Shown here one piece after another: positions 1 through 64,000 of a stretch of 64,000 nucleotides of DNA. The notes below the pieces were generated by a model, which was not told the DNA's origin, did not search any database, and saw nothing but the letters and a program-made list of their open reading frames with translations. Source of the DNA: Candidatus Blackburnbacteria bacterium (lineage in GTDB: Bacteria; Patescibacteriota; Microgenomatia; UBA8517; UBA10165); contig JACPEJ010000001.1 of assembly GCA_016183565.1 (NCBI GenBank), positions 226,577 to 290,576 on the forward strand, given 5' to 3'. Both the position numbers and the translations under genes were made by a program. The first letter of the stretch is position 1; each line of letters opens with the position of its first letter.

Positions 1-374
1 GTTCTGTTGCCCAAAAACAGGTTTATCGGGCTTTTGAGATAGTAAAAAGTGAGACAAACGAAGATCCCTTGCACGTATTTTTGCAGGCGATGGAGAACAT
101 AAAGCCTAACACGGAGGTTCGTCCTCGCAGGATTGGTGGGGCGGCCTATCAGGTTCCGGCTCCTGTTCGCGGTGTAAGGAGGGAGAGTTTGGGAATAAGA
201 TGGCTTATTCAGGCGGCAAGTACTCGGCCGAGTAGTCAGTATAAAACTTATGCGGCGAAACTAGCGGGTGAGATAATAAGTGCGAGGAAGGGTGAAGGCG
301 GGGCCATTACAAAGAAACAGGAGGTTGAAAGGGTTGCAGAAAGCAACCGTGCATTTGCGCATTTTAAGTGGTAA
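1..374 (+). CDS. rpsG: 30S ribosomal protein S7 (5' partial; C-terminal ~120 aa present)
   Basis: ORF end ...ISARKGEGGAITKKQEVERVAESNRAFAHFKW matches the S7 C-terminus; it sits upstream of fusA as in the str operon. Confidence 0.85.
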   Translation, partial: SVAQKQVYRAFEIVKSETNEDPLHVFLQAMENIKPNTEVRPRRIGGAAYQVPAPVRGVRRESLGIRWLIQAASTRPSSQYKTYAAKLAGEIISARKGEGGAITKKQEVERVAESNRAFAHFKW

Positions 375-428
375 GTTTCACACTCAGAAAGGAGTTTGTT
401 TGACTGTGGTTGGTAGTTGGTATATAGT

Positions 429-1721
429 ATGAGGGTGGGGAAAATTTTTGTTGCTTTAGCCTCCTTTTTTTCTATCTTCTTTTTGTCTGCTTCGGCTTTT
501 GCTTCAGAACTTGCGCCTTCTGCAAAACCTCTGATTGTTCCCCCTGGAGACAATATCTTCTTTGGTCAAAGTCACTACTATACTGTTGTTTTTAGAAATA
601 ATGGTGAAGCGGTTGTTTACTCCAAGTTTGTTTTGGTAAACCCAGAGGAGAGTTCTCTTTCAACCTTTAGTTTTGAGGTTCCAAAGGTAGTACCAAGCGA
701 TCTTGTTATTTTTCAGCAAAAGCTTAGGGGTTATTGTTTAAGATATGATCCTGTGGACTCTGTAAAGTGTATTGAGGAGCAAGAACCTGATTACCGAAAT
801 TACTATTATGGGCAGGGTGCACAATATCAGAAGATTCAATATGAGAAGATAGGAAATACTTACAAGTTTGATCTACCGGATCCTGTGAATCCAAACACAA
901 CAGGTGCTTTAATTATTGCATATATTGCGAAAGGGTATGCCAAGGAAGAGTTGGGTGCTTTTAAATTCGATTTTGAGACACTTAAAGTTGATTCGAGAAT
1001 TGAGTCTGTTCGTGTTGCTGTTGATGTTGACAGTGATTTGTATCTTAAAGGCAAAAAGGCGAGTGTAAATTATACGGAGTCTACTGTGGCTTCTATTGCT
1101 GAGTTTGAATCCAGTGTTGGAGTAGTAGATAGGGTTGCGAGTCAGATTGGTTCGTATGGCGCTTTGGTTAAAGAATCAAAAGGTCTTGCTCCAAGTGAGA
1201 GTTTTAGTGTTCGTGGCGAATATTCTGATAGTTTGTTTAAACTTTATTTGAGATCTATTGGTTTGTCGGTGGCAATAATTGCTGCGATAATTTTTGTGCT
1301 AGTTTTGTTTAAGAGAGTTTTTGCTAGGATCGGTGATTGGATTAGTAGCTATGGGGATTCAAAAGCAAATTCGTATGGTTTTTTGGGGATTCTTAACATA
1401 AGCATAGGGCTTTTGTCTGCTTTCTTGGCTTTGGGTTTGACTGTGGTTGTGGTTTTTATTCAAAGATCAAACTTTATTTCGTATGAACCGTTTATTACTC
1501 TTTTGGTTGTGGTGATTTTCGTTCTTCTATACTTCCTAGCATTGTTGGCCCCAGCTATTGCTTCGGCCATATCTCGTGGATGGAGATCTTTGTTGACTGT
1601 TTTGCTTTGGGAAACTATTTGGTTATTTGTTTTTGTGGTTTTGTATTTTTTGTTGTTTAAGTCAGGGCTTGATTATTCCAGGTATCCTAAAATTGTTCCT
1701 CAGGAAAGTGTTATAAAGTAG
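429..1721 (+). CDS. hypothetical secreted/membrane protein (N-terminal signal peptide, ~4 C-terminal TM helices)
   Basis: 434-aa ORF; MRVGKIFVALASFFSIFFLSASAFA looks like a signal peptide; hydrophobic helices at the C-terminus; start codon uncertain (TTG 417 or ATG 429). Confidence 0.6.
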   Translation: MRVGKIFVALASFFSIFFLSASAFASELAPSAKPLIVPPGDNIFFGQSHYYTVVFRNNGEAVVYSKFVLVNPEESSLSTFSFEVPKVVPSDLVIFQQKLRGYCLRYDPVDSVKCIEEQEPDYRNYYYGQGAQYQKIQYEKIGNTYKFDLPDPVNPNTTGALIIAYIAKGYAKEELGAFKFDFETLKVDSRIESVRVAVDVDSDLYLKGKKASVNYTESTVASIAEFESSVGVVDRVASQIGSYGALVKESKGLAPSESFSVRGEYSDSLFKLYLRSIGLSVAIIAAIIFVLVLFKRVFARIGDWISSYGDSKANSYGFLGILNISIGLLSAFLALGLTVVVVFIQRSNFISYEPFITLLVVVIFVLLYFLALLAPAIASAISRGWRSLLTVLLWETIWLFVFVVLYFLLFKSGLDYSRYPKIVPQESVIK

Positions 1722-1834
1722 CATATACTTCTTGAATTTGGTAGAATTTATTCAAGGGAGCGAAAGTCGCGTAGCTTACTCACGTGATGCAAGCCCCCGT
1801 TTTTGTGTTCAATATATCTTTTAGAAGGAATTAA

Positions 1835-3994
1835 ATGGCAGCAAAAAAAGGTGCGTTAATTACAACTACAACAGAGAACCGCAAGCTTCCGATGGAGCGG
1901 ATCCGCAATATTGGGATTATTGCACATATTGATGCTGGTAAAACTACAACAACTGAGCGGATTCTTTTTGAGTCAGGGAAGACTTATAAACTTGGATCGG
2001 TGGACGAGGGGTCAACTGTTACAGATTGGATGGAGCAGGAGAGAGAGCGTGGAATTACAATTGTTTCTGCTGCAATCACAACCTTCTGGTCTCCGAAGGT
2101 TAAAGGAGATGTTCCTGCCCAGTCCTACAGGATAAATATTATTGACACTCCGGGTCATATTGATTTTACGGTTGAGGTTGAGAGGTCTTTGCGTGTGCTT
2201 GATGGTGCTGTAATGATTTTTGACGGACGAACTGGGGTTGAGCCTCAATCGGAAACTGTTTGGCATCAGGCCCAAAAATATGGTGTTCCTAGGTTTTGTT
2301 CTCTTAATAAGCTTAATCTTATTGGTGCGGACTGGGCTGGGTCAATTGCCTCTATTCGGGAACGCTTAAGTCCAAATGCAGCTCCTTTGGATATGCCTAT
2401 TGGCATTGAGCATGGCTTTCATGGTGTTGTTGATCTTGTTGAGATGAAGGCTTATGTTTACAAGTCCCAGGAGGATAATCAACTGATAGAGGAAGATATT
2501 CCTGAAAATCTTAAAGATCAGGCTATGAAATATAGGAGTGAGCTTTTAGAAAGAGTTGCGGAATTTGACGATGAAGTACTTGAGAAGTATTTAGAAGGTC
2601 AGGAGTTGACTTCTCAGGAGATAAAAAGAGCAATAAGGAAAGGAACAATTGCTGGGAATTTTTTCCCAATTTTGGGGGGTGATAATCGGATGGCAACGGT
2701 TCAGCGTCTTTTGGATGGTATTGTGGAATATTTGCCTTCTCCTTTGGATATTCCTCCTGTTAAGGGGACTAATCCGGTTACGGGGGAGATAGAGGAGCGA
2801 AGACCCGAAGATGGTCAGCCCCTTGCGGCTCTTGCTTTCAAGATAAATGTTGATCCACATATAGGGCGTTTGGTGTGGCTTAGGATTTATTCCGGGACTG
2901 TAAAAGCTGGTTCTCTTGTTTATAACTCTACAAAAAGGGTTGGCGAGAGGGCGGGGAGATTGGTGCTTTTGCATGCAGATCAGCGGGAACTTATCGAGGA
3001 AGCTTATGCGGGAGAAATAGTTGCTGTTGTGGGACTTAAAGAAACTGTAACAGGAGATACTGTTTGTGAACAAGGTAAGCCAATACTTCTTGAGTCTATA
3101 AGTTTTCCAGAGCCGGTTATTTCTTTGGCAATTGAACCTAAAACTCGACAGGATCAAGAGAAACTTGGGTATGCTATGTCGCGGCTTGGGGAGGAGGATC
3201 CCACATTTAAAGTAAAGACGAACCACGAGACTGGCCAGACTATTATATCGGGGATGGGAGAATTACAACTTGAGGTTTTGGTTGATAGGATGAAGAGAGA
3301 GTTTAACGTAGAGGCGACTACAGGTGCACCTCAGGTTGCATACAGAGAGACGATTAAGAAAGCAGCTATGGGTGAAGGGAAATATATTCGTCAAACTGGG
3401 GGTCGTGGTCAGTATGGGCATTGTCTTTTGAGGGTTGAGCCAAAAGGTAGGGGAGAAGGGAGTGAATTTGTTTCTGAGATTAGGGGTGGTGCGATACCAC
3501 AGGAGTTTATTCCGGCTATAGAAAAAGGAGTTCGTGAGGCTATGGATAATGGGATTTTAGCTGGTTTTCCTTTAACGGATATGAAGGTGGCTGTTTACGA
3601 TGGTTCTTTCCATGATGTGGATTCTTCAGAAATAGCATTTAAGATAGCGGGTTCTATGGCGCTTCAAGCTGCTTCTAAAAAAGCGGAGTTAGTTCTTCTT
3701 GAGCCTATTATGAAGGTCTTTGTTTCAACACCGGACAATTTTATGGGGGATGTGATAGGGGATCTTTCTTCTCGGCGAGCTCAGATATTGGGGACAGAGA
3801 CAAGAGGTGTTTTGCAGGTTATAAACTCTTTAGTTCCCCTTTCGGAGATGTCTGGTTATGCAACAACTTTGCGTTCTATAACTCAAGGTCGTGCAAGTTA
3901 CTTTATGGAGCCAAGCCATTATCAGGAGGTTCCTTCTAATATAACCCAACAGATAGTTGGGAAATTGCAAGCTTCGGTTGCAGCGGTCAGATAG
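1835..3994 (+). CDS. fusA: elongation factor G
   Basis: AHIDAGKTTTTERIL, DTPGHIDF and full-length EF-G architecture (719 aa). Confidence 0.95.
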   Translation: MAAKKGALITTTTENRKLPMERIRNIGIIAHIDAGKTTTTERILFESGKTYKLGSVDEGSTVTDWMEQERERGITIVSAAITTFWSPKVKGDVPAQSYRINIIDTPGHIDFTVEVERSLRVLDGAVMIFDGRTGVEPQSETVWHQAQKYGVPRFCSLNKLNLIGADWAGSIASIRERLSPNAAPLDMPIGIEHGFHGVVDLVEMKAYVYKSQEDNQLIEEDIPENLKDQAMKYRSELLERVAEFDDEVLEKYLEGQELTSQEIKRAIRKGTIAGNFFPILGGDNRMATVQRLLDGIVEYLPSPLDIPPVKGTNPVTGEIEERRPEDGQPLAALAFKINVDPHIGRLVWLRIYSGTVKAGSLVYNSTKRVGERAGRLVLLHADQRELIEEAYAGEIVAVVGLKETVTGDTVCEQGKPILLESISFPEPVISLAIEPKTRQDQEKLGYAMSRLGEEDPTFKVKTNHETGQTIISGMGELQLEVLVDRMKREFNVEATTGAPQVAYRETIKKAAMGEGKYIRQTGGRGQYGHCLLRVEPKGRGEGSEFVSEIRGGAIPQEFIPAIEKGVREAMDNGILAGFPLTDMKVAVYDGSFHDVDSSEIAFKIAGSMALQAASKKAELVLLEPIMKVFVSTPDNFMGDVIGDLSSRRAQILGTETRGVLQVINSLVPLSEMSGYATTLRSITQGRASYFMEPSHYQEVPSNITQQIVGKLQASVAAVR

Positions 3995-4051
3995 ATACAG
4001 ATTGTTCCTTTGGGATTTTTTGTAGACAGGTTGGGGATTTTGATATGCCTA

Positions 4052-4080
4052 TTGACATAGTATTTAAGGCTCGTTACAAT
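4052..4080 (+). promoter_or_regulatory. sigma70-like promoter upstream of tuf (TTGACA-17nt-TACAAT)
   Basis: TTGACA at 4052-4057, 17-nt spacer, TACAAT at 4075-4080; a 7-bp stem-loop ggactag/ctagtcc follows at 4088-4107. Confidence 0.6.
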
Positions 4081-4246
4081 ATCCTCTGGACTAGTTGGAG
4101 CTAGTCCGTTTCTTGTCAGCCTGATCTTAGCATTCGTCTTCAGGTACTATTCGTACACGACTCATGCTGCGATCTTGGGCGGACTGCGAAAACTTGTATA
4201 CAAGTTTTCTTGTCTTTTTACGAGAGACACGTTATAATTTAGGAAA

Positions 4247-5437
4247 ATGGCAGAATCGAAATTTGAACGAACAAAACCACATATAAATGTTGGAACCATT
4301 GGTCATGTTGATCATGGTAAAACTACTCTTTCTGCAGCTATAACCCATGTATTGTCCAAACAACCTGGGAATTCTACAAAACCTCTAGGGTATGGTGATA
4401 TTGATAATGCTCCTGAAGAGAGAGAGCGCGGAGTTACAATTAACATTACCCATCTTGAATACGAGACTGAGAAGAGACACTATGCTCACATTGATGCTCC
4501 AGGTCATGCAGATTATATTAAGAATATGATTACTGGGGCAGCTCAGATGGATGGTGCTATTTTGGTAGTTTCTGCTCCAGATGGTGCGATGCCTCAAACC
4601 AGAGAACATGTTCTTTTAGCGCGACAAGTTAATGTGCCGGCTATTGTAGTTTTTCTTAATAAAACGGACATGGTTGACGATCCTGAACTTGTTGATCTTG
4701 TTGAAGTTGAAATTCGGGAGCTTCTTTCTAAATACCAATATCCAGGGGATGAAGTACCTATTGTTAGAGGTTCTGCACTTAAGGCTTTGGAAGGGGATGC
4801 TGAGGCAGAGAATCAAATTCTTGAGCTTATGAAGGCGGTTGATGAGTATATTCCAACTCCAGAGCGAGAAACCGAGAAGCCATTTTTGATGTCAGTTGAG
4901 GATGTTTTCTCTATAAAAGGTCGGGGAACTGTTGCAACTGGTCGTATAGAGCGCGGAAAAGTTAAGGTTAATGAGGAAACTGAGATTATAGGACTTAAGC
5001 CAACTAAAAAGACTGTTGTAACTGGTGTTGAGATGTTTAGGAAGTCTTTGGATGAAGGGCAAGCTGGGGATAACGTTGGTATTCTACTTCGCGGAATTGA
5101 AAAAGATGATATTGAGCGGGGTCAGGTTTTGGCAAAGCCGGGTAGTATTACTCCACATACTGAGTTTGAAGCAGAAGTTTATATTTTAACTAAAGAAGAG
5201 GGTGGTAGGCATACACCGTTCTTTTCAGGTTACAAGCCACAGTTTTATATAAGAACTACGGACGTTACCGGTGAGGTTACACTTCCTGAGGGTGTTGAGA
5301 TGGTTATGCCTGGGGATAGTGCAAAAATGAAGGTAAAGCTTATTCAACCGATTGCAATGGAAGAAGGTTTGAGGTTTGCTATTCGCGAAGGTGGAAGAAC
5401 TGTGGGAGCCGGGGTCCTTTCTAAGGTAATTGCCTAA
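4247..5437 (+). CDS. tuf: elongation factor Tu
   Basis: [22 protein letters not shown] motifs; 396 aa. Confidence 0.97.
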
Positions 5438-5464
5438 GGAAAGTTGACTCTAGGGTTTGCATTT

Positions 5465-5486
5465 CCCCCGAAAGGGGGTTTGTTTT
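5465..5486 (+). terminator. intrinsic terminator hairpin (cccccgaaaggggg + T-run) directly abutting the rpsJ start codon
   Basis: GC stem cccccg aa aggggg followed by tttgtttt, then ATG at 5487. Confidence 0.5.
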
Positions 5487-5798
5487 ATGGCAGGAGCTGC
5501 GAGGATTAGAATCCGTTTAAAATCTTACGATCATAGGGTCATTGATGAGGCGGCAGCAAAAATTGTTGATGCTGTTTTGGCTGCTGGTTCTAAAGTAGTG
5601 GGTCCGGTTCCTCTTCCGACAGAAAGACACCTAACTGTTGTTAATACTTCTCCTCATACAGACAAGGATGCGCGTGAGCACTTCGAGATGTTGGTGCACA
5701 AAAGAATGATTGATATAATTCAGCCAACAGAGCGAACAATTGACGCGCTTTCTAATATGGAACTTCCTGCAGGAGTTTCGATTGAAGTTAAAATTTAA
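5487..5798 (+). CDS. rpsJ: 30S ribosomal protein S10
   Basis: [23 protein letters not shown]...[12 protein letters not shown] is a typical S10. Confidence 0.92.
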
Positions 5799-6187
5799 TT
5801 GGTAGCTTTCCTATACACCATCAAACCTTCAATTTTTTCGAAATCTTTTGTATTTAGAGTTGCTAATTCAAGATCATGGCTTAAAGCAGTTGCTGCTATT
5901 ACCGCATCTACAATATTTGTGCCATAAGCTGCTCTTATTCGTCCTGCTTTTTTTGATATTTCCTCGTCCAATTGCAATATTTTTATGCCAGAAAAAAGAG
6001 TTTCAAGAGCAACTCTTGCCTTTTCTATTTCCCAGACACTTTTGCCAGCATAGCTTTCAGTGTGTGCCACAATGGAAGTATATAATTGATATTCTTTCTC
6101 CAGGAGATTATACAAAACGGTCTGACTTTTATCTTTTAGTCGTAGGTAGTCGATAATTATTGAAGAGTCCAGAAGTATTTTGGACAT
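5795..6187 (-). CDS. vapC: PIN-domain toxin VapC
   Basis: [11 protein letters not shown] ... [10 protein letters not shown] ... TLNTKDF shows the PIN acidic residue pattern; 1-nt spacing from the upstream antitoxin gene. Confidence 0.75.
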
Positions 6188-6188
6188 T

Positions 6189-6437
6189 TTACCAATTATA
6201 CCTTTTCGATCTTTCTTCAATTTCAGATCTCATTTTCCTGTAATCTTCGTAGTTTTTTTCTGTAAACCAGTCTGTTTTTAAGTTGATAATCTTTTGGGTA
6301 TAATCTTCAGAAGGCTTTTTTGTGCTAAGTTTTTCTCTGATCACAGCCGAAAGGCTCTTTCTTTTCCTAAAAGCCTCTTCTTTAAGACTTAAATAATCGT
6401 CTTCAGGCAATCTGATATTAGTGGTGATGTAGTTCAT
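6189..6437 (-). CDS. vapB: ribbon-helix-helix antitoxin (VapB/CopG-like)
   Basis: 82 aa; N-terminal TTNIRLPEDDYLSLKEEA is an RHH-type beta strand plus helix; operonic with the PIN toxin. Confidence 0.65.
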   Translation of the reverse strand: MNYITTNIRLPEDDYLSLKEEAFRKRKSLSAVIREKLSTKKPSEDYTQKIINLKTDWFTEKNYEDYRKMRSEIEERSKRYNW

Positions 6438-6565
6438 ATAACAATTGTATCATTGTATTACTTCTTGTCAAGTCTAGATGGTTGCTGTGTGTTTAGGTCG
6501 CGATACATACCGTACAGTTGTGTCTACGGCATACTTCCAGTTGCCAGGGTTAGAACTTGCGTTTC

Positions 6566-6594
6566 TTGCGCACTCCGTGCGTATTTGGTATACT
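6566..6594 (+). promoter_or_regulatory. sigma70-like promoter for the rplC operon (TTGCGC-17-TATACT)
   Basis: TTGCGC at 6566-6571, 17-nt spacer, TATACT at 6589-6594. Confidence 0.5.
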
Positions 6595-6660
6595 ACATAT
6601 TGTGGAGGTGGTTTTGAACCTTCTTTAGCACCAGTATTGCCAGAAAGGGCCCCTTGATTG

Positions 6661-6685
6661 GAGCGCTAGAAGGCGCTCTTTTTTG
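6661..6685 (+). terminator. leader terminator/attenuator hairpin 12 nt upstream of the rplC ATG
   Basis: gagcgc-tagaag-gcgctc stem-loop followed by ttttttg. Confidence 0.5.
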
Positions 6686-6696
6686 TGGAAAAACAT

Positions 6697-7452
6697 ATGC
6701 TAAATACTGTATTGGGAACAAAGCAAGGAATGAAGCAGATTTTTACTCGCGAAGGGGTAAGGTTGTCTGTGACTGTGGTTCAAGGTGGACCGAATGTTGT
6801 CACATATTTACGAACTCAAGACAAGGATGGCTATTGGGCGGTTCAGCTTGGGTTTGGAAGCCGAAGAATGAAAACCATCAAGAAGCCAGTTTTGGGACAT
6901 CTTAAGAAAGGACTTGTCCATACAACTTTGGAAGAACCACAAAAATATCCACGATTCCTCAAAGAAGTTAGAATATTATCCACAGAAGAAACAACATTAC
7001 AACTAGGAGATAGGATCAGTCCTACTGATGTTCTCAAGGCTGGGGATATTGTTCAGGTTACTGGGGTTTCGAAAGGTAAAGGTTTTGCAGGGGGAGTTAA
7101 AAGATGGGGTTTTCACGGTGGGCCGAAGACACATGGACAGTCTGATAGACATAGGGCTCCAGGTTCGATAGGTCAGGCTACAACTCCGGGACGGGTTTAT
7201 AAGGGTAAGAAGATGGCAGGGAGAATGGGGAGTGATCAGAAGACTATTAAAAATCTTGTAGTATTGAGTGTTTTGGAGACGGGTGAGATAGAACTTTCTG
7301 GTCCGGTTCCGGGAAGCAGGGGGTCTTTTTTGCAAATTAAAAAGATTGGAGAGGTAAAGACACCGTACGAGTTAGTTTCCACGAGGAGAGATACAGACAC
7401 AGATACAGAGACAGAGGAAAAGTCGGAAGTTGTAGGAGGGAAGGAGGCTTAA
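6697..7452 (+). CDS. rplC: 50S ribosomal protein L3 (with an acidic TDTDTETEE C-terminal tail)
   Basis: LGTKQGMKQIFTREG...FHGGPKTHGQSDRHRAPGSIG. Confidence 0.93.
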   Translation: MLNTVLGTKQGMKQIFTREGVRLSVTVVQGGPNVVTYLRTQDKDGYWAVQLGFGSRRMKTIKKPVLGHLKKGLVHTTLEEPQKYPRFLKEVRILSTEETTLQLGDRISPTDVLKAGDIVQVTGVSKGKGFAGGVKRWGFHGGPKTHGQSDRHRAPGSIGQATTPGRVYKGKKMAGRMGSDQKTIKNLVVLSVLETGEIELSGPVPGSRGSFLQIKKIGEVKTPYELVSTRRDTDTDTETEEKSEVVGGKEA

Positions 7453-7453
7453 G

Positions 7454-8152
7454 ATGGCAGCTAGGATAAGTAAACAGTCTAAGTCTAAGAGTGAGGCTCG
7501 AGCGAAGGTTCGGAAGGTAGTTTTGGGTCTTGAAGTACCTTTATATGTTAAAGCAGGAGTGCAAGAAGGTACTGTAGAACTGCCAAAGGAAATTTTTGGT
7601 CAGAAACCAAATAAGGTGCTTATTGCTCAGGCAGTGAGGGTTTTTCTGTCACGGCAAAGGATGGCTCGAGCGTCTGTTAAGACTCGCGCACAGGTAGATT
7701 TGACGAAAAAGAAGATGTATCGCCAAAAGGGTACGGGGGGTGCGAGACATGGAGCACAGTCAGCTCCTATATTTGTAGGTGGAGGGAGCGCACATGGTCC
7801 CAAGGCGTTTGAAAATTACAAGTTATTGATATCTAAGAAGATGTCCAGAAAGGCTTTGTTCTCGGCTCTTTCTGAGAGAATGATTGACAAGAGGGTTTTG
7901 GTGGCTGATATAGAAGGGATTGCGCCCAAAACCAGAGATTTGGTGCAGTTTCTTAAGAATGCCCAGATAGATCAAGCACTGATTGTACATAAGGCTAGTG
8001 AGAATCTTTTAAGAGCGGGTAGAAATATAAAGAATATAGCTATTGTTAGGGCCGGGCAATTGAATGCTTATGATGTATTGAGAGGGAGGATGATTGTCTT
8101 GACAAAAGAAGCTTTAGATGTGTTGGCACAGAGGGAGGGCAGGAAAGCGTGA
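7454..8152 (+). CDS. rplD: 50S ribosomal protein L4
   Basis: position between L3 and L23; KGTGGARHGAQSAPIFVGGG motif. Confidence 0.9.
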   Translation: MAARISKQSKSKSEARAKVRKVVLGLEVPLYVKAGVQEGTVELPKEIFGQKPNKVLIAQAVRVFLSRQRMARASVKTRAQVDLTKKKMYRQKGTGGARHGAQSAPIFVGGGSAHGPKAFENYKLLISKKMSRKALFSALSERMIDKRVLVADIEGIAPKTRDLVQFLKNAQIDQALIVHKASENLLRAGRNIKNIAIVRAGQLNAYDVLRGRMIVLTKEALDVLAQREGRKA

Positions 8153-8460
8153 TGTTGAAACCATTGATTACTGAAAAGACATTAAGTGAGGTACAAAGTA
8201 GGAATTGCTACACTTTTTTGGTTTCCGCTCATGTTACTAAGGACCAGATTAGAGAATATGTGGAGGGGATTTTTGGTGTTAAGGTTTTGGGAGTGCATAC
8301 GTCAGTTGTAAGAGGAAAGAAAAAGAGACTAGGTAAAAAGAAAATGTTGGTTTCTAAGAGGGATTTTAAGAAAGTAGTAGTGAGATTACCAGAAAAAGAG
8401 AAGATTGATCTTTTTGAAATTGAAGAAAAGAAAAAAGGCAAGAAAGGGAAAAAATCGTGA
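8149..8460 (+). CDS. rplW: 50S ribosomal protein L23 (Lys-rich C-terminal tail)
   Basis: LKPLITEKT...YTFLVSAHVTKDQIREYVEGIFGVKV. Confidence 0.88.
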   Translation: MMLKPLITEKTLSEVQSRNCYTFLVSAHVTKDQIREYVEGIFGVKVLGVHTSVVRGKKKRLGKKKMLVSKRDFKKVVVRLPEKEKIDLFEIEEKKKGKKGKKS

Positions 8461-9191
8461 GAAAACTTAGAAGAATATTGCCAAAAAATTCAGGTAGGGA
8501 TGCTCAAGGGCGGGTTGCTGTTCGGCACCAAGGTGGAAGGCACAAGAGGTTTTTGCGCGCTGTTGATTTTGCGCGCAGCAAACGTGATATTTTGGGGAAG
8601 GTTGAGAAGATTGAGTATGATCCGAACCGAAATGCCAGAATTGCCCTTATTCTCTATTCTGATGGCGAGCGTTCTTATATACTGGCTCCGAAAGGTTTAG
8701 AAGGTGGTAGCAAAGTTTGTGCAGGGGATGCGGTGTCTATAACAGCAGGTAATGCTTTGCCACTTGGAAGGATTCCTGTAGGTACAACCATACACAATAT
8801 TGAGGTTAAGCCGGGTAAGGGAGGACAGCTTGCCAGGTCGGGATTATCAAGTGCAATTGTGCAGGGTCGAGAAAATGGTACGATTTTGGTAAAATTGCCT
8901 TCTGGGGAAATAAAGAGATTTGATCCTCTTTCCTTAGCCACTATTGGTCAGCCTTCTGGTGGTACTCGCGGGAGAATAGGTAAAGCAGGTAGAAAGAGAA
9001 GAATGGGTGTTCGTCCGACTGTTCGGGGTGTAGCAATGCATCCTGATGCTCATCCTCATGGAGGCGGAGAAGGACGCTCAGGGGAAGGTATGCCACCCAA
9101 GACTCCTTGGGGTAAACCGGCAAGAGGAGTGAAGACAAGAAGGAGAGGGAAGTATTCAGATGGGTTGGTTGTCAAAAGGAGGAAGCAATAG
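8457..9191 (+). CDS. rplB: 50S ribosomal protein L2 (GTG start; ~30 aa shorter at the N-terminus than typical)
   Basis: VRHQGGRHKR...GVAMHPDAHPHGGGEGRS; an in-frame TGA at 8421 prevents N-terminal extension. Confidence 0.9.
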   Translation: MRKLRRILPKNSGRDAQGRVAVRHQGGRHKRFLRAVDFARSKRDILGKVEKIEYDPNRNARIALILYSDGERSYILAPKGLEGGSKVCAGDAVSITAGNALPLGRIPVGTTIHNIEVKPGKGGQLARSGLSSAIVQGRENGTILVKLPSGEIKRFDPLSLATIGQPSGGTRGRIGKAGRKRRMGVRPTVRGVAMHPDAHPHGGGEGRSGEGMPPKTPWGKPARGVKTRRRGKYSDGLVVKRRKQ

Positions 9192-9244
9192 GAAGGTTGT
9201 AGGTGGTAGGTTGTAGTGAGTAGGGGTAGTAGGAGAAAGAAATT

Positions 9245-9517
9245 ATGAGTAGATCTAGTAAAAAAGGACCATTTGTTGATCTGAGGCTGTTGAGCAAAAT
9301 TTTGGCAAAGTCTGATGGGCCTATACGAACTTGGAGTCGAGGTAGTCAGATTGCACCAGAGTTTGTTGGACACAAATTCTTGGTACACAATGGCAAGAAA
9401 TTTATTGAGGTTTTTGTGACGGAGGATATGGTAGGACACTGCTTGGGCGAATTTGCACCAACACGCACTTTTAGGGGTCATGGTCAGATTGTTAAGAGGA
9501 CAATGGAGAAAACATAA
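9245..9517 (+). CDS. rpsS: 30S ribosomal protein S19
   Basis: [11 protein letters not shown]...[34 protein letters not shown]. Confidence 0.93.
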
Positions 9518-9522
9518 GCTCT

Positions 9523-9885
9523 ATGTTAATAAAAGCAGAACAAAAATACATAAGGATGAGTCCACGCAAGATAAGGTTAGTGGTAGATTCTGTGCGGGGT
9601 ATTAAGTTGCCTCAGCAGGTTTTGCTTTATCTTGAGCATGTTAACAAGAGGGCGGCAGGAGTGGTCTCGAAGTTAATCAAACAGGCGATTGCGAATGCTA
9701 CCAACAACCTAAGTTTGCCAGCTGATAAGCTCACGATTAAAGAGTTGCAGGTGGGTGGTGGGCCTGTGTATAAAAGAGGACAACCTGTGTCTCGTGGCCG
9801 CTTTCACCCTGTTTTAAAGCGTACTAGCCATGTGAGGATAGTTCTTGAATCTAAAGAGAGAGGAGGGAAAAACGGGAAACGTTAA
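9523..9885 (+). CDS. rplV: 50S ribosomal protein L22
   Basis: IRMSPRKIRLVVDSVRG; position in the cluster. Confidence 0.9.
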   Translation: MLIKAEQKYIRMSPRKIRLVVDSVRGIKLPQQVLLYLEHVNKRAAGVVSKLIKQAIANATNNLSLPADKLTIKELQVGGGPVYKRGQPVSRGRFHPVLKRTSHVRIVLESKERGGKNGKR

Positions 9886-9941
9886 ACGCAAAACGGCAGA
9901 CGAGAAATGTTAAACGTTTCGCGTTTTGCGTATCACATTGT

Positions 9942-10604
9942 ATGGGTCAAAAGGTTAATCCAGTAAATTTTAGAATTGGCGTTTCAAACACTTGGAAGTC
10001 TCGGTGGTTTGCAGAGAGAGGTGAATATAGGAAGTTTTTATTCGAGGATATTTTGTTAAGGCGATCTCTTGAGGAGAAATTGAAACTTGCTGGAGTTTGC
10101 AGTGTTGACATTGAGCGTTTGCCAAAGGCGATGACGATTAGGTTGTTAGTGTCTCGCCCCGGTATTGTTATTGGTAGAGGAGGATCGGGTATTGAGGATG
10201 TTAAAAAATTTGTAGTTGAAAAGTTAGGTTTTACACCCAAGAGCCCAAAACTTTCTAAGATTGAGATTATTGTGGAAGAAGTGAAAAATTCGGATTTGTC
10301 AGCACGATTGGTGGCGCAGAGGATTACTGGTGAACTGGAGCGTAGGATGCCACATCGTCGTGTTGTGACAAAGATTATGGAAAGAGTAATGGCAGCAGGG
10401 GCGAAGGGTATAAGAATATCTCTTGCTGGTAGAATTGGGGGGGCAGACATTGCAAGGTCGGAGAAATTTCAGGTTGGTTCGGTTCCGACACAGAGTTTGC
10501 GGGCAGATATTGATTATGCGCAGGCGCAGGCTCTTTTGAAAAAGGGATATGTTGGAATAAAGGTTTGGGTTTATAAAGGGCAGGAGGAAAATCATGCAGC
10601 CTAA
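9942..10604 (+). CDS. rpsC: 30S ribosomal protein S3
   Basis: MGQKVNPVNFRIGV..., KH domain. Confidence 0.93.
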   Translation: MGQKVNPVNFRIGVSNTWKSRWFAERGEYRKFLFEDILLRRSLEEKLKLAGVCSVDIERLPKAMTIRLLVSRPGIVIGRGGSGIEDVKKFVVEKLGFTPKSPKLSKIEIIVEEVKNSDLSARLVAQRITGELERRMPHRRVVTKIMERVMAAGAKGIRISLAGRIGGADIARSEKFQVGSVPTQSLRADIDYAQAQALLKKGYVGIKVWVYKGQEENHAA

Positions 10605-10998
10605 GAATCAAAAACACAGAAAAGAGTTTAGAGGTAGACGAAGAGGGAAATCTATTCGTGGATCGAATGTTGATTTTGGAGAGTATGGTCTTAAAAGTTT
10701 AGGACGTGGTTGGCTTAGTAGTAAACAGATAGAGGCAGCTCGTCGTGCCATTGCTCATGCTGTTTTACGGGGAGGAAAAATTTGGATTAGAGTTTTTCCT
10801 GCAAAGCCTGTTACCGGGCGTGCTGCTGGGGTTAGGATGGGGGGAGGTAAAGGAGATGTTCAAAAGTATGTTGCGGTTGTAACTCCTGGCAGAATACTTT
10901 TTGAAATAGCAGGGGTAAGTGAGGAGTTGGCTCGTGAGGCATTTGGAAAGGCGTCTTCGAAACTACCTTTTCCAACTAAAATTATACATAGAGGGTGA
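10594..10998 (+). CDS. rplP: 50S ribosomal protein L16
   Basis: RMGGGKGDVQKYVAVVTPGRILFEI. Confidence 0.9.
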   Translation: MQPKNQKHRKEFRGRRRGKSIRGSNVDFGEYGLKSLGRGWLSSKQIEAARRAIAHAVLRGGKIWIRVFPAKPVTGRAAGVRMGGGKGDVQKYVAVVTPGRILFEIAGVSEELAREAFGKASSKLPFPTKIIHRG

Positions 10999-11020
10999 TT
11001 ATTTTTGAAAGGAGTAAGGT

Positions 11021-11230
11021 ATGAAAAGAAGTGAATTTAAAACATTAAAAGAAAAGACGCATGATGAGTTGGCACAGATGGTAAGGATAAAACAATTGGA
11101 GATCTCAAAAGCGAGGATGGAGTTTTTGGTTGGGAAAGTTAAGAATGTACGTTTGGTTAAGAACTTACGGCATGGTTTGGCAAGGGTAAAAACTTTGATG
11201 CGAGAAAAAGAAAGGGAGGAACAAGAATGA
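11021..11230 (+). CDS. rpmC: 50S ribosomal protein L29
   Basis: 69-aa helical protein between L16 and S17; ELAQMVRIKQLEISKARME. Confidence 0.8.
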   Translation: MKRSEFKTLKEKTHDELAQMVRIKQLEISKARMEFLVGKVKNVRLVKNLRHGLARVKTLMREKEREEQE

Positions 11231-11532
11231 AAGTTTTTATAGGAAAAGTAAAAAGCGTGAGTTTGACAAAAACTGTAATTGTGGAAGTTGAGCGTTTTCG
11301 TGTTCATCCAATCTACGAGAAACGCACAAGAAGCACAAAGAGATATCCTGTACATGATGAGATAGGTGTAAAAGAGCGCGATGTGGTGGAGTTTAAAGAG
11401 ACAAGGCCTATATCAAAGACCAAGAGGTGGATGATAACACGAGTGTTGGGGAAGAGAAAAGAGGAAGAACGGGAAACGTTAAACGCAAAACGACAGATGG
11501 GAAACAAACGCAAAGTTGCCACTTCGCGGTAA
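11227..11532 (+). CDS. rpsQ: 30S ribosomal protein S17 (C-terminal extension encoded by a repeat element)
   Basis: GKVKSVSLTKTVIVEVERFRVHPIYEKR. Confidence 0.88.
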   Translation: MKVFIGKVKSVSLTKTVIVEVERFRVHPIYEKRTRSTKRYPVHDEIGVKERDVVEFKETRPISKTKRWMITRVLGKRKEEERETLNAKRQMGNKRKVATSR

Positions 11533-11568
11533 AACGTTGTACGTCTCGCGTTTCTCGTATCACGATCT

Positions 11569-11934
11569 ATGATACAAATAGAATCGGTTTTAAGACTAGC
11601 GGATAATACAGGTGCTAAAGCAATAAGAGTGATTGGCATACCTGGTTCTAATAAAAGAATTGCAACTATTGGAGATGTTGTTAGTGCAGTTGTTGATCGT
11701 GCTGATCCAAATGGTGTTGTGAAGGATAGTGAGAAGGTGAAGGCTGTAATAGTTCGGACCAAAAAAGAATGTAGACGTGTGGATGGGAGCTATGTAAGAT
11801 TTGATGATAATGCGGCTGTTATTATTGATAACCAGAAAAACCCTCGTGGTACACGAATTTTTGGACCTATCGCTCGAGAAGTTAGGGAAGCTGGATTTGC
11901 AAGGATTGCTTCTTTAGCACAGGAGGTGGTATAA
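11569..11934 (+). CDS. rplN: 50S ribosomal protein L14
   Basis: [17 protein letters not shown]... Confidence 0.93.
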
Positions 11935-12047
11935 CCACGCTTCGCGTGGAATTTTCCCGCCTGCTATCGCCTAGCAGCGAAGCAATTGGCGGGCAGGCAA
12001 TTTTCAATGAGCAATTTTCAATTAAAAACAAACAAAAAGGAGAGTAA

Positions 12048-12353
12048 ATGAAGTTACATATAGGTGATGAAGTTTTAGTGACAGCTGGGAAAGATAAAGG
12101 GAGACGTGGGAAAATTGAGCACGTTTTTCCTAAAAAGGACCGAGTTGTTGTGCCAGGAGTTAATGTTTACAAGAGGCACAGGAAGGGTATGGGTGGTGAA
12201 AAGGGAGGGGTAAGCGAGTTTTCTCGCCCTCTTTTTGTTGCCAGTGTGGCGTTTTTTTGTACTTCTTGTAATAAACCTACACGGATTGTGTATGAGGTAG
12301 CCAAGACTGGAGAGAAGACGAGGGTGTGTGCTAAGTGTAGGAGAGAAATTTGA
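12048..12353 (+). CDS. rplX: 50S ribosomal protein L24 (KOW domain plus a C-terminal CxxC...CxxC zinc-ribbon tail)
   Basis: MKLHIGDEVLVTAGKDKGRRGKI; C-terminal CTSC...CAKC. Confidence 0.85.
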   Translation: MKLHIGDEVLVTAGKDKGRRGKIEHVFPKKDRVVVPGVNVYKRHRKGMGGEKGGVSEFSRPLFVASVAFFCTSCNKPTRIVYEVAKTGEKTRVCAKCRREI

Positions 12354-12377
12354 TATTTAATATTTGTTTTATCTACC

Positions 12378-12935
12378 ATGGTTGCACTATTAGAAAAATA
12401 CCAGACTGATGTTAGACCCAAACTTGTTAAAGAGTTAGGTTTAAGTAATACTATGGCTGCTCCTTTGGTTGAGAAGGTTGTTTTGAATATGGGTATTGGG
12501 GATTTGAAAGATAACAAGGAAGAACAAGATAGATTAATTAGTGATCTTGCGAGTATTGTGGGACAGAAACCTTCTTTGAGGAAGACGCGTAAATCTATTG
12601 CTGGTTTTAATATTCGGCAAGGGCAAGTAGTTGGAGTTGTGGTAACTGTGCGCGGGGGCAGAATGTATGACTTTTTGCAGAAACTTTTTAATATTGTTTT
12701 GCCAAGATTGCGCGACTTTAGAGGAGTATCGGGAGGTTGCTTTGACAAAGAGGGTAATTATACGTTAGGCTTGCCAGAGCATACAGTTTTTCCTGAGATA
12801 GATTTGGGGAAGGTTGGTAGGGCTAGGGGTTTGGAAGTAACTATAGTTACTAATACTCATGACAAAGAGAAAAGTAGACGGTTGTTGGAGGAGTTGGGGA
12901 TGCCTTTTGAGAAAGGGGAAAGGGGGAAGGGTTAA
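12378..12935 (+). CDS. rplE: 50S ribosomal protein L5
   Basis: VVLNMGIGD...; position in the cluster. Confidence 0.92.
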
Positions 12936-12958
12936 GGGTAAAGAACCTAACGAATATT

Positions 12959-13144
12959 ATGGCAAAAACAGCAAAAGTTGTAAGAGAGACAAAAAAACTT
13001 AAGTTTGAAGGGCGCTATCGCAATCGGTGTCAAAGGTGCGGCCGGCCTCGTGGGTTTATACGAAGATTCGGTCTTTGCAGACTTTGCTTTAGGGAATTTG
13101 CATCTCAAGGCCAGATTCCAGGCGTAAGGAAGGCATCTTGGTAA
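12959..13144 (+). CDS. rpsZ: 30S ribosomal protein S14 type Z (zinc-binding)
   Basis: 61 aa, [23 protein letters not shown]. Confidence 0.92.
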
Positions 13145-13251
13145 AAAAAGTAAATGTATCAAATGTATCAGAGAAATATCAGAGGAATCAAAAAGATTAA
13201 TAAAGGAAGGAGAGCAGCGAGTTTAGCCGGAGGCCAAGCTTTGCTTGCGAG

Positions 13252-13282
13252 CGTCGAGAGGAAACCTTGGTGTCCTCTCGAG
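13252..13282 (+). promoter_or_regulatory. perfect 10-bp-stem hairpin immediately upstream of the rpsH start
   Basis: ctcgagagga-aaccttggtg-tcctctcgag. Confidence 0.4.
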
Positions 13283-13289
13283 ATTAAGT

Positions 13290-13670
13290 ATGGTTACTGA
13301 TCCAGTAGGAGACTTTCTAACACAAATAAAGAATGCAGCTTATAGAAAAGTGGTGGAGGTTTGTGTGCCTTACTCAAAAATGAAGGATAGTATTGCGCAG
13401 GTACTTAAGGGGGAAGGATATCTTACTGACGTTGTGAAAGAGGATAATCGGTTGCGTGTTGTGCTTACATTTAGAAGGCGTCGTGCGATTATTTCAGATA
13501 TTAAAAACGTATCACGTCCAGGTTTGCGTATTTACAGACCAACAAAGAGATTACCTTCACCCTTAGGAGGGGCTGGTATTTCTATTATTTCAACCTCGAA
13601 GGGGGTTATGTCTAACAGGGAAGCAAAAAGGCTTGGGTTGGGTGGAGAAGTGCTAGGGGAGGTGTGGTAA
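13290..13670 (+). CDS. rpsH: 30S ribosomal protein S8
   Basis: MVTDPVGDFLTQIKNA... Confidence 0.92.
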   Translation: MVTDPVGDFLTQIKNAAYRKVVEVCVPYSKMKDSIAQVLKGEGYLTDVVKEDNRLRVVLTFRRRRAIISDIKNVSRPGLRIYRPTKRLPSPLGGAGISIISTSKGVMSNREAKRLGLGGEVLGEVW

Positions 13671-14215
13671 TGAGTAAGATAGGGAAAAAACCGTTAATAA
13701 TACCAGAAGGTGTCACTCTTCAAAAAGAGGGAAGGATGCTTAGGGTTTTGGGACCTAAAGGTGAGTTGTCGTTTAATCTTCCTGTGGGTGTAGAAGTGGT
13801 TATTAAAGACGATACTGTGAATATTGTGCAGACAGACGGTGATACGACTCGATTGGTTGGCCTTTATGGAAGGCTTATTGCGAATGCTATAGTGGGTGTT
13901 GTAGAAGGGTGGACTAAGACTTTAGAACTTATAGGAACTGGTTATCGTGCGCGATTGGAAGGGAACGATCTTGTTTTAGCTCTTGGTTTTTCTCATCCTA
14001 TTCGGATTACAGCACCTGCTGGTGTAAGTTTTTCTGTGGAGGAGAATAGGATTAAAGTTTTGGGAAGCAATCGAGAAGTGGTTGGGCAGATAGCGGCCAA
14101 TATTCGAATGATGAGGCCACCTGAGCCTTATCAGGGTAAGGGGGTAAGGTATCAGAATGAGTATGTTCGCAGGAAGGCAGGTAAGTCGGCTAAAACGGGA
14201 GCTAAGGCGGCGTAA
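13670..14215 (+). CDS. rplF: 50S ribosomal protein L6
   Basis: [15 protein letters not shown]; TAATG overlap with rpsH. Confidence 0.92.
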
Positions 14216-14237
14216 AGCTCTTTTGGGGAGAGGATAT

Positions 14238-14570
14238 ATGAATAAAGCAAAAAGGGAGAAACAAGTTAAAAGAGTAAGGGCAAAACTAAGGCATGCGACA
14301 CGGCCAAGGCTGTCTGTGTTTGTGTCAAATAAACATATTTATGCGCAGATAATTGATGACCACAAAGGGGAAACAATTGTGTCGGTTAGTGATGTTGGAA
14401 TGGAGAGTAGTAAGAACATTAAAGTGGCTCAAAAAATTGGAGAACTTATAGCTGTTAAGGCGAAGGAAAAGAAAGTAAAAGAAGTAGTTTTTGATAGGGG
14501 TGGGAAGAAATATCATGGTAGAGTTAAGGTTCTTGCGGAAAGCGCAAGAGAGCATGGGTTAGTTTTTTAA
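14238..14570 (+). CDS. rplR: 50S ribosomal protein L18
   Basis: [30 protein letters not shown]. Confidence 0.9.
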
Positions 14571-14572
14571 AC

Positions 14573-15034
14573 ATGGAAAGAGATTTTCAAGAGACAGTAA
14601 TAGAAATAAATAGAATTTCTAAAAAAACGAAAGGTGGAAATCAAATAAGGTTTTCGGCCCTTGTAGTTGTGGGAGACAAGAAAGGTGGAGTGGGTGTTGG
14701 TTTGAGTAAGGCACCGAATGTTGTTTCTGCTATTAGGAAGGCAATTACTCAGGCAAGGAAGAATATGGTTAAAATACCACTCAAGGGAACAACCATACCT
14801 TTTAGTGTGCGAGTAAAGTATGGGGCTGCTAGGGTGATGCTTAAACCAGCAAGACCTGGTTCGGGTGTTGTTGCCGGAGGGCCACTCCGAGCTGTTTTTG
14901 AGTCAGCGGGGGTAAAAGATATTGTTGCCAAGATTTTGGGAACTAACAATAAAACAAGCAATTTATATGCAACCATTGAGGCGGTAAGAATGCTTAATGG
15001 TCTTTTGGAAGTACAAAAGGAGGTAGTATTGTGA
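14573..15034 (+). CDS. rpsE: 30S ribosomal protein S5
   Basis: VVGDKKGGVGVGLSKAPNVVSAIRKA. Confidence 0.93.
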   Translation: MERDFQETVIEINRISKKTKGGNQIRFSALVVVGDKKGGVGVGLSKAPNVVSAIRKAITQARKNMVKIPLKGTTIPFSVRVKYGAARVMLKPARPGSGVVAGGPLRAVFESAGVKDIVAKILGTNNKTSNLYATIEAVRMLNGLLEVQKEVVL

Positions 15035-15480
15035 TTAGTATTGGAAATTTGCCACCAGTAAAACAGAAGACAAAGAAGCGATTAGGTCGTGGGTATGGAA
15101 GTGGCAAGGGTGGTCATACAGCAAGTCGTGGTCAAAAAGGGCAAAAAAGTCGAAGTAAAATTCACCCACTTTTTGAAGGAACGAAGAACAAAAAGTCTCT
15201 TATCCAGCGTTTGCCTTTACTTAGAGGGAAAGGTAAATTGAAACCTTCTGTTTCTCGTCCGTTTGTGGTGGAGGTTGGTAAGCTTAATGTTTTTGCGGAG
15301 GGTAGTGTTGTGGATGTTGATGTTCTTGTTGCAAAAGGTGTTTTGCCTAAAGAGGCGAAAAATGCTGGTGTAAAGATATTGAGTAATGGTAAACTGGAAA
15401 AGAAGTTAACGGTAAATTTGCCGGTAACTCGTGGTGCAGCCTCACAAATTAAGGCTCTAGGAGGAGTTATTCAAGAATGA
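15031..15480 (+). CDS. rplO: 50S ribosomal protein L15
   Basis: [27 protein letters not shown]. Confidence 0.9.
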
Positions 15481-16757
15481 GGGCGGTTTCGAACCTTCTT
15501 CGCGCATGGTCTATACCTGAACTTCGTAGGAAACTTATTTTTACCGGAGTTATCTTTGTTATTTTTCGCTTGGTTGCACATATTCCGGCTTCTGGAATTG
15601 ACCGAGAGGCTTTACGGTTGTTATTTGCACAGAGTCAATTTTTGTCCTTGTTGGATATTTTTTCGGGAGGGACTCTTGCAAACTTTTCTATTTTGGCCCT
15701 TGGCCTTAATCCTTATATTAATGCTTCCATAATCTTGCAGCTTTTAACGTTGGTTTTTCCTCAACTTGAGGAATTATCAAAAGAAGGAGAAGCTGGGCGG
15801 GCAAAAATCAATCAATATACGAGGTTTTTGACTGTTCCCCTTGCTGCGCTTCAGTCGATTGGTATGTATTTCTTGCTTAATAGTCAGAATGTTGTTTCGT
15901 CTTTAGGTGTTGTTCCTTTGGTTGTTTTGATGGTAACAATGACTGCAGGAACGGTTTTTGTAGTTTGGTTGGGAGAGCTTATTACGGAGTATGGAATAGG
16001 GAATGGTATATCTATTCTTATTTTTGCCGGCATTGTTGGTAGGTTGCCTGTAGTTTTCAGTCAAACTTTTTTGACGGTGACTGCTCAAGATCTTTTTCCG
16101 ATAATAACTTTTGCTCTTGTTTCAGTAATTGTGATAGCAGGTGTTGTTTTTATGAATGAAGCGACAAGGCGTATTCCAGTTCAGTATGCTAGGCGTGCTA
16201 GCCGAGGTGGTGTGGTTGCACAACAAACTCACTTGCCATTGCGCCTTAATCAGGCTGGTGTCATTCCAATTATTTTTGCAATCTCTCTTGTTTTGGCTCC
16301 TTCTATGTTTGGTCAATTTTTGTCACGTGTTCCGAATCCTAATATTTCTTGGTTTGCTTCCAATTTGTCCAGCTGGTTTAGTCCTGGTTCTGTTGTTTAT
16401 AATGTTGTCTACTTTTTGTTGGTTGTTGGTTTTACTTTCTTCTACACAGCTTTTATTTTCAATCCTACAAAGATTGCAGATGAGATTAAAAAGCACGGGG
16501 GATTTGTTCCAGGTATAAGGCCGGGTGGGGCAACCAGTCACTATTTAAATTTTGTTTTGAATAGGATAACTTTGGTTGGTGCTTTGTTTTTGGGGTTGAT
16601 TGCAGTACTTCCTTCTGTTGTTCAGTCTTTTACTCAAGTTGCTGCGTTAGCAATTGGTGGTACTGGAATTTTAATAGTTGTCTCGGTTGTATTAGAAACT
16701 ACGAAGAAAATTGAGGCTCAGTTGGCAATGCGGAACTACGATAAATTTCTTACTTAA
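15477..16757 (+). CDS. secY: preprotein translocase SecY
   Basis: 426 aa, 10 TM helices, follows rplO. Confidence 0.93.
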
Positions 16758-16758
16758 G

Positions 16759-17298
16759 ATGAACATTGTATTTTTAGGTCCTCAAGGATCTGGCAAAAGT
16801 ACACAGGCCGAACTTGTAAGTCAGCACTTGAAACTTCCACTTTTAGTTATTGGGGATTTTTTGCGATCTGAGGCTAGAAAAGAAACGTCTGTGGGGAGGC
16901 GTATTGCCCAACTTATCAAAAGAGGGGAACTTATAGAAGATACTTTGCTTGTGTCGCTTCTAAAGAAGGAATTGGTAAAAGAGAAGTACAAGGGTGGTCT
17001 AATTCTTGATGGGGCACCACGGACGTTGAAACAAGCATATCTTTTTGAACCCGTTTTGTCAGTTGATCAAGTGGTTTATCTTTCTATCCCCGACTTGGTT
17101 GCTTACGAGCGCCTCTTCAAGAGAGGCAGGTTTGATGACACTCCGGAGCTTATTAAACGGCGTTTGGAGATTTACCACGATGAAACGGATCCAGTACTGT
17201 CTTATTACAAAAAAGCGGGTGTGCTTACAACGATTGATGGGATACCGGATGTACAGACTATTTTTAAGGAGATAGTCTCAAAAGCGAGATTGCGTTAG
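16759..17298 (+). CDS. adk: adenylate kinase
   Basis: MNIVFLGPQGSGKSTQ P-loop; ...ILDGAPRTLKQA. Confidence 0.88.
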   Translation: MNIVFLGPQGSGKSTQAELVSQHLKLPLLVIGDFLRSEARKETSVGRRIAQLIKRGELIEDTLLVSLLKKELVKEKYKGGLILDGAPRTLKQAYLFEPVLSVDQVVYLSIPDLVAYERLFKRGRFDDTPELIKRRLEIYHDETDPVLSYYKKAGVLTTIDGIPDVQTIFKEIVSKARLR

Positions 17299-17321
17299 TG
17301 TGGGGACAAATTTTGTTTGAA

Positions 17322-17490
17322 AGCGGGGCCTGTCGCGCGCTCGTCCTCGGTCCGTATGTCCTCACTAGCGCTGCGGTCGCTCGACGGGACTCCTCGTTCG
17401 AGTCTGAGCCGATTCGGCCTGAGCTCACGGTCGAAGGACCTGAGGGCTCATCCCTCAGAGTCGAAGACCTCCCATACTGACACCCGCCTT
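17322..17490 (+). repeat. GC-rich structured repeat element, copy 1 (intergenic, ends in a T-run)
   Basis: ~165 nt at >60% GC in a ~40% GC genome; a near-identical copy lies at 49946-50078 inside recJ; internal palindromes (ctgagggctcatccctcag). Confidence 0.8.
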
Positions 17491-17507
17491 TTTTTATTAG
17501 TTAGCTT

Positions 17508-18257
17508 ATGGTTATACCTAAAACTCTTGAAGAGATTGAAATTGTGAGAGAAGGTGGGCAAAGGCTTGCTCGGATTAAGGACGAGTTGCGGCAGATGGTT
17601 TGTCCTTCTGTTACTCCGATTGAAATTGAAAGAAGGGCGGAGTGTCTTATATTGGAGGCTGGGGGCCAGCCTTCGTTTAAGATGGTGCGAGGTTATCGAT
17701 GGGCTACTTGTATTAATATAAACGAGGGGGTGGTTCACGGAATTCCGGGGAAGGTTCCTTTTAAGGAGGGTGATATTGTGACGGTTGATGTAGGTATTTT
17801 TTATAAAGGTTTTCACTCGGATAGTGCTTTTACTTTGGTTGTAGGGCAACCGTCAAAAGAGCGGCAGTCTTTTCTTGGGGCTGGTAAGGAGGCTTTGCGA
17901 AGGTCGATTAAAGAAGCGAAGCAGGGTAACAGAATAGCAGATATCTCAAGAACTATTCAAGAAGTTTTAGAGAAAAGGGGCTATTCGCCAGTTTACGAGT
18001 TGACGGGTCACGGTATTGGGAGACAACTGCATGAAGATCCTCAGATTCCATGTTTTTTAGAAGGAGATCCTTGTAGGTCTCCCCTTATTCCGGAAGGAGC
18101 GGTTCTTGCGATAGAGGTGATTTATACTCAAGGGTCTCCCCGATTGGTGCTATCCGACGATGGATGGACAATAAGCACAAAAGATGGTAAAATTGGCGCA
18201 GTATTTGAGGAAACTGTTGCAGTTGTACATGGGCAACCCCAGATACTAACTGCCTAA
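17508..18257 (+). CDS. map: methionine aminopeptidase type I
   Basis: 249 aa, pita-bread fold motifs (VVHGIPG, GHGIGR). Confidence 0.9.
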   Translation: MVIPKTLEEIEIVREGGQRLARIKDELRQMVCPSVTPIEIERRAECLILEAGGQPSFKMVRGYRWATCININEGVVHGIPGKVPFKEGDIVTVDVGIFYKGFHSDSAFTLVVGQPSKERQSFLGAGKEALRRSIKEAKQGNRIADISRTIQEVLEKRGYSPVYELTGHGIGRQLHEDPQIPCFLEGDPCRSPLIPEGAVLAIEVIYTQGSPRLVLSDDGWTISTKDGKIGAVFEETVAVVHGQPQILTA

Positions 18258-18263
18258 AATATC

Positions 18264-18293
18264 GCCCTCCCAAACCGAGGGCTTTTGTATGGA
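18264..18293 (+). terminator. intrinsic terminator after map
   Basis: gccctc-ccaaacc-gagggc followed by ttttg. Confidence 0.5.
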
Positions 18294-18308
18294 GTTGGAA
18301 TTTTTGCA

Positions 18309-18566
18309 ATGGAAGAAAACACAGGTCAGAGTCTGGCGCAAAATGATGGGGGACAAGAAGAAAATGAGCGGATTCTTGGGACAGTACTTGAATCTTTGCC
18401 CAACACTATGTTTAGGATAGAGCTATCAGATGGTCGCAAGGTCATTGCGACTGTTGCAGGCAAAATGCGAAGGCATTTTATTAGGATTTTGCCGGGTGAT
18501 AAGGTAACTGTTGAGATGACACCGTATGACAAAGAAAGAGGTCGTATTGTGTGGAGACAAAAATAA
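18309..18566 (+). CDS. infA: translation initiation factor IF-1
   Basis: [43 protein letters not shown]. Confidence 0.92.
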
Positions 18567-18682
18567 TGAAGGTACAAGCATCAGTGAAGAAAATTTGTAA
18601 GGATTGTAAAATCGCTAAACGACGGGGAGTTCTTTTCGTGATTTGCAAAAATCCGAGACACAAACAGAGACAAGGGTAAAGA
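18566..18682 (+). CDS. rpmJ: 50S ribosomal protein L36 (38 aa; absent from the ORF track)
   Basis: [37 protein letters not shown]; TAATG overlap with infA. Confidence 0.9.
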
Positions 18683-18704
18683 GAAGAAAGTAGAAGATAT
18701 TATT

Positions 18705-18752
18705 ATGTCGAGAATAAGAACCTGGCTTCGCCAGAACCTTGTTCTCAATTGA
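18705..18752 (+). other. 15-codon upstream ORF created by an 18-nt duplication of the rpsM translation start
   Basis: attattatgtcgagaata occurs at 18697-18716 and 18757-18774; the uORF MSRIRTWLRQNLVLN* contains the palindrome agaacctggcttcgccagaaccttgttct. Confidence 0.4.
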
Positions 18753-18762
18753 AAGGATTATT

Positions 18763-19161
18763 ATGTCGAGAATAGCAGGAATTGATTTACCAGACAGCAA
18801 AAGAATAGACTACTCACTTACCCTTATTTATGGGATTGGCTGGAGATTGTCTGAAAAGGTTCTAGAGGGTAGTCGGGTAGATCCTTCTAAGCGGGTTCGT
18901 GATTTGTCGGAAGAAGAATTAGTTCGTATTAACAAAGCTTTGGAGAGTTATGTTATCGAGGGGGATTTGAGACGAGAGATTCGGCAAAATATCCAAAGAC
19001 TTAGAGATATTAGTTCATATCGTGGTGTAAGACATGGTAGATCTTTACCTGTGAGAGGGCAGCGGACAAAGACAAATGCTCGGACTAAAAGAGGAAAGAG
19101 AAAGACAGTTGGTGCGTTCAAAAAGGAAGCATTGACTAAGATGACACAGTCGAAAAAGTGA
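18763..19161 (+). CDS. rpsM: 30S ribosomal protein S13
   Basis: [14 protein letters not shown]... Confidence 0.93.
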
Positions 19162-19177
19162 AGAGAGAGTAGAAAAT

Positions 19178-19582
19178 ATGGCAAAAAACAAAAAGAAAAC
19201 AGACAAGGGACAGTCGCGCTGGAAAAGAGAACAGGTTCCAGTGGGAAAAGTGTTTGTTAGTGCTTCGTTTAATAACACACTTGTGACTGTGACTGATGAA
19301 AAAGGTGGTGCTTTGAATTGGGGATCAGCAGGTAGATCGGGTTTTAAAGGAACAAGAAAGGCTACACCATATGCTGCTACTTCCGCTGTTGAGTCAGTGA
19401 TACGGCGTGCGAAAGAGGACTTTGGGCTAAAAAATGTTGACGTTTACCTAAAGGGGCCAGGGCCAGGCAGGGATGCTGCGCTTCGAGCAATTAAAAGTGT
19501 TGGGCTTAGGATGAATCTTATTGCTGATGTGACGCCTATGCCGCACAATGGCCCTCGGGCTAGGAAGAAAAGGAGAGTTTAA
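19178..19582 (+). CDS. rpsK: 30S ribosomal protein S11
   Basis: [21 protein letters not shown]. Confidence 0.93.
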
Positions 19583-19584
19583 TT

Positions 19585-20166
19585 ATGAGATATATAGGAC
19601 CTAAAGATAGATTATCAAGGAGAGAGGGAGTGGACCTTTTTGGTACTGGTGCAAAATTAACACGTTTGACTGTGCCGCCTGGTATGCATGGTTCAAAAGT
19701 GATGAGGAAGCTTTCTGGTTACGGAAGGCAGCTAAGGGAGAAGCAAAAAGCAAAAAGAATTTATGGAGTTTCAGAAAAACAGTTTAGGGCTTATGTGGAG
19801 AAATCTCAGAAGAGCAAGAATCTTATTGAGCTTCTTGAGAGAAGGTTGGACAATGTTGTCTACCGATTAGCTTTTGCACCTACTAGGTCGGCTGCTAGAC
19901 AACTTGTATCTCACAGGCATATATTGATCGATGGGAGCTTGGTTAATATTCCATCTTACCAAGTGGAGAAGGATCAAGTAGTTGCTCTTGATTCTAAGGC
20001 GCAAAATATACCAGAGGTTAAAAAGATGCTAGATTTATCTCTGGATGTAATACCAGGGTGGTTGGAAAGAAAGGCTGCAGTAGGTAGGGTTGTACGAATG
20101 CCTAACAGTGAAGATGTGATGGAGCCGATCTCAGAGCAAGAAATTATTGAGTTTTACTCACGCTAG
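19585..20166 (+). CDS. rpsD: 30S ribosomal protein S4
   Basis: MRYIGPKDRLSRREG..., S4 domain. Confidence 0.92.
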   Translation: MRYIGPKDRLSRREGVDLFGTGAKLTRLTVPPGMHGSKVMRKLSGYGRQLREKQKAKRIYGVSEKQFRAYVEKSQKSKNLIELLERRLDNVVYRLAFAPTRSAARQLVSHRHILIDGSLVNIPSYQVEKDQVVALDSKAQNIPEVKKMLDLSLDVIPGWLERKAAVGRVVRMPNSEDVMEPISEQEIIEFYSR

Positions 20167-20308
20167 TGAGCGGGCTCTAGACTTTTAGTGTGTGGTAGCT
20201 TATAATGTGTTTTTGGCAAAGCCAAAAACACATTGAAGCGACTGGTAGGAACTATCAGGAGCGCTATAATGTAAGGTCTGAAAGTATTTGTAAGGAGGTG
20301 AAAAAGCT

Positions 20309-21265
20309 TTGGGTAAAACAAATCAGAATTTCTCTTCAACTTCGTATAAACCGTTATTGTTTCAATTAGAACAAAAAGAAACACAAGAAACCTACGGTGA
20401 ATTTGTAATAGAACCTTTGGAACAAGGATATGGGCACACATTGGGTACTTCTTTGCGTCGAGTTTTGCTAACTGGTCTTTCTGGTGCGGCAATAACACAG
20501 GTTAAAATTGTTGGCATGAAGCATCAATTTGGTCCTGTAAAGGGTGTAAAAGAAGATGGGGTGGATTTACTACTTAATCTTAAGAAGATTAGGGTTTCTT
20601 ATTCAGGCGAGAAGCCTGTTAAACTTACACTCTCTGCGAAAGGAAAGGGTCAGGTTTTAGCAGGAGATATAAAAACACCAGCTGATGTTCAGATAGCGAA
20701 TCCAGATTTTGTTATTGCGACTTTGGCAGATGATAAAAGCAAGCTTGAATTAGAGCTTCAAGTAGAATCCGGTGTTGGCTACTCTCCTTCGGAGGATCGT
20801 AAGACTAATATGGTTGGACAGATTCCATTAGATGCTGACTTTTCGCCACTACGTCGTGTGAATTACAAAGTTGAAGAAACACGAGTTGGGCGTCTTACGA
20901 ATTATGATAAGTTGACTTTGCAGGTGTGGACGGATGGTTCAGTGAATGCTTCAGATGCTGTTAAAAAAGCGTCTGAAATACTGTTAGGTTATTTTAACCA
21001 TCTTGTTTCTCCTGTGGTTAAAAATAGTTCTGCTGTAAAAACTAAAAATTTGGAAACTTCAGTAACAAGTAAGTTTTCAGTTGAAGAGCTAAGTCTTCCT
21101 ACAAGGATTGTAAATGCTTTGATTGGAGCTTCGTATGAAACAGTTGAAGATATTGTTCGTTCGAACAAGACAGAACTTGCCAAGATCAGAAATTTGGGAG
21201 AAAAGTCAGTTAAAATAATAGAAGCAGCTCTTGGAGAAAAAGGTATTTCTTGGAAAGGAGAGTAG
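20309..21265 (+). CDS. rpoA: DNA-directed RNA polymerase subunit alpha (TTG start, strong SD taaggaggtg)
   Basis: EPLEQGYGHTLGTSLRRVLL; 318 aa with a C-terminal domain. Confidence 0.92.
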   Translation: MGKTNQNFSSTSYKPLLFQLEQKETQETYGEFVIEPLEQGYGHTLGTSLRRVLLTGLSGAAITQVKIVGMKHQFGPVKGVKEDGVDLLLNLKKIRVSYSGEKPVKLTLSAKGKGQVLAGDIKTPADVQIANPDFVIATLADDKSKLELELQVESGVGYSPSEDRKTNMVGQIPLDADFSPLRRVNYKVEETRVGRLTNYDKLTLQVWTDGSVNASDAVKKASEILLGYFNHLVSPVVKNSSAVKTKNLETSVTSKFSVEELSLPTRIVNALIGASYETVEDIVRSNKTELAKIRNLGEKSVKIIEAALGEKGISWKGE

Positions 21266-21268
21266 ACT

Positions 21269-21664
21269 TTGTTAAAGCGAAATAGAGTTAAAAAGCTGGG
21301 AAGAGACAAAGATGCTCGTAGAGCTCTTTTTAAGAGCTTGGTTTCTTCTTTGTTTGAGAAAGGGAGTTTAAGTACTTCAGAGCAGAGAGCAAAGGCTGTA
21401 GTTCCTCTCGTGGATCGGATTGTTGCGATTGCTAAAAAGGGTGACCTTAATGCTCAAAAGAGAATATCTGTGCTTTTGAGCGGTGATCGTAGGTTGGTTC
21501 GGCAGGTAATAGAGAGAGCGAAAAATATTGAGAAGACAAGTGGAGTTACCCGAATTGTTAAGCTAGGTAGACGATTGGGGGACGGTTCCCAGAGGGTAAA
21601 GCTGGAACTTTTGTTAAACAAACAGGTGTCTGTGGAAGTACCTTCTGAAGTAGCCAGTGTTTAG
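21269..21664 (+). CDS. rplQ: 50S ribosomal protein L17 (TTG start)
   Basis: KKLGRDKDARRALFKSLVSSLFEKGSL. Confidence 0.88.
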   Translation: MLKRNRVKKLGRDKDARRALFKSLVSSLFEKGSLSTSEQRAKAVVPLVDRIVAIAKKGDLNAQKRISVLLSGDRRLVRQVIERAKNIEKTSGVTRIVKLGRRLGDGSQRVKLELLLNKQVSVEVPSEVASV

Positions 21665-21685
21665 CATATCAGGGAGTTAGGTTAT

Positions 21686-22120
21686 ATGGCTCAGCTATTT
21701 AAAACTTACCATCCAAAAGTAGAAGATATTAAAAGGGAGTGGCATCTTGTTGATGTTAAGGATCAGATTCTTGGGAGAACAGCAACAAAGATTGCAGCTC
21801 TTTTAATGGGTAAACGCAAAAGAATTTATTCACCACATGTGGATATGGGAGACTATGTGGTAGTTGTTAATAGTAGTGGTGTTAGGGTTACTGGGAACAA
21901 AGAGGAAAATAAAGTATACTATCGGCATTCAGGGTACCCAGGGGGTTTAAGAGCAACGGTGTTGGAAGAACAAAGAAAGAAAAATCCAAATAAAATTGTT
22001 GAGCTTGCAGTTAAAAGGATGTTGCCCACAAATCGGTTGAGAGATAAAAGATTGGCGAGATTAAAGGTTTTTTCTGGTAGTGAACATTCTTACGAAAGAA
22101 AGTTTGAGGTTAAAAATTAA
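21686..22120 (+). CDS. rplM: 50S ribosomal protein L13
   Basis: KREWHLVDVKDQILGRTATKIAALLMGK. Confidence 0.92.
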   Translation: MAQLFKTYHPKVEDIKREWHLVDVKDQILGRTATKIAALLMGKRKRIYSPHVDMGDYVVVVNSSGVRVTGNKEENKVYYRHSGYPGGLRATVLEEQRKKNPNKIVELAVKRMLPTNRLRDKRLARLKVFSGSEHSYERKFEVKN

Positions 22121-22122
22121 GT

Positions 22123-22539
22123 ATGGCAGCGAGAAAGAAAGTCAGCAATAATTTTACTTTTGCAGTTGGTCGTCGTAGGACGTCGGTTGCTCGTGTGCGT
22201 CTTTCTAGGGGCAGTGAGCAACATATTGTGAATAATATTGTAATTGGTGAATATTTTCCAGGTGATGAGCAGAAGAGGTTGTGGAATCGACCTTTCCAAA
22301 TTACTCAAACAGAAGGTAAGTATCATGTGACTGCGAGGATTGAAGGAGGAGGTAAGAGGGGGCAGTTGGGGGCTTTTGTGCATGGAGTTGCAAGGGCTTT
22401 GGTAGCTTTGGACTCTGAAAATTATAAACCTCTGCTTCGAAAATGTGGCCTTTTAACTCGTGACCCCCGCGCCAGACAGCGCCGAATGGTTGGAATGGGT
22501 GGAAAGTCAAGAAGAAAAAAGCAGTCTCCAAAGCGATAA
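22123..22539 (+). CDS. rpsI: 30S ribosomal protein S9
   Basis: C-terminal ...KSRRKKQSPKR. Confidence 0.92.
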   Translation: MAARKKVSNNFTFAVGRRRTSVARVRLSRGSEQHIVNNIVIGEYFPGDEQKRLWNRPFQITQTEGKYHVTARIEGGGKRGQLGAFVHGVARALVALDSENYKPLLRKCGLLTRDPRARQRRMVGMGGKSRRKKQSPKR

Positions 22540-23336
22540 TGAACAGCCAACCAATTGGTATTTTTGATTCGGGAGTTGGGGGCTTGACAGTTGCGAAAGG
22601 AATATTGGAAGCTTTGCCCAAGGAAAGTATTGTCTATATAGGAGACACTGCTCGTGTCCCTTATGGCACTCGTGGAATTGAGATAATTACTCAGTTTGCT
22701 ACAGAGCTTGTTCAGTTTCTTCTAAAGCATAATGTCAAAATACTTGTTGCTGCATGTAATACAATATCAGCAACTTGTTTAGATAAGCTTCAAGAGAACT
22801 CTCCGGTTCCGGTTATTGGTGTTATAAAACCTGCTGTTTTAGAAGCGAGCAAAACAACCAGAAACAAAAAAGTTGGGGTAATTGGAACACGAGCTATAGT
22901 GAACAGCAAGATTTACGAAAAGGAGATTGCGAAACTTGATTCAGAGATTGAAGTCTTGTCCCAAGTGTGTCCTTTGTTTGTACCAATTGCCGAAGAAGGG
23001 ATGGGCAATAATGGTATAGCAAAACTTGCCGCGAGTCAGTATTTAGATGTGTTTAATGAAATAAACATAGATACTCTAATTTTAGGTTGTACCCATTATC
23101 CTCTTTTGAGAGAGGTAATTCAGGAAGTTGTGGGGATAGATGTTACGTTAGTTGATTCTGCGCATCCTACGGCCAGAGACTTGAAGGCTTTTCTTGAGGA
23201 GAATAATTTGCTGAATGCGGTTGGTGATGTTACTAAGCAATTTTTTGTTACAGATGCTCCTGAGAGAGTTCGGGAGGTTGCAGATGTGTTTTTGGGTTGT
23301 CATGTGGTACCTGCTTTAGAAAAAGTAACGCTTTAA
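22539..23336 (+). CDS. murI: glutamate racemase
   Basis: IGIFDSGVGGLTV, ACNT, GCTHYP motifs. Confidence 0.88.
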   Translation: MNSQPIGIFDSGVGGLTVAKGILEALPKESIVYIGDTARVPYGTRGIEIITQFATELVQFLLKHNVKILVAACNTISATCLDKLQENSPVPVIGVIKPAVLEASKTTRNKKVGVIGTRAIVNSKIYEKEIAKLDSEIEVLSQVCPLFVPIAEEGMGNNGIAKLAASQYLDVFNEINIDTLILGCTHYPLLREVIQEVVGIDVTLVDSAHPTARDLKAFLEENNLLNAVGDVTKQFFVTDAPERVREVADVFLGCHVVPALEKVTL

Positions 23337-23397
23337 TTTAGCTTCATTCGGAGCATTTTCTGTGGTAAAATAAGGCGGTTTCTATTTAGGGAATCAG

Positions 23398-23468
23398 CGG
23401 GGAATAGTTTAACGGCAGAATGCGCCCATGGGGTGGGTGTGGTAGGTGTTCAATTCACCTTTCCCCGA
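23398..23468 (+). tRNA. tRNA-Pro (anticodon GGG), 71 nt, CCA not encoded
   Basis: hand-folded: perfect 7-bp acceptor stem cggggaa/ttccccg with the C1:G72 pair and A73 typical of bacterial tRNA-Pro; U8; D-loop with GG; anticodon stem cgccc/gggtg; loop aUGGGGu with U33 and G37; T-stem aggtg/cacct; T-loop TTCAATT. Confidence 0.8.
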
Positions 23469-23506
23469 AAGCTATAGGATATGGTAGTAAGAAATATCTA
23501 CTTCTT

Positions 23507-23535
23507 GACTTCGGGTTAAATTTGGCATAATGTAA
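23507..23535 (+). promoter_or_regulatory. sigma70-like promoter (TTGACT-17-TAATGT, extended TGG-C-ATAAT) for the island's first gene
   Basis: seen in sequence upstream of 23540. Confidence 0.45.
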
Positions 23536-23539
23536 GATT

Positions 23540-24376
23540 ATGGCCACTACGATAGCAATTTTTGAAGGTAAAAAAATCCGCAGACATTGGGATGAGGAAA
23601 ATGAAAAATGGTGGTTTGCTGTGGTTGATATAGTATCTGTGTTGTCTGAGAGTACGAACCCACAAGTATATTGGAGAGTACTCAAAAAAAGACTGCTTGA
23701 TGAAGGTGCAAATGAAACCGTTACAAAATGTAACGATTTGAAAATGCTAGCAGCAGACGGAAAAATGCGTCTTACTGATGTGGCAGATGTTGAAACAATG
23801 CTTAGAATAATCCAATCAATTCCTTCTCCTAATGCTGAACCTTTTAAATTATGGCTTGCCCGTGTTGGTTATGAACGGATTGAAGAAGCAGAAGATCCAG
23901 AAAAAGCTATCCAGAGAGCAATGAACTTTTACTTAAAACGTGGCTATTCTAAAGATTGGGTGAACCAAAGACTAAAAAGCATTGAGATTAGAAAAGAATT
24001 AACTTATGAGTGGGAAAACAGAGGAGTTAAAGGAGATAATAAATTTGCCATACTGACTGACGTAATTACTTTTGCTTGGGCTGGTTTAAAAACAAGAGAT
24101 TACAAGAAATATAAGGGATTAAAAAAGGAAAATTTAAGGGACAACATGACTAATCTTGAACTTGTCCTTAATATGTTAGCTGAAGCCTCAACCACAGAAA
24201 TCTCCGAGAAAGTTGAACCGAAAAGCTTTAAGGAGAATAGAAAAGTTGCTAGGGAAGGTGGAACAATTGCGGGGACTGCCAGAAAACAAATTGAAAAAAG
24301 AACAGGTAGAAAGGTTGTTTCAAAATTAAATGCTAAAAAGCTAGGGCTTTTAGACAGCGAGATTGATAAAGAATAA
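23540..24376 (+). CDS. DinD-like protein (Bro-N/KilA-N-type N-terminal domain)
   Basis: N-terminal AIFEGKKIRRHWDEENEKWWFAVVDIVSVL resembles the Bro-N/DinD pattern; ~275 aa like E. coli DinD. Confidence 0.5.
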   Translation: MATTIAIFEGKKIRRHWDEENEKWWFAVVDIVSVLSESTNPQVYWRVLKKRLLDEGANETVTKCNDLKMLAADGKMRLTDVADVETMLRIIQSIPSPNAEPFKLWLARVGYERIEEAEDPEKAIQRAMNFYLKRGYSKDWVNQRLKSIEIRKELTYEWENRGVKGDNKFAILTDVITFAWAGLKTRDYKKYKGLKKENLRDNMTNLELVLNMLAEASTTEISEKVEPKSFKENRKVAREGGTIAGTARKQIEKRTGRKVVSKLNAKKLGLLDSEIDKE

Positions 24377-24502
24377 CGCTTAAATTGAGTTGTCCGAAAG
24401 AATCGTACAACAAAGTTTTGAAGGACTAAAGTGCAAGTGCATACAATCTTGACAAGGGGTTTGTAAAGAATTATTCTACAGATAGGCTAGTCCACAGGAC
24501 GA

Positions 24503-24985
24503 ATGACTGAACCTACAGGCGAAATTAGTCGGGGTTTGGAAGCCGAAGTAAATCTCCAGGGAGAATTACTGTCCTCAGTTTTTTTTTGGTCTCTTCAAAG
24601 AATAGATTCTGAAACTGGTGTTTGGAACGGGAGGGTGGATTGCGAGGGACATGCTGTTGATGTTGTTATCTCGGCACATTCTGCAAAAGATTCTCCGTAT
24701 CCTCGTTATGCAACTATCGAGATCCGGGACGGTTTTAGAGAAGAAACATGGGTTTTACGAGAACATGAAGACCGCCGGATGTTTTCACTGGTGAGTACAT
24801 CGTCTTCTTCTATGCTTTTTGGCGAGTCTGTAAAAACCCCCGAAGAGCGACCTAGTGGTGTTGGTTTGACGGTTTGGTTGCAAGATGGAGGGGTAGATAT
24901 GGCGCGGACTGGGGTGGGTTGTTCGGGGGCAATTAATGCCTTGAAGACGTTTACGGCTGCGGTTTACAAGAGTGATGCTTCTTGA
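24503..24985 (+). CDS. hypothetical protein (160 aa) in the island
   Basis: ORF only; no recognisable motif. Confidence 0.45.
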   Translation: MTEPTGEISRGLEAEVNLQGELLSSVFFWSLQRIDSETGVWNGRVDCEGHAVDVVISAHSAKDSPYPRYATIEIRDGFREETWVLREHEDRRMFSLVSTSSSSMLFGESVKTPEERPSGVGLTVWLQDGGVDMARTGVGCSGAINALKTFTAAVYKSDAS

Positions 24986-25108
24986 GTTACAGAATATCTT
25001 TTTAACCTGCAGACTTTTGACATCTCCAGAGATAGTTTCTACTTACTAAATTCGCGACTTTGAGAAATTTCTTCTACAGGAAGTTTTGTATCGAGTCATA
25101 GCTTATAG

Positions 25109-25137
25109 TTTGAATTCAAAATAGTTTTTTGTTACAA
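25109..25137 (+). promoter_or_regulatory. sigma70-like promoter TTGAAT-17-TACAAT; predicted transcript start ~3 nt before ATG 25147 (near-leaderless)
   Basis: TTGAAT at 25109-25114, TACAAT at 25132-25137. Confidence 0.5.
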
Positions 25138-25146
25138 TCTGGGGAG

Positions 25147-26901
25147 ATGACCATTGAAACCACATCTCAAGACAACCGTGAGGCCAGGCGTCTTAATGCT
25201 GCCATGGACCGTCGGACCACCCCGGCCTCGGCCAAGTTATTAGAGCTGATACATCAACAAAGACATCAAGCAGAAACAGCCTGGCATGAAATGATTAGAC
25301 GGCCTGGCATAAGTTTGGCCCAGCTAATTTATCAAACTGAACCAGTTGTACCGGCTATGGTAGAAAAAATGCGCTCCTTTTCTCAGTCTCTAGCCCAAGC
25401 TAAAGGAGTGAGGCAACCACCAGAGGAGCAACCCCGTCAGCGATGGGCTAAGTACCTCAATGGTTTAAGCAAAGAAGATTATTATTCATTAAAAGTTGGC
25501 GGCATCAAGGGTTTAGGAAGAGAAGGAACATCGCTTTCAGATATTGAAACAATGTCCCTGCCCCTGTCTTTAGAGGATATTAACAGGATTAACCGTATTT
25601 ATCGTCATAATTTGCTGTTTCGTGCTAATAGTCAAGAGACATTTATTGCCCAGTCAGGTCTTGTTTTGGCTGCCCAGCCATGGGCCAGGCCAGATTTAAA
25701 ACAGGCAATCCCTGCTACTATTAGGCCTTTATTTGATCGGTTGACCAACTATTGGGATTACCATACCAACTTAATAGCCAATCCGGTATTTGATACTGGC
25801 GAGGAAGCCAAGCTGGCCACGATGGTTGGTTGGTTAGGTAAAGGTTTTTTTAAAAGTCTGGCCCTGTTTATACCAGCTCGTTTAGGTATTACTCCAGCTT
25901 CAACCATGAAGTTGTTTGAATATCATTCAGCCTTTTCCGGGCTTGATCTAACTTGGAAGATGATCACTGATTTGCTTGGCCCAGAGCTGGTCCAGGCCTA
26001 CCGTCCTGATAATTTGCCACCTGACCTGCAACCATATCAGCAATATGCCCCTGAAGCTGACAAAAAAACCAGTCAGGTTTTGGGTAGATATTATCAAAAT
26101 CAAGCTGCCTCAGAGCTGGTTAGCCACCTTGACAGCTGGCAGAGTTTCTTGAGGCTTGGCCTTTACTGGAAAGCCCTTCGGACAGATATTTTAACTTCAG
26201 GCTCCAACCGGCTGGAGTTTAGATTGCCAGACCACCCAGTCTTTAATGAAGTGATACTGACCTGCCAAAATAAACAGGTCTTGATATTTATTCTCAGTTT
26301 GGCTTTGGATCAGACACATTTAACTTTAGAAATTGATAATCAGGGCCGCCTTTTCGGGTTGCCAGCTGATTTAGTTTGGGAGTCACCATCTGCCGGTCAT
26401 TATCTAATTCAGGATATCCTCAGTCCAATTTTAGAGTGGGCCCGCAACCTTCACCCGCAAATTGAACCAAGCCCACTAGTAGCCACCACTGCTCCAAGTA
26501 AAAAAACCCAGCCAGCTTTAGTCCAAAGCAGTGTTAATCAGGTAGAGGCTGTGCCTCGATCTTCGGTAGTTAAACGCCGTCGTTTGCCTCTACCAGCACC
26601 TTTTCAGGAACCAGACTTACCCTTACCAGTTAGGCCAGTTAGGCAACAGTTGACAGTGATTTACTCCCGGAGTCAGGTTCGTGAATTGTTGGGACCCAAA
26701 ACTCCTGAGAAGGTAGTTACACAGATTATGGGAGCTATTAAACAGCTTGAGTATGGCTCAAGGAAATTAGAGTCAGTTAAAGCACTACCAGGTTGTTATA
26801 AATTTCGCAGTGGTAACTACCGGGTTATAGTTAGACCTGAGGATGGGCAGGTTTACTTTTTAGTGAATATAGGCTATAGGCGGAATATCTATGATTTTTA
26901 G
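25147..26901 (+). CDS. large (~585 aa) protein: unknown N-terminal ~500 aa fused to a C-terminal RelE/ParE-family mRNA-interferase domain
   Basis: C-terminus ...ALPGCYKFRSGNYRVIVRPEDGQVYFLVNIGYRRNIYDF aligns with E. coli RelE ...MPDCYKIKLRSSGYRLVYQVIDEKVVVFVISVGKRERSEVY, including Lys, Arg and Tyr positions; the ORF-track start TTG 25129 lies inside the promoter, so ATG 25147 is preferred. Confidence 0.7.
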   Translation: MTIETTSQDNREARRLNAAMDRRTTPASAKLLELIHQQRHQAETAWHEMIRRPGISLAQLIYQTEPVVPAMVEKMRSFSQSLAQAKGVRQPPEEQPRQRWAKYLNGLSKEDYYSLKVGGIKGLGREGTSLSDIETMSLPLSLEDINRINRIYRHNLLFRANSQETFIAQSGLVLAAQPWARPDLKQAIPATIRPLFDRLTNYWDYHTNLIANPVFDTGEEAKLATMVGWLGKGFFKSLALFIPARLGITPASTMKLFEYHSAFSGLDLTWKMITDLLGPELVQAYRPDNLPPDLQPYQQYAPEADKKTSQVLGRYYQNQAASELVSHLDSWQSFLRLGLYWKALRTDILTSGSNRLEFRLPDHPVFNEVILTCQNKQVLIFILSLALDQTHLTLEIDNQGRLFGLPADLVWESPSAGHYLIQDILSPILEWARNLHPQIEPSPLVATTAPSKKTQPALVQSSVNQVEAVPRSSVVKRRRLPLPAPFQEPDLPLPVRPVRQQLTVIYSRSQVRELLGPKTPEKVVTQIMGAIKQLEYGSRKLESVKALPGCYKFRSGNYRVIVRPEDGQVYFLVNIGYRRNIYDF

Positions 26902-26988
26902 TGGACACAAGTTGCGCTGGAAAATTTTGAATATTTACCTTTACAAGGGTTGTGTTTTAAAATTTTTGCGGTATAATTTTTCTTGATA

Positions 26989-28074
26989 ATGCCAAGAAAA
27001 AATAATTCGGAAACACAGACTCCCACACAAGTAGATGCTTCACAGAAACTTCAGGCAATTAAGGTTGCAATGGAACAGATCCAGAAGCAATATGGGCAGG
27101 GTTCTATTATGCGTCTTGGGGAGAGAATGAATGCTCAAGGAGAGGTAGATGTAATCCCCACGGGTTCTATTGCTTTGGATCTTGCGCTTGGTATTGGAGG
27201 ATTTCCGCGAGGAAGGGTTATTGAGGTTTATGGACCCGAGGCGAGCGGCAAAACCACAGTGGTGTTGCATGCTATTGCAGAGGCGCAGAAAAGAGGTGGA
27301 ACTGCAGCATTTGTTGATGCCGAACATGCATTGGATCCAATTCGAGCTGAGGCTATTGGTGTCAATGTTGATGATCTTCTTATTTCTCAACCTGATACAG
27401 GAGAACAAGCTTTAGAGATTGTCGAAACACTAGTTCGATCCGGGGCTGTTGATATTATTGTTGTAGATTCAGTTGCTGCGCTTGTTCCAAGGGCAGAGAT
27501 TGAGGGGGAAATGGGAGATGCTGTTATGGGTGTTCAGGCGAGACTTATGTCTCAAGCGCTTCGTAAACTGACTGGGGCGATTGCGAAAACACGGACTTGT
27601 TTGATTTTTACAAATCAACTTCGTTTGAAGATTGGTGTAATGTTTGGGAATCCTGAGACTACTCCTGGTGGGTTGGCATTAAAGTTTTATGCTTCAGTAC
27701 GTATTGATCTTCGTAAAACAGAGTCTATAAAAGAAGGAGATAATATTGTTGGTTCACGGCACAGGGCAAGAATTGTTAAAAATAAAGTTGCTCCTCCTTT
27801 TCGGGTTGCTGAATTTGATATTACCAATGAAGCAGGTGTTTCTAAGGCTGGGGGTTTGATAGATGTAGGGGTAGAGCTTGCTTTACTTGAACGAAGTGGT
27901 GCGTTTTATAGATACAATAGTATGGTACTGGGGCAAGGAAAGTCTGCTGCGATTAGTTTTTTGCAAGATCCAACTAATCAAAAAGTTGCTGAGGAAATAG
28001 AAAAGAAAATTAGAAGTACTGCTACCTCTGTTAAGCTTCCTAAAGAAATAGGAGAGGTGACTGAAGAAGAGTAG
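26989..28074 (+). CDS. recA: recombinase RecA
   Basis: GPEASGKTT Walker A, ...FVDAEHALD... Confidence 0.95.
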
Positions 28075-28697
28075 TGTCTACAATTACTAAAGTAGTTCAA
28101 CAGAAAAATAAAAATCGAGCAAATCTTTATTTGGATGGAAAGTTTGCTTTTGGGGTTTCTTTAGAAGCAATTTTTAAGTATGGTTTAAAGCAGGGCAAAA
28201 CTCTAAGTTGGGAAGAGATAGCAAATTTACGCTCTAAGGGAAGCGAGGAAAAGATTTACGCTTCTGCTGTAAACTTTGCTACTGTTAGACCAAGGAGCGG
28301 AAAAGAGATAGTGGATTGGTTTAAACGGAAAGGTGTTGATAAGGAAGTTTCGGAAAAGGTGTTTAATCAATTAAAGAGATTGGATTTGGTGGATGATAAA
28401 AGTTTTGCGAAGTGGTGGGTTGAAAGTCGCACTAGTTTTAAGTTCTACTCGCGCAAACTTTTGAAATTTGAGTTAAAACAAAAAGGGGTTGATCAGAAGA
28501 TTATAGATTTAGTTTTGGAAGAGACAGATGTTCCTTCCGAGATACAGCTTGCAAAGCAGGCTTTGAGGAAAAAGGTAAGAGACAGGGTAGATTTTTCAGA
28601 AGACGATAAGAGGAGGCTTTGCGGCTTTTTGGGGCGTCGGGGTTTTTCTTGGAGCACGATAAAGCGTGCCGTTGACGAAGTGTTTACAAAGGAGTAA
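28074..28697 (+). CDS. recX: regulatory protein RecX
   Basis: ~207-aa helical-repeat protein immediately after recA; LYLDGKFAFGVSLE. Confidence 0.75.
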   Translation: MSTITKVVQQKNKNRANLYLDGKFAFGVSLEAIFKYGLKQGKTLSWEEIANLRSKGSEEKIYASAVNFATVRPRSGKEIVDWFKRKGVDKEVSEKVFNQLKRLDLVDDKSFAKWWVESRTSFKFYSRKLLKFELKQKGVDQKIIDLVLEETDVPSEIQLAKQALRKKVRDRVDFSEDDKRRLCGFLGRRGFSWSTIKRAVDEVFTKE

Positions 28698-28839
28698 GAT
28701 TTGGTAAAGAGGGAAAAAAGATGGATATTGCAAATTCTTTAGAAGTATATCCTCAACTGGCTGTCAACTGATGGTTGATTTAAAGTGCCTCTTTTTTCCT
28801 ATCCATTCCCGAAGGGAGTGATCTTAACTTAAATATAAA

Positions 28840-30003
28840 ATGAGTTCTAGAGAAGATTATCTTAAGAAGTTGGAACAGATTTCTGGTTTAACTCGTGAGC
28901 AAGCAAAACTTCAGTTGCTTGATGAACTTGAGAAGGATCTTGTTGCCGAAAAGGCGAAGAGATTGCGAGCTTTGGAAGAGAACATACGCCTTGAGGCGGA
29001 TGAAAAAGCGCGGGAGATTTTGGTTGACAGTATGCGTCATGGTGCAACGGGGTATGTTGCGGAGTATACGGTTTCGAGTGTGCGCTTACCGGATGAGGAA
29101 ATTAAAGGGAGGATTATTGGACGAGAGGGAAGAAACATTAGGGCTTTTGAGCAAGCTACTGGTGTTGAGATAGAACTTGACGAAACTAATGACATTCGCC
29201 TTTCTTCCTTTGACCCTATAAGGCGGGAGATTGCCAGAATATCTCTTGAGCAATTAGTGAAAGATGGGCGTATACAGCCTACTCGCATAGAAGAGGTTGT
29301 TAAACAGCAGCAAGTAAAGATGGATAATATTCTTCTTGAGGAAGGGAAGAATATTTCGCATGCTTGTGGTGTATATGATCTTTCGCTTGATTTAGTGCGG
29401 ATGATAGGTCGCTATCGCTTCCGTACATCATATGGCCAAAATCTTGCTCAGCACACTATAGAGGAGACGAAAATTGGTGTGCAAATGGCACATGAAGTTG
29501 GAGCAAATGTTGAAATTGTTCGTAAGGGGTGCTTGCTCCATGATATAGGTAAAGTTGTCACCGATGAGGAGGGGACTCATGTTCAGCTTGGAGTTGATCT
29601 TTTACGTCGATATGGAGTGCAACAGGAGGTTATCGATACTGTTGCGGAACACCACGAAGATAGACCTTTTTCATCTGTAGAATCTGTTATTGTTTATACG
29701 GCCGATGCTTTGTCTGGTAGTCGACCAGGGGCTCGTTATGAACCGTACGAGAATTATGCTCAAAGGATGCAGCAGATAGAAGAAGTTGCGAATTCTTTTA
29801 AGGGGGTTTCTCAAGTGTTTGCCTTTCAGGCGGGTCGGGAGGTTCAAGTTATAGTTAGGCCTAGTGAAGTTTCAGATGACGAGCTTACTGTTTTGGCTCA
29901 TGATATTGCTAAGAGGCTTGAAAAGGAAGTGGAGTATGCTGGGCAGATAAAAGTTAATGTAATACGACAAACACAAGTTTCTGAAACTACAAGGGCAAAA
30001 TGA
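28840..30003 (+). CDS. rny: ribonuclease Y (KH + HD domains; lacks the usual N-terminal TM segment)
   Basis: IGREGRNIRAFEQATGVEIELD (KH), LLHDIGK (HD). Confidence 0.85.
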   Translation: MSSREDYLKKLEQISGLTREQAKLQLLDELEKDLVAEKAKRLRALEENIRLEADEKAREILVDSMRHGATGYVAEYTVSSVRLPDEEIKGRIIGREGRNIRAFEQATGVEIELDETNDIRLSSFDPIRREIARISLEQLVKDGRIQPTRIEEVVKQQQVKMDNILLEEGKNISHACGVYDLSLDLVRMIGRYRFRTSYGQNLAQHTIEETKIGVQMAHEVGANVEIVRKGCLLHDIGKVVTDEEGTHVQLGVDLLRRYGVQQEVIDTVAEHHEDRPFSSVESVIVYTADALSGSRPGARYEPYENYAQRMQQIEEVANSFKGVSQVFAFQAGREVQVIVRPSEVSDDELTVLAHDIAKRLEKEVEYAGQIKVNVIRQTQVSETTRAK

Positions 30004-30020
30004 CCTTTGAATCATACCGA

Positions 30021-30049
30021 TTGACTTCATGGCAGGTTTTGAATACACT
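30021..30049 (+). promoter_or_regulatory. promoter TTGACT-17-TACACT placing the transcript start at or next to the hup ATG (leaderless candidate)
   Basis: TTGACT at 30021-30026, TACACT at 30044-30049, ATG at 30058. Confidence 0.45.
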
Positions 30050-30057
30050 TAGTTTTG

Positions 30058-30327
30058 ATGACCAAAAAAGATCTTGTGGAGATTGTTGCCAGGAAGGCAC
30101 ATCTTACAAAAAAAGCGGCAACAGAGTCGATAGAAACTTTCCTCTTGGAAATTCAAAGAGCTTTAATTAAGGGGGAAAAAATTGTAATTAGTGGGTTTGG
30201 TACTTTCTCTGTTGATCAACGGGCAAAAAAGAAAATGTTTTTGCGTGGTCGGGAAGAAGATGTTCCCCCTCACAGATTGCCTCGTTTTCATCCGGGCAAA
30301 ACACTAAAGCGTTTAGTTAAGAAGTGA
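30058..30327 (+). CDS. hup: DNA-binding protein HU
   Basis: MTKKDLVEIVA...GFGTFSVDQRAKKK... Confidence 0.85.
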   Translation: MTKKDLVEIVARKAHLTKKAATESIETFLLEIQRALIKGEKIVISGFGTFSVDQRAKKKMFLRGREEDVPPHRLPRFHPGKTLKRLVKK

Positions 30328-30336
30328 TTATTGGGA

Positions 30337-30708
30337 CTAGTGTTGGTATTTAACTTCTAGATATTTAATGTTTTCATTTAAAAGACTGAATTCTTTTTTT
30401 ATGTAACTTTTGACTTTTTGATAATCGAACTTTTTGCAAGAAAAGATGTCTATACAGAGCTCTCTTTCTTTTGTGAACGTGTGGATTGAGATATGAGAAA
30501 AGTCTATAATTGCAAAACCTGTTACTCCGGGGTTTTCTGGAATTCCATCAATTGCAACAGGTCCGTGTGCTATAGTCATGTCACACAGTGACGCGATCTT
30601 GCAAATTATATTTTTTATTTTATCTTTGTCAGAAAGAGGGGGGATGTCGCAATTGAATGCGTCTATAATAATATGGAAACGTCGGGAGTTGTTTTGGATT
30701 TTCGACAT
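30337..30708 (-). CDS. speH: S-adenosylmethionine decarboxylase proenzyme (small bacterial/archaeal type)
   Basis: ~120 aa; FSHISIHTF matches the ESHISIHTWPE processing-site motif. Confidence 0.7.
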   Translation of the reverse strand: MSKIQNNSRRFHIIIDAFNCDIPPLSDKDKIKNIICKIASLCDMTIAHGPVAIDGIPENPGVTGFAIIDFSHISIHTFTKERELCIDIFSCKKFDYQKVKSYIKKEFSLLNENIKYLEVKYQH

Positions 30709-30765
30709 ATTTAAGGGTTAGCACAATTAGATAGTGAAAGCAATTTTCTTAAAAACTTAAATACC

Positions 30766-31737
30766 ATGTCAATAGGCAACAAGAAACTACTTGTAATTTG
30801 TGGCCCAACAGCAACAGGTAAAACAAATCTTGGTATCTATCTTGCAAAAAAGCTTAATGGCGAAATAATTTCTGCTGACTCTAGACAGGTTTATCGTGGT
30901 CTTGATATTGCTACAGGGAAAGATATATCCGAGAATTTCAAATTTCAAATATCAAATATCAAATATCAGAATGAAGAAATTGGTTATTGGGAAACTGACG
31001 ATGGGGTAAGAGTATGGTTAGTAGATGTGGTTGATTCTACAGCGAACTTTAGTGTTGCTACTTACCGGGGGCTTGCTAGTCTTGTAGTAGAGGATGTGTA
31101 CGGACGTGGCAAACTTCCTATTGTAGTTGGGGGTACAGGCTTGTATATAAGGGCTTTGGTTGATGGGATTGATACCATTGGTGTTCCGCCGAATCCGACT
31201 CTACGAGCATTATATGGGAGGAAAACTTCGGAGGAGCTTTATGATGTTCTGTTTCACTTGGTTCCAGACACAATAATTGGTCTTAGTTTTTCTGAAAGAA
31301 AGAATAAACAGAGGCTTATAAGAAGGATAGAAATTGCACAATCTAACAGGAAGAAAATTAGTGTTTGCTCACCGGACTGGGATGTTCTTTTTGTTGGTTT
31401 GACTGCACAGTGTGGGTTTTTACAGAAACGGATAGAAAAACGAATTGATCAGTGGGTGACTGAGGGGGTTCGGGAGGAAGTGGCAACTCTTTTGGATAAG
31501 GGGGTAAGTTGGGAGGGTCAGGCGATGAGTTCTTTGGGGTATCGTCAATGGAAGCCGTATTTTGAGAAGAAAGCAACGGTGCAAGAGGTTGTCGAGAGGT
31601 GGAAGAAAGAAGAGTGGCAGTATGCAAGACGTCAGCTTACTTGGTTTAAAAAAGACGAAAGGGTTAGGTGGTTTGATGTTAGCAGTGATGGTTGGAGGTC
31701 TGAGGTGGAAAAGTTGGTCTCAGGTTGGTACAATTGA
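30766..31737 (+). CDS. miaA: tRNA dimethylallyltransferase
   Basis: LLVICGPTATGKT...ISADSRQVYRGLDIATGK. Confidence 0.88.
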   Translation: MSIGNKKLLVICGPTATGKTNLGIYLAKKLNGEIISADSRQVYRGLDIATGKDISENFKFQISNIKYQNEEIGYWETDDGVRVWLVDVVDSTANFSVATYRGLASLVVEDVYGRGKLPIVVGGTGLYIRALVDGIDTIGVPPNPTLRALYGRKTSEELYDVLFHLVPDTIIGLSFSERKNKQRLIRRIEIAQSNRKKISVCSPDWDVLFVGLTAQCGFLQKRIEKRIDQWVTEGVREEVATLLDKGVSWEGQAMSSLGYRQWKPYFEKKATVQEVVERWKKEEWQYARRQLTWFKKDERVRWFDVSSDGWRSEVEKLVSGWYN

Positions 31738-31809
31738 CGTAACAGATCATTCCCTTCGGGAATGGAAAACAAATCAGAATTTGTCTTCAACTGCGTATAA
31801 AAATGTAGT

Positions 31810-32820
31810 ATGCCTAAAACAATTGAGATTTCCCATAGAACAATAATTTTTACGGTGTTTTTTTTGCTTTCGCTTTGGGTTTTGTTTCAGATAAGAACAA
31901 TTTTGATAGGTTTGTTTGTGGCAGTTCTTCTTGCAACAGCTCTTTCTCCTATTGTTGATCGTTTATCCAGTTTCAGAATACCACGAGGAATTGCAATTTT
32001 AGTAGCGTATGTTTTTTTCTTGGGGGCATTGGGTTGGGGATTGTCAACAATTGTTGCGCCTTTGGTTGAGCAAACGACTAACTTAGTAAATAGGTTACCA
32101 ATGTTGTTTGATGATTTAGGCCGCTGGCTTGAGGGTGTAGGAATTCAGGGTGTTGACAGTAGTGCAATCGCAAGTCAGGTCTCCCAGCTTGGGGCAATTC
32201 CGGCTGATATTGTTCGCTTTATTGTTTTTATTTTCTCTAATTTAGTTACGGTTATAGCTGTCTTGGTTATTACCTTTTACATGCTTGTTGAGAAGAAAAA
32301 TTTGGATAATTATTTGCTTATTCTTTTAGGGACCGAGAGAGAGCAGAAGGCCAAGTCTTTTATAGATAAATTGGAAGTACGCTTGGGAGGTTGGGTTAGA
32401 GGAGAGCTTTTGTTGATGGTCATAATTGGTGTTATGACTTACATAGGGTTAAGGCTTCTTGGTATACCCTATGCTCTTCCTTTAGCGATACTAGCGGGAT
32501 TTTTGGAGATATTGCCTAACATTGGTCCTATTATCTCAGCGATTCCAGGTGTTCTTCTTGCTCTTACAATATCACCTATCATGGCTTTGGCCACAGGCTC
32601 TTTGTACTTTTTAATTCAACAGCTTGAAAATAGTTTGATAGTACCTAAGGTTATGCAAAAGGCTGCTGGAGTAAATCCGTTGGTTATAATTGTTTCCTTG
32701 GCGGTTGGGTTTGAACTATCAGGGGCTATGGGGGCGATTCTTGCGGTACCTATAATTATTGTTGTACATGTGGTAGCAGTTGAACTTTTGGGCTTCCGGA
32801 TGCAGTATACAGAGAAGTGA
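31810..32820 (+). CDS. AI-2E family transporter (UPF0118/PerM-like permease)
   Basis: 8 TM helices; characteristic ...LAILAGFLEILPNIGPIISAIPGVLLAL... Confidence 0.75.
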   Translation: MPKTIEISHRTIIFTVFFLLSLWVLFQIRTILIGLFVAVLLATALSPIVDRLSSFRIPRGIAILVAYVFFLGALGWGLSTIVAPLVEQTTNLVNRLPMLFDDLGRWLEGVGIQGVDSSAIASQVSQLGAIPADIVRFIVFIFSNLVTVIAVLVITFYMLVEKKNLDNYLLILLGTEREQKAKSFIDKLEVRLGGWVRGELLLMVIIGVMTYIGLRLLGIPYALPLAILAGFLEILPNIGPIISAIPGVLLALTISPIMALATGSLYFLIQQLENSLIVPKVMQKAAGVNPLVIIVSLAVGFELSGAMGAILAVPIIIVVHVVAVELLGFRMQYTEK

Positions 32821-32854
32821 GATTTGTGCTGCGCATACGTACGCTTGCCATGCA

Positions 32855-32886
32855 GCAAAAAAGCCGCATTGCTGCGGCTTTTTTGC
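32855..32886. terminator. bidirectional intrinsic terminator shared by the AI-2E gene (+) and rnpB (-)
   Basis: aaaaaa-gccgcattgctgcggc-tttttt. Confidence 0.7.
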
Positions 32887-33334
32887 ACTAGGAATGAGTA
32901 AGCCAGGTTCTGTTTCCGCTAGTTGGCGGAGGCGATAATCTATCTAACGCCCTCAAACTTTGATGCTTCCGGAAGCTGGTAATAGCCTGCCTAGACTTAA
33001 TGTCTTAGCAGGGCTGGCGCATCGTTCGGAGGTTGCAGCGGGGAGGATTGCCTCTTTTCACCCTCTGCCCTGTTAGCTTTAGGCTAACGAGATGAGTCGT
33101 TGTCTCTGTGGCTCTAACTGGCGGTTTGCCTTCGACTATTTCGACAAACTCAGTACAAGTTCGCTCAGGCAACCCTGAGCTTGCCGAAGGGTTCCCGCCT
33201 CGGCTTACGCCGAGCACCCTGCTTCCTGCTGCCTGGACTTTCCTCCCCGCCATTCGCTTCCCACTTGGCTTTGGGTTCTATTCGAACGCGCCTCGTGGTG
33301 CGCTTCGGCGGGGTAATCGCCCTGTTTCCTAGGT
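32886..33334 (-). ncRNA. rnpB: RNase P RNA (bacterial type; ~449 nt)
   Basis: on the minus strand: GGAGGAAAGTCCAGGC (5' strand of P4) ... AGGGTGAAA ... ACAGAACCTGGCTTAC (3' strand of P4), with compensatory A:U in P4; P1 pairing cctaggaa/ttcctag; terminator follows. Confidence 0.8.
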
Positions 33335-33388
33335 ATGCGTATCATACCAAAAGTAGCCTTAAAAGTCAATTACTACAGGTGAGTCTTG

Positions 33389-33418
33389 ACAAATAGGTTT
33401 GCTTTCACAATACTGGGT
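33389..33418 (+). promoter_or_regulatory. sigma70-like promoter TTGACA-17-AATACT upstream of leader motif copy C
   Basis: seen in sequence. Confidence 0.4.
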
Positions 33419-33550
33419 TAGGTTTAGGTGAATCTGGCTCGCCCAATCTTACCTCTCGCCTTACCTACTATTCGTAGCGCGGCGCGAGGAGCGATTTAGG
33501 TCGAGCTGCGCCAAGTCAGACTTGGCTTGAAAGGAGGTGAGGGAAACAAA

Positions 33551-34234
33551 ATGACACTTTTTCAAGCGTGGCAGGTAGCTCTTTTTACTTCTTGGAATCA
33601 GATTTGGACTTCTTTTGTAGCTTTTTTACCAGCTTTTTTGGGTGCAGTAGTAGTTTTTGTGGTTGGTTTGTTTGTGGCAAGTTGGGGTAAAAAGCTTACA
33701 GAGAGTTTGTTGAGAGCTTTAAGGTTACAAGACCTATCGGAAAGTTCTGGTTTTGCGGGCTATTTAAAGAAAGCGGACATTCGACTTACAGCGACAGAGC
33801 TTGTAGGAACTCTTGTTAAATGGGTTTTACTCTTAATATTTTTTGTTGCTGCAGTGGATATAGTAGGTCTTACGGTTGTTTCAACTGTGTTAACGAGTGT
33901 TTTGGGTTATATACCGAATGTTTTGGCAGCAGCATTGGTTTTTGGCGCAGGAGTTCTTGTAGCAAACTTGGTTGATGGGTTAGTGCGGGGTGCTTTTGCA
34001 ACTATTGATCATGAAGCAGCGAGGCCGGTTGGGAAGTTGGCAAGATGGGTGGTTCTTGTAGTTGCCTTCTTTGCTGCTGTTGATCAACTAAAGATTGCAC
34101 AAACCTTAATTGATACGTTTTTCCAAGGTCTTACGTGGACATTGGTACTTATTTTTGGATTGTCGATAGGATTGGGAGGTAAGGATTTCGTGTCAAGGTT
34201 GTTGGATGATTGGTATAAGAGGATTCAAAAGTAA
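33551..34234 (+). CDS. hypothetical integral membrane protein
   Basis: SD aaggaggtga 12 nt upstream of the ATG; multiple TM helices. Confidence 0.55.
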   Translation: MTLFQAWQVALFTSWNQIWTSFVAFLPAFLGAVVVFVVGLFVASWGKKLTESLLRALRLQDLSESSGFAGYLKKADIRLTATELVGTLVKWVLLLIFFVAAVDIVGLTVVSTVLTSVLGYIPNVLAAALVFGAGVLVANLVDGLVRGAFATIDHEAARPVGKLARWVVLVVAFFAAVDQLKIAQTLIDTFFQGLTWTLVLIFGLSIGLGGKDFVSRLLDDWYKRIQK

Positions 34235-34256
34235 CCTGTAGAAAATTTGATTGTGT

Positions 34257-35366
34257 ATGAAACTTCGTAATTGGAGTATTGCGCTTTTAGCTCTGGGTTT
34301 GATTTTCTTTATTGTCTTTTTGTTTCCCTTAAAGGCGGATATTGTTAATGGGGGATCTAATTTTTTGGGTGAAAGTGGGTTTAAAAAGCTGTTGCGTTGG
34401 AAGCCTTCCTCAGATTATGTTCCAGGAGAGATTGCTCTGGGGAAAGTTTTTCAGGAAGATCACAGCTGGACAAAGAAATTAACAAATGGTCGGACGAGGG
34501 TACTTATAACCACTGGGGATGTTATGCTTGGGCGAGCCGTTAACCAGAAAACTGCCCAAAAAGGTGATTTTATTTGGCCTTTTCAAAATACTGCGGATTT
34601 TTTAAAAAGTGCTGATTTGACTTTTATAAATCTGGAGAGTCCGATTGTTGAGAATTGTCCGGTTAAAATAGATGGTATGACTTTTTGCGGTAACACAAGG
34701 CATGTTGAGGGTTTGCTGTTTTCTGGAATAGATGTTGCGAATTTGGCAAATAATCATATAGGAAATTATGGAACTGAGGGTTTGAATACAACAAGTAATT
34801 TTTTAGAAAGTGTTGGGATTCTTACTACGGGTAATTTGAAGCCAGCATACAAGGAATCAGGAGGAATGGTTTTTTCTTTTTTAGGATATAACGATATTCC
34901 TCCGAAGTTTGAAGGCGTTTCTTGGGTTGATGAGGAGAGGGTCGAAAGAGAAATTAAAGAGGCAAAAGCTAATAGTGATATAGTGATTGTTGCTTTTCAT
35001 TGGGGAGAAGAGTATAGGCGATTTCCAACCAAGCGACAGAAGAAATTGGCTCGGCTAGCTATTGACTTGGGAGCAAGTGTTGTAGTTGGCAATCATCCAC
35101 ACGCTATTCAACCTATTGAAGTATACAAAGGAGGATTAATTGTCTATTCGCATGGGAATTTTGTTTTTGATCAAATGTGGTCAGAGGGGACAAAGGAAGG
35201 AATAGTAGGCAGATTTGTTTTCTACGATGAGAAGTTGGTTGATGCAGAGTTCTTTCCGATTCGAATTGAGAATTATGGTCAACCCTATCTATTGACTGAC
35301 CAGAGGAAGGATGAGATTCTTGAAGAGTTAGAAAAAGACAGTAGGATACTAGCGGAGGGAGAGTAG
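34257..35366 (+). CDS. CapA/PgsA-family metallophosphatase (poly-gamma-glutamate synthesis-like)
   Basis: N-terminal TM; FHWGEEYRRFPT...VVGNHPHAIQPIE...YSHGNFVFDQ. Confidence 0.7.
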   Translation: MKLRNWSIALLALGLIFFIVFLFPLKADIVNGGSNFLGESGFKKLLRWKPSSDYVPGEIALGKVFQEDHSWTKKLTNGRTRVLITTGDVMLGRAVNQKTAQKGDFIWPFQNTADFLKSADLTFINLESPIVENCPVKIDGMTFCGNTRHVEGLLFSGIDVANLANNHIGNYGTEGLNTTSNFLESVGILTTGNLKPAYKESGGMVFSFLGYNDIPPKFEGVSWVDEERVEREIKEAKANSDIVIVAFHWGEEYRRFPTKRQKKLARLAIDLGASVVVGNHPHAIQPIEVYKGGLIVYSHGNFVFDQMWSEGTKEGIVGRFVFYDEKLVDAEFFPIRIENYGQPYLLTDQRKDEILEELEKDSRILAEGE

Positions 35367-35415
35367 GATGGATTATTCTTGACTAGTAGTTAACACGCAG
35401 TTCATACTGGGTTTA

Positions 35416-35985
35416 GTGCAACTTTCTTTAAGTCGAACATTGGGACAGATGAGGCTTGTTTTAAAGGACCCAGAAAGTGTTGGGCCTTTCACTGTTTATG
35501 AGGTTTTTCGCGATGATTCGGATGGTTGGGCAAACAAGACTGTAATTTATCCTGGTAAGTTGGGTGAGGAATATACAAAGACGTTTGGACATTATCATCC
35601 GGAGGGTGCGCCGGATGAAGTATATCGTGTGATTGAAGGGGAAGGTATTCTGGAGCTTCAGAAAAAACATTTGGGGAATGATCAATTGGTTTCTTTCCAG
35701 GTAGACGAAGTTTTATTGATAAAAGCCAAATCAGGGGATGAGATTGTTATTACCCCAGAATATGGTCATTCGTGGTCTAATGTAGGTAGTACTCCTTTGA
35801 TTCTTCTTGATGATTGGGAGGTTGGTCATACAGGAGCTGATTATGAGCAGATTGGGAAATTTCATGGTATGGCTTACTATCTTGTAGAACTAAACGGTGG
35901 GCCTAGAGCTTTTCCTAACCCAAATTACGAGAATCTTCCGGAGCCTGTTTTTTTGACAGCAAAGGAGTTTAAAAGACCCTCCTGA
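35416..35985 (+). CDS. cupin-type glucose-6-phosphate isomerase-like protein (cPGI family)
   Basis: TFGHYHPEGAPDEVYRVIEGEG and EYGHSW are consistent with the His/Glu metal site of cupin PGIs; start codon uncertain. Confidence 0.5.
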   Translation: MQLSLSRTLGQMRLVLKDPESVGPFTVYEVFRDDSDGWANKTVIYPGKLGEEYTKTFGHYHPEGAPDEVYRVIEGEGILELQKKHLGNDQLVSFQVDEVLLIKAKSGDEIVITPEYGHSWSNVGSTPLILLDDWEVGHTGADYEQIGKFHGMAYYLVELNGGPRAFPNPNYENLPEPVFLTAKEFKRPS

Positions 35986-36052
35986 TCTTACCATTCGCCT
36001 TCAGGTACTATTCGTACACGGCTCATGGAGCGATCTTAGGAGGGCAAGGGAG

Positions 36053-36256
36053 GTGATAATAGTGTACAAAACGGTAACTGCATATTTTAAAAAACATGTT
36101 TTATATAACTCATTGGTGCATGTTTTAGGAGGGGTGGGGGTAGGGATTCTTGTAGCGCGTCCATATGTTACCAACCCTGTTAGGTGGGGATTGGGGCTTT
36201 TAGTAATAAGTATAGTTGCTCACCTTTATCCTTTATTGACCAAAAGTTCTAAGTGA
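36053..36256 (+). CDS. small hypothetical membrane protein (67 aa)
   Basis: GTG start with SD aggagg 9 nt upstream; two TM helices. Confidence 0.45.
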   Translation: MIIVYKTVTAYFKKHVLYNSLVHVLGGVGVGILVARPYVTNPVRWGLGLLVISIVAHLYPLLTKSSK

Positions 36257-36279
36257 GTATTTCTGGTATAGTTTAGGTA

Positions 36280-37812
36280 ATGCTTTCGAAGGTTTTTTCC
36301 GGAACTACGTTGGGTTTGTCGGGAATACCAATAGAGGTGGAGGTGGATGTTCCTTCACAGGGCTTTCCTTCGTTTAATATAGTAGGTCTTCCAGATAAGG
36401 CTGTGGAGGAGGCAAAGGAACGGATTCGCTCGGCAATAAAGAATTCTGGTGCGGATCTTCCTCCTAAAAGAATAACTGTAAACTTAGCTCCAGCGGATTT
36501 GCCAAAAGAAGGGCCATCTTTTGATTTGCCTATGGCAGTTGGGATACTACTTGCTTCGGAACAGTTGCCTAAGCAAGATCTTTCTCAAGCTCTTTTTTTA
36601 GGGGAACTGTCTCTTGATGGTTCGCTTCGACATACAAATGGGGTTTTGCCAATTGTGATGTTGGCAAGGGAAAAAGGCTTCAAGGAGGTTTTTTTGCCAT
36701 CAGTGAATGCGCAGGAGGCAGCTGTGGTAAGAGGGGTAAGGATTTATCCTGTTCAAAGTATAGTTGAGTTGATTCGCCATTTGGCAGGGGTTTCAAAGAT
36801 TACTTCAGTAGAACATCTGTCCCTTCAAGAGTTGTTTGAGTTGCCAACCTTGGAGTTTGATTTTGCCGAGGTTCAAGGACAGGAACATATAAAGCGGGCT
36901 TTAGAGATTGCGGCTTCCGGGGGTCACAATGTTTTTATGAAAGGTACGCCTGGGTCCGGAAAAACTATGCTTGCTCGTGCTTTTCCTGGGATTTTGCCTC
37001 GGTTGACAGAAGACGAGGCTTTGGATGTAACAAAGATTTATTCGATTACAGGCAACCTTCAGAGTGGTCAATCAGTTGTTCGTTCACGTCCGTTCAGAAG
37101 CCCACACCATACTACATCGCGTATTGGGTTGATAGGTGGAGGCAGTAAGCCTATGCCGGGTGAGATATCACTGGCCCATCGTGGAGTACTTTTTTTGGAC
37201 GAGTTCCCCGAATTCCCCCGACACGTTCTTGAGGCACTTCGTCAGCCTATGGAGGATGGGGTAGTTACTATCTCAAGGGCAGCTGGGACTGTTTCATATC
37301 CTGCAAGTTTTACTTTGGTTGCGGCATCTAACCCGTGCCCTTGTGGTTATTATGGTTCGGATGTTAAACCTTGTAAATGTCTTCCTGGGCAGGTTTCTAG
37401 ATACGAAAAAAGGATATCTGGGCCAATATTGGATAGAATTGATATACACTTGGAGGTTCCGTCTGTTAGGCCTGAGAAACTTTTGGGTCATCAAGCTTCT
37501 TGTGAGAGTTCTAAAGATATTCAAACAAGAGTTCAAGAGACGCGTGACGTACAGCTTAAAAGGTTTGGGGATTTGAAGATTAAGTCGAACGCTGAGATGA
37601 ATACTCGACAGGTACGCGAATTTTGTCCGCTTTCTTTGGAGTGTGAAGCTTTAATGCGGCAAGCGGTTTCTCAAATGAACTTATCTGCTCGCTCTTTTTA
37701 TAGGGTAATTAAGGTTAGCCGCACAGTTGCGGATATAGCAAGTACAAAAGAAATTTTGCTGGCACATTTAAAAGAAGCTCTTATGTACCGACCTCGCCAG
37801 GATGATCTTTAG
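36280..37812 (+). CDS. comM: Mg-chelatase-like AAA+ ATPase ComM/YifB
   Basis: Lon-like N-domain; GTPGSGKTMLA Walker A; C-terminal ChlI-type domain. Confidence 0.88.
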   Translation: MLSKVFSGTTLGLSGIPIEVEVDVPSQGFPSFNIVGLPDKAVEEAKERIRSAIKNSGADLPPKRITVNLAPADLPKEGPSFDLPMAVGILLASEQLPKQDLSQALFLGELSLDGSLRHTNGVLPIVMLAREKGFKEVFLPSVNAQEAAVVRGVRIYPVQSIVELIRHLAGVSKITSVEHLSLQELFELPTLEFDFAEVQGQEHIKRALEIAASGGHNVFMKGTPGSGKTMLARAFPGILPRLTEDEALDVTKIYSITGNLQSGQSVVRSRPFRSPHHTTSRIGLIGGGSKPMPGEISLAHRGVLFLDEFPEFPRHVLEALRQPMEDGVVTISRAAGTVSYPASFTLVAASNPCPCGYYGSDVKPCKCLPGQVSRYEKRISGPILDRIDIHLEVPSVRPEKLLGHQASCESSKDIQTRVQETRDVQLKRFGDLKIKSNAEMNTRQVREFCPLSLECEALMRQAVSQMNLSARSFYRVIKVSRTVADIASTKEILLAHLKEALMYRPRQDDL

Positions 37813-38078
37813 TGCTTACGAGAATTTTACTTTTGGGGAGATTGACGGTTCTTGTATTTGGTGTCACTTCTAAAAATGGGTAAATTTTCCTGTTCGTAAC
37901 CTACGATTAGTACAATTCATTTGTTTTGTTTTTATGGAGGAAGCGGAGGATTCTTTGGAAAAACTGATGATCAGATTATTTGGAGTGGGTTATTTTTTGA
38001 TTATATCTTTTGGTTTATCGTTGTATTTGTTGTAATTTTAACTGTTACCAAAACCAGCATCAAGAGTGTCAAAGATTT

Positions 38079-38771
38079 TTAAAGGGGCGGTACTACTAAC
38101 TCCCGACGTTTTGCAAGAACCCGCCCTGCTTGGATCCAATTATTATCTCTGGCATATTGAGAATTAGGGCTATCATTTCTCCGAAGTGGATCCTGTGAGA
38201 TTATAAATGCCTCTAGTGCTCTGCGTTGGTTGGAAAAAGCATCTCCGTGATTGTGCGCATCTATAAATCTAATACTATTACCTCGAATAGTTCTTTCTTC
38301 TTCATTACGGGCTTGCATAAAACGATGATACTCTTGCTCGCCAGTTACGCTAGGAGGAGCACTTCTTTCTGCATCAATAAGACGAAGTAAGCCTTCAATT
38401 GGTACTCCTTCGCGAATAAAAAATTGACCGGGAACCTCTACAGGGAAAGTGTAATCATCAGTATCATAAAATAACCCTTTACCATCACCACCTAAATGCC
38501 ATACCGCGCGACTAATTATACAGAAGTCCGAAAGAAAAGTTATTATTTGGGGCTGGTCTTGTTTGAAGCGCTTAGCTAGTAATTCTCGTGATCTATGGCT
38601 TTCCCAACATTCTCGTGCCTGAGCAGTTCTAAAATCTAAACGTTGATACACTGCATTAAAAGCATTAATAATCTCTTGCGGGCTGTCTTTTTTAGGTTCT
38701 TTAGCGGGAGTAGCTTCTCTTTGCCATAGCCGTCTAATGGTTCTTCTTATTCCAGGATTTTTCTCAACCAT
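38079..38771 (-). CDS. hypothetical protein (230 aa)
   Basis: ORF only. Confidence 0.45.
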   Translation of the reverse strand: MVEKNPGIRRTIRRLWQREATPAKEPKKDSPQEIINAFNAVYQRLDFRTAQARECWESHRSRELLAKRFKQDQPQIITFLSDFCIISRAVWHLGGDGKGLFYDTDDYTFPVEVPGQFFIREGVPIEGLLRLIDAERSAPPSVTGEQEYHRFMQARNEEERTIRGNSIRFIDAHNHGDAFSNQRRALEAFIISQDPLRRNDSPNSQYARDNNWIQAGRVLAKRRELVVPPL

Positions 38772-39052
38772 GTCTAGACTCTATCATAAAGCCTATAAAC
38801 ATACAAGACGACACTTTACTCCTTTTTAGGGGTTGCACCCCCCATTTTGTTTACACTGAGCCTGTTGAAGTGTAGGGTCCAAAAGGCTTGTAGATTTAAA
38901 AGAGTGTCTCTGGTCTGGTTTTTAACACTTGACATAGTTTTACGTCATCGCGTATTTTTGTGTCAAGTGTTGAAATAGATTTTTGATCGGCTGCTCCCGA
39001 GGTGCCAACGTATTCCACCTCCCAGGTGGAAGAATAATAGGTAGTCTTTAGT

Positions 39053-39670
39053 CTACAACAACCCCTTTTGTTGTAAAAACTTTTTTAATCTTTCGTTGGT
39101 TCTGTATTGCTGGCCTATTGATACAAATAGATTGTTAATTTTTGTCCAGTGCTTCTTAGGTAGAATTTTTGTAAGGGCTTTTTCTGTTTGCTCTGGGGTT
39201 TTTGTATTAACCCATCCTAGTACATTTGCAATACGGTGAACATGTGTGTCGACACCTATTGCAGGGATATTGAAAGCACGAGCTAAAACTATATTTGCAG
39301 TTTTTCTACCGACACCTGGGAGGGATGTAAGTTCCTCAAGGTTTTTTGGCACATTCCCCCCAAACCTTTTTATTATTTCTTCTGAGAGTTTCTTTAAGTT
39401 TTTTGCTTTGTTTTTATAGAAATTAACCGGTTTTATTGTGTCTGCTAGTTCTTTAACTGATAACTTACTTATGAATTCTGCATCGGCTGTGATTTCAAAG
39501 AGTTTTTTGCACACTTGTGCTGTTGTTTCGTCACGTGTGCGGGCGGACAGCATTGTCGCGACAAGTGTTTGAAACGGTGTTTTTGAGACTTCTATTAAGG
39601 GGATTTCTTGGTAGTGTTTTTGGAAGACTGTAAAAACTTTTTTTACTGATGGGGTCATTTTCTTTCTCAC
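39053..39670 (-). CDS. HhH-GPD base-excision DNA glycosylase, endonuclease III-like but without the C-terminal Fe-S cysteine cluster
   Basis: LVATMLSARTRDETT...LPGVGRKTANIVL; no Cys-x6-Cys-x2-Cys-x5-Cys motif; GTG start. Confidence 0.7.
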   Translation of the reverse strand: MRKKMTPSVKKVFTVFQKHYQEIPLIEVSKTPFQTLVATMLSARTRDETTAQVCKKLFEITADAEFISKLSVKELADTIKPVNFYKNKAKNLKKLSEEIIKRFGGNVPKNLEELTSLPGVGRKTANIVLARAFNIPAIGVDTHVHRIANVLGWVNTKTPEQTEKALTKILPKKHWTKINNLFVSIGQQYRTNERLKKFLQQKGLL

Positions 39671-39809
39671 CTACTGTTTGTAGCGCGGCTCGTGCTGCGA
39701 TTTTAGGAGGACTTTGGGCTATTTGTATTTAGAGTTGTCCTTCGTAACCAAAAGGAACCCCGGAAGGGGTGTCCTCTTGGAATTCAAGTTTAGTCCGCCA
39801 GTTGGTGGA

Positions 39810-39950
39810 TTAGGCCTTTCCGATCTTGAACATTGTTGTGCCACAAACTTCGCAAACAGCTTTTGTTGCTGGTTTGCCGTTTTTCATGGTGACAGGCTGC
39901 AAATTTTTGCCTTCTCGGCTTGATCGACATTTTACACAATACATTGCCAT
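39810..39950 (-). CDS. small zinc-ribbon protein (46 aa; absent from the ORF track)
   Basis: MAMYCVKCRSSREGKNLQPVTMKNGKPATKAVCEVCGTTMFKIGKA with two CxxC pairs. Confidence 0.4.
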   Translation of the reverse strand: MAMYCVKCRSSREGKNLQPVTMKNGKPATKAVCEVCGTTMFKIGKA

Positions 39951-39994
39951 ATATTTTTAAGGATTGATCCCTTTCACCTCCTCTCCAGGACAGC

Positions 39995-40297
39995 TCATTT
40001 GAACCAAAGCCAGTATATCATCAATTCGATTCCAAGCACCAATATAGCAAATACTGCGCTTTTTACAAGGTCTTGGATTATGGCAGTGTTATTTACAAAA
40101 AGTATTGATTTTTCAATCCTTTTTGGGTTTTTAGCCTCGAGAGGGGATTGTTGAAGGTTTTTCAGGCTAAAGCTAAATTCCCTCTTGACAGGTTCAAGAG
40201 AAGCGTTTGAAGAGAGGTTGTTTGAAGAGTTTTGTGAAAACTTGTTTAGGCTTCGTCTTGCTGCTTTCTCTTTTTGCTTTCTTGTTTTCCTTGTCAT
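39995..40297 (-). CDS. hypothetical small protein with a C-terminal TM helix
   Basis: ORF only. Confidence 0.4.
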   Translation of the reverse strand: MTRKTRKQKEKAARRSLNKFSQNSSNNLSSNASLEPVKREFSFSLKNLQQSPLEAKNPKRIEKSILFVNNTAIIQDLVKSAVFAILVLGIELMIYWLWFK

Positions 40298-40428
40298 TTA
40301 GAGGTTATTATAACCGACCCAATAAAAGATTTTTTCTTTTAGAAGAAATCTCTTCAACTACGTATAGCACGGAGTACAATTGGTTATATGAGTTTGTATA
40401 GCAAACGATTATATTATATCATCAACCA

Positions 40429-41748
40429 ATGCAACCAATACTCACTCACGCACTTCCATCACCCGAACTAGAACTTCCGCGCACACTGCACGACGATAGG
40501 CATCAACTTGAGGTGGTTGATGTGCCAATAGTTACTACGTCAGCTAGTTTCAGAAGTGATATCAAGAGAAACTTTGGCGAGTCAACTCGCAGTAAAGGGG
40601 ATGACATTGTTTTTTCCAGAGCACATTTCTCAATGGCTGTGGGAGTTTTAGAGCAAGCTGTTGAGGGGGGTTTAAGCTCTTGGCTTGTGGACCCAATTAA
40701 TTATATTTCGATTAAAGATTGGGGAAAGTTGGTGATGATGGTGAAGGTGGGACGTTTAGTTGCCAGATTTCATTTTTTAAAACACGTTAAGGATTTTGTA
40801 GATGAAATTGCTCGTGGGAAGATGCCGTTGACGAGTGCCATAACTCGACCATTGGTTTATGTAACTGGTGCTACCACGAAGCCAGTAGTATCGCTGCATT
40901 ATGAGACAGGAAATATTTTGGCAAGGGAAGGTAAGCAAGTTTTGCAAGTCGTGACGGATCCTTATGTTAGATCTCAATATCTTTTTGAAGCAGAGCGAGA
41001 GAATATAACTTATGCAGTTTTTGACAAAGAAACAAAGAAAGATTTTTTAGCTCAGGCAAAGGAACTTGGAAAACAGGTTGATCCGGCTCGAATTGTGGTT
41101 ACAGGACCACCTGTTGATCCAAGAATAGTAAGAGCCAGAGAGGGAAAGGCTGCTGTCTCACACAAAAGCCGACCCTTAAGGCTTGTTGTGACCACTGGAG
41201 GTTTGGGACAGAACAAAGAAGAAATTTTTCAAGTTCTTGATAGTATTGGACCTCTGGTTAAAGAAGGGAAGGTACAGGTTTTACTTTATGGGAGTACGTT
41301 GTCTGATTTTAAAAATATGTATAGAGAGGTAGCGCGTAAGTTTGATATTCCGGTTGGAGCAACAGATGATCTACAGGCGGCCTTGCGGATTCTATATTAT
41401 CCCGGCATAGTAGATGCGAATCAGTCTTTAATTAGTTATGCGTTTGACTGGGCTGATGGTTTTATTACCAAACCGTCGGGGGATATGGCGTATGACGCAG
41501 CGGCAGCAGGTTGCCTTCTTTTACTACTTGAACCATGGGGGGAGTGGGAGGAAAGTATTGGAAAAATTTTTACTAAACTTAACATTGCCTGCAAGGTTCA
41601 AACTGATGATTTTAGTCAACAACTGGAAGGGCTTCTTCAGAGTGGGTGGGTTGAAACCTCGATTGCAAATGCACTTAACATAGATAGGCTTTTTTTAAAT
41701 GGAGCGAAAAAGATAGTTGACTTACAGCAAAAAATTGCAATACAATAG
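40429..41748 (+). CDS. putative glycosyltransferase (MGDG-synthase/UgtP/MurG-like C-terminal domain)
   Basis: ...GFITKPSGDMAYDAAAAGCLLL... resembles the ITKPGG donor-binding region of GT28-type enzymes. Confidence 0.35.
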   Translation: MQPILTHALPSPELELPRTLHDDRHQLEVVDVPIVTTSASFRSDIKRNFGESTRSKGDDIVFSRAHFSMAVGVLEQAVEGGLSSWLVDPINYISIKDWGKLVMMVKVGRLVARFHFLKHVKDFVDEIARGKMPLTSAITRPLVYVTGATTKPVVSLHYETGNILAREGKQVLQVVTDPYVRSQYLFEAERENITYAVFDKETKKDFLAQAKELGKQVDPARIVVTGPPVDPRIVRAREGKAAVSHKSRPLRLVVTTGGLGQNKEEIFQVLDSIGPLVKEGKVQVLLYGSTLSDFKNMYREVARKFDIPVGATDDLQAALRILYYPGIVDANQSLISYAFDWADGFITKPSGDMAYDAAAAGCLLLLLEPWGEWEESIGKIFTKLNIACKVQTDDFSQQLEGLLQSGWVETSIANALNIDRLFLNGAKKIVDLQQKIAIQ

Positions 41749-42199
41749 TAGGGAGGTGGTATTAAGTTTTGTAATTGTTGCCTTGTGGTTGTTGGGCTTG
41801 ACTGTTTGGGTTTACAGGGCTACTGTTCACTGCTCTCGTTTAACAGGAAGTAGTGACAAGAAGGATCTTAAGACAATTCTTGACAATTTGCTTTTGAGTT
41901 CGACAAAAACTTCAGATCATGTGAAGGATGTCGAACTTAAGATGGCAGAACTTGGCAGGCAGGTACAAAAGCATATTCAAAAGATAGGTGTTGTAAGATT
42001 TAATCCATTTGGGGACACTGGAGGTAACCAGTCTTTTGCAATAGCTTTCTTGGATGGACAAGATTCGGGGGTTGTGGTTTTGAGCTTGCACGGTAGAGAA
42101 GGAACCAGAGTTTATGTTAAAAATGTTAAGGAGGGTGTTTCTTCCTACGAACTTTCTAAGGAAGAAGCGCAAGCGGTTGAGCAGGCAAGGAAGAGATGA
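41717..42199 (+). CDS. hypothetical membrane-anchored protein (DUF4446-like)
   Basis: N-terminal TM helix; VVRFNPFGDTGGNQSFAIAFLD; start uncertain (TTG 41717 or GTG 41756). Confidence 0.4.
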   Translation: MTYSKKLQYNSREVVLSFVIVALWLLGLTVWVYRATVHCSRLTGSSDKKDLKTILDNLLLSSTKTSDHVKDVELKMAELGRQVQKHIQKIGVVRFNPFGDTGGNQSFAIAFLDGQDSGVVVLSLHGREGTRVYVKNVKEGVSSYELSKEEAQAVEQARKR

Positions 42200-42203
42200 A
42201 GGA

Positions 42204-43364
42204 ATGAGTAATTTAAATATAAAATTAAGAGTAATTGGAGGGTTATTAGGAATTTTTCTTTTATCTGTAGGTATCTCCTACGCGGCTTTTTCATATCTTA
42301 GCAAAATGGGGGTTGGTAAGACGGTCTCTCCGCAAGGGATGGGAGGAGCGAGAAATAAAATAGATCTTTCTCTCCCCAAAACCGAGGAGTGTCCTCTTAA
42401 TGGCCAGATGTTTACTAAGGCAGAGCGGGAAATTTGGGAGAAGAGAAGGCCTCTTGGAGTTATGATTGAAAACCACACAGAAGCCCGTCCGCAATCGGGA
42501 TTGTCATCTGCAGATGTTGTATATGAGGCAGTTGCAGAGGGAGCGATTACTCGTTTTCTGGTGGTGTTTTATTGCGGAGCTTCGGCAGAAGAAGTAATGA
42601 TAGGACCTGTCCGATCTGCTAGAACTTACTATTTAGATTGGGTTTCGGAATACGGACAAGCTCCTCTATATGCTCATGTTGGTGGTGCCAATAGATCTGG
42701 TCCTGCCGACGCGTTGGGCCAAATAGAAAAATATGGATGGTACTTATACAACGATCTCAACCAATTCAGCATAGGGCTTGATGCATTCAGGAAAGAGATG
42801 GAGCGTCTACCTGATGTTGCAACGGAACACCAAATGTATGCAACGACCGATAAATTATGGACAGTTGCTGCCGAGCGTGGACTTACTTACAAGGACAAGA
42901 ATGGAGTTGCTTGGAATAAAGGCTTTGTGCAATGGAAATTTGCTGATGGTCAGCCTTCTGCTTCTCCACCAACAACTCGTATAAGCTTTCCTTTTTGGGA
43001 AGGATATATGCAATACGCGGTTTTGTGGACTTACGATCAAAGCACCAACACATATAAAAGAGAGAATGGTGGTGGATCACACAAAGACCTAAACAATGAC
43101 ACCCAGATTTATGCATCAAATGTTGTGGTTATGTTTACTACAATGAAATACCTTAATGATCCAGAGAAGCATTTGCTTTACACAACAACTGGTTCAGGCA
43201 AAGCACTATTTTTCCAGAACGGAAATGTAACAGAAGGTAAATGGTCCAAGAAATCAAGAACTGACAGAACAATTTTTACAGATAAAGCTGGGAAAGAGAT
43301 ATTATTTGTGCGGGGGCCGATTTGGATTGAAGTTTTAGAGACTGGGTCTAAAGTTACTTATTAA
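42204..43364 (+). CDS. DUF3048 (YerB-like) secreted protein
   Basis: PLGVMIENHTEARPQSGLSSADVVYEAVAEGAITRFLVVF resembles the DUF3048 signature. Confidence 0.55.
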   Translation: MSNLNIKLRVIGGLLGIFLLSVGISYAAFSYLSKMGVGKTVSPQGMGGARNKIDLSLPKTEECPLNGQMFTKAEREIWEKRRPLGVMIENHTEARPQSGLSSADVVYEAVAEGAITRFLVVFYCGASAEEVMIGPVRSARTYYLDWVSEYGQAPLYAHVGGANRSGPADALGQIEKYGWYLYNDLNQFSIGLDAFRKEMERLPDVATEHQMYATTDKLWTVAAERGLTYKDKNGVAWNKGFVQWKFADGQPSASPPTTRISFPFWEGYMQYAVLWTYDQSTNTYKRENGGGSHKDLNNDTQIYASNVVVMFTTMKYLNDPEKHLLYTTTGSGKALFFQNGNVTEGKWSKKSRTDRTIFTDKAGKEILFVRGPIWIEVLETGSKVTY

Positions 43365-43421
43365 CCAAACTACTTGCTTTTGTACCTGCCGAAGGGCTGC
43401 CTCAAACTAAAGAATTGAATC

Positions 43422-44006
43422 ATGGCAACATTAAGGGATTTTATAGTCTCTGGGGTTAGGGTCAAACTCCTTAAAGCTTTTTTGGAAGATTCTCGGGAAA
43501 TGTATCATGTGCGTGACTTGGTAAGGCGCATTGGAGAGGAAATAAATGCGGTAAGACGGGAGTTGTCGAGAATGGAGGAAGCGGGGATGGTTAGGAAAGA
43601 GAAGAGGGGCAATAGGCTTTATTATTGGTTTAGAGGGGACTATGTTTTTTTTCCGGAACTAACAAGTTTGGTTGCAAAAACAACCGGACTTGGCTTTGCA
43701 ATCCGTAAGAATAGAGGAAGGATTGGAAAGCTGGATTTTGTTATGTTTTCTGGGGAGTTTGTACGACATGCTTCTCGCAAAACTAGTGATCAAGTAGATG
43801 TGTTTGTTGTTGGTGATGTTGTTTTGCCTGAGTTGGCTTTACTTATTAGGCAAGAGGAAACAAAACGGGAGCAGGAGATTAATTATACTCCAATGACTAG
43901 GGAAGAATTTGAGTTTCGTAAATCTCGTCGAGATCCTTTTGTGTTGGGTGTTCTTATGAATAAACGAGTTATGATAATTGGTGAAGAAGAGGAGTTTGTG
44001 AGTTGA
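43422..44006 (+). CDS. winged-HTH regulator fused to a minimal nucleotidyltransferase-like domain
   Basis: N-terminal wHTH; C-terminal FVMFSGEFVRHASRKTSDQVDVFVVGD resembles the polymerase-beta/MNT G-S...D-x-D motif. Confidence 0.45.
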   Translation: MATLRDFIVSGVRVKLLKAFLEDSREMYHVRDLVRRIGEEINAVRRELSRMEEAGMVRKEKRGNRLYYWFRGDYVFFPELTSLVAKTTGLGFAIRKNRGRIGKLDFVMFSGEFVRHASRKTSDQVDVFVVGDVVLPELALLIRQEETKREQEINYTPMTREEFEFRKSRRDPFVLGVLMNKRVMIIGEEEEFVS

Positions 44007-44209
44007 TACAGAAAGTTTTTAAGACTGGTAATAGTTTGGCTATCACAATTCCTGCGAAGTTTGTTGCTTGTCTTGGAATTAAACGGGGTGATAATGTTCA
44101 GGTAATAGAACAAAAAGATAAAGCGAGGATTGTGTATCACTTTGCTGGTAGTCGCCAATTGCCTTTGGCCCAAGAGTTTTTCAAAAAAATGGGTAAAAGT
44201 CACTCTTGA
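44003..44209 (+). CDS. AbrB/MazE/SpoVT-family small DNA-binding protein (antitoxin-like)
   Basis: KTGNSLAITIPAKFVACLGIKRGDNVQV swapped-hairpin motif; TTG start overlapping the upstream stop (gtgagTTGa). Confidence 0.55.
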   Translation: MIQKVFKTGNSLAITIPAKFVACLGIKRGDNVQVIEQKDKARIVYHFAGSRQLPLAQEFFKKMGKSHS

Positions 44210-44210
44210 A

Positions 44211-45581
44211 ATGGGTTCTTCTGTAAGACGTGTTTTTATAATAGTTATTCTGATTTTGGTGGCTGCTTTTGTAGCACTTCCTGATGAGTTGCCTATTAAT
44301 TTTGGGTATGGGAACTTTAAGGTTAATTATGTCCTCCAAAGACCTCCTGTTAGTTTAAATTATGGTAGTTTTTCTTTCCAGCGTGATTTGGATCTTAAGT
44401 TAGGTCTTGACCTTGCAGGGGGTAGTCATCTTGTTTTTGAGGCGGATGTAACGGGCATTGATGCTAGTGATCAAGATTTGGCGGTAGAGTCGGCAAGAAG
44501 TGCGATCGATCGTAGGATAAATTTATTTGGGGTTTCGGAAAGTACTGTTCAGACTGCGAAAGTTGGAACATCAAGAAGGATTATTGTTGAGTTGCCTGGT
44601 ATTAAAGATGCGCAACAAGCAGTAAGTTTAATTGGTAAAACAGCTCGGTTGGATTTTAGGGAGTTGACTGATACAGTTGAGGCGACACAGGGTGCTGTTT
44701 TTTTGACTCTAGATAATACTAAAACAACAGGATTTACAGGTGCAGATTTTGAGCGAGCTAAACCAGATTTCGATTCTACAACTGGTAAGCCAGTTGTTTC
44801 TTTTGAAATGAAGCAGGATTCAGCAAAGAAGTTTGGTGAGATTACAACAAGGCTACAAGGTAAAAGACTTGCAATTTTTTTGGATGAAACTCCAATCTCT
44901 GCTCCTGTTATTCAAACTCCAATTACGGAGGGGAGGGGTCAAATAACTGGGGAGTTTACGTTGCAAGAAGTGAAGGATTTGTCGAATTTATTGAGTGCTG
45001 GTGCTTTGCCGGTTCCTGTAAAACCTATTGAACAAAGGACTGTTGAGGCAAGTTTAGGTAGAGAATCTATACAAAAAAGTGTAGTTGCTGGGGTTGTTGG
45101 TTTGGGAATGGTTGTTCTTTTTATGGTTCTTAATTATAGAGTACTTGGTTTTCTTGCGAGTGTTGCTCTGTTAATTTATGGCATATTAACTCTTGCGTTA
45201 TATAAACTTATTCCTATTGTTTTAACACTACCTGGTATTGCAGGTTTTATACTTTCTGTTGGCATGGCGGTTGATTCAAATATATTAATTTTTGAGAGAA
45301 TGAAGGAAGAGCTTATGAGTGGTAGGTCATGGCAAAATAGTATGGAATCGGCTTTTGGAAGGGCATGGGATTCTATAAGAGACGCTAATATTGCTACTCT
45401 TTTGACAGCCTTTGTTTTGTTTAATCCGTTGAACTTTAGTTTCTTGCATACCTCTGGTCCTGTACGTGGGTTTGCGTTAACCTTGGCATTGGGGATAGCA
45501 GTAAGTTTGTTCACAGGGGTATTTGTTACAAGGACATTGATGCGGGTTTTTGCAAAGAAAGATATACAGAAAAAAATATGA
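44211..45581 (+). CDS. secD: protein translocase subunit SecD
   Basis: N-terminal TM, periplasmic domain, 5 C-terminal TM helices; followed by secF. Confidence 0.88.
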   Translation: MGSSVRRVFIIVILILVAAFVALPDELPINFGYGNFKVNYVLQRPPVSLNYGSFSFQRDLDLKLGLDLAGGSHLVFEADVTGIDASDQDLAVESARSAIDRRINLFGVSESTVQTAKVGTSRRIIVELPGIKDAQQAVSLIGKTARLDFRELTDTVEATQGAVFLTLDNTKTTGFTGADFERAKPDFDSTTGKPVVSFEMKQDSAKKFGEITTRLQGKRLAIFLDETPISAPVIQTPITEGRGQITGEFTLQEVKDLSNLLSAGALPVPVKPIEQRTVEASLGRESIQKSVVAGVVGLGMVVLFMVLNYRVLGFLASVALLIYGILTLALYKLIPIVLTLPGIAGFILSVGMAVDSNILIFERMKEELMSGRSWQNSMESAFGRAWDSIRDANIATLLTAFVLFNPLNFSFLHTSGPVRGFALTLALGIAVSLFTGVFVTRTLMRVFAKKDIQKKI

Positions 45582-46450
45582 ACTGGATGAAGTTTCGCTG
45601 GTTTTATTTTTTGGTTTCAGGAATTGTGTTGGCTTTTTCTGTATATGCAATAGCTACCTGGGGTTTTCGCCCCTCAATAGATTTTACTGGGGGGAGTGTA
45701 GTGGAATACAGATTTCAGGGTCGTGTTGAAGCATCAAAAGTATCGGAAGATATTGTAGCGCAAGGTTATGAACTAAAGGAAGTTAAGAGTATAAGTGCTA
45801 ATAGTTTAGAACTGAAATTTGTGCCAACCTTTGAGCAAAGGAATGCGGAGGATTTAAGTGCAATTCTTGCTCAATCTTTAAAAGAAAAACCTGAGATTGT
45901 AAGATTTGAGACTGTTGGTCCGGCCTTGTCTACAGAGATTCTTGAAAAAACATATATAGCAATAGCAATTGCGGCAACAGGAATTCTTCTTTGGGTTGCG
46001 TGGCAATTTAAAAGTATTCAGTTCGGGATTTCTGCGATTCTTGCGACGCTACACGATACGATAATTTTGCTTGGTGTGTTTGCAGTACTTGGGCACTACA
46101 AGGGTGTTGAGGTTGATATACTTTTTGTTACAGCAGTTTTAACAACTTTGTCCTTCTCGGTTCACGATACTATTGTTGTCTATGATCGAATCCGAGAGTC
46201 GAAAAGAAGATTTAGTAGTGTTTCTTTTGTAGATCTTTCTAATAAAGCGGTCACAGAGACAATGGGTCGTTCGCTTAACAATTCTTTGACTATTATTTTC
46301 ATGCTTCTGGCGCTTTTTTTGATGGGAGGAGTAACTATAAAATGGTTTGTTGCAGCACTTCTTGTTGGTACAATATCAGGTACTTACTCATCTCCATTTG
46401 TCGCAGTCCCGCTTTTGGTGATGTGGGATTGGATTAGAGGTAGGTTCTAG
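45578..46450 (+). CDS. secF: protein translocase subunit SecF
   Basis: 290 aa, SecF topology; overlaps secD by 4 nt. Confidence 0.88.
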   Translation: MNWMKFRWFYFLVSGIVLAFSVYAIATWGFRPSIDFTGGSVVEYRFQGRVEASKVSEDIVAQGYELKEVKSISANSLELKFVPTFEQRNAEDLSAILAQSLKEKPEIVRFETVGPALSTEILEKTYIAIAIAATGILLWVAWQFKSIQFGISAILATLHDTIILLGVFAVLGHYKGVEVDILFVTAVLTTLSFSVHDTIVVYDRIRESKRRFSSVSFVDLSNKAVTETMGRSLNNSLTIIFMLLALFLMGGVTIKWFVAALLVGTISGTYSSPFVAVPLLVMWDWIRGRF

Positions 46451-46551
46451 TGGAGCTTCATTGGAAATTATTTTACAGTATACAAGCTTTGAATAAGGCT
46501 ACTTGACAAAGGCTCTTGGTTGTAGTAGTGTATATACATTGTATATATTAG

Positions 46552-46866
46552 ATGGCTACCTTTAGTTTGAGGGGTATTGTTGGTTTTGAATGGGATAAAG
46601 GAAACATTTCTCATATAGCAAAGCACAATGTTGCACCAAGAGAGTCTGAAGATGTGTTTTTCGATAAGAATAATGTGTTGGATGAGGATTTGAAACATTC
46701 GGTGGGAGAACAGCGTTTTTTAATCATCGGAAAAACGAAAAGGGGAAGAATTTTATATCAAATATTTACCGTAAGGGGAGGCAAGATTAGAGTTGTCTCG
46801 TCGCGAGATATTAACAAGAAGGAGGTGAGCTTGTATGAAAAAAAAGTTGATAATTCCAAAATTTAA
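46552..46866 (+). CDS. brnT: BrnT-family ribonuclease toxin (DUF497)
   Basis: FEWDKGNISHIAKHNVAPRESEDVF ... RFLIIGKTKRGRILYQIFTVRGGKIRVVSSRDINKKE. Confidence 0.75.
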   Translation: MATFSLRGIVGFEWDKGNISHIAKHNVAPRESEDVFFDKNNVLDEDLKHSVGEQRFLIIGKTKRGRILYQIFTVRGGKIRVVSSRDINKKEVSLYEKKVDNSKI

Positions 46867-47098
46867 GAGTGAGTCGGAAGAATCCAGATTTTGGGCTAAT
46901 CTTGATTTAATGGAATATTTTGAACCTTCTGATTTTAGAAGGGGAGTTGTGTTTCCGCAATTAAAGCGGAGCAAGCGCCTCGTTTCAATTCGCCTTCCTG
47001 ATGAATTAATAGTTAGAGTTAAAGATAAAGCTAGTAAGCTTGAAGTGCCATATCAAAGTCTTATACGTAGGTATATTCAGCAGGGAGTAGCTAGATAA
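46835..47098 (+). CDS. brnA: BrnA-family antitoxin (RHH/CopG-like)
   Basis: SESEESRFWANLDLMEYFE...SIRLPDELIVRVKDKASKLEVPYQSLIRRYI. Confidence 0.7.
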   Translation: MKKKLIIPKFKSESEESRFWANLDLMEYFEPSDFRRGVVFPQLKRSKRLVSIRLPDELIVRVKDKASKLEVPYQSLIRRYIQQGVAR

Positions 47099-47319
47099 AA
47101 GTTCTTTTGTTCAGGGGCAAGTGAGGTTGAAAGGAAACTTGAGCAATAACCCTGCAGTTTAGTTAGTGGTAGGCCCGAGTTCTCAAAACGATCGCAACAC
47201 CTTAAGGGTTAATTTTTAGGTATCATCACCTCCATGGGAATTAGAATGGAGGTGAGTAAAATACCAAAGTATAGAAAGCTGGTTAAGGAGGATAGGATAC
47301 TGATTGCTCAATGTAGAGA

Positions 47320-47430
47320 CAATGGTTTGTTGCAGCACTTCTTGTTGGTACAGTGTCAGGTACTTACTCATCTCCATTTGTCGCAGTCCCGCTTTTGGTG
47401 ATGTGGGAGAAAATTAAGAGGAGGGTTTAG
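47320..47430 (+). pseudogene. duplicated 3'-terminal fragment of secF (~110 nt, 2 mismatches over the first 92 nt)
   Basis: aatggtttgttgcagcacttcttgttggtaca...gtcccgcttttggtgatgtggga also occurs at 46331-46440 as the genuine secF end. Confidence 0.85.
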
Positions 47431-47668
47431 CAAATGTTTTTTAGTGATTTTGTTGCAGTTTATTCAATTTTATACTTTAAGGTAATCTGAACACTACACT
47501 CCTACGTAGGAGTGTAGTGTCTAATACGCTCATACATATGGATATTATTAAAATTATTGGTGTTATGTTTCGAAACATTGGAACTTAAAACTCAGGATTT
47601 AGAACATGGAGTAGGAATATTTGATTGGTCATTGATATCATGATTCGAATCATGATATCAAATATGAT

Positions 47669-47992
47669 TTACATTAACTGGAAACGGATTATTTTCAAGG
47701 GTGTGGTTTTGTTGATGTCGCAGTTATAGTAATGGGAGTAAGTTTCATACATTTTTTTATCGTTTTTGAAGGATTCGTGTCCATCTTTGTCTTCTTTTGT
47801 TAGTTTACCGAAAGTTGTTTGTTTGACTGAAGTGATTTTTGCTTTTGCAAATTCTTTTAGTGTTTCTCTATTGACCAAACTTAGTTTGTCATCTTCTGTT
47901 AGATTTTTGTCGTCGAAGAGCCGCCATGTGGAAGTTTTAGAACCATTAAGGATAATAGGGACTAATTCTGGGCTAAACTTTAGTATTTTCAT
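47669..47992 (-). CDS. ASCH-domain protein
   Basis: IILNGSKTSTWRL...GDKL pattern. Confidence 0.45.
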   Translation of the reverse strand: MKILKFSPELVPIILNGSKTSTWRLFDDKNLTEDDKLSLVNRETLKEFAKAKITSVKQTTFGKLTKEDKDGHESFKNDKKMYETYSHYYNCDINKTTPLKIIRFQLM

Positions 47993-49364
47993 TATTACCA
48001 ATTTCTTTAATACGCTTCAGAAGATAATCTCTGTTGTTTTTGGAGAGGTCTTCTTCAACTTCTGCAAAAAGTTTACTTAAAATTTGACCGATTTTTGGTC
48101 CTGATGGGATGTTTAATGTTTTCATAACATCATTACCGTCAACTTCTAAATCTTTTACAGAGAATGGTTGTTTTTGTACCTCTTCTAATCTCTTTTTGAA
48201 CTTTTCTAATCGCCAAGAAGTTTCGCTTGCTCCGCCACCTAAGCGGTCACCAGTTCGCAAATCTAGCATGTCTTGGAGGTTGTCTTTTCCAACCTTTCTT
48301 ATAAACCGTCTTAGTGCACCATCGGTTTGTCGCTCGTCGACGGTAAACTGGTGATAGCGTATAAGAGTCCATAGTTTATCTTTTTGTTTTTTTGAGAGTC
48401 TTAGGCGATCCGCAATCTCTTTTGCCATACGTGATCCAATTACTTCATGGTTATAAAAAGTGATAATGCCTTTTTCTGTCACCTGTTGTGTTTGTGGTTT
48501 CCCAATATCATGCAAGAGTGTTGCTAAACGGACAAGTGGATCTTTTGATGGACAGTTTTTAAGGGACATAAAAAGATGAGTACCTACATCATAAAGATGG
48601 TGTCTTTTTGGACTTTTCTGTTTAACTCCGAAAGATTTTTCGACTTCTGGTAGGATTTGTGTGAGCAATCCTGAATTTCTAAGCATTACTACCCCCTCGT
48701 AAGGGTAGAGGGATGCGAGGAGTTTTAATAGCTCATCCCGTATTCTTTCTTTTGAGACGAGATTTACTGATTCTCCTTGCATTTTTATTGCTTCGAAAGT
48801 CTTCTCTTCAATGGTGAATCCTAACTCGGAAGCAATTCTTACTCCCCGTATCACGCGAAGGGCATCTTCTCGAAATCTTTCGACAGGGTCGCCGACCGCT
48901 TTTATTAGTTTGTTTTTTAAATCATTCTGTCCGCCATGAGGATCAATTAACTCAAAGGGTAAATTGGATAGTTTACCTTGAGCAAGCGTGGCGCGTCGAA
49001 GGGCCATTGCATTTATTGTAAAATCACGCCTTGATAAGTCTTCTTCAAGACTTTCGCCCCATTCGACTTTGTCAGGGTGACGCTTATCTGTAAACCCAAT
49101 TTCTCGTCGGAAAGTTGTAATTTCGTAGGGCTTGAGGCAGGATTCGTGTGCGATGCCGATAGTACCAAATACGTTGTCGTAAAAGCCGTCGGGAAAAAGT
49201 TTTAAGATTTGGTCAGGTGTTGCGTTTGTTGTGAAGTCCCAGTCATTTACATCACGGTTTGTTAGGATATCTCGGACAGCTCCACCGACTATATAGATTT
49301 GGAACCCCGCTTGTTCGAAAGTATTGATGATGATTTTTACAAATTCTGGAAACTTGGTCGTCAT
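47973..49364 (-). CDS. cca: CCA-adding tRNA nucleotidyltransferase with HD domain
   Basis: GGAVRD..., D-x-D, HD domain LHDIGKP. Confidence 0.88.
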   Translation of the reverse strand: MTTKFPEFVKIIINTFEQAGFQIYIVGGAVRDILTNRDVNDWDFTTNATPDQILKLFPDGFYDNVFGTIGIAHESCLKPYEITTFRREIGFTDKRHPDKVEWGESLEEDLSRRDFTINAMALRRATLAQGKLSNLPFELIDPHGGQNDLKNKLIKAVGDPVERFREDALRVIRGVRIASELGFTIEEKTFEAIKMQGESVNLVSKERIRDELLKLLASLYPYEGVVMLRNSGLLTQILPEVEKSFGVKQKSPKRHHLYDVGTHLFMSLKNCPSKDPLVRLATLLHDIGKPQTQQVTEKGIITFYNHEVIGSRMAKEIADRLRLSKKQKDKLWTLIRYHQFTVDERQTDGALRRFIRKVGKDNLQDMLDLRTGDRLGGGASETSWRLEKFKKRLEEVQKQPFSVKDLEVDGNDVMKTLNIPSGPKIGQILSKLFAEVEEDLSKNNRDYLLKRIKEIGNNENTKV

Positions 49365-49381
49365 GGTATTATTGTAACAAA

Positions 49382-51148
49382 ATGGAAAGCAGTAAGCAGG
49401 TAGAAAAGGTTATCAGCACACTTTTGGTCAATCGTGGGGTAGTGACAAAAAAACAGAGGGAAGAGTTTTTTAATCCTCCACATCCCACAAAGATTACTTT
49501 TCGCCAGGTAGGTATTGATAAGAAGCAGGTTGCGCGGGCTGTTGCAAGGGTTAAAAAAGCGATTGACGAGAAAGAGAAAATAATTGTTTATGGAGATTAT
49601 GATGTTGATGGGATTTGTGCAGCTGCAATTTTGTGGGAAACCTTAAAAAGTTTGGGCGCAGATGTTTTGCCATATATACCAAGTAGATTTACGGAAGGGT
49701 ATGGCTTAAACATAGAGTCTATACAGAAACTCAAAGAAGAAGATCCTGCCATTGGTCTTATTATTACTGTAGATAACGGTATTGTTGCTCACGAAAAGAT
49801 TGATTTCGCGAAGGGGTTGGGAGTGGATGTAGTTATTACTGATCATCATCAGCCGGCGGAAACCTTACCATCTGCGCATGCGATTGTACATACCACACAA
49901 GTATCTGGTAGTGCTGTTGCTTGGTTTTTTGCGTGTGAACTTGTTGCCGCGGGGCCTGTCGGGAGCTCGTCCTCGGCCCGTATATCCTCGCTTAACGCTG
50001 CGGGCGCTCGGCGGGACTCCTCGTTCGAGTCTGAGCCTGAGGGCTCATCCCTCAGAGTCGAAGACCTCCGCTCCCGACACCCGCTTGAGTTGCTCGCTGA
50101 CCATCTGGGGCTTGCAGCTCTTGGGACAGTTGCAGATATTTTACCTTTAGTTGGGTATAATCGGTCACTTGTTTATCATGGCCTCGAGATTTTAAGAAAA
50201 ACTAAACGTCCTGGGGTGGTGGCCATATGTCGCGAGGCAGGGATAAAACAGGAAGAAATTGACATTTTCCATATCGGCTTTATGATTGCCCCTCGACTTA
50301 ATGCGGCGGGTCGTATGGAACACGCTATCAATAGCTTGAGACTTTTGTGTACTACACAAAAAGCGCGGGCGGAGATGTTGGCCCTTGCTTTGGGGCAAGC
50401 AAATAGAAAAAGACAAGAAAGTACAGAGCTTGCTGTAAAGCATATTGAAACTAATTACTCGTCCCAGTGGACTCAAAATGGTCTGCCTAAGGTTTTGTTC
50501 GCTTACCATAGTTCTTACGAGGAGGGTGTAGTCGGGATTGTTGCGGGGAGATTGGTCGAGAAGTATTATAGGCCAGCAATAGTGGTTTCTTATGGCGAAG
50601 CTTTATCAAAAGCATCAGCAAGGTCAATTGCTGGTATCGATATTATTGATACTATAAGAAAGGCTGGTGAAGGAATTTTACTAGGTGCGGGGGGGCACCC
50701 TATGGCAGCTGGTTTTAGTTTAGAGAGTAAGAAGATAAGTGAGTTTGCCGCTCGTTTAGATGAAGTGATGTTGGATGTTCCGGAAGGGGTTTTTAAAAGA
50801 GAGTTTCGAGTGGACTGTGACCTTCTATTTGCTGGTATTTCAGAAGAGCTTTATGGGGTTATTGTTAAGTTTGCTCCTTTTGGTTTTGGTAATCCTCAGC
50901 CGACATTTCGCACATCAGAAGTCTTTGTACAGGATGCAAGGTTGCTAGGAAAACAAAATGAGCATCTCAAGCTTTTTGTTGCTCAAGAAAAAGAGGGGAA
51001 AGGGTATGAGGCTATTGGTTTTAGAATGGGTGAACTATATTCAAGGTTGGATTCTTGTAATCCTGTAACTATTATATATTCGCTTGAGGAGGATCAGTGG
51101 AATGGGAGGAAGAAACTTCAATTGCGGCTGCGGCAGGTTGAATTATAG
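49382..51148 (+). CDS. recJ: single-stranded-DNA-specific exonuclease RecJ, carrying an in-frame ~43-codon GC-rich insert
   Basis: DHH motifs (YGDYDVDG, DHH), DHHA1 with GGHPMAAG; insert GPVGSSSSARISSLNAAGARRDSSFESEPEGSSLRVEDLRSRHP. Confidence 0.88.
   Translation: MESSKQVEKVISTLLVNRGVVTKKQREEFFNPPHPTKITFRQVGIDKKQVARAVARVKKAIDEKEKIIVYGDYDVDGICAAAILWETLKSLGADVLPYIPSRFTEGYGLNIESIQKLKEEDPAIGLIITVDNGIVAHEKIDFAKGLGVDVVITDHHQPAETLPSAHAIVHTTQVSGSAVAWFFACELVAAGPVGSSSSARISSLNAAGARRDSSFESEPEGSSLRVEDLRSRHPLELLADHLGLAALGTVADILPLVGYNRSLVYHGLEILRKTKRPGVVAICREAGIKQEEIDIFHIGFMIAPRLNAAGRMEHAINSLRLLCTTQKARAEMLALALGQANRKRQESTELAVKHIETNYSSQWTQNGLPKVLFAYHSSYEEGVVGIVAGRLVEKYYRPAIVVSYGEALSKASARSIAGIDIIDTIRKAGEGILLGAGGHPMAAGFSLESKKISEFAARLDEVMLDVPEGVFKREFRVDCDLLFAGISEELYGVIVKFAPFGFGNPQPTFRTSEVFVQDARLLGKQNEHLKLFVAQEKEGKGYEAIGFRMGELYSRLDSCNPVTIIYSLEEDQWNGRKKLQLRLRQVEL
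49946..50078 (+). repeat. GC-rich structured repeat element, copy 2 (in-frame inside recJ)
   Basis: ~90% identical to 17322-17490 except for a 30-nt internal deletion. Confidence 0.8.
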
Positions 51149-51191
51149 GGAGACTTGCTGTGGGAGACTCTTCTCGTTTACAATGTAGGTT

Positions 51192-52556
51192 GTGGAAAGA
51201 ACTTTAGCTATAGATACTGTAAAAAAAGTAGGTCAGGAGGTACGGCTTTTGGGTTGGGTGCACACAAAGAGGGATCATGGAAAAATTGTTTTTGTTGATT
51301 TGCGCGATAGGAGCGGGATAGTTCAGGTTGTTGGTGGTCAGGATTTGGTTGGTCTTCGTCCGGAGGATGTTGTTGAATTGACCGGCAATGTAATTAAAAG
51401 ACCGGATAACTTGATTAATCCTAAAATTCCGACCGGGGAAGTGGAACTTAAGGCCTCACGCGTTCAAGTTTTGTCAAAATCCTCGGATTTGCCTTTTCCA
51501 ATTGAAACTGATGGCTTGGAGATCGAGGAAGCGTTGCGTCTTAAGTATCGATATTTGGATTTAAGGAGAGAGAGAATGCAGCGCAACATTAGAGTTCGAA
51601 GTAAAGTTGTTCGGAGAATGCGAGAGTTTTTGATGGAACGGGATTTTGTGGAGATAGAGACCCCGATACTTTCGAAGGCGACTCCGGAGGGTGCACGGGA
51701 TTTTCTAGTGCCGTCCCGTTTACAAAAAGGGAAATTCTATGCTCTTCCCCAGTCTCCTCAGCAATATAAGCAATTATTAATGGTTGCTGGTATGGAAAGA
51801 TATTTTCAGATTGCAAGATGTTTTCGTGATGAGGATGCTCGGGCGGATAGAGCTTATGGGGAATTTACTCAGCTTGATATGGAAATGTCTTTTGTTACAC
51901 AAGATGAAATACTTTCTTTGGTCGAAGAGCTTTTTTTGGAGATTACAGAGAGTGTTTTGAACAAGAAGGTTTTTAAGAAGCCGTTTCCTAGGTTTACTTA
52001 TGGGCGGGCTTTGGAACAATTTGGAGATGATAAGTTTGACCTTCGAGAAGAGAAAGATCCGGATGTTTTAGCTTTTGCTTGGGTTGTGGACTTTCCTCTT
52101 TTTGAGCAGACGTCGGGAAGGAATGTTGCGCCGATGCACCATCCTTTCACAGCTCCTCGGGAGGAAGATATATCGCTTTTGGATACTGATATTTTCCAAG
52201 TTAGGTCTTTGCAGCATGATTTGATTTGCAATGGATTTGAGGTTGGGGGAGGGTCAGTAAGGATTACAGATCCTGAACTTCAAGCGAAAATCTTTGAAAT
52301 CCTTGGTCATACGCGGGCGGAAGTTGAGCGAAAGTTTGGTCATCTTTTGAGAGCTTTTCAGTATGGTGTTCCACCGCATGGGGGAATTGCTCCTGGTATA
52401 GATAGATTTTTGATGGCTGCGTTTGGAGAACCTTCAGTTCGGGAAGTAATGGCTTTTCCAACTAGCACTTCTGGTCAGACTGCGGTTATGGATGCTCCGT
52501 CTGAGGTTGAAGAAGATCAGTTGAAAGTTCTTGGAATTCAAGTTGGCAAAAAGTAG
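51192..52556 (+). CDS. aspS: aspartyl-tRNA synthetase (short type lacking the GAD insertion; GTG start)
   Basis: OB anticodon-binding domain, class II motifs (FRDE, GGGSVRI, GIDR). Confidence 0.9.
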   Translation: MERTLAIDTVKKVGQEVRLLGWVHTKRDHGKIVFVDLRDRSGIVQVVGGQDLVGLRPEDVVELTGNVIKRPDNLINPKIPTGEVELKASRVQVLSKSSDLPFPIETDGLEIEEALRLKYRYLDLRRERMQRNIRVRSKVVRRMREFLMERDFVEIETPILSKATPEGARDFLVPSRLQKGKFYALPQSPQQYKQLLMVAGMERYFQIARCFRDEDARADRAYGEFTQLDMEMSFVTQDEILSLVEELFLEITESVLNKKVFKKPFPRFTYGRALEQFGDDKFDLREEKDPDVLAFAWVVDFPLFEQTSGRNVAPMHHPFTAPREEDISLLDTDIFQVRSLQHDLICNGFEVGGGSVRITDPELQAKIFEILGHTRAEVERKFGHLLRAFQYGVPPHGGIAPGIDRFLMAAFGEPSVREVMAFPTSTSGQTAVMDAPSEVEEDQLKVLGIQVGKK

Positions 52557-52568
52557 ACAATTTTCGGT

Positions 52569-53507
52569 ATGCCCAAAAAACTTGTAAATTATTTTTCTGC
52601 GGAAGACCAATTCCTTTTTTATGTTTGCGCTTTTTGGGTCAGTGTAGTTTTTGCAGGTTTGGTTATAGGGGAGACAGGAAAGGTTAAGGCAGAGAGGGAA
52701 GTTCTTCCACCTCAGCCTTTTGTGCAGGAGGTGCCGCGAGTGCCAAAGCCCGATTTGAGGTCAGGTGCTATTTTACCGCCTGTTCTTTCTGCCAAGGCGG
52801 TGTATGTGGTTGATGATGAATCGGGGGAAGTGTTATTCTCGAAGAATGAGAGTGAGCCTGTTCTTCCTGCTTCGACTACAAAGATTGCGACTGCGTTGGT
52901 TGCCTTAACACACTATAATCTTCAGGATGTACTTACGGTTGGTAAGTTAGATGCTACTGGTCAAACTATGGATCTTCAGGTGGGTGAAGAGATGAGTGTG
53001 GAAAATCTTCTTTATGGGTTATTGATTTTTTCAGCTAATGATGCGGCGGAGGTATTGGCACAAAACTACCCAGGAGGTAGAAGTAATTTTATAGATGCGA
53101 TGAATCGTTTAGCGAAACAGCAAGGTTTGGAGAATACTCATTTTGTGAACCCTGTTGGTTTTGATGAATATTTGCATTTCTCTTCTGCACAAGATTTGAC
53201 TAAGTTAGCGCAGTACGCAATAAAAAACCCGGTGTTTGCAAAGATTGTTGCAACTCCTGAGTTTAGTGCAACTAATGTAGACGGAACTGCGGTGCATAAG
53301 CTTGCGAATATAAATGAGCTGATTGGTAAGGTGCCTGGTGTTTTGGGAATAAAGACTGGTTGGACTGAGAGTGCAGGAGAGTCGTTGATAACTTTGATTG
53401 AGAGGGATGGGCATAAGGTTGTTATTTCTCTTTTGGGGAGTGCTGATCGTTTTGAAGAGACAAAGGTTCTTTTGGATTGGATATTTGGGAGTTATGAGTG
53501 GAAGTAA
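52569..53507 (+). CDS. D-alanyl-D-alanine carboxypeptidase (PBP5/6 family)
   Basis: SxxK (ASTTK), SxN (FSAND), KTG (IKTGWT). Confidence 0.8.
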   Translation: MPKKLVNYFSAEDQFLFYVCAFWVSVVFAGLVIGETGKVKAEREVLPPQPFVQEVPRVPKPDLRSGAILPPVLSAKAVYVVDDESGEVLFSKNESEPVLPASTTKIATALVALTHYNLQDVLTVGKLDATGQTMDLQVGEEMSVENLLYGLLIFSANDAAEVLAQNYPGGRSNFIDAMNRLAKQQGLENTHFVNPVGFDEYLHFSSAQDLTKLAQYAIKNPVFAKIVATPEFSATNVDGTAVHKLANINELIGKVPGVLGIKTGWTESAGESLITLIERDGHKVVISLLGSADRFEETKVLLDWIFGSYEWK

Positions 53508-53521
53508 TATGATATTATAAT

Positions 53522-53725
53522 GTGCTACACATGATGAAACCCGTTGATTTAACTAAACTTTTAAAGAAGTACACTTCAGGGTGGGTTGCACTGTCTAAAG
53601 ACTACAAAAGGGTGGTAGCTGCAGCTGAATCCTTAGAGGAGCTTGATGGGAGGCTGAAGAAGCTTAGAAATCCAAAAGTAGTTTTGATCTCTGCTGCACC
53701 TAATTATCGTAGTTTTATTACATAA
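53522..53725 (+). CDS. small protein (67 aa), DUF5678-like
   Basis: KKYTSGWVAL..D.KRVVAAAESLEEL...; coupled to the next gene by an ATAATGA overlap. Confidence 0.45.
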   Translation: MLHMMKPVDLTKLLKKYTSGWVALSKDYKRVVAAAESLEELDGRLKKLRNPKVVLISAAPNYRSFIT

Positions 53726-54129
53726 TGACACTTCCGTATTTTATGCTGCCTGGCGATCCCACCAAAGTTCTACGGCCACTTGTGCCAGTCAAATATAAGT
53801 ATCAAGGTAAAGAAACCAAACCCATACTTACCCTTATTGATTCAGGTGCTGACTACTCTTTTGCGACTCTCAAGATTGCTCTTTATTTGGGTATAAAATT
53901 TAAGGGTATTAAACCTGTATCAATTACTGGTTTTAACCAGGCTACAACAGGCTGTTTTCCCAAAGAGGTGGGTGTTGAGGTCGCAGGGCGAGAAATCCAG
54001 ATGCCAGTGTATTTTGGTGGCTCACTGACTCAGGAGTATCCCAGTATTTTAGGCCAGGATATATTCTTTGATAAAGCAAGAATTACATTTGAAAGATACA
54101 ATTGGAGTTTTGGTATCTATTGGCAGTGA
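53725..54129 (+). CDS. retropepsin-like aspartic protease
   Basis: LTLIDSGADYSF matches the D-S/T-G-A active-site motif; 134 aa. Confidence 0.6.
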   Translation: MTLPYFMLPGDPTKVLRPLVPVKYKYQGKETKPILTLIDSGADYSFATLKIALYLGIKFKGIKPVSITGFNQATTGCFPKEVGVEVAGREIQMPVYFGGSLTQEYPSILGQDIFFDKARITFERYNWSFGIYWQ

Positions 54130-54163
54130 AACCCTCTCGAGTTAAAATAGATGAGTATAAGAA

Positions 54164-55207
54164 TTAGTTTCCGTAATATTCGGGGGTGATGGCGGGGATA
54201 AAGCTTCGGAAGTTGTTGTCTCCCTCGAAGGCGAAGACTGGTTGGAGGAATTGTTGGGGGGTTCCTGAATCATAATACGCAAGATAAACTCTTCTTATAG
54301 GTATGTTTCCGCCGGTTGGCGGAGCGGAGATTATAAGAGCCTTGCCACTTGTTAGTTCCTCCCAGGCGGTTTGTACAGTCTTTATAGGATAGGTAGATTT
54401 TTGCTCTTGGGATATTGGGAAGTAATGATATTCTCCGGCGACAATTTGGCGTGGTCCGTATGTTTCTCCTGAGACTAAAAGCCACACGGTTGAACGGTCT
54501 ATCTTTGGGGTTAGAATTGGTAGGTTATTGTAGTCCTGTCTCCAAAAGTTAACTCTTACGAAGTTTGCTTGGGATATGGAGGACACAGTTTCGAGAGCCT
54601 CAGGCGCGCTGCGCAAGAATTCGAAGGTTTGTCGGCCTTGTACTAAATCTTGAGCAAGGAGGCTAGCGGAGTTTAGGAAGGAACGTGCACTTTGGCTTGC
54701 GTCTTCGGTTGATTTTGGGTGAAGGTTTAGTAATTCTGTGTCTTGATTTAAGTTGTAACTGAGAGATAGTGTTCGGTTGACTATGTTTATATCTAATACC
54801 GAAGGAACGGTTGGATGTTGGAATCTGTATGTGACATCTGATAAAGCAGTGACTTCTTTGGGGAAACCGAGATATTTTGCAATTCTTGATGCTTCGTCAA
54901 GGTTTAAAAAGGAGGTTTGTGGTGTGGGCATAAAATGGACCGTTGCCTGGGATGAGAATTTTGGTAGTTCTCCGGTTGGTGTTTGTAAAGAATAGGAAAA
55001 GGTTGGTAAACCCGGTTTGGGTGTGAATACAATTGCAGGGAGTTTTTTAAACCTCACCTCTGGTGGTGGAGGAGGAGCGGGAAAAAAATGCCGGTAAGTG
55101 CTGAAGCCTGCGACCCAGGCGATACGAAGACCCAGGAGGATACTTATAAAAATTATTCCGTACTTGATTACACTTCTGGACCAATAGGCGGTTTCAGTTA
55201 GTGTCAT
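54164..55207 (-). CDS. hypothetical membrane-anchored extracytoplasmic protein
   Basis: N-terminal TM helix then a PPPPPE linker; 347 aa. Confidence 0.5.
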   Translation of the reverse strand: MTLTETAYWSRSVIKYGIIFISILLGLRIAWVAGFSTYRHFFPAPPPPPEVRFKKLPAIVFTPKPGLPTFSYSLQTPTGELPKFSSQATVHFMPTPQTSFLNLDEASRIAKYLGFPKEVTALSDVTYRFQHPTVPSVLDINIVNRTLSLSYNLNQDTELLNLHPKSTEDASQSARSFLNSASLLAQDLVQGRQTFEFLRSAPEALETVSSISQANFVRVNFWRQDYNNLPILTPKIDRSTVWLLVSGETYGPRQIVAGEYHYFPISQEQKSTYPIKTVQTAWEELTSGKALIISAPPTGGNIPIRRVYLAYYDSGTPQQFLQPVFAFEGDNNFRSFIPAITPEYYGN

Positions 55208-55269
55208 TAGTTTGATTCTACCATGTTTTATACGTATACTGAAGGTGTTTTTGGAAGGGGTTGGTGGTT

Positions 55270-56592
55270 ATGAGAAAAACTGGAAAATCTATTAAAGGTG
55301 TGCGTACGAGGGTTGCGCCTTCTCCTACGGGATTTGCTCATGTGGGTACTGCGTACGTAGCGCTTTTTAATTATGCTTTTGCAAAAAAGCATGGTGGTCA
55401 ATTTATACTTCGGTTGGAGGATAGTGACGTTAAAAGAAATGTACCTGGTGCTGAGGAGGCAATTTATAAAGGGCTTTCTTGGTTAGGTTTGTCTTGGGAT
55501 GAAGGGCCGGATATTGGTGGAAGCTACGGACCTTATCGGGAGTCAGAGAAGCTGGAGATTTATCAAGGACAAGCAAAGAAGCTCGTGGGGGAAGGTAAGG
55601 CTTATGAGGATAATGGGGCTATAAGGTTTAAGAATCCGGGCGAGGAGGTTAGTTGGAATGATCTTATTCGGGGGGTAATTACGTTCCCAGGAGAAGAGAT
55701 AACGGATTTTGTAATTATGAAATCTGATGGGTATCCGACCTACAACTTTGCTGTGGTTGTGGATGATATTGAGATGAAAATTTCCCATGTGATTCGGGGG
55801 GAGGAGCATATATCAAATACTCCGAGGCAGTTGGCTATTTATAAGGCTTTGGGTGTTGTGTCTCCACAATTTGCACATCTTCCGACACTGCGTAATTTTG
55901 AGCGCAAAAAGCTTTCTAAAAGGCGTGATCCTGTTGACTTGCGTATTTATCAAAAGGAAGGGTATTTGCCCGAAGCTTTGGTTAATTTCTTGTGTCTTTT
56001 GGGGTGGTCGCATCCGGAGGAAAAAGAGGTGTTTTCCTTGAACGAGTTTGTTACGAGTTTTGATTTGGGGCGAGTAAGGAAGGCGGGGCCGATTTTTGAT
56101 GTAAAAAAGCTTGACTGGATAAATGGGGTTTATATAAGAAATTTGGATGATAATACTCTTTCTGATTTGGTTGGTAAATATCTGTCCGTGAGTGTTTCGG
56201 AGGATTTTTTGAGGCAAGTTGTTCCTTTGATAAAAGAGAGGATTTCAAAGCTTTCAGAGGCGGAGAATCTTTTGTCGTTTTTTTGGGAAAGGCCGAGTTT
56301 GCAACCGGAGCTCTTTAGTCCTCACGGGGTTTCGCATGTGGCGTCAGCTGCTCGTGCTCTTGGCGAGATTTCGGATTGGATACTAGAAGACGTTAACAAC
56401 AAACTTGGAGAGCTGATTGCTGAAAAAAAATTTAAGACTGGTGAATTCTATATGAGTTTAAGACTTGCCCTGACTGGAAAGCGGGTTACGCCGCCAATTA
56501 ATGAGTCAATAGTTATTTTAGGTCAGGATGAGGTAATACATCGCCTGGAAGAGGCTGAAAAGGTTTTGGTTGAAGTTGGAGCTCGGGTTTAG
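55270..56592 (+). CDS. gltX: glutamyl-tRNA synthetase
   Basis: VRTRVAPSPTGFAHVGTA (HIGH-type), KLSKR (KMSKS). Confidence 0.92.
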   Translation: MRKTGKSIKGVRTRVAPSPTGFAHVGTAYVALFNYAFAKKHGGQFILRLEDSDVKRNVPGAEEAIYKGLSWLGLSWDEGPDIGGSYGPYRESEKLEIYQGQAKKLVGEGKAYEDNGAIRFKNPGEEVSWNDLIRGVITFPGEEITDFVIMKSDGYPTYNFAVVVDDIEMKISHVIRGEEHISNTPRQLAIYKALGVVSPQFAHLPTLRNFERKKLSKRRDPVDLRIYQKEGYLPEALVNFLCLLGWSHPEEKEVFSLNEFVTSFDLGRVRKAGPIFDVKKLDWINGVYIRNLDDNTLSDLVGKYLSVSVSEDFLRQVVPLIKERISKLSEAENLLSFFWERPSLQPELFSPHGVSHVASAARALGEISDWILEDVNNKLGELIAEKKFKTGEFYMSLRLALTGKRVTPPINESIVILGQDEVIHRLEEAEKVLVEVGARV

Positions 56593-56605
56593 GTAATTCA
56601 ATTCA

Positions 56606-57613
56606 ATGTCAAAAACTGCCTATTGTACGACGTCTGCAGCACGGAATCGGATTAAGCTACGGCATTTTGAGGCGCAGGCAAGGTTTCGGCAGAGACATCC
56701 TCACGCTTCTGAGTTTTTCCAAAAAGTAGGGGTTGATCCGGGGAAAATAAGAGAACATTCCGCTCGGCTTTTGACAGCCGGAGCTTTAGGTGGTGCTTTG
56801 CTTCTTGCGCCTGGTATAAGTGTTAGTAATCAGCAGAATCAGGTTGGCCAGCCCCCTTCTTTGAAAATGTTGCCTCTATCAAGTACCGCAAACCCTCTTG
56901 TTTTGCCTGCTCCTATTGTCCCGTCACTTGAGGATGCTGGGAAAGTTTGGACAACAAATCCTCAGGAATGGTTAACTTACCAATTAGGAAAACTTCTCCC
57001 TCCAATTACGAATCGTTGGGGGTTGCCTTTTTTAAGCAGGGAAGAAGAAAAGATAATCGAGAAGGTTGTGGAGCGTGCAACGGGTGTGCCGGCAAAGGCT
57101 ACTTTAGAAGGTGAACGTTTGAACACTGTTTACGGGTACATTGGTGCTGAACAACACCTTGCGCGTTATCCTGGTGACACAATGGCTGGTCATGAGTTGA
57201 AGGCGGAGGGGATGGCTCCGGGTTTGGGAGGTTGGGGATATTTTACCGTTGCTGGTAAATTAACCAGTGATGCTATTGAGCGGGAGAAATATTATGTTGC
57301 TGTGCAAACTCTTTATTTGCCTGATTGGGGGAAGAGGGTGAAGTATCTTGCTCAGTGGTATAAGTGGAGGAAGGTTATAGTTGTTGATGTTGAGCGGGGG
57401 ACGGCAGTAGTTGCGGTGGTGGGGGATGCTGGACCGGCTGCTTGGACAGGAAAACATTTTGGCGGAAGTCCTGAGGTAATGTACTCTTTGGGAGGGCCGC
57501 GATATAAGAAAGGACGAGTGCTTTTGTATTTTGTGGATGATCCGGAGAATAAGATTCAACTTGGGCCAGTTGATTATAATAAGCTTAATGTTCCGATGGT
57601 AAAATCAATCTAA
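56606..57613 (+). CDS. hypothetical secreted protein (possible DPBB/3D-like C-terminal domain)
   Basis: ORF; C-terminal VVDVERGTAVVAVVGDAGP resembles RlpA/3D-type barrels (weak). Confidence 0.4.
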   Translation: MSKTAYCTTSAARNRIKLRHFEAQARFRQRHPHASEFFQKVGVDPGKIREHSARLLTAGALGGALLLAPGISVSNQQNQVGQPPSLKMLPLSSTANPLVLPAPIVPSLEDAGKVWTTNPQEWLTYQLGKLLPPITNRWGLPFLSREEEKIIEKVVERATGVPAKATLEGERLNTVYGYIGAEQHLARYPGDTMAGHELKAEGMAPGLGGWGYFTVAGKLTSDAIEREKYYVAVQTLYLPDWGKRVKYLAQWYKWRKVIVVDVERGTAVVAVVGDAGPAAWTGKHFGGSPEVMYSLGGPRYKKGRVLLYFVDDPENKIQLGPVDYNKLNVPMVKSI

Positions 57614-57662
57614 TATGAGTAAGATATTTTATACGAGCGAAGCGAATTGAAGAAAGTTTTGT

Positions 57663-57998
57663 ATGTCAAAAATTTTTTACGATCACTTGATAATCCTTGA
57701 GGAAGTTGAGATTGAGTTGAGTAGGCTTGAGATAGAGCGGGAGGAGCGGACCGAGATTGAACAATTGATAGATGAGTTGGTTCATCACAGAGTTTTGGAC
57801 AGAGTTCTTACACATCTTCCACGAGAGCATCATGAGGAATTTTTGGAGAAGTTTCATCGGGCTCCTTATGATTCTAAACTTCTTTCGTACCTTGATGAGA
57901 AGATTGAGGAAAGTGTTGAGGAGCATATCAAAGATGAGGTTGGGAAGTTAAAAAAGGAAATACTAGAAGATCTTCGTTCTTCTTCTAAAAAGGATTGA
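57663..57998 (+). CDS. hypothetical acidic coiled-coil protein
   Basis: ORF only. Confidence 0.35.
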   Translation: MSKIFYDHLIILEEVEIELSRLEIEREERTEIEQLIDELVHHRVLDRVLTHLPREHHEEFLEKFHRAPYDSKLLSYLDEKIEESVEEHIKDEVGKLKKEILEDLRSSSKKD

Positions 57999-58008
57999 TT
58001 TTCCTACT

Positions 58009-58038
58009 TGACTTTTTTTACAGAATAACATTATAGTG
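58009..58038 (+). promoter_or_regulatory. sigma70-like promoter TTGACT-18-TATAGT upstream of the giant surface-protein gene
   Basis: seen in sequence. Confidence 0.4.
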
Positions 58039-58060
58039 TTCAGATACTGTTAATTTCTGA

Positions 58061-61000
58061 ATGAAGATTGGAATATATAGTAGAATACTATCTTCAGCGT
58101 TAGTTCTTTCTTTGGTTTTTACACAAGGTGTTTTCCCCTCATTGGTTATTGCTCAAGAGGCAACTCAACCAGCTGAATTATTTAGTGGAATTGACGGCCA
58201 GGAACAGCAAACGCAGTTAACTTTAGAAATTACTCCTACACCATCAATAACTCCTACTGATACCCCAACTCCCACTGCAACCACAACCCCTACCACTACT
58301 CCAGAACCAAACCCTACGCCAACACCATTAAATCCACAAGCGCTATGGACAAATAATAATGATTCATACACAACAGAAATACTAAAATTAGGTGTAACCT
58401 ATAAATTCCCTCTTAACGAAAAAGTCAGTTTAACATTTACCAAACTTCCTACTGAATCTGGCACTGTCACGGTTACAGAACATGATGCGCCTGCCACTAT
58501 CAACAATCCAGGCAGCAAAGATTATGAAATTACTTCAACAATGGAGAATGGTAGTTTCGAATTTGACTTAACTCTACCAACTAATGATCCCAATAAAAAC
58601 GTTCTTTCCTCCCAGGATGGACAAAATTATTCTCCTCTTAATAATGAAAAAATAACATCTTTAGATGCGGTCACTATTAAAGGCATCAATCATCTAACCC
58701 ATTTTTTAGTAGGGGAGTTAAATAATTCTAATGATACTAAACATCCGGTTATTAATGAGTTCTTTTCTAGTGGATCAAACGACTGGATAGAATTATATAA
58801 CCCTAGAGCGGACCCAATAGATTTGTCTGGGTGGAAGTTGGATGATAACGGAGGTACCTCAGCTGTATATACCTTTGGCTCGGTAACTATCCCGGCGGGA
58901 GGGTTTGTCCTACAAGGTGGTACTTTCGGCTTAAACAATGACGGAGATACGGTAAGGCTTATCGACTCCTCAGGCAATACTAGAGACGCTGTTCCATATG
59001 GATCAGAACCTAATGCTTTATTAGCAGCCCCAAGTTCATCCCAATCTGGTAGACGAATAATCAATAGCGGAACTACCTGGGAAATATCATCTAATATTAC
59101 TCAAGGTTTTACTAACGAGAATTCCATTATTTATGTTGATGACAGTTACACAGAAGGCAGCGAATTCGGCACCACTACTTTTCCATTTAACACCATCCAG
59201 GAAGGAGTTAATGCGGTTATATCCGGCGGTACAGTCAATGTGGCGGCGGGAACATACACAGAATCTGTTGTTGTAAATAAAACTTTGACATTGTCTGGGG
59301 TTGGTGCAACCACTGTTATTAGTCCAACAGTTGACCAGGATGGTATTAAAGTTACAGCAAACAATGTGGTAATAAAGGACTTAAAAGTTGTTACGTCTAA
59401 TTCTGGTGTTACTCCTAATATTGCAGTTCGGATTGAGGGAACAAGCGGAGTTGAAATTAGCGGCAATGTGATTGAAACTACCGGCAACAAAGCCATGGGA
59501 ATTTGGATCTGTGGCACTACTTCCGGTTGCTCAACGACCAGCAACCTAACTATAAAAAAGAATACGATTACAATTAATGACTCCGCAACTGGTATTTATG
59601 CCGAAGAAGCCAGTCCTGCGCATGCTGGTTGGACAATTGGGGGGACAAGTACCTCTAACGCCAATACTATTACAGCTAATTTAGGCAATCCTTTAGAGCT
59701 TTATGATGTGTCAGCCTCAGAAGTTAGTTACAATAACCTTACTACAGCTGCGACGGGCGGATCTAATGTTATATGGTCAAGCCAATTATCTGATATCTCC
59801 AACTTGGTGTTTAAAAATAACACAGTTGTCGGCTCCGGAGGTAGTCAGGTTGCTTTCTTGACAGACTTTCTTGTTCTCGGTGACGGTTTGGCGAATACCC
59901 ATGTAAGTATCGTGACAATTTCAGAGAATACTTTTAGTAGTTGGGGTTCAAGAGCGTTAAGAATTGGAGATGGAGCTGGTGTAAACGGAACAACTGTTAC
60001 TGGAGTTACTATTAGTTCAAACACGTTTAATATGACCGCTGACCCGGAAGTTATTGGAGGTACGGCTGGTGGCAGTGCGACCGGAACTGGAAATACATTC
60101 AACGTAAGTGGAACAGCAAAAATCCAAAAAGCCATTGATGCTGCTAGAACCAACGATATAATCAACGTAGCAGTAGGAACATATACCGAGGACTTAACGA
60201 TTGCTTCGGGCAAGACGAATCTTGAACTGTCGGGGACTGGTTCACCAACTATTAAGGGCGTTTCAACAGTCCCCGTTGCGAATTATCCCCAAGCAGTGCC
60301 AAATATAGAAATTTTAGCAAGCGGAGTAAAGCTTCATGGCTTTACTATCGAAGGGCCTGATTATTCTGCCAGTACTTATGCAAGCGGTATGATTGTTGGT
60401 AGCTCAAACGTAGAAATTTACTCAAACGCTTTTAGGGTGCCTACGTACAGTAATGGTAATACTGCTATGAGCAATGCTATTCAAACTTGGCATAAGAATA
60501 ACAAACCAACTGTTGATATTTCAGGTCTGAATATCCATGACAATACTTTTGCTGGTTTGTCTTCTGAAAATGCTGGTTATGAGGGTATTTATCTAAACTT
60601 GGATACAGGCACTAGTGTTGCAACGATTCAAAATAATATTTTTACAGGCAATATTTTTCGTGCTATTACCACAGAAAGATCCAAGACTACTATTACTGGC
60701 AACACAATAACCAACAATCTTCCTGCAAGTGGTGGTAGTTATACGGGTACTGGTGGGTGGCAAGGTATAAATATAGGTGGTGCAAATGACTTTGGGGCGG
60801 TGACAGACATTTTGGTTTCTGCTAACACAATAACTGGGTCTAGTGAAGACAGAGGTTTTTCCTATGGTGTGAAACTAGGATTTAACTCGGTAAATGCGTT
60901 TAGTGGAGTTTCGGTGACAAACAACACAATACACAGAGCTGGTATTGCAGGAGTTCGGGTAATGCACACTGCAAACGGGATTTTGGCGAACACCAACGAT

Positions 61001-64000
61001 TTGTCTGATAATGTTTTGGGTGCAAAAAATGAAGATGCTACAAATATTCTTAATGCAATTAACAACTGGTGGGGAGTTGCGAGTCCGAGTTGGGCAAGTA
61101 CTGTTTTTGGGCTTGTCAGTTATGATCCTTGGTGGATGGATGCTAATAAAACGCTTCCATCAACATTTATTAACACCTTCAATACCATCCATGACGACCT
61201 TGTTGACCAAGATATAGAAAATAATATCGATACTTGTGGCACTCATCCAAATTCCTGCTCTGGGTTATATTTTAAAAAGGTGGTTAACGGAATCTCCCTG
61301 GGGAAACTGTTCTTTACCAATACGCTTGATTTAACCAGCAATGAAACAACAACATTTCTACAAAATCTTGGTAACAAACTTGAACAAGGCAGTGGTAGAA
61401 TTGCCTTTGATGCCAGAGAGTCATCATTATTTTCTGCCACCGGCGCCACTCTGGAAATGTATAACTTGCCTGTTGTTACCCAGTCAAACCTGGTTGTTAG
61501 AAATGATACTGGAACAATACTTGACCAGACAGGACTAATCAGTAATTTTAGCTATAGTACTGGACCAAATGCAGACGGAGACACCAATATTGTTTCTTTC
61601 AATGCTGCCCACTTCACGCAATTTGATATTGATACCACAAAACCGACAACTTTGGATAATGTTGATGGCGCATGGCACAACACAACTCAAACTATCACAT
61701 TAACATGCATCGATAATCTGTCCGGTTGTGACAAAACCTATTACACCACAGACGGAAGCATACCCACCACCAGTTCTTCCCAAGGCAATTCTGTTGTATT
61801 AGCTACGGACGGTACTTATACTATTAAATATTTCTCAGTTGATAAAGCTGGAAACGCAGAAGAGGTAAAAACCTCTGCCAACCAGATAAGAATTGACAAG
61901 ACCAATCCCGATGCTCCAATTGTTACTTCTATAGCAACTGATAATAAAATAAACAATGCAGAAAAATCAGCTATTGTGGTTACGGGAACTGCTGAGGCCA
62001 ACTCTTTGGTTAGCGTCACTTTAAGTGATGGCGCTAACAGTGTTACTAATACTCAACAATTAACCAATGGCGCTGCTAATTTTTCTGTTACTCTTAATGG
62101 GGCTAATGCTTTGCCAGCTGGTTTAACTGATGGTACTATTACTCCTTCTGTCACAGCCAAAGATGCTGCTAATAATGTTAGTAATCCTGCCACTACTCCC
62201 ATAGCTATTCTAGATACTGCTTCTCCTTTAGCGCCAAATATTACTCTACTTGATCCAATCAATAATTCTAATAAAACCGCAGTCACTATCACAGGCACAG
62301 GAGAAGCAAATGCAGCTATCAACTACACAATTACTGACAGCACTAACACAATCACTGGCACTTCTACTGTTAATAATGAAGGTGTAATTAATATCACCGG
62401 TATTAATGTATCAACGCTTATTGACGGAACACTTACCGCTAGTGTTACTATAATTGATACGGCAGGAAATATTAGCACTACTGGTGCTGATAGCGCTGCT
62501 AAAGACGCTGTTATTCCCAGTTTGTCCTCTGTAGGCCTATCTTCCAGTAATTCCAACAACGCCGCAGCAAAAGTAGGTGATACTGCTACTCTCACTTTTG
62601 TCTCTTCTGAATCTATTCAAGCGCCTACGGTGACAATTGCTGGTCATACCGTTACAGCTACTAATACTACTGGTAATACTTGGACTGCTATCTATACTCT
62701 GACACCAACGGACACAGAAGGGGTAGTTATTTTAACTATTGGGTTTGTTGACATAGTAGGAAATGCAGGAAATACAGTCAATGCCACGACAAATAACTCT
62801 TCTGTATTGTTTGATAAAACTGCTCCTTCTCAAATAGTAGCCAATCCGATTGCTGGATCTTATTCTTCAGCTCAAACTATTAGTTTTACCAGTAGCGGTA
62901 GTTCTGTCATTATGTATAGCACCACACAAACATTAAGTGGGTGTGCTTTTGGTAATGTTTATTCCTCACCTATTACCATCTCCTCGTCTACGAATCTTTT
63001 CACAATTTCGTGTGATGACGCTGGTAATAGCAGTAAGGCTGATTTTAGCTATACTATTGGTAACACTAATTTACAGCCGCCTTCAGAGAATCTTGGCCAG
63101 GTTTCCACTCCTGCCACTGTTATGTTAAATAATAATGCCAGTTTAGATGTAAGTGGTGGTCGGAATATAGCGGTAGGAGGGATTATAAAAGTCGATGGGG
63201 TGGATAAATCCCTGAGCAGTTTTTCTAGTAATGATCTGAGTAATAAAGATTTGACTGTTCCTCAATCGGTAGGTGGGCAATTAATTACTATTAATCAAGC
63301 TGTGAAGCTTGAGTCGACTTCTGATATTAGTTTGGCTAATGCTGATTTGACAAATGTTAATGTTTCTATTCCGAACAATACTACGGTTTTAGCGCCAACT
63401 GGGTGGGATGGTAGGATTCAACCGCCTAAGGCTGTTGGGGGTTCTGGTAGTGCACCAACGGGGTTTTCTTTGGGCAATACAGTTATTGAGGTTGGGTCAG
63501 CTGATACAGTACTGCTTTTTGACAAACCCGTTGTTGTAACTCTAAGCGGGGTTACGGGGGATGTGGGCTACAAAGCTGCAGGATCGACGACTTGGCACAA
63601 GATAGATACGATTTGTAATAGTTACGATAGTCCAACGAATGTTGTGTTTCCTGGAGAGTGTCGTGTTTCGAATGGCACGGACACGCGGATATACACTTAT
63701 CACTTCACGACTTTTGGTTCGTTGGATGTTGCTCCTGTGGTTTCTGGTGAAGGTTCTGTTGGGGGAGTAAGTGGTTTGTCAGCAAGTGGGGCCCCGGTTT
63801 GCGTGGACACTAAGCCTTCGAGTGCTCCTAAGCTTCTTTCAGCACAAATCACAGGTTTTAATGAGGTTACTTTAACATGGTCTCCTGCTTCGGATCCTGT
63901 TACATATTATTTAGTGGCCTATGGAACGAAATCGGGAGAGCTTGTTTATGGGAATCCGGATGTGGGAGGTAGGGGTACGACGAGTTTTACAGTTGAAGGA
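58061..64000 (+). CDS. giant secreted surface protein (>1980 aa; 3' end beyond the window): signal peptide, Thr/Pro linker, lamin-tail domain, parallel beta-helix repeats, Big/chitobiase-C-like Ig domains, FN3
   Basis: open frame 2 from ATG 58061 to the window end, not listed in the ORF track; LTD motif INEFFSSGSNDWIELYNPRADPIDLSGWKLDD; beta-helix repeats NVAAGTYTESVVVNKTLTLSG; YTTDGSIPT...YTIKYFSVDKAGNAE. Confidence 0.8.
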   Translation, partial: MKIGIYSRILSSALVLSLVFTQGVFPSLVIAQEATQPAELFSGIDGQEQQTQLTLEITPTPSITPTDTPTPTATTTPTTTPEPNPTPTPLNPQALWTNNNDSYTTEILKLGVTYKFPLNEKVSLTFTKLPTESGTVTVTEHDAPATINNPGSKDYEITSTMENGSFEFDLTLPTNDPNKNVLSSQDGQNYSPLNNEKITSLDAVTIKGINHLTHFLVGELNNSNDTKHPVINEFFSSGSNDWIELYNPRADPIDLSGWKLDDNGGTSAVYTFGSVTIPAGGFVLQGGTFGLNNDGDTVRLIDSSGNTRDAVPYGSEPNALLAAPSSSQSGRRIINSGTTWEISSNITQGFTNENSIIYVDDSYTEGSEFGTTTFPFNTIQEGVNAVISGGTVNVAAGTYTESVVVNKTLTLSGVGATTVISPTVDQDGIKVTANNVVIKDLKVVTSNSGVTPNIAVRIEGTSGVEISGNVIETTGNKAMGIWICGTTSGCSTTSNLTIKKNTITINDSATGIYAEEASPAHAGWTIGGTSTSNANTITANLGNPLELYDVSASEVSYNNLTTAATGGSNVIWSSQLSDISNLVFKNNTVVGSGGSQVAFLTDFLVLGDGLANTHVSIVTISENTFSSWGSRALRIGDGAGVNGTTVTGVTISSNTFNMTADPEVIGGTAGGSATGTGNTFNVSGTAKIQKAIDAARTNDIINVAVGTYTEDLTIASGKTNLELSGTGSPTIKGVSTVPVANYPQAVPNIEILASGVKLHGFTIEGPDYSASTYASGMIVGSSNVEIYSNAFRVPTYSNGNTAMSNAIQTWHKNNKPTVDISGLNIHDNTFAGLSSENAGYEGIYLNLDTGTSVATIQNNIFTGNIFRAITTERSKTTITGNTITNNLPASGGSYTGTGGWQGINIGGANDFGAVTDILVSANTITGSSEDRGFSYGVKLGFNSVNAFSGVSVTNNTIHRAGIAGVRVMHTANGILANTNDLSDNVLGAKNEDATNILNAINNWWGVASPSWASTVFGLVSYDPWWMDANKTLPSTFINTFNTIHDDLVDQDIENNIDTCGTHPNSCSGLYFKKVVNGISLGKLFFTNTLDLTSNETTTFLQNLGNKLEQGSGRIAFDARESSLFSATGATLEMYNLPVVTQSNLVVRNDTGTILDQTGLISNFSYSTGPNADGDTNIVSFNAAHFTQFDIDTTKPTTLDNVDGAWHNTTQTITLTCIDNLSGCDKTYYTTDGSIPTTSSSQGNSVVLATDGTYTIKYFSVDKAGNAEEVKTSANQIRIDKTNPDAPIVTSIATDNKINNAEKSAIVVTGTAEANSLVSVTLSDGANSVTNTQQLTNGAANFSVTLNGANALPAGLTDGTITPSVTAKDAANNVSNPATTPIAILDTASPLAPNITLLDPINNSNKTAVTITGTGEANAAINYTITDSTNTITGTSTVNNEGVINITGINVSTLIDGTLTASVTIIDTAGNISTTGADSAAKDAVIPSLSSVGLSSSNSNNAAAKVGDTATLTFVSSESIQAPTVTIAGHTVTATNTTGNTWTAIYTLTPTDTEGVVILTIGFVDIVGNAGNTVNATTNNSSVLFDKTAPSQIVANPIAGSYSSAQTISFTSSGSSVIMYSTTQTLSGCAFGNVYSSPITISSSTNLFTISCDDAGNSSKADFSYTIGNTNLQPPSENLGQVSTPATVMLNNNASLDVSGGRNIAVGGIIKVDGVDKSLSSFSSNDLSNKDLTVPQSVGGQLITINQAVKLESTSDISLANADLTNVNVSIPNNTTVLAPTGWDGRIQPPKAVGGSGSAPTGFSLGNTVIEVGSADTVLLFDKPVVVTLSGVTGDVGYKAAGSTTWHKIDTICNSYDSPTNVVFPGECRVSNGTDTRIYTYHFTTFGSLDVAPVVSGEGSVGGVSGLSASGAPVCVDTKPSSAPKLLSAQITGFNEVTLTWSPASDPVTYYLVAYGTKSGELVYGNPDVGGRGTTSFTVEG

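Follow-up and report, generated by a model that had tools for sequence, protein, structure and literature searches.

The window analyzed here, a stretch of 64,000 nucleotides from a Candidatus Blackburnbacteria genome, ends in a reading frame that does not close. Does this frame represent a genuine gene and, if so, how is its product built, where in the cell would it reside and what might it do?

Direct translation of frame 2 of the + strand from the ATG at 58061 to the window end at 64000 yields 1980 codons that contain no stop, and an in-frame TGA (58058–58060) sits immediately 5′ of the start codon. The probability of 1980 stop-free codons, computed from the base composition of the window, is ~1e-60, and the second longest stop-free stretch of the window, all frames considered, has 719 codons. 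As the initial annotation had proposed, the frame is missing from the ORF list because it runs past the window end. The translation aligns over 100% of its length, at 100% identity, with the NCBI entry MBI2268123.1, a Candidatus Blackburnbacteria protein of 2082 aa that is annotated as “lamin tail domain-containing protein” and encoded on a 686-kb contig of a Patescibacteria/Microgenomates metagenome-assembled genome, a source that agrees with the tiny-genome organism that had been supposed. Residues beyond aa 1980 were read from this identical protein. The protein had been described as giant, with more than 1980 residues; its length bears this out, and the adjective is generous since only 102 C-terminal residues fall outside the window.

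Several features could suggest that this is not a native functional gene at all and is instead a chance frame, an assembly chimera or a tailspike recently acquired from a phage or mobile element. GC skew falls from ~+0.3 to ~0 at the gene start, Logan short-read contigs that carry the upstream gene all end at 58148–58170 in several runs, and tailspikes are among the fold matches described below. However, this explanation is hardly credible given the improbability of a chance frame, the identical database protein and dozens of homologs. The synonymous codon usage distance of the gene (0.096) lies within the range of other + strand genes (0.09–0.17), and the drop in skew can be attributed to the amino acid composition of a protein that is rich in Thr, Ser and Asn and poor in Lys and Glu. 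Horizontal acquisition, which the skew had brought to mind, was rejected on these grounds. The neighboring genes are housekeeping genes, no phage or mobile genes adjoin the locus, and its synteny extends to a related genome. We conclude that the locus is chromosomal and vertically inherited, and that the open frame is a confirmed gene for a 2082-residue cell-surface protein. Its features, all on the + strand, are as follows.

58008–58037, +: promoter-like site TTGACT-18-TATAGT, 24 nt 5′ of the start codon (consensus scan, 10/12 matches); a consensus match only, with 2 sites in the region against 1.5 expected from shuffles
58061–58153, +: start codon and Sec-type signal peptide, aa 1–31, comprising MKIGIYSR, a hydrophobic core and VIA↓QE (hydrophobicity)
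58220–58339, +: Thr/Pro-rich linker, aa 54–93, 70% T+P (direct reading, composition)
58340–58717, +: conserved N-domain, aa 94–219, ending in HLTHF (48–65% identity in family members)
58733–59119, +: lamin-tail domain (LTD, PF00932); Pfam match aa 225–314 (58733–59002), homology block to aa 353
59183–60118, +: right-handed parallel beta-helix 1, aa 375–686 (NosD-family N-cap E 1.9e-11, AF2, Foldseek)
60119–61162, +: right-handed parallel beta-helix 2, aa 687–1034, terminal cap NWWG...YDPWW (NosD-type N-cap E 2e-8, AF2, Foldseek)
61163–61642, +: domain X, alpha/beta, aa 1035–1194, motifs LYF(E)K ... HFTQFD (AF2 secondary structure)
61658–63058, +: array of five Ig-like modules (module-by-module profile scan)
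61658–61894, +: Ig module 1, CHB_HEX_C_1 (PF13290), 43.7 bits against a cut-off of 22
61895–62200, +: Ig module 2 (module a), Big_6/Big_13-like, 25.6/20.6 bits, below cut-off (Big_6 27.6)
62201–62500, +: Ig module 3 (module b), Big_13 (PF19077), 29.5 bits against 27
62501–62824, +: Ig module 4 (module c), Big_12-like, 23.6 bits, below cut-off (27)
62825–63058, +: Ig module 5, CHB_HEX_C_1, 27.3 bits against 22
63059–63730, +: conserved all-beta C-module, aa 1667–1890 (224 aa), ending in HFTTFG (AF2)
63800–64000, +: FN3 domain (PF00041), aa 1914–2012, cut by the window end at aa 1980

The domain map of the initial annotation was essentially right, with corrections to the number of helices, the end of the helix region, the number of Ig-like modules and the nature of the anchor. 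The proposed signal peptide is present as a hydrophobic leader with basic residues, and by eye its sequence suggests cleavage near VIA↓QE; homologs share the same leader, which ends ...A(Q/E)E(A)T. It is one of two segments in the whole protein with Kyte-Doolittle hydrophobicity above 1.6, the other being the C-terminal helix, and between the two lie only domain types typical of extracellular proteins. The Thr/Pro-rich linker was found where it had been placed (58220–58330). The N-domain, which has no match in Pfam or NCBIfam, also occurs in proteins that lack an LTD. The LTD, predicted at ~58740–59000, matches PF00932 above the gathering score (E 5.8e-16, 59.3 bits against a cut-off of 34.3, profile positions 4–108 of 109), and BLAST blocks in this region span query aa 230–353.

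The region at ~59100–61300 had been assigned to a pectate-lyase-like parallel beta-helix. The AF2 model (pLDDT 86.6, pTM 0.77) supports the fold, with two runs of short strands and a capping helix before each; thus the predicted structure contains two helices in tandem at 59183–61162 rather than one, and the last ~150 residues of the range originally assigned form a separate alpha/beta domain. Foldseek listed 37 PDB matches at E<=1e-3, all of them parallel beta-helix proteins, with a probability of 1.00 to PL6 lyases, AlgE C5-epimerases, RbmB and tailspikes; the best matches are two-helix PL6 alginate lyases. The helices of these four kinds of protein all bind or process glycans. At the sequence level, identity to any solved helix is 9–14%, neither helix segment matches the Pfam repeat models Beta_helix (PF13229) and NosD (PF05048) even at E<=1, although many homologs do carry PF13229 or PF05048, and in the NCBIfam NosD model TIGR04247 only the N-terminal ~120 positions match (43 and 33 bits, where the cut-off is 300). 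Weak profile matches of the helices to GH120, AlgG and pectinesterase were also found. The two helices differ in conservation, with helix 2 far below helix 1. Helix 1, an all-beta coil with pLDDT mostly >90, belongs to a highly conserved subtype recognizable by the motifs NKAMGIW, NPAHxGWTIGG, ELYDVS, NVIWSS and WGSRALR, and 57 of its residues, among them W482, W524, D549, W572, W628, R631, R634 and E663, are invariant across 7–8 homologs that differ in architecture.

These findings raise the possibility that the protein is a membrane-tethered polysaccharide lyase, hydrolase or epimerase in which one or both helices are catalytic and break down glycans of the host wall or of the matrix, either to feed on them or to gain entry, with the remaining modules serving as a stalk and as substrate-binding accessories. 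The best fold matches (PL6 alginate lyases, AlgE epimerases, the RbmB lyase, GH87, GH136, GH55 and tailspike depolymerases) and the profile matches to GH120 and AlgG point in this direction, and the invariant D549, R631, R634 and E663 of helix 1, together with four Trp residues kept across architectures, are conserved as the residues of an active site would be. The CHB_HEX_C modules are typical accessories of glycosidases, and extracellular hydrolases often bear LTDs (PMC6085458). However, Pfam and NCBIfam give no match to any CAZy-type catalytic family, identity to the fold-related enzymes is as low as to the other solved helices, and many beta-helices of the NosD/CASH type lack catalytic activity. 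We consider an enzymatic role unlikely on balance, yet the most serious of the alternatives.

Downstream of the helices, domain X has no match in Pfam or NCBIfam. It is mobile within the family, because homologous blocks lie between the LTD and the helix in the family members P0002, P0007, P0005 and P0027. At least three Big/chitobiase-C-like modules had been expected at 61600–63100; modules of this type are indeed present, and they number five (61658–63058). The only related pair is formed by modules a and b, which arose by tandem duplication (z = 18.7); a BLAST search of the protein for internal repeats gave nothing significant. The array also gives OmpL47-type matches and a match to Ca_tandemer (NF033510) at 28.7 bits against a cut-off of 50. 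The further beta-sandwich domains that had been anticipated correspond to the all-beta C-module, and the FN3-like module at the end scores above the gathering threshold, with 46.2 bits against a cut-off of 25 for PF00041 on the full-length tail and PDB FN3 matches down to 4e-11. Altogether, the LTD, CHB_HEX_C, Big_13 and FN3 exceed their Pfam cut-offs. Six closely spaced cysteine pairs occur in the protein.

How would such a chain be held at the cell surface? The sequence 3′ of the window, which completes the protein at residue 2082, contains a PAQGFQEGVLG motif (aa 2018–2028), a disordered linker, a transmembrane (TM) helix at aa ~2059–2078 and an RRRA tail. In the AF2 model of the C-terminus the motif is ordered (pLDDT ~91), the linker is disordered and the chain ends in a helix; the PAxGFxxGVLG motif is invariant in the family. 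We recognized no sorting signal here. LPXTG is absent before the C-terminal helix, where the preceding sequence reads ...DTSKKPFSKP, while the other elements, a hydrophobic segment and a basic RRRA tail, do occur. The only NCBIfam match to the tail is srtB_target on the TM part, at 13.1 bits against 18.15, and models for exosortase, archaeosortase and rhombosortase CTERM signals (PEP-CTERM, PGF-CTERM, GlyGly-CTERM and others) gave no hit at E<=10 with the last 75 or 188 residues. No sortase was found among the window proteins scanned with Pfam (20/46 ORFs, >=150 aa). The anchor is a plain TM helix. Neither a C-terminal beta-barrel nor a TPS domain was found in Pfam or NCBIfam, and the single C-terminal helix likewise speaks against an autotransporter or two-partner secretion system. 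Giant adhesins exported by type I secretion systems (T1SS) carry long arrays of near-identical Ig-like repeats and a C-terminal T1SS signal and lack an N-terminal Sec leader. With five dissimilar Ig modules, a Sec-type leader and a TM tail, the window protein does not belong to this class (LapA/SiiE/MpIBP).

Many Microgenomates proteins, small and large and with unrelated passenger architectures, share the FN3-GFxxGVLG-linker-anchor cassette, which has two Cys in its FN3 and a variable disordered linker, ends in either a TM helix or an amphipathic F..LFGK/R segment and often carries the (V/I)LG motif twice. An exhaustive profile search with the FN3 and anchor alignment gave counts of 45,767, 13,581 and 1,882, which describe FN3 domains generally rather than the cassette, because the 150 highest-ranking hits are giants with many FN3 domains, and their scores are summed over the repeats. 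This recurrence invites a bolder reading, which we regard as a long shot: the FN3-PAxGFxxGVLG-linker-end cassette would be an undescribed, lineage-specific signal for envelope sorting or processing with (V/I)LG as the recognition or cleavage site, and a glycan-active helix 1 would attack or grip other cells. The logic of such a signal could be analogous to that of LPXTG and sortase or PGF-CTERM and archaeosortase.

The family to which the gene belongs centers on Microgenomates, and its core consists of the leader, N-domain, LTD, beta-helix, C-module, FN3, GFxxGVLG motif and anchor; within this family the gene is a rearranged, lineage-specific member. Surface proteins that combine LTD, beta-helix and FN3 occur in other Patescibacteria as well. 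Helix 1, the N-domain with the LTD, and the C-module are the most conserved parts, 55–65% identical across different lineages. Scans of genomes and metagenomes gave only distant relatives, the best 52–65% identical over parts. Family members are named in databases only as “hypothetical” or “lamin tail domain-containing”, and we found no study of this family in the literature. In P0004 (Levybacteria RIFCSPLOWO2_02_FULL_37 A3J14_03925, 1262 aa) and P0002 (1619 aa), the core blocks are 53–65% identical to those of the window protein, and the leader, Thr/Pro linker, N-domain, LTD, helix N-cap, C-module, FN3 (with two conserved Cys), GFxxGVLG motif and anchor are held in common. The window protein differs from both in having both helix subtypes, in placing domain X after rather than before the helices and in a ~470-aa insertion of five Ig-like modules. 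P0002 is the ortholog at the syntenic locus, where upstream genes of 335 and 111 aa, neither with a family match, are kept; it lacks the Ig array and has domain X elsewhere. No conserved operon partner was found, the neighbors of the Levybacteria homolog being unrelated, and no part of the protein has a paralog elsewhere in the window.

This comparison bears on whether the protein is a structural part of the envelope, an S-layer-like or wall-spanning scaffold that its C-terminal cassette would insert into the membrane and whose beta-rich ectodomain would build or decorate the surface rather than bind another cell. The recurrence of the cassette, as expected of a generic envelope-anchoring module, the promoter-like site that the gene has to itself amid housekeeping genes, and the position of family genes elsewhere near the glycosyltransferases YfhO and Wzy_C are all consistent with a scaffold, and a type-I anchor combined with a Thr/Pro linker is reminiscent of archaeal S-layer glycoproteins. 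However, the Ig array comes and goes and domain X moves even between syntenic orthologs, changes that are unusual for a lattice-forming protein, and neither SLH nor any other S-layer family is matched in Pfam or NCBIfam. A structural role is in our view improbable.

We favor a model in which the protein is very probably exported by Sec, cleaved near VIA↓QE and then left with its C-terminal helix, a type-I anchor, tethering it to the cytoplasmic membrane. A stalk composed of FN3 (nearest the membrane), the all-beta C-module and the five Ig-like modules would bear the distal N-domain, LTD and two beta-helices through and beyond the wall. What these distal domains do is more finely balanced. We put at about even the chance that polysaccharide on another cell or in the matrix is the ligand of the beta-helices, together with the LTD and N-domain, which would make the protein a glycan-directed adhesin that might also cleave its target. 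Helix 1 would be the main binding candidate, because its surface rich in invariant Trp, Asp, Arg and Glu is kept across otherwise different proteins. On the other hand, 55–65% identity of the most conserved parts across lineages is easier to reconcile with a shared ligand or substrate than with receptors that are specific to a host. Attachment to a host, which the initial annotation had put forward for such proteins in tiny-genome episymbionts, is a plausible candidate role; we found no documentation in the literature that Blackburnbacteria are episymbionts. A cultured Saccharibacterium cannot grow as an epibiont without envelope proteins that carry FN3 and glycan-binding or glycan-degrading domains, and host glycans have been proposed as their target (PMC10633639); PfbA illustrates that a C-terminally anchored beta-helix can serve as an adhesin (PMC3718772).

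Large secreted or anchored proteins are one of the few genomic handles on the cell interactions of ultrasmall Patescibacteria, and this case adds a fully parsed example with its topology, eleven domains and family core. Whole domains are inserted or relocated between the syntenic orthologs, as expected of a fast-evolving surface protein. The protein is nonetheless an ordinary example of a kind already known and annotated: it had been deposited and named, its domain types are common and its function is inferred, so that the state of knowledge is unchanged. Only the conserved FN3-motif-anchor cassette is mildly new, and this cassette and beta-helix 1 are the two pieces most worth experimental work.

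Catalysis by PL6 lyases involves a Lys/Arg Brønsted pair and Ca2+-binding Asn, Glu and Glu residues. The two-domain PL6 alginate lyases (AlyGC 5gkq, BcAlyPL6 7dmk, Patl3640 7o77, 8bwk) also consist of two tandem right-handed helices and match those of the window protein in Foldseek at E 1e-7 to 5e-6 with probability 1.00 and 11–13% identity, at TM-scores of ~0.2 over the whole model. They are soluble enzymes without LTD, Ig stalk or membrane anchor, and there is no family match to them here at the sequence level.

Other anchored proteins resemble the window protein in layout. PfbA of Streptococcus pneumoniae (PMC3718772) is likewise a surface protein of a monoderm, has a signal at its N-terminus, exposes a parallel beta-helix as its ectodomain and is anchored through its C-terminus; however, it is linked to the wall through LPXTG and sortase, whereas the window protein has a plain TM helix, and it is much smaller, lacks an LTD and an Ig/FN3 stalk and has no detected sequence relation. 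ExeM of Shewanella is also secreted or envelope-associated, with an N-proximal LTD and a C-terminal hydrophobic anchor region, and its LTD is dispensable for extracellular DNA degradation (PMC6085458). Nuclease-type LTD proteins (OB-fold, BOF and SNase architectures) are among the weaker homolog matches, yet profile scans of the window protein, unlike ExeM-type hydrolases, gave no nuclease, OB-fold or phosphoesterase domain. The essential envelope proteins of the epibiont Southlakia epibionticum (VCBS, dockerin, FN3) also combine polysaccharide-binding or polysaccharide-degrading modules with FN3 in a patescibacterium. Southlakia epibionticum belongs to another class, Saccharibacteria, and its proteins have other domains, so the likeness is a functional analogy that implies no homology; their proposed target is the glycans of the host cell, for adhesion or degradation (PMC10633639).

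An open reading frame runs on the forward strand in frame 2 from an ATG at 58061 to the window end at 64000; re-translation gives 1980 codons and no stop, as the initial annotation had proposed. An in-frame TGA at 58058-58060 directly before this ATG makes it the first possible start. Given the base composition of the window, so long a stretch would lack stops by chance with a probability of about 1e-60, and the runner-up across all six frames has 719 codons. The frame is absent from the ORF track because, as was also supposed, the lister skips ORFs that continue past the end of the sequence. At 58008-58037 lies a sigma-70-like site close to consensus, TTGACT-18-TATAGT, which is a consensus match only. 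A database search matched the translation along its full length, at 100% identity, to NCBI protein MBI2268123.1 (P0001; Patescibacteria group, Microgenomates group, Ca. Blackburniibacteriota), which comes from a contig of 686,250 bp. The public record already has the gene as a prediction, under the name 'MAG: lamin tail domain-containing protein [Candidatus Blackburnbacteria bacterium]'. The full protein has 2082 residues, large but by today's standards not the giant first described, and only 102 of them lie past the window end; its C-terminus is taken here from the protein record, not from DNA. The protein parses as follows.

aa 1-31, plus strand: leader (MKIGIYSR, hydrophobic core, VIA-QE)
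aa 54-93, plus strand: Thr/Pro linker, 70% T+P
aa 94-219, plus strand: N-domain, conserved
aa 225-314, plus strand: lamin-tail domain (LTD), PF00932, 59.3 bits against a cut-off of 34.3
aa 375-686, plus strand: beta-helix 1 with NosD-type cap (AlphaFold2 model)
aa 687-1034, plus strand: beta-helix 2 with NosD-type cap (AlphaFold2 model)
aa 1035-1194, plus strand: domain X, alpha/beta in the AlphaFold2 model, motifs LYF(E)K and HFTQFD
aa 1200-1666, plus strand: five Ig-like modules, scanned one by one
Ig module 1: CHB_HEX_C_1, 43.7 bits
Ig module 2: Big_6/Big_13-like, 25.6/20.6 bits, slightly below cut-off
Ig module 3: Big_13, 29.5 bits
Ig module 4: Big_12-like, 23.6 bits, below cut-off
Ig module 5: CHB_HEX_C_1, 27.3 bits
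aa 1667-1890 (63059-63730): C-module, all-beta
aa 1914-2012, plus strand: FN3, 46.2 bits against 25; the last residue in the window is aa 1980
aa 2018-2028, plus strand: PAQGFQEGVLG, predicted ordered and packed beside FN3 (pLDDT ~91)
C-terminal tail: predicted disordered linker of ~30 aa, helix at aa ~2060-2081, RRRA end

Judged by profile scores, the protein carries LTD, FN3, CHB_HEX_C_1 and Big_13 domains. The lamin-tail domain and terminal FN3-like module of the initial annotation are thereby recovered, and its "at least three" Big/chitobiase-C-like modules become five, three of them above cut-off. The LTD homology block reaches aa 353 in BLAST mapping; the role of bacterial LTDs is not established even in studied proteins (PMC6085458). 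The FN3 module has PDB FN3 matches down to 4e-11, and Ig modules 2 and 3 are tandem duplicates (z = 18.7). Neither the N-domain (Pfam, NCBIfam) nor domain X (profile search) matched any family. Similar strand motifs close three domains with no other assignment, HLTHFL in the N-domain (aa 211-216, 58691-58708), HFTQFD in domain X (aa 1184-1189, 61610-61627) and HFTTFG in the C-module (aa 1881-1886, 63701-63718), and family members end these domains with the same motifs.

The family core, as mapped by BLAST, comprises leader, T/P linker, N-domain, LTD, beta-helix, C-module, FN3, motif and anchor. Members are typically 1100-1350 aa, such as the Levybacteria homolog P0004, which is 53-65% identical in the shared blocks, and homologs have leaders of the same kind, ending A(Q/E)E(A)T. 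The locus of the 1619-aa P0002 (L087, 329-12554) is collinear with window positions 51189-64000, with AspRS, S11 carboxypeptidase, a 347-aa gene on the minus strand, GluRS, 335-aa and 111-aa genes and the large gene in common order, which makes P0002 the ortholog in a related genome. P0002 has no Ig array at all, and its domain X lies between LTD and helix 1, not after helix 2 as in the window protein, from which we infer that the window version arose by insertion of a ~470-aa module and relocation of a domain. The protein is a rearranged member of a family of patescibacterial surface proteins that is uncharacterised but catalogued already. What is worth keeping is the complete parse, the domain shuffling between orthologs, the conserved surface of helix 1 and the FN3-GFxxGVLG-anchor cassette.

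This is a real gene, conserved as a family and placed at a syntenic chromosomal locus. The window is core chromosome (EF-G, EF-Tu, SecY, RecA, RNase Y, SecDF, CCA-adding enzyme, RecJ, AspRS, GluRS), with no paralog of the large gene elsewhere in it, no sortase or phage gene nearby (20 of the 46 ORFs of at least 150 aa were scanned against Pfam) and no family matches for the immediate upstream genes. An artefact or a phage origin is, for practical purposes, ruled out. Across the gene (58000-64000) GC skew declines from about +0.3 to about 0, a drop explained by the T/S/N/G-rich, K/E-poor composition of the protein (T 13.4%, S 10.4%, N 8.9%; K 3.2%, E 3.3%); synonymous codon usage is normal (distance 0.096, against 0.09-0.17 for other plus-strand genes), and foreign origin was rejected as the cause.

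Elsewhere (1-58000) the skew is very strongly positive, +0.1 to +0.38, most larger ORFs (at least 150 aa) are on the plus strand, and synonymous codon distances reach 0.27 and 0.35, against 0.09-0.17, in the two minus-strand genes that were compared (47973-49364 and 54164-55207). These features suggest that mutation is strongly biased by strand. Three short-read Logan contigs (L001, L002 and L003; runs SRR12113430, SRR12113384 and SRR12113383) are 100% identical to the window for up to 8.1 kb upstream and all stop at 58148 or 58170, right after the stretch that codes for the signal peptide, a pattern suggestive of strain-level variation, or of leaders common to paralogs, starting at the mature N-terminus. 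A small gene pair at 53522-54129 is missing from L087, which instead has Q_salvage and DUF378 genes elsewhere; one gene of the pair weakly resembles DUF5678 (22 bits) and the other the retropepsin-like Asp_protease_2 (E 5.5e-4, below cut-off). The only tRNA found in the 64 kb is Pro (anticodon GGG, 23398-23468), and no Rfam family reaches gathering score in the window. These ORFs have no Pfam match:

417-1721: 434 aa
25129-26901: 590 aa
40429-41748: 439 aa
54164-55207, minus strand: 347 aa, kept beside the large gene in L087
56606-57613: 335 aa, kept beside the large gene in L087
57663-57998: 111 aa, kept beside the large gene in L087

The whole protein has only two strongly hydrophobic segments, the leader and the C-terminal helix (aa ~2059-2080), and its 12 cysteines form six close pairs, a pattern expected outside the cell. 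The sorting signal that the initial annotation had proposed to look for downstream did not appear: the protein has no LPXTG and matches no NCBIfam C-terminal sorting model, srtB_target being sub-threshold on the helix itself (13.1 bits against 18.15). Nor does it group with sortase substrates, known CTERM sorting domains, or T1SS repeat, autotransporter or TPS adhesins. The simplest reading of the helix is a type-I membrane anchor, and we hold with high confidence that the protein is exported by Sec and anchored in this way, with its entire chain outside the membrane. FN3, C-module and Ig modules would then form a stalk, with the beta-helices, LTD and N-domain at its distal end.

The tail is still conserved as a cassette. 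A profile built from it matched 232 proteins, many of them short (150-340 aa), under Shapiro-, Roizman-, Collier- and Gottesmanbacteria and 'Microgenomates group' names, and the cassette also occurs on varied larger proteins (among P0081-P0200). In 18 aligned tails the G-F and V-L-G of the motif and the FN3 core residues are invariant and two cysteines nearly so. Among 200 collected proteins, 83 carry the motif, at a median distance of 53 residues from the C-terminus; a TM helix with a basic tail closes 46 of these, 23 finish in an alternative amphipathic F..(L/I)F(G)(K/R) end, and in 28 another (V/I)LG follows downstream, in the linker. We found no description of the cassette in the literature; it may simply extend the FN3 structure and add an anchor, or some machinery may recognise it. 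So generic a cassette would also suit a structural envelope or S-layer-like protein, a role that we consider improbable and with which the unstable architecture fits poorly.

Cassette proteins are encoded on further Microgenomates contigs (L091 2006-6296, L089 7001-8854, L084 13-3809). One comes directly after genes for a 689-aa protein (faint LTD match), Peptidase_M73 (camelysin/TasA-like) and an S26/S24-type signal peptidase, and another adjoins a Wzy_C (O-antigen-ligase-like) gene; YfhO and PTPS_related membrane glycosyltransferase-type genes lie upstream at the P0004 locus. A link of such neighbours to surface-protein processing or glycosylation is possible.

Both beta-helices open with the cap 'IQxAIdaA..G.tI.V..GtY.E', and the first ~100-120 positions of the NosD model align at E 1.9e-11 (helix 1) and 2e-8 (helix 2), far below the family cut-off; neither segment has a Pfam match even at E<=1, and many homologs have PF13229 or PF05048. 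An AlphaFold2 model of aa 340-1200 (22 aligned sequences, pLDDT 86.6, pTM 0.77) predicts two successive short-strand coils, each with an N-terminal capping helix. The pectate-lyase-like parallel beta-helix of the initial annotation thus stands as a fold, with two tandem helices in place of one. Foldseek returned 37 PDB matches at E<=1e-3, all 37 listed being right-handed parallel beta-helices, led by the two-tandem-helix PL6 alginate lyases 8bwk, 7dmk, 7o77 and 5gkq and followed by AlgE4/AlgE6 C5-epimerases, RbmB lyase, GH55/GH87/GH136 enzymes and phage tailspikes. Identity to these is just 9-14%, so membership among parallel beta-helices holds at the level of the fold alone.

Helix 1 is the most conserved element, 53-60% identical across proteins of very different architecture and length, and across 7-8 homologs it has 57 invariant residues (including W482, W524, W572, W628, D549, R631, R634 and E663), against nine in helix 2. 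This active-site-like conservation, together with the dominance of enzymes among the fold matches, would suit the main alternative, a putative tethered lyase or hydrolase, which we nevertheless think rather unlikely. We put at about even the prospect that the distal part binds polysaccharide, in which case the protein would act as a glycan-directed adhesin. This reading draws on the solved structures listed as helix-like, because they are mostly glycan-binding or glycan-processing proteins, and on analogy with a cultured Saccharibacterium, in which glycan-binding or glycan-degrading and FN3-domain envelope proteins are essential for epibiotic growth (PMC10633639). PfbA provides a further parallel, as a C-terminally anchored beta-helix able to act as an adhesin (PMC3718772).
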